The notes under the pieces are model-generated. The model was not told the origin of the DNA, ran no database searches, and was given only the letters and a program-made list of their open reading frames with translations. Of a stretch of 32,000 nucleotides of DNA, positions 1 through 32,000 are shown one piece after another. Every line of letters begins with the position of its first letter. The stretch's first letter is position 1. Source of the DNA: Methanosphaera stadtmanae DSM 3091. GTDB taxonomy: Archaea; Methanobacteriota; Methanobacteria; Methanobacteriales; Methanobacteriaceae. A program made the position numbers and the translations under genes. The stretch spans positions 1,350,001 through 1,382,000 of the forward strand of contig NC_007681.1 in the NCBI RefSeq assembly GCF_000012545.1, read 5' to 3'.

Positions 1-271
1 TGCTATGAGAATTGCAGCTGAAGATGGATTTAAAGGAGTAGTTGCAATAGGAAACGCTCCAACAGCATTGTTTGAAGTAATGGAATTAGTTGAAGAAGGT
101 CAAATGGATGCACGTGCAGTTGCAGGGGTACCTGTAGGATTTGTAGGTGCAGCTGATTCTAAAGAAGCATTATCCAAAACAAATATACCTTATGCAATTA
201 CAACAGGACCTAAAGGTGGAACACCAATTGCAGTTGCAATTATTAATTCATTATTAAATATTAAAAAATAA
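1..271 (+). CDS. cbiC: Cobalt-precorrin-8 methylmutase (CbiC/CobH family), C-terminal fragment; 5' end lies outside the window
   Basis: The frame is open to the left window edge. The tail AIGNAPTALFEV...GVPVGFVGAADSKEAL...GPKGGTPIAVAIINSLL matches the conserved C-terminal half of CbiC/CobH as I recall the family. The stop is at 269-271, 15 nt before hemL on the same strand. Confidence 0.8.
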   Translation, partial: AMRIAAEDGFKGVVAIGNAPTALFEVMELVEEGQMDARAVAGVPVGFVGAADSKEALSKTNIPYAITTGPKGGTPIAVAIINSLLNIKK

Positions 272-286
272 AAGAGGAGACAATAA

Positions 287-1558
287 ATGAAACTTGATAA
301 ATCAAAAGAATTATTTGATGAAGCTGTAAATTACCTTCCCGGAGGAGTTAATTCACCAGTACGAGCATACAAACCTTATCCTTTCTTTGCTAAAAGTGCT
401 AAAGGTTCAAAAATATATGATGTTGATGGAAATGAATATATAGATTATTGTTTAGGATATGGACCCTTACTTTTTGGTCATGCAAATGAACATATTATTG
501 AAAAATCCATTGAACAATTAAAATTAGGTACAGATTATGGAGTACCTTCAGAAAAAGAAGTTCAACTAGCAAAAGAAGTAATCAAAAGAGTGCCATGTGC
601 ACAAATGGTTCGATTTACAAATTCTGGAACTGAAGCTACAATGAGTGCTATTAGATTAGCACGTGGAATTACAAAAAGAGACAAAATAATCAAATTCGAA
701 GGAGCATACCATGGAGCTCATGACGCTGTACTAGTCAAATCAGGATCAGGAGCTGCAGGACTACCCGATTCTCCAGGAATACCTACAGATACAACAAAAA
801 ATACTATGCTCGTAGAATTCAATGATGAAGAAGCCCTAAAAAAACTTATTAATGAAAATAAAGATGAAATTGCATGTATTATTGTTGAACCTGTTATGGG
901 AAATATTGGATGTGTTCCACCTAAAGAAGGTTACCTTGATTTTTTACGTGAAATTACATTAGAAAATGGAATTTTATTAATTATTGATGAAGTTATCACA
1001 GGTTTCAGAATAAGTAAAGGTGGTGCACAAGAATATTATAATGTTATCCCTGACTTAGCTACATTTGGTAAAATTGTAGGTGGAGGATTCCCTATTGGAG
1101 CTATTGCAGGAAAAAAAGAATATATGGAACAATTTACTCCTAGTGGAAAAATATATCAAGCTGGTACATTTAGTGGAAATCCAATGTCCATTAATGGAGG
1201 ATTAGCTGCATTTGAAGTTTTAGATGATAATAGTTATAAACAGTTACATAAAAGTGGAGAATATTTCAGAAATGGAATTGTAGACATACTAGATAAATTA
1301 AATATTAACTTCCATGTAAATGGTGTTGAATCTATGACACAAATATACTTCACTGAAAATGAGGTATATGATTATAAAACAGCACAAACATCTGATACAG
1401 AAAACTTCTTAAAATACTTCCACCTACTTCTTGAAAATGGAGTGTTTATTGCTCCATCACAGTATGAATGTGGTTTTATATCAACATCACATAGTAGAGA
1501 TGACTTAGATAAAACCTTAAATGCAATTGAAATTGCTCTAACAAAATTATATAAATAA
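287..1558 (+). CDS. hemL: Glutamate-1-semialdehyde 2,1-aminomutase
   Basis: 423-aa ORF with a GAGGAG Shine-Dalgarno at 274-279. The N-terminal [19 protein letters not shown] and the class-III aminotransferase PLP-lysine region ([15 protein letters not shown]) are typical of HemL. Oligo-T tracts follow the stop. Confidence 0.95.
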
Positions 1559-1565
1559 ACTCCCC

Positions 1566-1584
1566 TTCTTTTTTTACTTTTTTT
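1566..1584 (+). terminator. Oligo-T archaeal terminator after hemL (two T7 runs)
   Basis: T7 at 1569-1575 and T7 at 1578-1584 begin 11 nt after the hemL stop. Archaeal RNA polymerase terminates at oligo-T tracts. Confidence 0.5.
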
Positions 1585-1686
1585 ATATTAGAACTTCTTT
1601 TAAAAAAAAATAATTACTTATCCTTAAATTTAATAATATATTCATATAAAATTATTAATACTAAAAAAAATATTAGGTTATTAAGT

Positions 1687-2385
1687 ATGAAAATTGCAAT
1701 TGGACTTGGAGAAAATAAAAATGTTTTAGAAGCAGTGAAACAATTTCCATATGATATAAAAATAGCAAGGACAAATGAAGAATTACTGAATTATTTAAAT
1801 AATCCAGAAATAGATGGTGTTATAAGAGGATCACTTGAATCAAACATTATCATGGATCTTAAAAAGAAGTATCCCCATATATTTAGAGCTTCCATACTTG
1901 AAAAAGATGGACATAAATTCATGTTAACACCTGTTGGTATTGATGAATGTGATACTATAAAAGCTAAAAAAACAATAATACGTGAATGTTCTAGAATTAT
2001 CAAACAAACTGGACACACTCCAAAAATAGCATTGATTTCTGGTGGAAGAAAACAAGATAAGGGTAGAAGTCCCAAAATAGATCATAGTATTGATGAATGT
2101 GAACAAATAGTTCAAGATTTAAAAGATGAATGTAATATAAAACATTACTATATTCTAATTGAAGAAGCAATAAAAGACCATGCAAATGTAATAATTGCAC
2201 CTGATGGAATAAGTGGAAATATTATTTTCAGAAGCTTAGTCTTAGTAGCTGGAATAAAAAGTTATGGTGCTCTTACATTGAAACAAGAAAAATTATTCAT
2301 AGATACTTCTCGTTCACAAACTACTGAAGGTTATGTTAATGCAATAACTCTACTGACAAATATTATTAAAACTAAAAATAAGTGA
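1687..2385 (+). CDS. MtxX-like protein / putative methanogen marker protein 4 (phosphotransacetylase-PlsX-like fold), function unknown
   Basis: 232-aa ORF. The segment IIAPDGISGNIIFRSL resembles the PDxxxGNIxYK motif of phosphate acyltransferases. Size and overall pattern match my recollection of the MtxX / methanogen-marker-4 family. The family assignment is from memory and was not searched. Confidence 0.55.
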   Translation: MKIAIGLGENKNVLEAVKQFPYDIKIARTNEELLNYLNNPEIDGVIRGSLESNIIMDLKKKYPHIFRASILEKDGHKFMLTPVGIDECDTIKAKKTIIRECSRIIKQTGHTPKIALISGGRKQDKGRSPKIDHSIDECEQIVQDLKDECNIKHYYILIEEAIKDHANVIIAPDGISGNIIFRSLVLVAGIKSYGALTLKQEKLFIDTSRSQTTEGYVNAITLLTNIIKTKNK

Positions 2386-2425
2386 AAAAAGTTATTATTT
2401 TATGTAAGAATAAACAAATAAATAG

Positions 2426-2433
2426 TATAAATA
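2426..2433 (+). promoter_or_regulatory. Candidate TATA box (TATAAATA) for uppS
   Basis: An 8-bp TATA-like element ends 22 nt before the uppS ATG (2456), and no GGAGG-type SD lies between them. TATA-like strings are common in this AT-rich DNA, so confidence is low. Confidence 0.3.
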
Positions 2434-2455
2434 AAAAATTGAAGAAGAATCTACT

Positions 2456-3223
2456 ATGATATTATTACAACCCTTATACTCATTATATGAATGGTATATT
2501 ACAAGAAACCTTGAAGCAGATAAGATGCCAAACCATGTTGCAATAATAATGGATGGTAATAGACGTTACTCTAAAATTCAAGGAAATATGGATCCAATAG
2601 AAGGTCATAAAAAGGGAGTGGATACACTAGAAAATGTTATTGAATGGTGTATTGATTTAGGTATTAATATTGTAACAGTCTATGCATTTTCAACTGAGAA
2701 CTTCAATAGAGATAAAAAGGAAGTAGAGGGTTTAATGGATTTATTTGTTCAAAGTTTTTTAAATATTAGTACAAATAAGAAAATTCATAAAAATAAGATA
2801 CGATTAAATGCTGTTGGTAAATTAGAATTGTTTCCAAAAAAAGTTAGAGATGCAATTGACACTGCAGAAGAATCTACAAAAGATTATAATGAAAGAATGA
2901 TTAATATTGCAATGGGTTATGATGGAAGAGTAGAAATTGTAGATGCATTTAAGAAGATTGCAAGAGAAGTTCAAAAGGGTAATATTGAACCTGATGAAAT
3001 AAATGAAAAAATGATTAATGATAATTTATATACAGCAGGACTTGAAGATCCAAATCTAGTAATACGTACTAGTGGAGAAGAAAGATTAAGTGGATTCCTA
3101 TTATGGCAATCTTCCTACTCCGAATTATATTTTACAGATAGTCTTTGGCCACAACTAAGAAAAGTAGATTTTCTACGCGCAATAAGATCATATACACAAA
3201 GACAAAGAAGATTTGGAAGATAA
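2456..3223 (+). CDS. uppS: Undecaprenyl/di-trans,poly-cis-polyprenyl diphosphate synthase (cis-prenyltransferase)
   Basis: 255 aa. Signature [12 protein letters not shown] near the N-terminus, later [10 protein letters not shown], and the C-terminal [24 protein letters not shown] block are all hallmarks of the UppS family. Confidence 0.9.
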
Positions 3224-3244
3224 CTAGATAAAAGAAGGATAAAT

Positions 3245-4003
3245 ATGATAGATACACATTGTCATTTAAGTTTTGAAGAATTTGATAATAAAAGAGAAGA
3301 AATTATAGAAAATACTAGAAAAGAATTTAAATATATTGTTGACTCTGGTGCTAGTTATAAGGGTAATATTAGATCATTAAAAGTAGCATCACAATACAAT
3401 GGTTTTATAAAAACCACTATGGGTTACCATCCAGAGTATGCAGGAAATGATAATAAAGAAACTATTAATAAAACTTTGAAACAAATTAGTGATAATATAG
3501 ATAATATTCAAGCTATTGGCGAAATTGGACTTGATTTCTCAGTAAAAAGATCCGAAAATGAATTAAAAAGACAACATACTGTTTTTGAAAAATTATTAGA
3601 TATGGCAACTGAATATGATATGCCTATTGTTTTACATGTACGTGATGCTGAAGCTCATGCTCTTAATATTGTAAAAAAATATACTGAAATTCCAGATGTT
3701 ATATTTCATTGTTTTAGTGGAAGTAAAGAAACTGCAATGGAAGCTGTTGATTATGGATATTATATTTCTTTTGCTACAAATACCCTTTTTTCAAAAAGAC
3801 ATAAAAAAAATATGAAAAAGGTTCCCCTTGAAAACATGCTTACTGAAACAGATAGTCCCTATCTTTCCCCTGTGAAGGGTGAATATAATCAACCACTGAA
3901 TATAAGAAAGACTATTGAAAGAATTGCAAGAACAAAAAAGATTGATTTTGAAGAAATAGAAAAAGAAACTGAGAAAAATGCAATAGATGTATATAACCTG
4001 TAG
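3245..4003 (+). CDS. tatD: TatD-family metal-dependent hydrolase/DNase
   Basis: 252 aa with the N-terminal IDTHCHL motif, then GEIGLDF, HVRDA, HCFSG and TETDSPYL, the usual metal-ligand blocks of TatD. Confidence 0.85.
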   Translation: MIDTHCHLSFEEFDNKREEIIENTRKEFKYIVDSGASYKGNIRSLKVASQYNGFIKTTMGYHPEYAGNDNKETINKTLKQISDNIDNIQAIGEIGLDFSVKRSENELKRQHTVFEKLLDMATEYDMPIVLHVRDAEAHALNIVKKYTEIPDVIFHCFSGSKETAMEAVDYGYYISFATNTLFSKRHKKNMKKVPLENMLTETDSPYLSPVKGEYNQPLNIRKTIERIARTKKIDFEEIEKETEKNAIDVYNL

Positions 4004-4015
4004 GAGATTGTATTT

Positions 4016-4396
4016 ATGGATGATATGTTAAAAATGTATATTGAAAAAAGAAGAGAATATGAATCTAAAATAAAAAAGGATTTATTAGATATTGAGAAAT
4101 CTGTTACTGGATTTGTTGAAGTCGATGATTATTTTAGTATTAAGGATAAAGAGGAGTTAATTACTTTTAAAATCATTGAAATTAATAACATGAAACATGT
4201 TACAATAACCACAGCCAATACTCCTGAAACCATTCTTAGTAATTTAAGTATTGTTGATAATCCTGACTTAATTTTATGGGTTATTCAAAATGATAATCTT
4301 ATTAAACAAGGTTTTAAAGAAGTTTTAATAAATGCTGTTCGTAATGGTGAAAATATAGTAAATACTTTAAGAGAATTAAAAGTTAATTACAAGTGA
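4016..4396 (+). CDS. Hypothetical protein, 126 aa, no family recognised
   Basis: An AGGAGA SD lies 7-12 nt upstream of the ATG. The gene is tightly packed between tatD (12-nt gap) and the downstream reductase (6-nt gap) on the same strand. Its composition is ordinary and not low-complexity. Confidence 0.55.
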   Translation: MDDMLKMYIEKRREYESKIKKDLLDIEKSVTGFVEVDDYFSIKDKEELITFKIIEINNMKHVTITTANTPETILSNLSIVDNPDLILWVIQNDNLIKQGFKEVLINAVRNGENIVNTLRELKVNYK

Positions 4397-4402
4397 GTTT
4401 AT

Positions 4403-5050
4403 ATGAAGCCATATGTATTATTAAATTCAGCCATGACAGTTGATGGTAAGATTGCAACCAACAACAGTTCAATGAAAATATCTGGTAAGAATGATTTAAT
4501 TAGAGTACATACTTTACGAAAAGAGTATGATGGTATCATGGTTGGCATAAATACTGTTTTAATTGATAATCCTAAATTAACAATTCATAAAATTAATTGT
4601 AAAAAATCAGAAAATCCTACAAGAATCATTGTTGATAGTAGTGCTAGAATTCCATTAGATTCAAAAGTTTTAAATGATGATGCTAAAACAATTGTTATTG
4701 TATCATCTAAGGCCAACAAAGCTAGTGTTGAATTATTAAAAGAAAAATGTAATGTTATTATATGTGGTTCAAAACAAGTTAATTTAAAATTAGCATTAGA
4801 TAAGTTATATTCCCTTGGAATAAAGAGTATTCTCCTAGAAGGTGGTTCAACACTTAACTTTTCAATGTTTAAAGAGAAACTTATCGATGAAGTTTCTATT
4901 TGTATTGGTTCTAAAATTTTAGGAGGATATGATTCAAAGACCTTTGTTGATGGTGAAGGTTTTGATAAGAATGATTGTATTAATTTAAAAATAAAAAAAG
5001 TAGAAAAAATAGATGATGATATTTTATTAAAATATGATGTTATCTATTAA
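4403..5050 (+). CDS. 2,5-diamino-6-(ribosylamino)-4(3H)-pyrimidinone 5'-phosphate reductase (RibD C-terminal-domain type, archaeal riboflavin/F420 pathway)
   Basis: 215 aa. The N-terminal PYVLLNSAMTVDGKIAT, then YDGIMVGINTVLIDNPKLT and LLEGGSTLNFSMF, form the dihydrofolate-reductase-like RibD_C pattern. Confidence 0.8.
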   Translation: MKPYVLLNSAMTVDGKIATNNSSMKISGKNDLIRVHTLRKEYDGIMVGINTVLIDNPKLTIHKINCKKSENPTRIIVDSSARIPLDSKVLNDDAKTIVIVSSKANKASVELLKEKCNVIICGSKQVNLKLALDKLYSLGIKSILLEGGSTLNFSMFKEKLIDEVSICIGSKILGGYDSKTFVDGEGFDKNDCINLKIKKVEKIDDDILLKYDVIY

Positions 5051-5057
5051 ATTTTTT

Positions 5058-5729
5058 TTAAATTAATCCATGTTTTTTAAGTATTTTTTCAGGATTATCT
5101 TTTAATATTTTTGGAATTTCATCTTCAGGTATTTCTGCACCTCTTGCAATACGTTCTGCTAATTCATATGTTATTAAATCATCAGGTGAATGTGTATCCG
5201 TATCTAAAACAAGGTTTGCTCCCATATCTAGTCCTAATTTTGCCACATGCCCATTACCTAAACAATGTCCTTTTCTTGCACTGATTTCTAATGATACATC
5301 ATTATCAATTGCAATTTCCACTTCTTCAGGTGTTATAAGTCCAGGATGTCCAATTATATCTACTTCTGGTGATTCTGCTGCTTTTCTATTTGTTCCTGGT
5401 CTTACTGGTTCAACTATTGTTTCACCATGCACTACCACTATTTCTGCACCGTATTTTCTTGCTTTGTTTGCTAATTTATCTATTACTTCTATTGGCGTAT
5501 GTGTTATTTCTACTCCTGGTATTATGTTAATATCCCAATTATCACGTATATCATTTACTGCTTCAGATATTTTTGAAGCTACTTCTATATTTGATGCATC
5601 GACATGATCTGTTATTGCTAATGCTTTATGTCCCAGCACATCTGCTCTTCTTGCAAGTTCTGATGGTAATAATTCACCATCACTAAAAATACTATGTGTA
5701 TGTAGGTCTATTCTTTTATTTTCTGACAT
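5058..5729 (-). CDS. PHP-domain metal-dependent phosphoesterase
   Basis: 223 aa. The N-terminal [12 protein letters not shown], then ALAITDHVD and later DTDTHSPDD, are the PHP (polymerase/histidinol phosphatase) His/Asp motifs. A GGAGA SD lies upstream. Confidence 0.8.
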
Positions 5730-5836
5730 AGATATTATTCTCCAAATATTGTTATGATTAAATTAAATTTATTATATAATTATTTTTATTTTTTATATAA
5801 TTTTATTTATGAATATGAAATGATATAAATAATATC

Positions 5837-6715
5837 ATGAAAAATGAACTTAGTGTATTTGTACCTTCACATATAACAGGTTTTTTTGAAATTATTCAAA
5901 ATAGTAATCCCCTTCTTAAAGGCTCAAAAGGTGCAGGTATTACCCTTGATGAAGGTGTAGTTACAAATACGAAAATTAAAGATGGAAATGGAAATATAAT
6001 TATAAATGTTAATAATAAAGAAGATTCTCTTAACACAATAAGTAAAAAGACTGTTAAGATTATTTTAGATAGATATAATGTTAATATTCAAGATTATGAT
6101 ATTTATATTAATCATGATAGTAAATTACCTATCGGTGCTGGTTTTGGAACAAGTGCTGCATTTGCATTGGGTATTAGTTTTACATTACCTAAGTTAATGG
6201 GAATTAATATTAGTTTCAAAGAAGCAGGAGAAATTGCTCATCTTGCTGAAATTTCACAATCAAGTGGTTTGGGTGATGTTATATCTGAAATGTTTGGTGG
6301 TTGTGTTATTAGATTAAATGAAGGTTCACCAGTAAAAGGTATAATTGATAAAATTCCAATAACTAAACCTATATATGTTATTACTAAAACTATTGGTTTA
6401 TTAGAAACTAAGGATATAATTGAAAATCCTATTCATCAAAAGCATATAAATCAAAGTGGTAGTATTTTACTTAATAGATTAATAAATAATCCAAGTATTT
6501 CTAATTTCATGAAATTATCAAGAAAGTTTGCAAATGACACACAATTAATTTCTAAAGAAATAGCAGAAATAATAAACATTCTAGATGAAGAAACACTGGG
6601 TGCCTCTATGGCTATGCTTGGAAATACAGCTTTTGCACTATCATACAGTCCTGATACAACGATAGATAATCCAATTATAACAAAAATAAATACTAAAGGA
6701 ATTGAATATAAGTAA
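5837..6715 (+). CDS. GHMP-family kinase, most likely archaeal pantoate kinase (CoA biosynthesis)
   Basis: 292 aa with GHMP motif II PIGAGFGTSAAFALG. The N-terminal VFVPSHITGFFEI...GSKGAGITL resembles pantoate kinase (the Thermococcus TK2141 type) rather than archaeal shikimate or mevalonate kinase, as far as I recall. Confidence 0.65.
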   Translation: MKNELSVFVPSHITGFFEIIQNSNPLLKGSKGAGITLDEGVVTNTKIKDGNGNIIINVNNKEDSLNTISKKTVKIILDRYNVNIQDYDIYINHDSKLPIGAGFGTSAAFALGISFTLPKLMGINISFKEAGEIAHLAEISQSSGLGDVISEMFGGCVIRLNEGSPVKGIIDKIPITKPIYVITKTIGLLETKDIIENPIHQKHINQSGSILLNRLINNPSISNFMKLSRKFANDTQLISKEIAEIINILDEETLGASMAMLGNTAFALSYSPDTTIDNPIITKINTKGIEYK

Positions 6716-6769
6716 TAAAAATAGATTCTATATAAAAAAAAGTTTTATAGAAGAAAAAGAATATGAAGA

Positions 6770-7561
6770 TTAAACTTTTTTAACATCTTCAATACAATAA
6801 ATTATTCCTTTATCTTCTAATCTTGAAGTTACTCTATTTGTCATTTTACCTACTGTAAATACAAGTACACGTAAACCTTTTTCTGCAGCACTACAAGTTG
6901 CCTCAGCAGTAGCAAATTCAAAATCTGGATAAACATTTAAATGATTTGTAATAGCCCTTGCACTTGTTCCTAAAACACCTATTCTATCAAAATCTTGTGC
7001 ATAAATTTCATTTATTTTTTCCATATCACATGCTCTAGATCCACCTTCAGCAATAGGAGGTATTTTTACTATAACAACATCTTTAGGAACTAAATCTATT
7101 TCTCCACCAAGATTTATAAGAGTTACATCTTCACCTTCTAAAGCATCATTAAATACTTCTGCATATGCTCCTGATTTATCTTCAGTATCAGCATATAAAA
7201 TACCATCTTCCATATTTAACCATACTTGTTCACCTTGATGTAAATCTTCAGCAGCAATTGCAGGCCAAATAGATTTATATCCATTCATTGTTGTTAAAAC
7301 CATATCTGAATAAGATTTAAGATTTATTGCTTCAGTTTTTACCTTATCTATACCATATTTGGTTATTTTATATCTGAAATTTGAGCTTCCTGTTTCAACA
7401 TAACCCTCTTTAACTAAAGATTTAATATTTTCAGAAACAGCCTGTACAGTTATTCCTAATTCATCAGCAATATCCTTTTGTTTAAGATGAGGTTCCTGCT
7501 GTGCAATTTTTGCAAGAATTTGGAATTTTGTGAATTCACCCTTATTTTTAAATATTCTCAT
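6770..7561 (-). CDS. Transcriptional regulator: N-terminal winged HTH plus uncharacterised ~190-aa C-terminal domain
   Basis: 263 aa. Residues ~10-75 ([43 protein letters not shown]) are a clear wHTH. The remainder has no motif I recognise. A GAGGT SD lies 7 nt before the ATG. Confidence 0.65.
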
Positions 7562-7744
7562 ATGTGATACCTCTTAATAGTTATTCTATTAAAAATCAAT
7601 GAAATTTTAATACTATATATTAATATATAAAAATTACTTTATTTAAATCTTTATAAAAAAAACCATTGAATAAAAAATTAATATATTATGTGGTTTGAAT
7701 AATATGAAACTAAAATTCTTAAAGAAAGAAAAAAAATGAAATAA

Positions 7745-9178
7745 TTAATTAAAATTAACAGAATTATTTAATAATTCCAAAAATTGGTCTATATTATCCT
7801 CTGGAATATATGCACCACATGCAACACTATGTCCTCCACCAGAACCACCACATTTCTGAGAAATATCCCTTACAAGATTACCATAATGTACACCATCATA
7901 ACCAAGTAATCTAGAACAACGAAGTGATACTTTATATCCTGGTGTATCTGAATCAATATGTGTATAACCAACTATAGGTTTTTGCCAATCATAATTATTT
8001 AATAACATTCCTGCAATCGTTCCAACAACACTCGCCTTAACATCATCCCCATTAAAATACTGAATATTATCCATTATTTCAACAGAATTATTCTCTTGAA
8101 TTTTTGTTAAACTCTGAGCAAGATATTGTTTATGTTCTTTAACAAGAGCTTCTAACTCCACATGTCTTTGAGCTCTATGTCCTTTAATAACATCCATTCC
8201 CAATTCATAATTATTGTTTCTTCCACAAGCATTGATAACAGTACTATACTCACTTGCATCTTTAAAAGGAGTGTAATCTTCCTCAAAAGTAAATTCATAT
8301 GTTTCTCCAGAAATTAATTTAGGAATATATTTAACATATCTATCAGGAACTTCTCTTGTCATCATTTTCAATAATTCACCAAATAATTTAGATTTTTCAT
8401 CCATACTTAAATCACAAAGATATCTTACAGAACCTAAATCATTTTTAACAGGAATTCCCAAGTTTTCCAAGAAATAAACACATTCATTACGATTATTTGT
8501 TAGAGGTAGATGAATATCACCAAAGTAGGATAAAGCTACAAATAATGGTCTAGTATGTCTACCATACAATAATAAATCATTTGTATAATCAACACAACCC
8601 ACTTCCTTTCCATCATTTAAAATTTCAGTATTAAGACCCCTTAGTCGTCCTGTCATACTATTTTGCATATCTCCAACTGCACTTAAAATACCCATCCAAC
8701 TTAAATCATAAAAATGAAATGATTTAGCAAGTAGATATGATAAACCTCCACCAGAAATTGTATATGATCCATCTAATCCATAATAGTTTGGATTAATTTC
8801 AATTAAATTACCCTTTAGTTTTGTACCTAATTTACGTATAGGTGGATGATGATCAAGTACAATTACTGATTTATTTGAATTATCACAGATATTAGATACG
8901 TTTTGACCTGCACCTAAATCTGATATTATAGTTAAATCTGTGTCAGTAGTTAAATTTTCTACTTCATTAATATCTACAAAGTTAACACTATGATCTATCT
9001 CAAGTTTATCAAAAATAGATGATAAAATACTACCTGCTGTTATACCATCACAATCTGTGTGTGTAAATACTGTAATATCCTCAGCATCTAAAATTTTATC
9101 TTTTGCCTTACTAAATAATAAGTCCATATGTTTTCTTGAATCAACAATATTAGAAGAACTATCTCCAACTTCACTCAT
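7745..9178 (-). CDS. RecJ-like DHH/DHHA1 phosphoesterase (archaeal RecJ/Cdc45-type nuclease)
   Basis: 477 aa with the DHH motifs FTHTDCDGITAG, ISDLG and VLDHHPP, and the DHHA1 motif GGGHSVACGA near the C-terminus. Confidence 0.8.
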   Translation of the reverse strand: MSEVGDSSSNIVDSRKHMDLLFSKAKDKILDAEDITVFTHTDCDGITAGSILSSIFDKLEIDHSVNFVDINEVENLTTDTDLTIISDLGAGQNVSNICDNSNKSVIVLDHHPPIRKLGTKLKGNLIEINPNYYGLDGSYTISGGGLSYLLAKSFHFYDLSWMGILSAVGDMQNSMTGRLRGLNTEILNDGKEVGCVDYTNDLLLYGRHTRPLFVALSYFGDIHLPLTNNRNECVYFLENLGIPVKNDLGSVRYLCDLSMDEKSKLFGELLKMMTREVPDRYVKYIPKLISGETYEFTFEEDYTPFKDASEYSTVINACGRNNNYELGMDVIKGHRAQRHVELEALVKEHKQYLAQSLTKIQENNSVEIMDNIQYFNGDDVKASVVGTIAGMLLNNYDWQKPIVGYTHIDSDTPGYKVSLRCSRLLGYDGVHYGNLVRDISQKCGGSGGGHSVACGAYIPEDNIDQFLELLNNSVNFN

Positions 9179-9225
9179 TTAAAAACTCCATAAAAATTAT
9201 TAAAAAAAGATTAGAAGATGAATAT

Positions 9226-9504
9226 TTAATTGTTACGTGAATTCTTAATATTTTTAGCAATAGCACGTAATAATTCTAATTTAGTCATATCTTCTTGTTC
9301 TACAACAACTCTTCCAGATTTTTCCCACCAAGAACCTGGATAAGATTTATTATGTTCAACAACATATTGTATTTTTAATTTTTTTAGACTCTGACTAATT
9401 TCACGTATTTTAGGTTCTTCCACTGATTCTTCAAGGGATAATTTTCTACCTTCACCCCTTGAATGTTCTGAATTTATATATGTTGGCCAAATTATTGTTT
9501 TCAT
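9226..9504 (-). CDS. srp19: Signal recognition particle 19-kDa protein
   Basis: 92 aa. The N-terminal IIWPTYINSEHSRGEGRKL is the SRP19 signature (IWPxYxDxxxSRxEGRR). A GGGAGA SD is present, and the gene starts 14 nt after the hemD stop. Confidence 0.85.
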   Translation of the reverse strand: MKTIIWPTYINSEHSRGEGRKLSLEESVEEPKIREISQSLKKLKIQYVVEHNKSYPGSWWEKSGRVVVEQEDMTKLELLRAIAKNIKNSRNN

Positions 9505-9518
9505 ATGAATCTCCCTAA

Positions 9519-10298
9519 TTAAATATTTTGTAAAATTGCTTCAACCATGTCTTTAACAGTATATCTACTAGGTTCAATAGTACAAATACCATATTCTGAT
9601 AATGATTTAGCAGTGATTGGACCAATTGATGCTACAACAACCCTACTTTTCAATGCCAATATAAGTTCATCTAATCTACTAGGTTGACTATTTTTATATA
9701 CTTCCATAAGATTTTTTACTGTTAGAGGACTTGTAAATGTTATAATATCTACAAGACCATCTATTATATCATTACATAATTCAATAATCTTAGTTGTATC
9801 ATGAGGAATACCTGATGTGTATGCTTCTGCAATTAATACAGATGCACCATAATCTTCTAAACCTTTAGGTAAAACTTCACGAGCACTTAAAGTTCTTGGA
9901 AGTGCTACATTCTTATTTTTTAAATTTATTGATTTGAATGATTCTAATAATCCTTCAGCAGTGAAATCTTTTGGTATTAAATCTGGCTTAAATCCATATT
10001 TTAACAATTCTTCTTCTGTTTTAACACCAATTACTGCTATTTTAGAAGGAATAATATCTAACTTACATAGTTTAAAAAAGGATTTAACACCAGCAGGTGA
10101 TGTAAATACAATCCAATCAAAAGTCTCAATATTTTCTATGATATATACCAATTCCTTAGATTCTACCAATTGTAATTCAAGTGTAGGTACTATTATTGGT
10201 TTTCCACCTTTTTTAAGAATCATATCAGATAATGTTTGAGATCTTTCAATAGGACGTGTAATTACAACATTTTTATTGTTAAAATTATTACCAGACAT
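9519..10298 (-). CDS. hemD: Uroporphyrinogen-III synthase
   Basis: 259 aa with the N-terminal VVITRP...PIIVPTLEL pattern and the two-lobe HemD layout. Its ATG overlaps the cobA stop by 1 nt (TAATG at 10300..10296 on the minus strand). Confidence 0.8.
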   Translation of the reverse strand: MSGNNFNNKNVVITRPIERSQTLSDMILKKGGKPIIVPTLELQLVESKELVYIIENIETFDWIVFTSPAGVKSFFKLCKLDIIPSKIAVIGVKTEEELLKYGFKPDLIPKDFTAEGLLESFKSINLKNKNVALPRTLSAREVLPKGLEDYGASVLIAEAYTSGIPHDTTKIIELCNDIIDGLVDIITFTSPLTVKNLMEVYKNSQPSRLDELILALKSRVVVASIGPITAKSLSEYGICTIEPSRYTVKDMVEAILQNI

Positions 10299-11023
10299 TA
10301 TTCAAGTTTACTCCTTAATTCTTCACATTTATTATAGATATTTACAACATCCCCAATAATTATTAATGCAGGAGGTCGAATATCTTTTTCCGATATATCG
10401 GCCAATGTTCCAGTAACTATTCTTTGATCAGGTAGAGTACCTTTTTCTATTGCACAAACTGGCGTGTCTGGAGATCTATATTTAAGTATTTTTGGAATGT
10501 ATTTTTTAAGTAATCCAACACCCATAAATACTACTATAGTATCTGCAGTATAATCCCAATTTACTTGTTTTTCACTTTTTTCAGGATCTTCATGACCTGT
10601 TACTAATGTAAGACTTGTTGCAACAGCCCTATGAGTTAATGGTAAACCTATAGATGTAGCTGCGCCTATACCTGAATTTATTCCTGGAACAAATTCTACA
10701 TTAATCCCTTCTTCAAGTAATGCAAGTTCTTCTTCACCACCACGTCCAAATATAAATGGATCTCCACCTTTTAAACGTACAACAGTTTCATGTTTTTTTC
10801 CTTGATCAATCAATAATTGATTAATTTCTGGTTGTTTTCTATAATGTTCTCCAGCTCTTTTTCCAACATATATTAATTCAACATCGTCTGGAGCATAACT
10901 TAGTAATTCATCATTAGCTAAGCTATCATATAATATAACATCTGCTTTTTTTAATAGTTTTATTGCTTTAAGTGTTATTAGATCAGGATCTCCTGGACCT
11001 GCTCCTAACATATATACTGTCAT
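10298..11023 (-). CDS. cobA: Uroporphyrin-III C-methyltransferase (SUMT; precorrin-2 synthesis)
   Basis: [36 protein letters not shown] and VPGINSG are the class-III tetrapyrrole methylase motifs. The ORF track begins at GTG 11032. That GTG lies inside the GGAGTGAT SD, so ATG 11023 (8-nt spacer) is the more likely start. Confidence 0.88.
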
Positions 11024-11153
11024 TAAAATCACTCCAATGTTTTAATTTTTATTCTATAGTAGTATTATTTATACAAATACTACAATATTAAAATATTCAT
11101 TATAAAAAAAAGTGAATTTATTTTAAAAAAAAATATAAAAAAAATAGAATTAA

Positions 11154-11819
11154 TTAGTCAAGAAAACTTTTAAAGAATTTTAATCCATCTTCTGAACGTA
11201 ATAATTTTTCAACAGCCCTTTCAGGATGAGGCATTACAGCAACAACATTACCATCAACATTACATACTCCAGTTATATTATCAAGAGAACCATTAGGATT
11301 ACCATCTTCAAATGTTAAAACTATCTGATTGTTATCATATAATGTTTCAAGATTATCTGTATAATATCTACCTTCCTTATGTGCTATTGGTAAATCAATA
11401 ACTTCATTTTTCTTATATAACTTTGTAAATGGTGTTCTTGTAGTATTTACTTTAAGTTTTTTACTTTTACATATGAATTTTGCATTCTCATTTTCAATAA
11501 AAACTCCTGGAACTAAATCAATTTCACCAAGAATCTGTGCACCATTACATATTCCAAGAACAGGATTTTCTTTTTTAGCAAAATCTTTTATTGCATCAAT
11601 AATTGGAGTAATACCTGCAATGGAACCTGCACGTAAATAATCCCCATATGAAAATCCACCAGGTATTATTACAACATCCATCTGTGATAAGTCAGTTTCA
11701 TTCCAATATATGTAATGTGAATTAGCACCTACTAAATTAACTGCATATTCTATATCTCTATCACAGTTTGTTCCTGGAAATCTAATTATACCAACATTAA
11801 CATCAGCTACATCTGTCAC
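11154..11819 (-). CDS. purQ: Phosphoribosylformylglycinamidine synthase, glutaminase subunit
   Basis: 221 aa. FPGTNCDRD, the nucleophile elbow GICNGAQIL and the C-terminal MPHPER form the class-I amidotransferase triad of PurQ. The start is GTG, with a GAGGA SD embedded in the last codons of purS. Confidence 0.9.
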
Positions 11820-11821
11820 TA

Positions 11822-12070
11822 TTATTCCTCACTAATAGTTATTTCATAATCATGTATCACTGGATTACATAATAATTTTTGACACATTTGATCAACTTGT
11901 TCTGAAGCAACTTCCTTATTTTCAGCATCAATTGTAAATTTAATAATATTAAGTGTTTGTGTATTTTTAACTTCATAATCTAATAAAGCTAATGCTTTTT
12001 CAATAGTTGATGCTTCTGGACTTAGCATACCTTTTTTTAAACTTATTTTTACTTCCACATCAAAATTCAT
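11822..12070 (-). CDS. purS: Phosphoribosylformylglycinamidine synthase subunit PurS
   Basis: 82 aa. [16 protein letters not shown] and [12 protein letters not shown] fit PurS. The gene lies between purC and purQ in the classic order. Confidence 0.85.
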
Positions 12071-12115
12071 ATTATAATTTCTCCTTGACTATTTATTTTT
12101 TTATATTATGAAAAA

Positions 12116-12871
12116 TTAATCTTCAAATTTTTCTACGTTCCATTTTTCTTTTTCTTCAGTTGTTAATACTAAATCAACTACTTTATGATAAGCATCAACT
12201 ACTCCTTCTTCACCTTTTCTAAAGATATCTTTATCGAAGTTGTCTAATGTTTCACTATCCCATAATCTAGTTGTATCTGGACTTATTTCATCACCCAATA
12301 CTATGTTTCCCTCAGTATCTAATCCGAATTCAATTTTAAAGTCTACAAGAATTAATCCTTTTTCTTTTAAGAACTTAGATAATACTTTGTTAATAACATG
12401 TGTTATTTCACGTATTTTATCTAATTGTTCCTGTGAAGCTATTTTTAAAGCAGTGATAATACTATCATTTAACATTGGATCATGATATACATCATTTTTA
12501 TAGTCAAATTGAATAATTGGAGGATTTAATTCTTGATTTCTATGAAATGGATATTTTCTAAGAAGACTACCTGTAGCAATATTACGACAGATTACTTCTA
12601 GAGGAATCATATCTAGGGATTTTGTTAACATTTCATTTGGTTCTACTAATCTTATAAATTGGGTTTTTATTCCACGTTCTTCTAATATTTGGAATAGTTT
12701 AGCAGATATCAATGCATTATATTCCCCTTTTTTTGATAAGGTATCTTTTCTACCACCATCAAGAGCAGTGATATCATCCCTAAACTTAATTATTACTTCA
12801 TTTTCATTTTCAGTTTTATAAACATCTTTTGCTTTACCAGTATAAAGTAATTCTTTTGTTATTTCACTCAT
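12116..12871 (-). CDS. purC: Phosphoribosylaminoimidazole-succinocarboxamide (SAICAR) synthase
   Basis: [22 protein letters not shown] and LVDFKIEFG are PurC motifs. The ORF track starts at GTG 12883. ATG 12871 ([15 protein letters not shown]) gives a typical PurC N-terminus, so either start is possible. Confidence 0.9.
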
Positions 12872-13077
12872 ATTTAATTCCACAATAATCTTATTTCAAA
12901 AGAATAATTCTATTAAATAATATTCTTTTTCTAAAATATAATAATATAATATATGTATAATGTTTATAATAAGTATTATAATATATGAATTAAATAAATT
13001 ATATTATAATAATTTAATATAAATTAGTTTAATAACTTAATAAGTTAATGAAATAATAAGTTCCAGGTGATTAAATA

Positions 13078-14850
13078 ATGTGTGGAATAGTTGGATGTGT
13101 TTTAGATAAAAAAGCTGCTCCTATTATTATTGATTCAATTAAAAAACTTGAATATAGAGGATATGATTCTGTAGGAATTGCTACAGTAACTGATTCAATA
13201 AATGTTAAAAAAGGCAGTGGAAAAATTAAAGAAGTTGATGATGAAATCAAACTTAAGGATATTGATGGAAACATAGGTATTGCTCATGTCAGATGGGCTA
13301 CACATGGAAATCCTACAAAAGAAAATGCACATCCACACTGTGATTGTAAAAATAAGATAAGTATTGTACATAATGGTATAATTGAAAACTACAAAGAATT
13401 ACGTCAAGAACTACTTAATGAAGGACATGTATTTAAATCAGAAACAGATACTGAAGTTATACCTCATTTAATTGAAAAATATATGGATGAAGGTCTAGAC
13501 TTATTAAAATCAGTACAAAAAACTGTTAAAAGATTAATAGGATCTTATGCTTTAGCAGTACTTTCATCAGATGAACCTGATAGAATTATTGGAGCAAGAA
13601 ATGAAAGTCCTTTGATTGTAGGAGTATCAGATCATGGAAACTACCTTGCATCTGATGTTCCTGCTATTTTAAATGAAACTAAGAAAGTAATTTATCTTGA
13701 AGATAAAGAAATTATTGTTCTTAAAAAAGATGATGTTACAATAATGGATCTTGACTTAAATGTTCTTGAAAAGAAAATCACCACCATAACATGGGATCCT
13801 GAAATGGCAGAAAAAGGTGGATATGAACACTTTATGATAAAAGAAATATATGAAGAACCACAAGTAATTAAGGACACATTATCTGAAGCAGAAAAGATAA
13901 AGGAAATCGTTAGTAAATTCAAGAATTTCAATAGAATCTGCTTTGTTGCATGTGGAACATCGTATCATGCTTCACTTATTGGAGAATATCTTATTGAATC
14001 CCAGATAGGAATTCCAACAGAAGTAATACTTGCTTCAGAATTTGAATACTTCCAAAAAACATTAGATAAACACACATTAGTAATATTCATAACACAATCA
14101 GGAGAAACTGCAGACACAATAAAAGCTCTGAAAATAGCTAAAAAGAAATCAGAGACTTTAGCTATTGTTAATGTAGTTGGAAGTTCCATTACACGTGAAG
14201 CAGATCATGTTATATATACAAGAGCAGGACCTGAAATTAGTGTAGCTGCTACTAAAACATACATTAGTCAATTAATATGTATTTACTTACTTGTAGCATA
14301 TCTTGGTGAAAATGAAAAACTACTTGATAATTTATATAAAATATCAAGATTATCTGAGAAAATACTAAGTAGAGAAGAACAAATAAGAGAAATTGCTAAG
14401 AAATATAAGTTTGCACGCGACTTCTTCTATATTGGAAGAGGATTTAACTATCCCACAGCACTTGAAGGAGCATTAAAACTTAAAGAAATAACATATATTC
14501 ATGGTGAAGGTTATCCTGCAGGTGAATTAAAACATGGCCCACTTGCATTAATAGAAGATAATATACCAGTAGTTGGAATATTACCTCCTGGACCTAGCTA
14601 TAGAAAAACATACAATAATTTACAGGAAATTAAAGCTAGAGGAGCAGATATGATCATATTAGGTGCTAATAATGACACTCATCTTGATGATATTGAGGAT
14701 AAATTATTATTTGATCCTGAAATTGATGAAGTATTATCACCATTATTATATATCATTGACTTGCAACTATTAGCATATTATATTAGTATTGAAAAGGGTA
14801 TAGATCCTGATAAACCAAAAAATCTAGCTAAATCTGTAACAGTAGAATAA
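13078..14850 (+). CDS. glmS: Glutamine--fructose-6-phosphate aminotransferase (isomerising)
   Basis: 590 aa with the N-terminal MCGIVG (Ntn Cys1), two SIS domains ([21 protein letters not shown]) and the C-terminal [12 protein letters not shown]. An AGGTGA SD lies at 13065-13070. Confidence 0.95.
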
Positions 14851-14880
14851 AAAAAATAATTACTATGAGAAGGTGATTCT

Positions 14881-15378
14881 GTGAATGACACTACAAAAGG
14901 TGAACTTGTTATAGTATTACTCATATCTCTTCTTGCAATAGGTTGTGGAACAGCTTGTGGAATTAATAATGTTGTTGAGAACATATGTGGTAATATTATA
15001 CCATCATCTTTAACTGAAACAGAAGACATAATAGATGAAATAGAAAATAATAATGTATCATTACAAGTATCTAATGAATCAGTCAATAACATAGACTATG
15101 TTGGTAATGAAATTCATAAAGATAAATCTAAAATAAATGATAATAAAACTAGTACTGTTGATAATAATACTAATAATAAAAATGTAGATAAAAACAATAC
15201 AAATACTCCCAATACAAACAACACAAAATCTATTGATACATCATCAAATAACAATCAAAGTATAAACAATACACATGAAGAAAATATTCCTAAACCACTA
15301 AAAACACTTAAAAAAACTGGAGAGAAATATTTTACTAATAACTCTAACTTAGTAACTAAAATCGAAGAATTAGTATAG
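14881..15378 (+). CDS. Asn-rich exported protein with lipobox-like signal sequence
   Basis: GTG start 4 nt after an AGGTGA SD (14871-14876). The N-terminal hydrophobic segment LVIVLLISLLAIGCGTACG ends in an A-I-G-C lipobox-like motif. The C-terminal two thirds are Asn/Thr-rich low complexity with many N-x-S/T sequons. Confidence 0.6.
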   Translation: MNDTTKGELVIVLLISLLAIGCGTACGINNVVENICGNIIPSSLTETEDIIDEIENNNVSLQVSNESVNNIDYVGNEIHKDKSKINDNKTSTVDNNTNNKNVDKNNTNTPNTNNTKSIDTSSNNNQSINNTHEENIPKPLKTLKKTGEKYFTNNSNLVTKIEELV

Positions 15379-15480
15379 TAATACTAATACTCCTCACCCT
15401 CTTTTATTAATCTATAATAAAAAAAAAACTTTTTCTGTTAATAAAAAAAATACAATTATCTAAAAAAAGGAAACAATAAT

Positions 15481-15966
15481 ATGTATACAACTAAAATAGA
15501 ACCTAGAATCGGTGAAACAGACGGACTTAGACATATAAACAACACAGTTCTACCAATATGGTTTGAAAGAGCACGAAACAAAATATTTAAAATATTTGTT
15601 CCTAACTTTGAATTAACATATAAAAAATGGAATCTTATAATGGTACATTCTGAATTTAATTATTTAAAACAAATATATTATGGATATGATGTAGAAGTTA
15701 GAACTTATATTAGTAAGATTGGAAAAACATCATTCACCATTTTCCAAGAAGCTTGGCAAAATGGACAATTAAGAGCTAATGGTAAGTGTGTTTTAGTTTA
15801 TTTTAATTTTATTAAAGAAGAAAGTGTAGTTATTCCCAAAGATATTCGTGAAAAACTAAAAGAACATTACATTACAGAAGAAGAGCTTGAAAAAAATAAT
15901 AAAAATGAAATAAAAGAAAATATAAATAAAGTTGAGGAATTAGATTACTTTAACTTAGATAAATAA
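15481..15966 (+). CDS. Hotdog-fold acyl-CoA thioesterase (4HBT/YbgC-like)
   Basis: 161 aa. The N-terminal segment IEPRIGETDGLRHINNTVLPIWFERAR matches the 4HBT pattern (xETDxxGHVNNxxY). A ~35-aa acidic/Lys-rich C-terminal tail follows. Confidence 0.7.
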   Translation: MYTTKIEPRIGETDGLRHINNTVLPIWFERARNKIFKIFVPNFELTYKKWNLIMVHSEFNYLKQIYYGYDVEVRTYISKIGKTSFTIFQEAWQNGQLRANGKCVLVYFNFIKEESVVIPKDIREKLKEHYITEEELEKNNKNEIKENINKVEELDYFNLDK

Positions 15967-15983
15967 ATCTAAGTATTCTTTTT

Positions 15984-17126
15984 TTACATTTGATTTCCCA
16001 TAATAAAGTTAACAATATCCTCTGATGATGATCTGTTAACGATTGATAAGTATGGATCCTCTGATTTTTGGCGTATAACTAATATGTCCGAGATATTACC
16101 TTCCTGAATACTAATATCCTTTCCCAATATTTTAAATCCATTTATTGTTGCCATCTTTAAAACATCATGTGCAGTTATCTTATTTTTATATGAACCTCTT
16201 ACTGCTTTTAAAGTATATTCCATTTCTCTAAACATATCTGGTTTATTGAACATTACATTATCTGTACCTAATGCAACATCAATTTGTTCTTCAACATATG
16301 CAGATACTGGAGGTACTCCTACAGATAACATTCCATTGGAACGTGGACATGCAATGATACATGGACTTGTTGAGCTAAGTAACGTAAGATCTTGCATTAT
16401 TGGATATGTTACATGTACTAGATTTGTAAATCCTGCTCTTAAAGCACGTTCTACCTCTGTTTGATTTGTCATTTGAACAGATTGCTCTTGTAAATCATAG
16501 TATTCTGCTACATGAATCATGGCTAGTTTACCCTCTTGATTACATACTTCTGCTATCTGTAGCATTATTTCAGAATCAACATCCTCCACACCACTTAATC
16601 CTATCCCATCACAGTGTTGTAGTAACTCACGAGTAATTAATCTTGCTTCATTTGGTGTTGTTGTAGAATCATAGTATTTATCACTTCTTCCCAATATACA
16701 TGCATTTATTGGAAGATCATATATTGCTTTTTTTAGAAGTTCTATACCCTTTATTCCACCTTCTCTAAAGTCTATAAATGTTGATATTCCAGAGTATAAC
16801 ATTTCTTTTGCTGTTTCATGCATTGATTCTACTATTTGGGAGTCACTTGCTTCATTTAATTTTTGATGTTTTAGTCCATTTGGTGGTTCTACTAGTTGCT
16901 TTATAGATAATCCATCACCCACATCCTTTACTATAGAGTCACCTATATGAATATGTGCATTTATAAAGGCAGGACATACTATACAATTTGTAGCATCAAT
17001 TATTTCGCCCTCTTCATAGTAAGAGGATAGTTTAATTATACGTCCTTCATCATTTATTACAACATTTGTTTTTACAGCATCTAAATTAAAACCTGTAAGT
17101 ACCAATCCATTTTTAATAGTTATCAT
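15984..17126 (-). CDS. Metal-dependent amidohydrolase (chlorohydrolase/aminohydrolase superfamily), substrate unknown
   Basis: 380 aa with the HxH motif in PAFINAHIHIGDS, then MIHVAE, and ALGTDN near the C-terminus, the usual amidohydrolase metal ligands. Confidence 0.75.
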   Translation of the reverse strand: MITIKNGLVLTGFNLDAVKTNVVINDEGRIIKLSSYYEEGEIIDATNCIVCPAFINAHIHIGDSIVKDVGDGLSIKQLVEPPNGLKHQKLNEASDSQIVESMHETAKEMLYSGISTFIDFREGGIKGIELLKKAIYDLPINACILGRSDKYYDSTTTPNEARLITRELLQHCDGIGLSGVEDVDSEIMLQIAEVCNQEGKLAMIHVAEYYDLQEQSVQMTNQTEVERALRAGFTNLVHVTYPIMQDLTLLSSTSPCIIACPRSNGMLSVGVPPVSAYVEEQIDVALGTDNVMFNKPDMFREMEYTLKAVRGSYKNKITAHDVLKMATINGFKILGKDISIQEGNISDILVIRQKSEDPYLSIVNRSSSEDIVNFIMGNQM

Positions 17127-17214
17127 AAAAAATCATTCCTAAAAAAAAATCATATTATTGTATCAAAAAAAAATTAATTTAAAAAAAGATGGAGAAAAAA
17201 AGTTATGAATATAG

Positions 17215-20200
17215 TTATAATTCACCATATTCATTTAATGATTTTACATCAATTTCTCCACATCTTACTTCTTCTATAGCTTTAAGAACTGCATTAGCAC
17301 CAGCTATTGTAGTTACATATGGAATTCCTAATTCAATAGCAAGTCTTCTGATTATATATCCATCATCAGCAGATTGTTTTCCAGAAGGTGTGTTAATTAC
17401 AAATGCTACTTCCCCATTTAACATAGCATCCCTAATATTTGGTGAACCTTGACTTACTTTACGTATTATATCAATATCCACACCAGGTGCAGCTTTAGCT
17501 GTTCCTTTAGTTGCTATTAAATCAAAACCTAATTCTTTAGCTTTCTGTGCTATTGGTGCTATTTTAGGTTTATCTAGATCACGTACACTTAAGAATATTT
17601 TTCCTTCTGTAGGTAATTTCATATTAGCTGCTAATTGTGCTTTATAATAAGCTAATCCAAAGTTTTTATCAATACCCATACTTTCTCCTGTAGATTTCAT
17701 TTCAGGACCAAGTACTGAATCAGCATCAGGTATTTTAAGGAATGGGAATACAGATTCTTTTACAGACACGTGTTTAATATCAGAATAATTTACTAAATTA
17801 AAGTCTTTAATTTTAGAGCCTAACATTATTTTAGAAGCTATTTTAGCAATAGGTATTCCTATAGCTTTACTTACAAATGGAACTGTACGACTTGCCCTTG
17901 GATTTGCTTCAATAATATATAATTTTGGTTCTGGATCCATTTTTATAGCATATTGAATATTTATTAATCCAACAACTCCAAGTTTTAGAGCAAGTTTTGT
18001 AGTGTACTCTTCTACTTGTTTAATAATTTCAGGTGGTACAGTCTGAGGTGGTATTACACATGCAGAGTCTCCTGAGTGAATACCTGCTTCTTCAATATGT
18101 TCCATTATTCCACAAACATAAACTTCTTCACCATCACAAAGTGCATCAACATCCAATTCTATTGAATCTTCTAGGAATTTATCTACAAGTATAGGATGTT
18201 CTTTAGAAACTTTAACTGCTTCTTTCATATAATCTTCAAGTTCATCATCATCATATACTATTTCCATTGCACGTCCACCAAGAACATATGATGGTCTTAC
18301 AAGTACTGGAAATCCTATTGAATGTGCTGCTTTACGTGCATCTTCAAGGGAATTTGTTATACCATAATCTGCTTGAGGTATATTTAATTCATTAAGTACT
18401 TCTGTAAATTGTTCCCTATCTTCAACCATATCAATACTTTCAAATGGAGTACCTAATATTTTTATTCCTGCATCACGAATATCTTTTGCAAGATTAATTG
18501 ATGTTTGACCACCAAATTGTACAATAACACCATCAGGATTTTCTTGTTTTAATACTTCCAATACATCTTCTTTAGTTAATGGTTCGAAGTATAATCTATC
18601 AGAAATATCATAATCAGTACTTACAGTTTCCGGATTGTTATTTATGAGTATTGTTTCTACATCTTCATCTTTTAGTGCAAGTGCTGCATGTACACAACAA
18701 TAATCAAATTCTATTCCTTGACCAATCCTAATAGGTCCTGCACCCAATACTGCAATTTTTTTCTTATTATCAGATATTTCATCAGGTAGAGAATCATATG
18801 TACCATAATAATATGGTGTTTTTGCCTCAAATTCTGCTGCACAAGTATCCACCATTTTATATTCAGGTTTTAAACCTAATTCTTCTCTTGCTTTAAAGAC
18901 ATCTTCTTCTTTAAGATTTAATAATTGAGCTATTCTTTTATCTGAGAAACCATATTGTTTTATTTCTTTAAATAACTCCACATCATATAAAACACTACTG
19001 CCTTGTTGTTGTATTTTATTTTCAAGCTCTACAATATTTTTAATTTTATATAAGAAGAATGGATTTATTTTTGTTATTTCTGAGATTTCTTCAACAGAAC
19101 GTCCATCTTTAAGTGCTGAATATACTTGGAATATTCTTTGATCAGTTGCATGTTCTAAATCATAATCTGTATAATCAGTGTATTCAAATGCTTCTTGATC
19201 AATATCTAATGAACGAATAGCTTTCTGAAGAGCTTCCTCAATAGTTCTTCCTATTGCCATTACTTCACCTGTTGATTGCATTTGAACTCCTAATTCACCA
19301 GTATTACCTTTAAATTTATCAAATGGCCATCTTGGTATTTTAGCAATCACATAATCTACTGCTGGTTCGAATGATGCAGGTGTTTCCTTTGTAATATCGT
19401 TTGAAATTTCATCCAATGTCATTCCTAATGCTATTTTAGAAGAAACCTTTGCAATGGAATATCCTGTTGCTTTTGATGCTAAAGCACTACTTCTACTTAC
19501 TCTTGGATTTACTTCAATTACTTTATATTCTTTTGTTTCAGGATGTACTGCAAATTGAATATTACATCCACCACGTATACCCAATGCTCTAATGATTTTT
19601 ATAGATGCATTACGTAGTCTTTGATTATCTTCATCAGATAATGTTTGTGTTGGTGCTACTACAATACTCTCACCAGTATGTATTCCCATTGGATCTATAT
19701 TTTCCATGTTACATACTATGATACAAGAATCATTTTTATCTCTCATTACTTCATATTCAAATTCTGCCCATCCAAGTACTGATTCATCAATTAATACTTG
19801 GTTAATGAAACTCATATCTAAACCATGATTTACAATTTCCTCAAATTCTTTCTTATTATTTGCTATTCCTCCACCAGTTCCACCTAATGTAAATGCTGGT
19901 CTTACAATTACAGGATAGCCTATATCTTCTACAGCTTCAAATGCTTCTTCTAATGAATTTACTGCATGACATTTTGGAATTGGTTCATTAAGCCTTTCCA
20001 TAAATTCTGCAAATAAGTCACGATCTTCTACATCATTAATAGTTTTAATTGGTGAACCTAGTACTCTAATACCATCAAGAGCACCCATTTTATTCAAATC
20101 AATTGCTATATTTAAACCAGTTTGTCCACCCATTGTTGGTAATATTGCATCGACCTGTTCTTTTTCAATAATCTTTGCTACAACTTCAGCTGTTAAAGGT

Positions 20201-20400
20201 TCTACATATACCTTATCTGCTGAATCTATATCAGTTTGTATTGTAGCAGGATTACTATTAACTAATATTGTTTCAATATTTTCTTCTCTTAATGATTTAC
20301 ATGCTTGAGATCCAGAATAATCAAATTCAGCTGCTTGTCCAATTTGAATTGGTCCTGAACCAATAATTAATACTTTTTTAATATCTTCATCCTTTGGCAT
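17215..20400 (-). CDS. carB: Carbamoyl-phosphate synthase large subunit (single fused polypeptide)
   Basis: 1061 aa with duplicated ATP-grasp halves ([21 protein letters not shown] and [20 protein letters not shown]) and a C-terminal MGS-like domain. A GGAG SD is present, and carA lies immediately upstream. Confidence 0.97.
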   Translation of the reverse strand: [1061 protein letters not shown]

Positions 20401-20444
20401 TTAACTAACTCCTAAAAAAAATATTTATAAAAATTTTATGATAC

Positions 20445-21527
20445 CTAATAGTTTTTTATTGTTTCAATGAAATCATCAAAGAATTTTTTAGAATCATGTG
20501 GTCCAGGTCCAGCTTCTGGATGGTATTGAATACATGAAATAGGTAAATTTTTATGTCTAATTGCTTCTGGTGTTCCATCATTTAAGTTAATTTGAGTTAT
20601 TTCTAAATCAGTATCTTCAATTGAATCTTCATCAATTGCAAAACTATGATTTTGTGAAGTTATATAAATTTTACCAGTTGCTAAATCTTTAACTGGCTGA
20701 TTTGAACCTCTATGTCCAAATTTCATTTTATATATCTTTGCACCATATGTTAATGCAATGATTTGCTGACCTAAACAAATTCCTGCAACAGGCATTTTCT
20801 GTGCTATTTGTTTTATTGTATCTTGGATTTTATCTACATTTTCTGGATTTCCAGGTCCACTAGATATTAATACTCCATCCACATCTAAATCAAGAATATC
20901 TTGAACAGAAGCAGATGATGGTAAAACAACGACGCCCACATCTTTTTGTACTAAGTTATCCAAAATACTTTTCTTTACCCCACAATCTAAAACAGCAACA
21001 TTGTATTCTTTTCTTTCCTGAATAACTTTTGGTTTTTTAACTGTAATTTCTTCAACCAAATTCATATCTTCAAGACGTGGTTGTTCTTCTACAATTTTAA
21101 GTAATTCTTCATCACTTATATCAACAGTTGCTACTGCAGCTTTCATAGAACCTAATTCCCTGATTTTTAATGTTAATGCACGAGTATCAATATTACTAAT
21201 ACCTGGAACATCAAATTCTTCTAAAAATTCAGATAGTGTTTTTTCAGATTTAGGATGACAAGGTTCTCTACATACCTGTCTTACAATATATGCTTCTACT
21301 TTAATATCATCTGACTGATACCATTCAGATGAAACACCATAATTTCCTTCTAATGGATAAGTCGACATTAATATTTGACCTTTAAAAGATGGGTCAGTTA
21401 ATGATTCAACATATCCTGTCATTGCGGTTGAAAATACAATTTCCCCAGATTTAATGGTTTTAGCACCAAAACCTTCACCTGTAAGAATCGTACCATCCTC
21501 TAACGCTAATTTTGCAGTCCGTACCAC
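20445..21527 (-). CDS. carA: Carbamoyl-phosphate synthase small (glutaminase) subunit
   Basis: 360 aa with the N-terminal AKLALEDGTILTGEGFGA, the nucleophile GICLGQQI and QYHPEA. The start is GTG at 21527, preceded by GGGGT 8 nt upstream. Confidence 0.95.
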   Translation of the reverse strand: MVRTAKLALEDGTILTGEGFGAKTIKSGEIVFSTAMTGYVESLTDPSFKGQILMSTYPLEGNYGVSSEWYQSDDIKVEAYIVRQVCREPCHPKSEKTLSEFLEEFDVPGISNIDTRALTLKIRELGSMKAAVATVDISDEELLKIVEEQPRLEDMNLVEEITVKKPKVIQERKEYNVAVLDCGVKKSILDNLVQKDVGVVVLPSSASVQDILDLDVDGVLISSGPGNPENVDKIQDTIKQIAQKMPVAGICLGQQIIALTYGAKIYKMKFGHRGSNQPVKDLATGKIYITSQNHSFAIDEDSIEDTDLEITQINLNDGTPEAIRHKNLPISCIQYHPEAGPGPHDSKKFFDDFIETIKNY

Positions 21528-21921
21528 TTTTAAACCCCAGTTTATAATTTCAATAACTAATTCTTTAAAATAAATTTAAGAAAAAAATATTTCAAAGTCA
21601 AAAGTTCTTATTAATTAGTTTTTTTCTTGAATAAATAATAGAACATAATTTAAATAAAAAAAATAACCTCTTATTTTCAAATAATACCAACAAATATTAA
21701 TTTAATTAATTAATAGTACTTTATTAAAATTTAATTCAATGATATAATCATGAAAATTAATTTAATTACACTAAAATTGTATAATTAATATTTTAATTAT
21801 TAAATAAAAATATTTAATTATTTAAATCAAGAATTAAAGGAAAATTATTCCTTAATTATTTTTTTATTTTAAAATATTATTCTATCTTAATTCCTAATAT
21901 TAATATATAGTATTCAATAGT

Positions 21922-21929
21922 AAAAAAAA
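21922..21929 (-). terminator. Oligo-T (T8 on minus strand) terminator after the GNAT gene
   Basis: A8 on the plus strand at 21922-21929 gives T8 on the minus strand, 17 nt downstream of the stop at 21946-21948. Confidence 0.4.
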
Positions 21930-21945
21930 GTAACGGTAATATATA

Positions 21946-22389
21946 TTATATACAATCATCATAATTAGAATATTGCATAATAATTGCACTTTCCCCATCA
22001 TTATAATAATCATCCTCTTCATTAATCTTTACAAACCCATTTCTTTTATAAAAATTAATTGCACGAATATTAGACTTACGTACCTCTAAAAAAACCGTGT
22101 TAATATTATTTCTTTTAAAAATAAAACAAGTCTTTTCCAATAGAAGTGAACCCACTTTCATATCTTGATAATTACTATCCACTGCAATAACAATAATATG
22201 ACCTTGACCCTCTTTAATCCAGAAAATAACATATCCTACAATAGTCTGAGCTACTTGTGCTACAAGAAATCCAGCACCGGCATTATATAATTGTAACAAA
22301 ATTCCAACAGGATATGGATCATCAAATGCTTCATACTCAATTCTTACAACATCATCCAAATCAGATAATAAAAAATCACGTATAATCAT
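21946..22389 (-). CDS. rimI: GNAT N-acetyltransferase, RimI-like (protein N-terminal acetyltransferase)
   Basis: 147 aa with IIVIAVDSNYQDMKVGSLLL (GNAT motif A region) and EVRKSNIRAINFYKRNGF, typical of RimI/Ard1-type acetyltransferases. An AGGTGA SD is present. Confidence 0.8.
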   Translation of the reverse strand: MIIRDFLLSDLDDVVRIEYEAFDDPYPVGILLQLYNAGAGFLVAQVAQTIVGYVIFWIKEGQGHIIVIAVDSNYQDMKVGSLLLEKTCFIFKRNNINTVFLEVRKSNIRAINFYKRNGFVKINEEDDYYNDGESAIIMQYSNYDDCI

Positions 22390-22580
22390 AAAACAATCAC
22401 CTATTATAATTCTGAATATATTTAATAATATATAGCTTTATAATTAAGTAATTTCATATTATTTATTATATTAATATAGATTATTCTTTTTATTACTACA
22501 TGAAAAAATAAAGAATAACAATAGATTCTTTTTAAATAAATTCATGTATAAAACAAGATAAAAGCAAGTTATGTGATTAA

Positions 22581-22988
22581 ATGAGTAAAGTATGGGAAAA
22601 TTTTTCAGAGTACATTATAAATAACTATCAAGATAGTAAAAAAATCATTGAAGTAGGTGTGGGTAAAATAACAGAACCTAGTGACATACTAAAAAAACAC
22701 TTACCTAACACAACAATTAATCTAGTGGATATATATCCCTGTAACAGTGATGTTATAAAGGATGATATTACAAACCCAACTGATAAAATCTATGAAGATG
22801 CTGATTTAATCTATTCAATAAGACCTCCTGAAGAATTACAACCTGATATACTTAAATTGTCTGATAAATATAATAGTGATGTTATTATTAAACCATTATT
22901 TACTGAAGAAATTAATTTTAATTTTCAACAAAGATTAAAATTAGTAAATTACAAACGTATGGCTTTTTATATTATGAAAAGAGAGTGA
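22581..22988 (+). CDS. UPF0146-family small Rossmann/SAM-methyltransferase-like protein, function unknown
   Basis: 135 aa. IIEVGVGK is a glycine-rich motif-I-like loop, and LIYSIRPPEEL matches my memory of the archaeal UPF0146 family (MJ0688/MTH1000 type). The gene ends 8 nt before the ATPase start. Confidence 0.6.
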   Translation: MSKVWENFSEYIINNYQDSKKIIEVGVGKITEPSDILKKHLPNTTINLVDIYPCNSDVIKDDITNPTDKIYEDADLIYSIRPPEELQPDILKLSDKYNSDVIIKPLFTEEINFNFQQRLKLVNYKRMAFYIMKRE

Positions 22989-22996
22989 AATAACAT

Positions 22997-25516
22997 ATGA
23001 CATGGGAAAAATTAACAAAATCCGAAGTAATATCGAAATTAAATACAACTGAAAACGGTTTAACTTCAGATAAAGCAACAAAAAACCTTGAAAAATATGG
23101 TAAAAATGCATTGAAAGAAAAAGAAAAAGAAAGTGAATTAAAAAAATTCATCTCACAATTCACAGAACCATTGATGATTCTTCTAATAATTGCAGGCATT
23201 ATTGCTGCAGTTATTGGAGATGGTATAGATTCAGCAGTGATATTTCTAGTTGTTATACTCAATGCTGTGATTGGATACAAACAAGAAAATAAAGCAGAAA
23301 ATGCAATGGAAAAACTAAAATCAATGACAAATAAAACAACCATTGTTTTAAGAGATAATCATAAACAAGAAATTAATGCTGAAGATTTAACTGTTGGTGA
23401 TGCAGTAATACTTGAAGAAGGAGATAGTATTCCAGCAGATTTACGTTTAATAGAAACATATGATATTAAAGTAGATGAATCCTCATTAACTGGAGAATCA
23501 CTACCTGTACATAAGGTGGATTGTGAAGTAACTGATGATTCACATGACAACATGGTGTTTATGAATACACAAGTTGTAAGTGGAAGAGCTAAAGGTCTTG
23601 TTACTTCAATAGGTATGAATACTGAAATTGGAAAAATAGCCTCTATGATTCAAGAAGAGGGAGATAAACAAACACCACTTGAAATTAAGATAGATAAACT
23701 TGGAAAAACTCTTGGATTACTTGCAATCATCATATGTGTAATTATATTTGTACTTGAATTGTTACAAGGACAACCTGTTGCAAACACATTTATGACAGCA
23801 GTATCACTAGCTGTTGCTGCTATTCCTGAAGGATTACCTGCAATATTAACATTAACATTAGCTCTTGGTATGCAAAAAATGGCTAAAAATAATGTTATTA
23901 TTAGAAAATTATTAGCTGTTGAAACTTTAGGTTCTTGTTCTGTAGTATGTACTGATAAAACAGGAACATTAACACATAACAAACTCACAGTTACAGATTC
24001 ATACACTACAGACAAAAATATGGCTTATATTATATCTGGATTATGTAATAATGCTAAAGTTGATAAAGATAAAAATACAAAAATTGGAGATCCAACAGAC
24101 ATATCTGCCCTTGAATATGCTATTAATAACAACTACAGTGATAATATAACACAAACAAGATTACATGAAATACCACTTGATAGTACAAGAAAAAGAATGA
24201 CAACTATAAATAAAATCAATGGAAAAGAATATGTTCTAATAAAAGGTGCACCTGAAATACTTCTTAGTATGTGTAAATATATTAGAAAAGAAGATAAAGT
24301 AAGTGAAATCACAACTGAAGAAATTAAAACAATTGAAAAAATAGAAACTGAGTATACTGATAAAGCACTGCGAGTTCTTCTTCTTGCATACAAAGAGATT
24401 GATGATTATAGTAAATATTCTGCAGAAGAATTGGAAGAAGATTTAGTATTTGTTGGATTAATTGGAATGATGGATCCTCCAAGAAAAGAAGTATTTGATG
24501 CTATAAAAACTTGTACAAATGCTGGTATAACAGTAAAAATGATTACTGGTGACCATAAAAATACTGCTATGGCTATTGGTAAACAAGTAGGAATAGAAAA
24601 TCCTGATAAATCTTTAACAGGACCTGAAATAGATAAATTATCAGATGAGGAATTTATGAAGGTTGTTAAAGATGTAAATATATATGCAAGAGTATTTCCA
24701 GAACAAAAAGTTAGAATTGTTAAAGCACTGAAAACAAATAATGAAATTGTTTCAATGACTGGTGATGGTGTAAATGATGCACCTGCATTAACTACTGCAA
24801 ATATTGGTGTTGCAATGGGTTCAGGTACAGATGTAGCAAAAGAATCAGGGGACATGATACTTCAAGATGATAACTTCTCAACAATAATATATGCAATTAA
24901 AGAAGGACGTACAATATATTCTAATATAAAACGCTTCCTTAAATATCAGTTATCAACAAATATTGCAGCAATAATTACAATATTAACTACTACACTTCTA
25001 TCACTGCCAATACCATTTAATCCTGTGCAACTTCTCTGGATAAATATAATAATGGATGGACCTCCTGCACAATCATTAGGAGTTGAACCTGCTGATGTGA
25101 ATATCATGAATACTCCTCCAAATAATGAGGATATAGTATCTAAGGCAAATTTAATACATATTACATTAATTGGTATAGTAATGACTATTGGAACACTTGG
25201 ATTATATTTATATGAAATGTCAATAGGTTCAAATCATACACTTGCAAGTACAATTGCATTTACTGTATTTGTAATGTATCAATTATTCAATGTATTTAAT
25301 TGTAAATCAAAAAGTAAAGAGAAAAATAACACATTAAAATATGCTGTCATAGGATCATTTATATTACAATTACTAGTAATATACATACCATTCCTACAAA
25401 CCATATTTAAAACAACAGCTATTCCAATTATGTCCTGGATTCCTATAATTATAGTTTCAGCTTTAATTATAGTTGCAGAAAGGATTATTAGATTATTTGA
25501 AAAAAAAGTAATTTAA
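22997..25516 (+). CDS. P-type cation-transporting ATPase, P2A (Ca2+/PacL-like) type
   Basis: 839 aa with the motifs SLTGES (actuator), IPEGLPA in TM4, CTDKTGTLT (phosphorylation site), MITGDH and TGDGVNDAPAL, plus about ten hydrophobic segments. Confidence 0.9.
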   Translation: MTWEKLTKSEVISKLNTTENGLTSDKATKNLEKYGKNALKEKEKESELKKFISQFTEPLMILLIIAGIIAAVIGDGIDSAVIFLVVILNAVIGYKQENKAENAMEKLKSMTNKTTIVLRDNHKQEINAEDLTVGDAVILEEGDSIPADLRLIETYDIKVDESSLTGESLPVHKVDCEVTDDSHDNMVFMNTQVVSGRAKGLVTSIGMNTEIGKIASMIQEEGDKQTPLEIKIDKLGKTLGLLAIIICVIIFVLELLQGQPVANTFMTAVSLAVAAIPEGLPAILTLTLALGMQKMAKNNVIIRKLLAVETLGSCSVVCTDKTGTLTHNKLTVTDSYTTDKNMAYIISGLCNNAKVDKDKNTKIGDPTDISALEYAINNNYSDNITQTRLHEIPLDSTRKRMTTINKINGKEYVLIKGAPEILLSMCKYIRKEDKVSEITTEEIKTIEKIETEYTDKALRVLLLAYKEIDDYSKYSAEELEEDLVFVGLIGMMDPPRKEVFDAIKTCTNAGITVKMITGDHKNTAMAIGKQVGIENPDKSLTGPEIDKLSDEEFMKVVKDVNIYARVFPEQKVRIVKALKTNNEIVSMTGDGVNDAPALTTANIGVAMGSGTDVAKESGDMILQDDNFSTIIYAIKEGRTIYSNIKRFLKYQLSTNIAAIITILTTTLLSLPIPFNPVQLLWINIIMDGPPAQSLGVEPADVNIMNTPPNNEDIVSKANLIHITLIGIVMTIGTLGLYLYEMSIGSNHTLASTIAFTVFVMYQLFNVFNCKSKSKEKNNTLKYAVIGSFILQLLVIYIPFLQTIFKTTAIPIMSWIPIIIVSALIIVAERIIRLFEKKVI

Positions 25517-25537
25517 AATAATTCTTTTATATATTCC

Positions 25538-25544
25538 TTTTTTT
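25538..25544 (+). terminator. Oligo-T (T7) terminator after the P-type ATPase gene
   Basis: A T7 run begins 22 nt after the stop codon at 25514-25516. Confidence 0.4.
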
Positions 25545-25839
25545 AGAAAATTTTTATAAATATCATCAAATATCAATTAATATATCTAAAACTCATTTTT
25601 TTAAGTGTTTATAAAACATTTAGCTATTTTTACATAGCATATTTATTATAATATTGAAGATTTCTTTTTAAACAATAAACTTATTTATCTTATTTCAATA
25701 AAAATTTAAAAAAATATATAAAATTTTTAGTATATTATTTAATAAAAAAAGAATATAATAACAAAATAAGTATATAAATATGATTTTTTGAAAAAAAAGT
25801 ATAGTATAATTCATTAGATTATAATATTGGAGGGAAAAT

Positions 25840-26613
25840 ATGAGATATATGGTGATGTCTGGTACATCTGATTCAACAAAAGTTATTAAGTTTTTAAGGG
25901 AAGATAAAAATAATTATATTCTTGCTACAACTGTCACAGATTATGGTTCAGAAATAGCAAAATCTGCAGGGGCAGATGAAGTTATATCAAAAGCTTTGAA
26001 AGAAGAAGATTTTATAAATGTAATTAAAGAAAAAAATATAGACACCTTAATTGATGCTACCCATCCTTTTGCAGCAGTAGCAACAGAAACTGCAATTGAA
26101 AGTTGTGAAAAAGCTAGAATAAATTATATTAGATATGAACGAGCTTCAACAATCTTACCTGACTCAGATTTAATATACAAAGTACCTTCATTTTCCAAAG
26201 GTGCTCTAAAAGCTAAAGAATTATTAAAAGAAAAAAATGATAAGTTAATGCATTTAGCTGGAGTTATGACACTTCATGAAATAGTAAAAGAAGTTAATCC
26301 ACAACAAGTTATTGCAAGAGTTCTTCCAAATACATTTAGTATTACAAAAACCCAAAAAAATGGTATTCCTGCAGAAAATATCATTGCAATGCAGGGCACA
26401 TTCTCTAAAGAATTTAATATTAGTCTTATGAAAGAATATTCAGTTAGTGCAATAATAACCAAAGAAAGTGGTGAAAGTGGTGGTGCTGAAGAAAAAATCA
26501 ATGCTGCTCTTGAATTAAATATACCTGTAATATTAGTTACAAGACCAATTGTTAAAAAATTAGAAAACCATACTATAGTTAGATCTATATATGAATTGAA
26601 AAAAAATATTTAA
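25840..26613 (+). CDS. cbiJ: Cobalt-precorrin-6A reductase
   Basis: 257 aa with SGTSDS near the N-terminus, LIDATHPFA, and ITKESGESGGAEEKINAALELNIPVILVTRP, all CbiJ/CobK signatures. A GGAGGG SD lies 5 nt before the ATG. Confidence 0.82.
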   Translation: MRYMVMSGTSDSTKVIKFLREDKNNYILATTVTDYGSEIAKSAGADEVISKALKEEDFINVIKEKNIDTLIDATHPFAAVATETAIESCEKARINYIRYERASTILPDSDLIYKVPSFSKGALKAKELLKEKNDKLMHLAGVMTLHEIVKEVNPQQVIARVLPNTFSITKTQKNGIPAENIIAMQGTFSKEFNISLMKEYSVSAIITKESGESGGAEEKINAALELNIPVILVTRPIVKKLENHTIVRSIYELKKNI

Positions 26614-26617
26614 AAAC

Positions 26618-26642
26618 TTTTTTTCTTAATTAAATTTTTTTT
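26618..26642 (+). terminator. Oligo-T terminator after cbiJ (T7 and T8 runs)
   Basis: T7 at 26618-26624 and T8 at 26635-26642 follow directly after the cbiJ stop (26611-26613). Confidence 0.5.
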
Positions 26643-26685
26643 AAAATAAAAAAATAAGCATTTTATTTTGGTGGTTAAAGTAAAA

Positions 26686-26749
26686 ATAGCCTCAGATCGC
26701 CCATCATTCATCATTTATTCAGAGCTCATAGGGTTCATCATTGGCTACT
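26686..26749 (-). ncRNA. Box C/D sRNA (dual-guide 2'-O-methylation guide RNA)
   Basis: The minus strand reads AGUAGCC-A-AUGAUGA (C, 26741..26735)-ACCCUAUGAGCU (12 nt)-CUGA (D', 26722..26719)-AUAA-AUGAUGA (C', 26714..26708)-AUGAUGGGCGAU (12 nt)-CUGA (D, 26695..26692)-GGCUAU, then a U-tract. All four boxes are consensus and both spacers are exactly 12 nt. UAGCC/GGCUA forms the terminal stem. No ORF covers the region, and it is the only G+C-enriched non-coding island in the window. Confidence 0.85.
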
Positions 26750-26782
26750 TTTTTTATTAATTTATCTGAGCTTCCTATTAGT

Positions 26783-28003
26783 TTATACAAACATCACTGA
26801 TTCTTTAGAAGATTTATCTTTATTTTTATGCATTACTTTTTCTAAAGCATCTTCAAAGTTTTTAGCTGAGACACTGTGATGTTCTTCTCTTATTGCAAAC
26901 ATACCTGCCTCAGTACATATTGATTTAAGATCTGCACCAGATGCTGATTTTGCATTTTGGGCTATGTATTTTAAATCCACATCTACATCTAATGACATGT
27001 TTTTAGTGTGTATCTTAAGAATTTCTAATTTTCCATCTTCATCTGGAACTGGAACTTCTATGATACGATCAAATCTACCTGGTCTTACAAGTGCTGGATC
27101 TAGAATATCTGGCCTATTAGTTGCTGCTATAATACCAACATTTCCTCTTGATTCAAATCCATCCATTTCTGCTAGAAGTTGCATGAGTGTTCTTTGAACT
27201 TCACGATCTCCACTTGTTGAACCTTGTAATCTTTTTGCTGCTATTGCATCAATTTCATCAATAAATATGATTGCTGGTGCTTTTTCTTTTGCTAATTCAA
27301 ATACTCCACGTACTAAACGTGAACCTTCACCTATATATTTTTTAACAAATTCTGATGCTACTATTTTTATAAAAGTTGCATTTGTTTCATGTGCTACTGC
27401 TTTTGCTAGTAAAGTCTTACCAGTTCCTGGTGGTCCATAGAAGAGAACTCCTTTTGGTGGAGTTATACCTACTTCTTCAAAGATTTTAGGATTTTTAAGA
27501 GGAAGTTCTACTGTTTCTACTGTTTCTAATACTTGATCTTTTAGTCCACCAATTTCATCATAGGTTATGGATGGTTTTTCATCTATTTCCATACCTGATA
27601 CTAATGGATCTTTTTCTGATGTTATAATATCCACAATACTAAATGTTTGTTGATTTAGAGCTACTCTTGCCCCAATTTCTATCCTATCAGAATCTTTTTC
27701 TGGATATTTTAATAGAAATGATGGTCCAGTACTACTTTTTACAACAACTTGATTATCATCCAATATTTCAGATACTGTTGCTAATACAAGTGGTGGTATT
27801 CTAAATCTGTTAATTTCACTTTTCAATGATTTAACTTCACGATCTAACCTTAAGTTTTCATTTTCAAGTAATACTTTATCTTTTTCTAGTTTTCTTACTT
27901 CCCAAGTTAGATTTCGTTCAATTGCTTCATGCTTATCAATTAAATTTGTTATTTCAGTGTTTTCTTTATTTTCAATTGTATTAAATGGTTCTGAATCTTC
28001 CAT
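26783..28003 (-). CDS. pan: Proteasome-activating nucleotidase (AAA+ ATPase)
   Basis: 406 aa. It has an N-terminal coiled coil ([26 protein letters not shown]), an OB region, Walker A GPPGTGKT, Walker B IIFIDEID, and the second region of homology [29 protein letters not shown] is present. Confidence 0.93.
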
Positions 28004-28264
28004 AGTAAACCTCCTTTTTTTTAAATAAATTAATATAATAATATTTTTCTTTATTATATTTTATAAACAGTTATTTTATTTTTTTACTTTTAAATTTAAA
28101 TTATTAATTACTACATTTTATTTCTTTAAAGTTTATTATTATTATATTATTTGATTTATTTTTTAATTACTTCGTTATACAATAGATAATAATTAAAAAA
28201 AGTAAGAAAAAGAAATGTGAAAAAATACAAAAAGAATATTTAAGTAAATAAAAATAGATATGTG

Positions 28265-28272
28265 TATATAAA
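28265..28272 (+). promoter_or_regulatory. Candidate TATA box (TATATAAA) for the MBF1 gene
   Basis: The element ends 22 nt before the ATG at 28295 and no SD lies in between. This geometry would place the transcription start at or next to the start codon. Confidence 0.35.
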
Positions 28273-28294
28273 AATAATATTTAAGTGAATAACA

Positions 28295-28789
28295 ATGAAT
28301 TGTGAAATATGTGGAACAGAAATAAAAGGTCAACCTTATAAAACTAAAATAGATAATTCTCTTATGGTTACATGTAAAGAATGCTCTAGATATGGAAAAG
28401 TTCAACAAAAACCACAACGCCAAGGAAATAATAAAAGAAATAAAAATAATCAGAACAGAAGAACAAATTCAAACAGACCATACACCCGAAAATCTAAAGA
28501 AGAAGAGTATGAACTAGTCGATGATTATGAAAAAACTATTAAACAAGCAAGAGAAAAGAAAAATCTCACACATAAACAACTTGGAGAAAAAATCTATGAA
28601 AGAGAATCTGTTATAGCTAACATTGAAACTGGAAAAATGGTTCCTGATAATAAGATTGCTCATAAATTAGAAAAAGCATTACATATAAAAATTATTGAAA
28701 AAATAGAAAGTAATGAAAGGGAATTCCAAGAGTCTAGACGTTTTAAAGAAGCTACCCTTGGAGATATAGCTCGTATAAAAAGGAAGTAA
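28295..28789 (+). CDS. Archaeal multiprotein-bridging factor 1 (zinc ribbon + Cro/C1-type HTH)
   Basis: 164 aa. It has an N-terminal CxxC...CxxC ribbon (CEICG...CKEC), a basic Asn/Arg-rich linker, then an HTH_3 domain (IKQAREKKNLTHKQLGEKIYERESVIANIETGK) and a conserved C-terminal tail. This is the aMBF1 architecture. Confidence 0.85.
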   Translation: MNCEICGTEIKGQPYKTKIDNSLMVTCKECSRYGKVQQKPQRQGNNKRNKNNQNRRTNSNRPYTRKSKEEEYELVDDYEKTIKQAREKKNLTHKQLGEKIYERESVIANIETGKMVPDNKIAHKLEKALHIKIIEKIESNEREFQESRRFKEATLGDIARIKRK

Positions 28790-28807
28790 ATAATTAATTA
28801 CATTCCT

Positions 28808-29185
28808 TCAATTACTTTTTTTTGAATTTGAAGATTTATTTTTAGAAGAATAATAACCATCAAATATTTTAGATTTACTAAATTCCTTATTTAAATCTTC
28901 ATATTCTGGATATTCTTCACTAATAACAATAACATGAACTGGAGGATGGATTTTTCTTAAATTCATAATACTTGTTGTTGTACTTTCTTGAACTTTAACT
29001 AGAACTGCTATTTTAATATCATCTCTAGGTTCTTGTTTTAAAACTCTTTTTGTTACATCATGCACACTTTTTAAAGAAACCTTCCTAGGTTTTCCTATTA
29101 TTGATAATTTAGCATGCCTTTCTATATCTGCCAAGCCATTTAATGCTTTTTTCTTATTCATAGCCCTAACTAGTATCAATGCCAT
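28808..29185 (-). CDS. Hypothetical cytoplasmic protein, 125 aa, with Lys/Ser-rich tail; no family recognised
   Basis: A GGAG SD lies 8 nt upstream of the ATG. An AT-rich promoter-like spacer separates it from the upstream gene's terminator. The protein has no signal peptide or TM segment. Confidence 0.55.
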   Translation of the reverse strand: MALILVRAMNKKKALNGLADIERHAKLSIIGKPRKVSLKSVHDVTKRVLKQEPRDDIKIAVLVKVQESTTTSIMNLRKIHPPVHVIVISEEYPEYEDLNKEFSKSKIFDGYYSSKNKSSNSKKSN

Positions 29186-29240
29186 AATTTAACTCCTATT
29201 AATTAATATGAAAAAATTGAATATTTATTTAAAATTTAAA

Positions 29241-29281
29241 ATTAAAAAAGAAAATAAAAATAGAAGACTTAACGTCTTCTA
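29241..29281 (-). terminator. Hairpin plus U-tract terminator overlapping the stop codon of the 421-aa gene
   Basis: A perfect 8-bp inverted repeat, TAGAAGAC (29261-29268) / GTCTTCTA (29274-29281), has a 5-nt loop that contains the TAA stop. On the minus strand it is followed by TTTTTATTTTCTTTTTT (29260..29244). Confidence 0.6.
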
Positions 29282-30534
29282 AAGAATGATTTTATTAATG
29301 TACTTCTAAATATAGCTAGTAATATTAATAAAATCCCAATTACACTTTGAATATTTCCAAGTACATCAAATACTTGAGAATCTATTGGTAAATTCCATGT
29401 TGGTGCAGATCTTCCATTTGTTGCAGGAGTATAATATACACCTACTGCTTTAATATTTTCTTTAACATTAATATCTGATGCATCAACATATTCCACACCA
29501 ATTAATGTTCCACTATCTATAGCTTTATTAATTGATTGTGCAATTTTAACTGGATCATAACCATTTTTAGTTACTGATGCTATTACAACACTACTTGTAG
29601 CTTCAGATATTCCTTTTTCATCAGAACCATATGTCGATACTGATGGATTATCATCAGATACTGTTATAGCATTACCTAATGCTTGATAAGCATAAATAAC
29701 TGTAAGTGGACTTCCATCAACAGGAGACACTTGATAATTTTCTGCTTCAGGATAACCTACTGCCCATCCACTAGAACTTACCTTAGAATATGGTTTTTCC
29801 ATTTCATAACCTGTTTGATTTAATTGTTCTGGAGTAAACATATCTCCTGTAGTTACACCAGATACTAGATTTATTGCACCACCACCATGATCTTCTCCAG
29901 AATCTGCAGCTACTTCACCAATTGCTTCTGAAACTATTTTTGTAGCTGGATATCCATCCCTTATCATTTTACCCATGTTTATTGCAGTTTGTAATCTTAC
30001 TGTTTCTGCAGTACCTGATTTTGGGTTTCCATGAGAATTACGAAGATGTATCATAGCCCCTTTAGTTCCTGGAGGTACTGTTGCTAATCCACCACTTGCT
30101 GCTTGAACATTAATTGTACTGTTGTTATCTACTGTAACAACATAAACATCAAAACTTCCCCCTACAGCAATACCTTGTGTTGGGTTAACAGCCATTAGAC
30201 GAATTCCATCAAATCCATTTGCCACATTAACTACCTGTTCAGGAGTTCCATTATTTTGAAGTTGTGTAAGTGCTGATATAATAGCAGCTACACGAACATT
30301 TGAAGAACCTTCCCCCCCTGATAGTAATGCCATTTTATGTTCTTGTGAGAATATAAATGTTGACTGGAACATATTAGCTGCAAATGATTGACTTCCAGCA
30401 GCACACCCATTAGGATCCTTTCCTGTAGGATCTGTAATAACTGCCACATTCATTGTTGCTGATGCAGTAGTTGAAAATAACATGACAATAATTAGAAATA
30501 AAGCTATTTTTGCTAATTTTGATTGTTTAACCAT
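29269..30534 (-). CDS. Exported, C-terminally membrane-anchored protein of unknown family (421 aa)
   Basis: The signal peptide is MVKQSKLAKIALFLIIVMLFSTTASA|T, with an A-S-A cleavage motif. The Gly/Ala/Val/Thr/Ser-rich ectodomain is poor in Lys and Glu. The C-terminal TM segment VIGILLILLAIF is followed by ...SFFRRR. An AAGGTGAT SD lies inside the upstream gene, and the start overlaps the upstream stop (TAATG). Confidence 0.7.
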   Translation of the reverse strand: MVKQSKLAKIALFLIIVMLFSTTASATMNVAVITDPTGKDPNGCAAGSQSFAANMFQSTFIFSQEHKMALLSGGEGSSNVRVAAIISALTQLQNNGTPEQVVNVANGFDGIRLMAVNPTQGIAVGGSFDVYVVTVDNNSTINVQAASGGLATVPPGTKGAMIHLRNSHGNPKSGTAETVRLQTAINMGKMIRDGYPATKIVSEAIGEVAADSGEDHGGGAINLVSGVTTGDMFTPEQLNQTGYEMEKPYSKVSSSGWAVGYPEAENYQVSPVDGSPLTVIYAYQALGNAITVSDDNPSVSTYGSDEKGISEATSSVVIASVTKNGYDPVKIAQSINKAIDSGTLIGVEYVDASDINVKENIKAVGVYYTPATNGRSAPTWNLPIDSQVFDVLGNIQSVIGILLILLAIFRSTLIKSFFRRR

Positions 30535-31082
30535 TATATCACCTTACTTTTTAACTCCTGCAACATTAATAAACCAGTTATTTGGCTAACTCCACCAACT
30601 TCAGCATTTCCTTCAAAGTCAAGATTACTTTGTGAACTTCCATTGGTTGTATTGTTAGTTACATTAACTTGTAATAATGAGAAATCTTCAATAACTGTAA
30701 CAACCACATTCCCAGTTGTTGTATCTACTTGAACACTTGCCGCATTTATAGGAGCTACTGAAGTACCAGGTATTGTTGACTTTTTAACCAATTCTACAGC
30801 ATTCGTTTTAGCATCACTTAATAGAAGTTGTCTTTGTGACGTGACTAGAGTATTTCCATTAATATAACTTCCATCCCTAAAACCAGCAGCCTCTACATTG
30901 GCTTTAATTACACTTGTAGGTATTATATCATTACCTTTAACCATTATTCCAGCAATAGGAACACCATCATCAGTAGTATTTGATGAAGCAAATGCAACAT
31001 AACTCATTGCACGTCCAGACAAAATCAAAATAAATGCTAAAATTAAAATGATTAAAGTATCTCTTCTAACTCGTATAAACAA
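30534..31082 (-). CDS. Exported protein of unknown family (182 aa), first gene of a two-gene cassette
   Basis: The TTG start at 31082 is preceded by a strong GAGGTGA SD (31093..31087) with a 4-nt spacer. The N-terminal sequence has a basic region (RVRRD), a 15-residue hydrophobic core and AFA. It carries several N-x-T sequons (SNTTD, NVTNNTTNGS). Confidence 0.65.
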   Translation of the reverse strand: MFIRVRRDTLIILILAFILILSGRAMSYVAFASSNTTDDGVPIAGIMVKGNDIIPTSVIKANVEAAGFRDGSYINGNTLVTSQRQLLLSDAKTNAVELVKKSTIPGTSVAPINAASVQVDTTTGNVVVTVIEDFSLLQVNVTNNTTNGSSQSNLDFEGNAEVGGVSQITGLLMLQELKSKVI

Positions 31083-31107
31083 AATTTCACCTCTAATCTT
31101 ATATAAA

Positions 31108-31138
31108 TTCTAGTATTATTCTATATTTTGAACTAGAA
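31108..31138. promoter_or_regulatory. 7-bp inverted repeat TTCTAGT-N17-ACTAGAA in the promoter region of the exported-protein cassette
   Basis: TTCTAGT (31108-31114) and ACTAGAA (31132-31138) are exact reverse complements. They lie 26-56 nt upstream of the TTG start and flank or overlap TATA-like elements. Confidence 0.3.
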
Positions 31139-31323
31139 CTACTTTAGAGTATAATTATAAAATAAATAAGTACCATTTATTATAATTAATATACAATTCA
31201 TAAAGTATAAATCTATTATATATTTCTTGATGTTATACTATTTAATTATAACAATATTTTAAAAATTAGTTTTCTTTAATAAAAAATATAAAGGAAGATA
31301 TTAGAATAATTTCTAAAATATAA

Positions 31324-32000
31324 TTATTCATTATCTTTAATAATATCTTTATATTTGAATGCAGCTTCTCCAGTACATACTACTAAGTTAGCATCTAATT
31401 CTAATGCTTTATTAAAACCTACAAGTACCTGTTCAACTGTAGCTCCAAGTGTTCCTTTTTTATCACCTTCAGGCATAGAATCAGGCAACACTATTTTATC
31501 AGTATATTTTCCATTATCCAAAGCATGTTTTGCACATAAATATGCATTGTGTGATGCTGGAACTATGTAATTAGCATGTTCTGCTGCACAATCCAAGATT
31601 TCTTTATCACCATCAATTCCAGATTCTGATGAAGTAGTAATAACATCTACTATAGTACCATATGCATTTTTTAATTCCTTAAGTACTGATGTTATTCCTG
31701 CAGGATTATGGGCATAATCTACCATGATTTGTTTATTATGACTAATTCCTATTTTTTCCATACGCCCTCCAACACCTTTAAATGATTTAACTGCTTCTTT
31801 TATTGTTTCATAAGATATATTTAATGTTTCATGTGCAATTATTATTGCTCCAACTGCATTATATATATTATGTATACCATATATTCCTAATTTAAATTCA
31901 TATTCTTCATTATATGGTGTTTTAAGAATGAATTGATTGTGTTTATCATTTATATTACATGCTAGATAGTCTGGTTTTGTATATTTTAATCCACAATTAC
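31324..32000 (-). CDS. Mur-ligase-family peptide ligase (pseudomurein peptide ligase type), C-terminal ~225 aa; 5' end outside the window
   Basis: The ORF track starts at Met 31761, but the frame stays open to the right window edge. My translation of the upstream part gives ...LGIYGIHNIYNAVGAIIIAHETLNISYETIKEAVKSFKGVGGRMEKIG...VDYAHNPAG. These are the central and C-terminal Mur ligase motifs (GxHNxxNA, GVxGRxE, DYAHxP). In a methanogen this implies pseudomurein synthesis. Confidence 0.85.
   Translation of the reverse strand, partial: NCGLKYTKPDYLACNINDKHNQFILKTPYNEEYEFKLGIYGIHNIYNAVGAIIIAHETLNISYETIKEAVKSFKGVGGRMEKIGISHNKQIMVDYAHNPAGITSVLKELKNAYGTIVDVITTSSESGIDGDKEILDCAAEHANYIVPASHNAYLCAKHALDNGKYTDKIVLPDSMPEGDKKGTLGATVEQVLVGFNKALELDANLVVCTGEAAFKYKDIIKDNE

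Follow-up and report, generated by a model that had tools for sequence, protein, structure and literature searches.

The mechanism of characterised archaeal box C/D sRNPs is established (e.g. PMC4644070, PMC5062973), and the sRNA described here would be expected to work in the same way. Boxes C and D together with a terminal stem would form a K-turn, while boxes D′ and C′ with the 3- to 4-nt linker between them would form a K-loop; K-turn and K-loop would each bind L7Ae and then Nop5–fibrillarin. Each 12-nt guide would pair with its target RNA over about 10 bp, and fibrillarin would then add a methyl group to the ribose 2′-O of the target nucleotide that faces the fifth guide position, counted upstream from box D′ or D (the N+5 rule).

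Two groups of described RNAs bear on the present case. In Methanococcus maripaludis, seven C/D sRNAs have RNA-seq support (Dennis et al. 2015, PMC4644070 supplement), among them sR102 and sR106, with coverages of 271853 and 255854, respectively. The target rule of that work is a run of at least nine consecutive Watson–Crick pairs, and sR102 and the family of guides built on the core GAUGGGCG, which includes that of sR106, are listed there without a 16S or 23S target (‘NP’; PMC4644070).

The second group comprises guides for the wobble cytidine of elongator tRNA-Met. As relayed in later papers (Joardar et al. 2011, in PMC4033218, PMC6601510), the Haloferax volcanii sRNA sR-tMet guides Cm34 on the intron-containing precursor of this tRNA, and a tRNA-Met wobble guide is also present in Pyrococcus (PMC7994747). 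In humans, C34 of elongator tRNA-Met is 2′-O-methylated under the guidance of the C/D RNAs SNORD97 and SCARNA97 (Vitali and Kiss 2019, PMC6601510); these eukaryotic RNAs are encoded in introns, act on a mature-type tRNA sequence and have no sequence kinship to the sRNA described here. The D′ guide of our sRNA is proposed below to do the same job as sR-tMet. The two differ in build: sR-tMet is reportedly about 75 nt long, with an unusual C′/D′ motif and, in H. volcanii, a 3′ extension, whereas the present sRNA is a compact canonical dual guide.

A box C/D gene behind the PAN gene

In the window, by which we mean the whole 32-kb stretch of DNA that was analysed, the minus strand at 26686..26749 carries a genuine archaeal box C/D gene of a well-known kind, 64 nt long with its terminal stem, whose targets are predicted. 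Read 5′ to 3′, AGUAGCC (26743..26749), which forms the 5′ side of the terminal stem, and a single A (26742) precede box C, AUGAUGA (26735..26741); there follow the D′ guide ACCCUAUGAGCU (26723..26734), box D′, CUGA (26719..26722), the linker AUAA (26715..26718), which would be the loop of the internal K-loop, box C′, AUGAUGA (26708..26714), the D guide AUGAUGGGCGAU (26696..26707), box D, CUGA (26692..26695), and GGCUAU (26686..26691), the 3′ side of the same stem. Both guides are 12 nt long. In the minimum-free-energy fold, the 5′ stem strand pairs with 26686–26692, and the 3′ strand is also supported by alignment. The U-tract at the end of the gene (TTTTT, 26682..26686) is likely to be an archaeal oligo-T termination signal.

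This anatomy agrees letter for letter with a sequence-only reading that had drawn attention to the site, including its claims of four perfect boxes, of two 12-nt guides with a 4-nt D′–C′ linker and of a terminal stem. The target-sense strings that it gave, AGCUC*AUAGGGU for the D′ guide and AUCGC*CCAUCAU for the D guide, with the methylated base starred, obey the N+5 rule and are still predicted targets. Its further claim that the sRNA is the sole G+C-enriched island in the non-coding DNA of the window also stands: the maximum G+C over 50 nt is 0.44 in the sRNA, as against 0.10–0.24 in other true intergenic regions. The other seemingly G+C-rich spots are window edges or short coding genes. The latter, an 82-aa PurS-like gene (11822–12070, minus strand) and a 92-aa SRP19 gene (9226–9504 region), lie below a 100-aa ORF cut-off and mimic G+C-rich ‘intergenic’ islands.

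The layout is not one that arises readily by chance. The dual C/D arrangement, written as a strict regular expression, matched once on the two strands of the 32-kb window and in none of 300 composition-preserving, first-order Markov shuffles of it, while the bare pattern of a C box followed by a D box occurred in the window at chance level (three seen, 2.2 expected). When a 76-nt region was folded, the terminal stem formed as predicted, with an energy of −17.9 kcal/mol (z = −3.7) that was matched by none of 200 shuffles.

At Rfam gathering thresholds, no RNA family was reported anywhere in the window. When the thresholds were relaxed for a 231-nt region around the gene, 46 matches were obtained, spanning 26690–26745; nearly all were to C/D-box families, so the covariance-model check proposed in the sequence-only reading gave the expected class of RNA, although only below threshold. 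The best match was to sR1 (RF01152; 38.8 bits, cut-off 45, E = 1e-8), and sR2 (RF01139) and snoPyro_CD (RF00095) scored 31.6 bits against 42 and 27.8 against 45. The sRNA aligns over its full length with all three and has the same box order and spacing, but their guides are unrelated to its own; we attribute the shortfall in score to the fact that the models encode other guides. The sRNA thus shares its architecture with named Rfam families but is included in none of them, and its absence from standard annotation is a concrete gap. Rfam sR49 and sR2 were considered as guide homologues and set aside, their aligned likeness being confined to the boxes. A covariance model (R1) built from the lineage alignment described below scored 95.2 bits and found one copy per locus, with no paralogue in the window.

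The gene upstream, on the same strand, is that of the proteasome-activating nucleotidase (PAN; 26783..28003, minus strand; TIGR01242, 607 bits), as had been supposed when the sRNA was placed at the pan 3′ flank; its stop codon lies 33 nt before the sRNA, and cbiJ is convergent with the sRNA. A PAN protein identical to that of the window is found on hundreds of human-gut metagenome contigs, and its nearest named relatives are from Methanosphaera (89% identity in Ca. M. massiliense, ∼86% in M. stadtmanae MAGs). The window thus belongs to a Methanosphaera-like member of the Methanobacteriaceae, which bears out the order Methanobacteriales supposed in the sequence-only reading. PAN neighbourhoods were compared in nine Methanosphaera and Methanobacterium-type lineages with PAN identities from 100% down to 69% (92–69% for fetched homologues). 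One copy of the sRNA lies downstream of PAN in all nine, including a Methanobacterium lacus-type locus, at a distance of 26–135 nt. At locus L039 it still follows PAN even though the next gene is not cbiJ. This constancy of position despite a changed downstream neighbour suggests that the sRNA is co-transcribed with PAN and then trimmed. A promoter of its own is the alternative; on this point the A/T-rich boxes upstream are uninformative in DNA so low in G+C. In L036 (13762–14983; ENA ERZ13690159), PAN appears as two ORFs, of 42 and 283 aa, in place of a single 406-aa one, through either a frameshift or a mistake in assembly; the sRNA that follows it is intact.

Conservation within the gene is sharply partitioned. 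Forty-seven of 70 alignment columns are unchanged, among them the cores of all four boxes, every base of the D′ guide and 10 of the 12 positions in the D guide. UGAUGA is invariant in boxes C and C′ (the first base of each is A or G, within RUGAUGA), as is CUGA in boxes D′ and D. The D′ guide is constant at 12 of 12 positions across the nine lineages; in the D guide the core UGAUGGGCGA is constant, the base before it may be A or C and the base after it U or A. Both guides are exactly 12 nt in every lineage. The D′–C′ linker, on the other hand, varies freely over 3–4 nt (AUAA, UAUG, ACUG, UAUA, UAC, UUU, UCA), as does the outer stem, and the flanking DNA cannot be aligned. The inner 4 bp of the terminal stem are paired in all 36 cells of the nine-lineage alignment, with one double compensatory change (C–G to U–A in L011), although overall stem covariation in this alignment is too sparse to rise above a shuffle control. 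A run of at least four T lies no more than ∼30 nt downstream of the stem in each of the nine lineages, and no more than ∼20 nt in most of them.

The conservation of boxes and guides at the pan flank of relatives, which had been put forward as a check on the gene, is thus seen in every lineage examined, with diverged flanks. From the alignment, the sRNA is evidently under strong purifying selection across the family. That single-stranded guides remain constant amid unalignable DNA fits selection on an antisense function and not on a terminator hairpin.

A motif of the type AACCACC recurs 3′ of the U-tract in several Methanosphaera lineages and has no obvious function. In the window it lies at 26670–26679 (minus strand TTTAACCACC); it stands just after the sRNA in L007 and L008 and ∼45 nt further downstream in L011, and weaker versions occur in L009 (AAACCCC) and L041 (AATAACC).

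Guide modules shared with known sRNAs

Both guides have counterparts among sRNAs already described. The D′ guide is identical at 11 of 12 positions to the D guide of M. maripaludis C5 sR102 (ACCGUAUGAGCU). The rest of sR102 differs: its other guide is unrelated, its linker is 19 nt against 4 nt, and its C′ box reads AUGAAGA instead of AUGAUGA. What is the D guide in sR102 has shifted to D′ here; it is the tRNA-Met-like guide of the pair.

The D guide has a core, GAUGGGCGA, that is also present in the D guide of M. maripaludis sR106 (AAGAUGGGCGAG), and the shorter core GAUGGGCG is common to sR106, M. kandleri sR114, I. hospitalis sR11 and S. acidocaldarius sR122. Members of this family (the D guide in sR106, the D′ guide in sR114, sR11 and sR122) place the same cytidine at N+5, but each has a different partner guide, and the flanking bases before the box differ (GA versus GG). 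Judged by guide sequence, the sRNA downstream of PAN unites two modules that sit on separate sRNAs in Methanococcus.

The anatomy of the element, its non-random occurrence, the selection acting on it and the homology between its guides and those of M. maripaludis sRNAs that are expressed together lead us to regard it as very probably a functional box C/D methylation guide, a statement that concerns the element and not its individual targets. A different account would have it as a chance match, or as a structured 3′-UTR or terminator of the PAN mRNA with no guide function; the short distance to the PAN stop codon, the shared strand and the terminal U-tract are what one would expect of a 3′-UTR or terminator. 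A chance match is opposed by the failure of any shuffled sequence to reproduce the layout, and a terminator hairpin would not keep four boxes and two unpaired 12-nt stretches at a PAN identity of 69% while its stem varies. The match of the guides to those of expressed sRNAs likewise speaks against any element that is not a guide, and we consider this account highly improbable.

The D′ guide and its proposed target, the wobble cytidine of tRNA-Met

We lean slightly towards the view that the D′ guide directs Cm34 formation in elongator tRNA-Met, at its wobble cytidine, and that it does so on the precursor that still contains the intron. Within the target-sense string, CUCAUA corresponds to positions 32–37 of a tRNA with a CAU anticodon, and C34 falls exactly at N+5. 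The bases that follow A37 are GGGU, or CGGU in the M. maripaludis version, and these cannot be a mature anticodon stem, which implies pairing across an exon–intron junction. The precursor would thus be expected to contain (A/G)GCUCAUAGGGU spanning the junction at position 37/38, which is where we take the elongator tRNA-Met of Methanobacteriales to have its intron. Cm34 has been detected in a tRNA-Met of M. maripaludis (PMC7668247). Wolff et al. attribute it to the initiator tRNA, which counts against the elongator reading; the initiator would pair with the D′ guide over just 8 bp.

The absence of a credible rRNA site fits a non-rRNA target for this guide. One Methanobacteriaceae 16S/23S operon was searched, which was found by translating a conserved 23S stretch, matching it to spurious ORFs and fetching the contigs; its best site for the D′ guide had 10 pairs, two of them G·U, and was equalled by 20% of shuffled guides.

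Pattern scans for the tRNA itself were negative. A pattern requiring both targets in one RNA (AGCTCATAGGGT N15-45 ATCGCCCATCAT, with A30) had no match in genome contigs. A D-stem-anchored tRNA-Met pattern (AGAGCNNNNAGCTCATAGGGT, also with A30) gave 10 bacterial chance matches and no archaeal match in the same type of contig, a failure that probably arises because these tRNAs often have GAGU D-stems and may have G30. In metagenome contigs, a T-loop-anchored pre-tRNA-Met pattern requiring A30 and T40 gave three chance matches, none of them a tRNA, and a relaxed tRNA-Met pattern returned only phage tRNAs from viral contigs. Archaeal tRNAs prefer G30 (PMC7668247), which would form a G·U pair with the 3′ U of the guide; scans that demand A30 would miss such a tRNA, and their negative results are therefore weak. 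There was no tRNA gene in the window and none in a Methanococcales rRNA flank, and just three tRNA-Gly genes came to light when 10 kb was added on each side of the window. The latter form a cluster (L036, 175–471) ∼10 kb past the right end of the window, two with UCC and one with GCC anticodons, and do not match the guides.

The D′ guide of a genuine C/D sRNA could instead pair elsewhere, with a tRNA D-arm (giving Cm13) or with a segment of RNase P RNA resembling P15/L15. The failure of the scans to turn up a tRNA-Met speaks for such a target, but the scans were over-constrained (A30 and U40 were demanded). The D-arm has some attraction. The string AGCUCAUAGGGU can be read as A9–U20 (A9 G10 C11 U12 C13 A14 ... 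G18 G19 U20) with C13 at N+5; AGCUCA followed a few bases on by GG is a D-arm signature as well; and target position 9, the only one at which M. maripaludis differs (G versus C), would coincide with the variable D-loop position 17. The lead to RNase P comes from the E. coli RNA, which presumably contains GGUUCAUAAGGU. Against the D-arm, we know of no Cm13, and the fit needs U15, whereas archaeal tRNAs almost always have G15, the archaeosine site (PMC7668247). C34 of tRNA-Met, by contrast with either candidate, is a documented C/D-guided site that sits exactly at N+5. We therefore judge a target other than tRNA-Met unlikely.

The D guide and its possible targets

For the D guide, no perfect site UCGCCCAUCA was present in the one Methanobacteriaceae 16S/23S operon. 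The spurious ORFs through which this operon was reached (motif GWGCSPIK) are called inside archaeal 23S genes (L042 4734–4967, L043 2898–3131, P0121–P0127), and the corresponding ‘proteins’ sit in a public protein collection.

Tentatively, we suggest that the D guide may pair with the 3′ side of the 23S A-loop and with helix 92, so that the nucleotide matching E. coli C2558 would be methylated. Its best rRNA duplex is with 23S UUCGCCCAUUAA, over 10 contiguous pairs (nine Watson–Crick and one G·U) that run as eight consecutive Watson–Crick pairs, the G·U and one more, with a Watson–Crick pair at N+5; 47 of 300 shuffled guides did as well, so that the duplex taken by itself is no better than chance. 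The sequence corresponds to the 3′ side of the A-loop and the 3′ strand of helix 92 (E. coli 2554–2565), and N+5 is the C2558 equivalent. M. maripaludis 23S carries the same UUCGCCCAUUAA. The only natural change at the 3′ end of the guide, the U-to-A variant of L009, extends the 23S duplex to 11 pairs and worsens a candidate 16S duplex. Finally, the guide base opposite 2555 (target position 2) is A where methanogen 23S has U, and G in the guides of hyperthermophiles; position 2555 is C, with which that G would pair, in two Thermoproteales sequences, which are not the 23S of the hosts of those guides. The identity in M. maripaludis, the L009 variant and the tracking of position 2555 are our grounds for favouring the 23S site.

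The competing site in 16S is C1402 (E. coli numbering), in the decoding centre, which is ribose-methylated in bacteria and eukaryotes. The universal sequence ACCGCCCGUCAC (1398–1409), present in the Methanobacteriaceae operon (L042, position 1616), pairs with the guide over nine contiguous positions with a Watson–Crick pair at C1402 as N+5, and hyperthermophile versions of the guide pair over 9–11 positions. Yet this duplex contains an internal G·U, to which the methanogen versions add a C·A mismatch; it is weakened by the L009 variant, and the guide flanks fail to track the constant flanks of the 16S site. The flanks raise a difficulty for 23S too, in that they seem to track a target whose own flanks vary, and the G opposite U2563 is kept in all five lineages, which is odd for a selected target. 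Together, the odd G and the variable flanks keep an unrecognised conserved RNA a live alternative. The target core CGCCCAUC is constant in five lineages while its flanks vary, and neither 16S nor 23S offers a perfect site; such an RNA, however, cannot be named. That the D guide acts on C1402, or on some conserved RNA other than 16S and 23S, seems to us rather unlikely.

Two further candidates were rejected. A site in a tRNA T-loop, T-stem or acceptor returned only phage tRNAs in a scan of viral contigs, and would need an A/U-rich acceptor stem that is implausible in hyperthermophiles. A site in 23S helix 43 (GTPase-associated centre) was suggested by E. coli AGCAGCCAUCAU, but archaeal 23S has GAAGCAGCCAUC there and the Methanobacteriaceae 23S has no match.

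On a broader view, two ancient modules may have been joined, of which the GAUGGGCG module is kept in at least five lineages of Euryarchaeota and Crenarchaeota and has an accepted rRNA target in none of them. This module could serve an as-yet-unrecognised conserved RNA site (core CGC*CCAUC, with variable flanks), or its duplex with the 23S A-loop stem could be imperfect by design, the sRNA perhaps helping that stem to fold as a chaperone instead of, or besides, guiding methylation. We regard this as distinctly unlikely.

M. maripaludis has been reported to lack guide-directed modification in the 23S A-loop (PMC4644070). The D guide of sR106 can be paired with helix 92 UUCGCCCAUU through eight Watson–Crick and two G·U pairs, with the C2558 equivalent at N+5, just under the threshold of Dennis et al. 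(PMC4644070). If the D guide of the sRNA downstream of PAN does act on the 23S A-loop stem, modification of the A site would be guide-directed in M. maripaludis and its relatives, against that published statement.

None of this alters the known workings of C/D sRNPs. The sRNA is kept across Methanosphaera and Methanobacterium-type genomes, including those of human-gut archaea. Mesophilic methanogens have few C/D sRNAs, as the set of M. maripaludis illustrates, so that each probably installs a modification that matters; this sRNA probably belongs to a very small set of such guides in these gut methanogens and likely carries a widely conserved guide for the tRNA-Met wobble position. If its D′ guide does install Cm34, methylation must precede removal of the intron, and the decoding of AUG would be protected against that of AUA.

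Follow-up and report, generated by a model that had tools for sequence, protein, structure and literature searches.

Fold-level reading of the pseudomurein gene pair Mfer763/Mfer764 in Methanosphaera stadtmanae: a predicted Ntn-hydrolase-like exported protein and its proposed POTRA-like membrane partner

The Methanobacteriales, which dominate among methanogens in the rumen and human gut, owe their resistance to lysozyme and beta-lactams to pseudomurein. Pseudomurein cross-linking takes off a terminal residue outside the cell and without ATP (PMC2812497), archaea with pseudomurein lack a PBP-like transpeptidase (PMC10117817), and the literature favours transglutaminase-like proteins as cross-linkers, which are just postulated (PMC10117817, PMC2812497); the original prediction for the locus studied here, that the extracellular steps of pseudomurein assembly (polymerization, cross-linking, and turnover) have no assigned enzymes, stands in the literature searched. 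The closest described system is the gene pair Mfer763/Mfer764, which was reported to be conserved, pseudomurein-specific, and of unknown function (Subedi 2021, Lupo 2025; PMC10117817, PMC11915815), and which was assigned to pseudomurein Gene Cluster 2 (Subedi et al. 2021) or cluster A (Lupo et al. 2025; OG0001162 / OG0001472).

The window analyzed was a 32,000-nucleotide stretch of Methanosphaera stadtmanae DSM 3091 (contig NC_007681.1, positions 1,350,001 to 1,382,000), and the features under study are collected in Table 1. The two products were recognized by curated family models: (i) NF053641 (Mfer763_fam) for geneA, scoring 212.6 bits (residues 1-136; curated threshold, 170 bits), and (ii) NF053642 (Mfer764_fam) for geneB, scoring 644.9 bits (residues 26-417; curated threshold, 560 bits); the Methanopyrus orthologues passed as well (171.5 bits and 571.3 bits, respectively). 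The window pair and the published pair shared gene order, TM predictions, and restriction to pseudomurein archaea. The window pair is the published Mfer763/Mfer764 pair, and the original prediction of an undescribed system made of proteins of unknown family was wrong on both counts (PMC10117817, PMC11915815). No fold-level reading of the pair was found in the searched literature.

Table 1. Positions of the gene pair, its signals, protein regions, and neighbors in the window
Feature	Position	Strand	Remarks
geneA, Mfer763-family protein	30534..31082	(-)	182 aa, TTG start; NF053641
geneB, Mfer764-family protein	29269..30534	(-)	421 aa, ATG start; NF053642
geneA Shine-Dalgarno sequence GAGGTGA	31087..31093	(-)	4 nt 5' of TTG; read directly
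geneB Shine-Dalgarno sequence AAGGTGAT	30538..30545	(-)	within geneA; read directly
geneA residues 7-33	30984..31064	(-)	N-terminal TM helix, probable signal-anchor; N-terminus with RxRR inside
geneA residues 41-134	30681..30962	(-)	POTRA-like ectodomain, predicted beta-alpha-hairpin-alpha-beta-beta
geneA residues 135-182	30537..30680	(-)	variable N/S/T-rich tail; N-x-S/T sequons, low confidence
geneB residues 1-26	30457..30534	(-)	Sec-type signal peptide ending A-S-A
geneB Thr27 codon	30454..30456	(-)	predicted mature first residue, proposed N-terminal nucleophile
geneB residues 27-235	29830..30456	(-)	predicted Ntn-hydrolase-like alpha-beta-beta-alpha core (AlphaFold + Foldseek)
geneB residues 236-385	29380..29829	(-)	C-terminal ectodomain region; secondary structure from AlphaFold model
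geneB residues 386-421	29272..29379	(-)	juxtamembrane helix, TM helix, cytoplasmic RRR tail
Hairpin over geneB stop codon	29251..29281	(-)	8 bp, then T-rich tract; terminator-like
DUF356 gene	28808..29185	(-)	PF04009, E 1.2e-38; downstream neighbor, same strand
pMurC gene, 3' part (pseudomurein peptide ligase)	31324..32000	(-)	continues past window end

A total of 405 homologues were collected for Mfer763 and 593 for Mfer764, and 205 species-level genomes carried the family; Mfer764 was universal and apparently single-copy, and an HMMER profile search of 1.84 billion representatives gave no Mfer764 relative beyond its own family. The 80 related loci listed from the 205 species-level genomes carried Methanobacteriales-type labels or, in two cases, looked mis-binned. 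The phyletic profile was the one originally proposed as a check: in Methanopyrus and in all Methanobacteriales examined, the two genes were adjacent and lay beside a pseudomurein Mur ligase, and the pair was not found elsewhere.

The two genes shared one base, the TAA of geneA (30536..30534) and the ATG of geneB (30534..30532) forming TAATG at 30536..30532, and both Shine-Dalgarno sequences were of GGTGA type, that of geneB lying inside geneA at 30545..30538. The pair was adjacent on the same strand in 80/80 related loci, with the 763 gene directly upstream of the 764 gene, and the distance from the 763 stop to the 764 start was -8 to +18 nt in 76/80, an arrangement well beyond chance. The TTG start of geneA was supported by three lines of evidence: (i) the homologues started with MFIK(I/V)RRDT in the alignment; (ii) in 13 Methanosphaera loci, the codon aligned with the first residue was TTG; and (iii) G(A/G)GGTGA was kept directly 5' of the start in 14 Methanosphaera-type loci. 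The 1-nt overlap, the internal Shine-Dalgarno sequence, and the TTG start behind GAGGTGA were all as originally predicted.

The hairpin over the geneB stop codon (29281..29261) had a folding energy of -10.3 kcal/mol (z = -3.8; 0/200 shuffles folded as well), was followed by TTTTTATTTTCTTTTTT, and was found again in other Methanosphaera loci. A run of at least five T residues came after the 764 stop in 14/14 Methanosphaera-type loci versus 19/66 others. The DUF356 gene lay downstream on the same strand in 79/80 loci, at a median distance of 64.5 nt in the 78 loci where the gap was measured and at 1-18 nt in 14 of them, and it was absent at the corresponding position in Methanopyrus. The claim that the unit ends in its own hairpin terminator held for Methanosphaera; in other genera, the DUF356 gene followed a few bases on and may be part of the 763/764 unit.

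The Mur-family ligase beside the pair, named as such beforehand, was identified as pMurC: the fragment in the window matched NCBIfam NF053645 with 177 bits over profile positions 356-492, and the full-length protein on a near-identical Methanosphaera contig (L091) scored 747.5 bits. An AT-rich spacer of 241 nt separated pMurC from geneA. The gene order on the near-identical contig was ATP-grasp, MraY-like, pMurE, pMurD1, pMurC, 763, and 764, and the core of ATP-grasp, MraY-like, pMurE, 763, and 764 was also present in Methanothermobacter, Methanobrevibacter, and Methanopyrus; the pair thus lay downstream of pMurE together with MraY-like and ATP-grasp genes (L091, L092, L093, and L081), as in Gene Cluster 2 / cluster A. 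The window genome had pMurC directly upstream of the pair, while the published cluster had pMurE there: in Methanosphaera, pMurD1 and pMurC were inserted between pMurE and the pair, placing pMurE two genes further up than pMurC. No FtsA or FtsZ gene was found in the flanks of the four contexts read, and the pseudomurein cluster is reported to lack ftsZ (PMC9871819, where the cluster content is given).

The segment MFIKIRRDTLIILxLAFILILSGR of Mfer763 was at least 90% conserved across genera, and residues 7-33 were modeled as one long helix (AlphaFold; block pLDDT 81-94). This near-invariant segment and single modeled helix made an uncleaved signal-anchor more likely than a cleaved signal peptide, and Mfer763 is more likely a type-II bitopic membrane protein; the claim that both products carry signal sequences therefore stood for geneB, while the geneA product looks like a type-II signal-anchor protein. 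The predicted ectodomain displayed the beta-alpha-alpha-beta-beta order of the POTRA fold (about 75-90 residues), with the modeled elements E45-49, H56-65, (hairpin), H88-100, E114-119, and E125-132 (block pLDDT 86-94), and was closed by an invariant EDF motif (VIEDFS in the window protein). The Mfer763 profile matched POTRA2 of Haemophilus influenzae BamA among PDB sequences (6j09_A; full-sequence E 4.3e-5, domain E 0.003), and the Foldseek top 14 were all of the Omp85/TpsB family (13 BamA and 1 CdiB), these being weak matches (E 0.09-0.4, best prob 0.93); Pfam POTRA PF07244 reached only E 0.087, far below threshold, in 2/43 members. Conservation ended beyond EDFS, with pLDDT <50 at residues 140-170, and the Methanopyrus orthologue consisted of the TM helix and the POTRA-like domain, ending 3 residues past VIEDYG without a tail.

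The presequence of Mfer764 had a basic n-region and a hydrophobic core (median 25 aa in 221 homologues), and it ended in [A/V/S]-x-A before Thr, with A/V/S at -3 and Ala at -1 in 220/221. The residue at +1 was Thr in 221/221 and that at +3 was Asn in 221/221, Methanopyrus included (ASA|TFN). Cleavage at A26|T27 is predicted from this pattern, which suggests that Thr27 is exposed by signal peptidase instead of autocatalytic processing; self-cleavage at A26|T27 may be an alternative. Two CxxC motifs occurred in 84 homologues, and 119 had no such motif, including the window protein; in the window protein, the site of the CPxCG...CPxCG insert of other genera was degenerate. At the C-terminus, residues 386-419 were modeled as a helix (AlphaFold), in which G400, L406, F409, R410, L413, and S416 were invariant within Methanobacteriales, and the TM anchor with an RRR tail was thereby borne out as a conserved helix. 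The tripartite make-up of this end, with P-x-W-x-L-P, TM helix, and basic tail, is like a cell-wall sorting signal, and a sortase-like protein is encoded in pseudomurein archaea (PMC11915815 Table 1); Mfer764 might then be a wall-anchored structural protein whose ectodomain is linked to pseudomurein after cleavage of that signal. This is highly improbable: LPXTG is missing, the motif being LP[IV][DSN][SPA] in Methanobacteriales and PPLKTPIS in Methanopyrus, and the strong sequence conservation of the TM helix (FRSTLIKSF) is not what a sorting signal to be discarded would show.

The AlphaFold model of Mfer764 (mean pLDDT 79.5, pTM 0.64; blocks of 87-97 over residues 81-160) was built on an alignment of little depth, with sequences at least 57% identical to the query. 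Its core had the order S1-S4, H1-H2, S5-S8, H3-H4, and S9, with the first strand beginning exactly at T27. Foldseek against the PDB gave seven matches below 1e-3, all of them circularly permuted Taspase1 (E 9e-5 to 5e-4, prob 1.00), followed by DUF1028 (2imh, 2.5e-3) and HslV (6kr1, 6e-3) and further by a proteasome subunit, the GlmS glutaminase domain, and EgtC, all being Ntn hydrolases; the Ntn matches had prob 0.8-1.0, TM-scores were modest (TMt 0.41-0.53, rmsd 4.7-6.4 A), and the four-layer sandwich was recognized on the model alone. The sequence-based searches gave no similarity to a recognized Ntn family (Asparaginase_2, DUF1028, Proteasome/HslV, GATase_2, Penicillin amidase, and GGT): no Pfam family matched the window protein or any of 31 members, even at E values as high as 10, a PDB sequence profile search matched no Ntn family, and hhalign against the EcAIII beta-subunit, eight DUF1028 proteins, and HslV gave probabilities of at most 0.3%.

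These null results, together with the modest model confidence and TM-scores, count toward a generic four-layer sandwich, e.g., PP2C-like, with an unrelated role such as binding or sensing, as do the PP2C/RsbU-type proteins among the weaker Foldseek matches (rank 9 in one search, ranks 1 and 21 in the other). Such a wrong or uninformative fold assignment is quite unlikely, because independent Ntn families dominate the PDB list (prob 0.8-1.0) while PP2C gave TM 0.17-0.20 with an rmsd of 18.8 A, and because the invariant N-terminal Thr, an independent feature taken from sequence only, is what the Ntn reading predicts. No confident assignment to an unrelated function came from the structure search, and the predicted Ntn amidohydrolase and POTRA folds fit wall assembly.

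Within the predicted Ntn core, T27 is the putative equivalent of the Ntn nucleophile, and any oxyanion hole is likewise putative. No invariant Lys or Asp was found at the places of proteasome Lys33/Asp17, the sole invariant Lys being K251, with none in or before strand S3; the invariant SGG.G at the S4-H1 junction stood where proteasomes have Gly47, an analogy of position only. That the canonical Ntn accessory residues were not identified is in line with a non-catalytic adaptor resembling divisome or elongasome components, in which an FtsQ-like POTRA protein and an Ntn-like pseudo-enzyme would position or regulate the pseudomurein synthases (MraY-like protein, flippase, and polymerase/cross-linker). 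The unusual conservation of both TM helices, suggesting intramembrane protein contacts, points the same way, and so does a bitopic POTRA protein encoded at the end of a Mur-ligase cluster, which parallels the position of ftsQ in the gene order of the bacterial dcw cluster. This adaptor is nonetheless unlikely: +1 Thr and +3 Asn, invariant in 221/221, are hard to explain without N-terminal chemistry, and the dense invariant Gly/Asn/His/Arg/Asp motifs (HLRN..GNP, IRDGY, and GE..GGG..N) resemble an active site more than the surface of a scaffold.

With slightly less than even confidence, the pair is read as a Thr-Ntn amidase/transpeptidase that faces outward and has pseudomurein stem peptides as substrates, together with a partner that serves as scaffold. 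The two proteins, encoded in the pseudomurein gene cluster, would form a module on the outside of the cytoplasmic membrane and would work as follows: (i) Sec export and cleavage at [A/V/S]-x-A|T would make Thr27 the first residue of mature Mfer764, and, since Thr27 opens the first strand of the Ntn core after cleavage, export rather than autoproteolysis would make the active site; (ii) anchored by its C-terminal TM helix with the basic tail, the enzyme would stay at the membrane surface, where lipid-linked pseudomurein precursors emerge; (iii) Mfer763, a minimal FtsQ/DivIB-like scaffold by architecture and cluster position, would dock or regulate Mfer764, the two being kept at a fixed ratio by translational coupling; and (iv) Thr27 O-gamma would attack a stem-peptide amide, most plausibly the Lys-Ala bond, whose terminal residue goes during cross-linking, to give an acyl-enzyme that would be resolved by the amine of a neighboring stem (transpeptidation, cross-link) or by water (carboxypeptidase-type trimming). 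Catalytic competence, the substrate, and the 763-764 interaction are inferred throughout this scheme. The narrower proposal is rather unlikely, namely that Mfer764 is the pseudomurein cross-linking transpeptidase, in complex with a minimal FtsQ-like POTRA protein. It would represent a third mechanistic class of such wall enzymes, beside Ser-PBPs and Cys-L,D-transpeptidases, with an N-terminal Thr that becomes free when the signal peptide is removed, and the pair may have arrived together with the bacterial-derived Mur/MraY cluster or have been recruited to it. The original proposal of an exported pair as a candidate for wall machinery was sound as to export, membrane anchoring, coupling, and restriction to pseudomurein archaea, and failed as to novelty, the pair being already described.

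The same fold would also suit the processing or anchoring of surface proteins, by a Taspase- or Connectase-like protease or ligase acting on S-layer or adhesin-like proteins as a sortase analogue. The best structural matches were to Taspase1, a site-specific protease; Connectase shows that Ntn-fold protein ligases occur in methanogens (PMC7980362); and many wall-associated adhesin-like proteins are present in pseudomurein archaea (PMC10117817). We regard this as quite improbable, given that Mfer764 is encoded among the pseudomurein precursor-synthesis genes in both orders, Methanopyrus included, and is universal, apparently with a single copy, while adhesin repertoires are lineage-specific, and that a separate sortase-like gene is located in cluster C of pseudomurein archaea (Lupo et al., PMC11915815).

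The fold-level reading makes a known hypothetical pair testable: the enzyme would be exposed at the surface, one residue (Thr27) is predicted to be catalytic, and the partner is defined. If Mfer764 is the cross-linker or an essential trimming enzyme, (i) inhibitors or vaccines against methanogens would have a target that is accessible and specific to the lineage; (ii) archaeal wall cross-linking would have been solved by an enzyme class unlike the bacterial ones; and (iii) a POTRA/FtsQ-like partner would be informative on the extent to which the archaeal wall cluster and the bacterial dcw toolkit overlap. If neither holds, the locus would simply be one more example of a conserved gene pair that is already published.

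The Omp85/BamA/TpsB POTRA domains gave the only significant sequence-profile match and essentially all top structural matches of Mfer763, but Mfer763 has a single predicted domain of this kind on a TM helix, with an additional beta-hairpin between the two helices, and it has no beta-barrel and belongs to an archaeon without an outer membrane. FtsQ/DivIB resembles Mfer763 in carrying a POTRA-type domain behind a bitopic N-in TM helix, and in its gene being at the distal end of a Mur-ligase and MraY cluster, while Mfer763 lacks the beta-domain, its ectodomain of ~95 aa being followed by a disordered tail (by nothing in Methanopyrus); no FtsQ/DivIB chain matched the Mfer763 profile in the PDB sequence search.

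Taspase1 and type-2 (plant-type) asparaginases share with the Mfer764 model the alpha-beta-beta-alpha sandwich and a Thr at a strand start, which in Mfer764 is the proposed nucleophile, but Mfer764 has no detectable sequence similarity to them, its chain order is that of the engineered circular permutant (nucleophile first), its Thr would be exposed by signal peptidase and not by autoproteolysis, and it sits outside the cytoplasm on a TM anchor and has an additional C-terminal domain. HslV gave the highest target-normalized TM-score (0.52-0.53), with an hhalign probability of only 0.1%. The modeled secondary-structure order of Mfer764 is equal to that of HslV, proteasome beta-subunits, and Connectase, which starts with Thr1, whereas Mfer764 is probably monomeric and membrane-anchored, not a cytoplasmic ring. 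GGT is a secreted or periplasmic Thr-Ntn transpeptidase that self-processes from a precursor and forms an acyl-enzyme on gamma-glutamyl amides, resolved by aminolysis or hydrolysis; it serves as the working analogy for Mfer764, shares no sequence similarity with it, and was not among the top Foldseek matches. Pseudomurein stems hold gamma-Glu and epsilon-Lys amide bonds (PMC10117817), and Connectase is an Ntn-fold transpeptidase of methanogens (PMC7980362). No match of Mfer764 to a PBP, YkuD L,D-transpeptidase, sortase, or transglutaminase-like protein was found in Pfam, NCBIfam, PDB sequences, or Foldseek. The role proposed for Mfer764 is equal to that of the known wall cross-linkers, which act at the membrane surface outside the cytoplasm as transpeptidases that form an acyl-enzyme and need no ATP, and the proposed nucleophile sets it apart from them, being an N-terminal Thr, not Ser or Cys.

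The two coupled genes, geneA and geneB, had the arrangement put forward in the original prediction, as confirmed from the ORFs, the hairpin (see below), TAATG with one base common to the geneA stop and the geneB start, and two Shine-Dalgarno sequences: (i) GAGGTGA, 4 nt 5' of the geneA start, and (ii) AAGGTGAT, located within geneA directly 5' of the ATG of geneB. The TTG start of geneA was supported by the N-terminus of its homologues [MFIK(I/V)RRDT], by 13 Methanosphaera loci in which TTG aligned with the first residue, and by G(A/G)GGTGA kept 5' of the start in 14 Methanosphaera-type loci. The geneA product ended in a tail rich in N-x-S/T sequons (NVT, NNT, NTT, and NGS) and was longer than most homologues (140-165 aa); the 1-nt overlap arose because this tail was extended, and other Methanosphaera loci displayed short positive gaps rather than an overlap.

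Coordinates of the gene pair, its inner features, and neighbouring genes (window positions unless a locus is named)
Feature	Position	Strand	Description
geneA (Mfer763 family)	30534-31082	minus	182 aa, TTG start
Tail of geneA product	30537..30680	minus	residues 135-182
TAATG	30536..30532		geneA stop/geneB start
geneB (Mfer764 family)	29269-30534	minus	421 aa, ATG start
CPxCG insert site	29710..29800	minus	geneB residues ~246-275
DUF356 gene (PF04009)	28808..29185	minus	downstream of 764
HTH_3 gene	28295..28789	plus	divergent, downstream synteny
PAN gene	26783..28003	minus	proteasome-activating nucleotidase, downstream synteny
Polytopic membrane protein gene, Methanopyrus kandleri AV19 (L081)	11253..12362	plus	369 aa, 2 nt downstream of 764

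The products of geneA and geneB were assigned to the NCBIfam Mfer763 family (212.6 bits; cut-off 170) and Mfer764 family (644.9 bits; cut-off 560), respectively, and a truncated ORF upstream of geneA was the C-terminus of pMurC (NCBIfam). Neither window protein matched Pfam; at E up to 10, 31 members of the 764 family gave nothing usable, and 43 members of the 763 family gave just two sub-threshold POTRA matches. Subedi et al. (2021, PMC10117817) reported Mfer763 and Mfer764 as two highly conserved, transmembrane-containing proteins without homology to annotated proteins, whose genes, in pseudomurein Gene Cluster 2, always lie downstream of pMurE. Lupo et al. (2025, PMC11915815) assigned both to cluster A as hypothetical and pseudomurein-specific, and called them 'devoid of known domains'; they also note that one gene of the pair (OG0001472) is annotated as a pseudogene in the reference genome of Methanothermobacter thermautotrophicus Delta H, as is the Mur ligase next to it. 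The pair is already described as conserved and of unknown function, and its pseudomurein association is published, so the idea of an undescribed system had to be given up.

The closest named homologues of both window proteins came from Methanosphaera spp. In a scan with each GTDB species represented by a single genome, 205 genomes encoded a 764 relative, and the following counts rest on 80 loci listed from that scan. The proposed conservation beside Mur ligases was borne out in Methanobacteriales and Methanopyrus: in 80/80 loci the gene immediately 5' of 764, and on its strand, was 763, with -8 to +18 nt between the 763 stop and the 764 start in 76/80. Three gene orders were read around the pair: (i) HycI, ATP-grasp, MraY-like, pMurE, pMurD1, pMurC, 763, 764, and DUF356 in a near-identical Methanosphaera contig (L091); (ii) ATP-grasp, MraY-like, Mur ligase (taken as pMurE by position alone), 763, 764, and DUF356 in Methanothermobacter (L092) and Methanobrevibacter (L093); and (iii) pMurC, ATP-grasp, MraY-like, pMurE, 763, 764, and the 369-aa polytopic membrane protein in Methanopyrus kandleri, whose 763 and 764 orthologues both scored above the NCBIfam cut-offs. 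Synteny went beyond the wall genes, with NikR, methyltransferase, and HycI upstream of the ATP-grasp gene in L091-L093; the extended gene order was common to Methanosphaera and Methanothermobacter, while Methanobrevibacter had a shorter AAA gene instead of PAN.

The phyletic profile, when re-tested, covered both pseudomurein orders. When 1.84 billion representative proteins were searched with a 764 profile in HMMER, no relatives outside the family itself emerged; the 63 matches comprised two full-length clusters, the others being fragments or fusions. Two contigs labelled Methanomicrobiales (JBNGDB010000017.1) and Bacteroidaceae (CAVDAS010000044.1) each carried Mur ligase, 763, 764, and DUF356; since this is the full Methanobacteriales arrangement, the labels probably reflect mis-binning or mis-assignment rather than occurrence outside pseudomurein archaea. 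Four database proteins (P0293, P0289, P0246, and P0254) had Mfer764 fragments joined to unrelated sequence, for example, a GT8-like N-terminus or acidic low-complexity region plus the C-terminal anchor, or the putative Ntn (N-terminal-nucleophile hydrolase) core plus a radical-SAM-like tail; chimeras made by metagenome assembly or by gene calling are the most likely source of these, rather than real domain shuffling. A transferable sorting signal, considered from common C-terminal tails on unrelated N-termini (P0293 and P0289), was dropped because these looked like assembly chimeras.

The presequence of Mfer764 (221 homologues with N-terminus) was basic in its n-region and strongly hydrophobic in its core, with a median length of 25 aa; position -3 was A, V, or S, position -1 was Ala in 220/221, and positions +1 and +3 were invariably Thr and Asn (221/221 each). 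The junction in Methanopyrus was ...SGASA|TFNMIVITDP. Further invariant motifs of Mfer764 were SGG.G, H163-N166, and GGG..N222. The AlphaFold2 model of Mfer764, built on a 72-sequence alignment, had mean pLDDT 79.5 and pTM 0.64 (blocks of 87-97 over residues 81-160); residue 27, the predicted first residue of the mature protein, began the first strand, and the elements followed in the order S1-S4, H1-H2, S5-S8, H3-H4, S9. The same order is found in proteasome-beta and HslV-type Ntn hydrolases. The Foldseek search of PDB with this model recovered seven chains of circularly permuted human Taspase1, constructs in which the Thr nucleophile comes first (E 9e-5 to 5e-4; prob 1.00), then the DUF1028 protein 2imh (E 2.5e-3; TMt 0.49) and HslV 6kr1 (E 6e-3; TMt 0.52), and more weakly a proteasome subunit, the GlmS glutaminase domain, and EgtC, all of them Ntn hydrolases.

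The TM-scores of these Ntn matches were modest, and a BFVD fold search gave nothing significant. Sequence comparison by Pfam, PDB profile search, or hhalign linked the 764 family to no Ntn family: the PDB sequence-profile search returned a chance GH95 match alone (E 1.8), and hhalign of the 764 family against the E. coli EcAIII beta-subunit, a DUF1028 alignment (eight proteins from plasmid records), and E. coli HslV gave probabilities <= 0.3% throughout. The N-terminal likeness of TMNVAVITDPTG..G.AAGS in 764 to TFSILAHDPETG..GGAAATGS in DUF1028 was a match by eye and, at that hhalign value, not evidence. A mistaken fold assignment, for example of what is really a PP2C-like sandwich, is distinctly unlikely; the PP2C-type Foldseek match had TM < 0.2 and rmsd 18.8 A. 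Mfer764 is a predicted Ntn hydrolase, with export as the event that would expose its nucleophile.

The model of Mfer764 finished with a long helix (residues 386-419), and the sequence with RRR; because of this membrane helix and RRR end, the predicted catalytic domain would lie on the outer membrane face. That Mfer764 is itself a sortase substrate is very improbable, since LPXTG is absent and the C-terminal helix is conserved, its membrane part strongly so within Methanobacteriales. Many orthologues (noted in P0241, P0304, and P0113) had a zinc-ribbon-like CPxCG...CPxCG insert; two CxxC motifs were present in 84/221 and one in 18/221, and the insert cysteines were replaced in 119/221 homologues overall, the window protein included. 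The insert resembles an extracellular metal or disulfide knuckle, apparently dispensable in Methanosphaera.

PBP-type enzymes are absent from pseudomurein archaea (PMC10117817), transglutaminases for pseudomurein cross-linking are postulated only, and the extracellular reaction calls for catalysis through an acyl-enzyme. We propose Mfer764 for this step because it is encoded in the pseudomurein cluster, is predicted to face outward with a covalent-catalysis fold and an invariant candidate nucleophile, and is restricted to pseudomurein archaea, in both orders of which it is present. Thr27 would attack an amide bond of the stem peptide to form an acyl-enzyme; resolution by an adjacent amine would then yield the cross-link, and resolution by water would mean trimming. 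Mfer763, made in a fixed ratio with Mfer764, would be a docking or regulatory partner. The gene structure, the family assignment, the phyletic profile, and the predicted folds are shown here; what we infer is cleavage at A26|T27, that Mfer764 is catalytic, which substrate it takes, and that 763 and 764 interact. An outward-facing Thr-Ntn enzyme acting on pseudomurein stem peptides with its Mfer763 partner has, in our estimate, somewhat less than an even chance of being right, and its narrower form, Mfer764 as the 'cross-linking transpeptidase', is doubtful; an enzyme that processes or anchors proteins, instead of acting on stem peptides, is quite improbable. The new element is a hypothesis at fold level, in which loss of the signal peptide activates a Thr-Ntn enzyme that has a POTRA partner, with no prior report in the searched literature, and it makes the missing extracellular pseudomurein step directly testable.

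The geneB stop codon was spanned by an 8-bp hairpin followed by TTTTTATTTTCTTTTTT (-10.3 kcal/mol, z = -3.8; 0/200 shuffles folded as well), and Rfam gave no match on 28700-32000. The hairpin terminator originally attributed to the pair held for Methanosphaera-type loci, where a T5+ run lay 3' of the 764 stop codon (14/14 loci) and the hairpin frequently recurred, and failed as a general feature (19/66 elsewhere); the putative terminator is a Methanosphaera feature. Alignment of 150 nt upstream of 763 in the 14 Methanosphaera-type loci displayed the conserved Shine-Dalgarno sequence alone, with no clear BRE/TATA, and a sigma-70 promoter scan, whose bacterial consensus is not applicable to an archaeon, stayed at chance level. 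The gap between Mur ligase and 763 had a median of 152 nt; from the gap sizes and T5+ counts, 763 and 764 probably form a transcription unit of their own in many genomes, or are read from an internal promoter. In 79/80 loci listed, a same-strand DUF356 gene lay downstream of 764 (78 gaps measured: median 64.5 nt; 1-18 nt in 14 loci and 1-5 nt in some), and it matched no relative in PDB. Methanopyrus had the 369-aa protein in place of DUF356; this protein, which matched neither Pfam nor NCBIfam, is probably the pseudomurein-specific OG0000796 of Lupo et al. and is a conceivable candidate for polymerisation, flipping, or another step at the membrane.

Residues 1-24 of Mfer763 (MFIKIRRDTLIILxLAFILILSGR) were at least 90% conserved across genera, and residues 7-33 formed one helix in its AlphaFold model; this hydrophobic segment, first taken for an N-terminal signal sequence, looks like a permanent signal-anchor that is not cleaved. 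After the helix came a compact domain [beta, alpha, (hairpin), alpha, beta, beta; block pLDDT 86-94] and then a disordered N/S/T-rich tail, while the Methanopyrus orthologue had the transmembrane helix and POTRA-like domain and nothing more. The Mfer763 profile matched H. influenzae BamA in its POTRA region (E 4.3e-5); the best 14 Foldseek matches were all of the Omp85/TpsB family (13 BamA and 1 CdiB), with TamA and TpsB POTRA domains lower in the list, all at E 0.09 or worse. Mfer763 is accordingly a predicted bitopic POTRA-like protein. Relative to FtsQ/DivIB it displayed a minimal version of the architecture, and its gene likewise closes a cluster of Mur ligases and MraY, but FtsQ membership failed for Mfer763, which had neither the beta-domain nor a sequence match. 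A non-catalytic FtsQ-like scaffold, with Mfer764 as a pseudo-enzyme, is unlikely.
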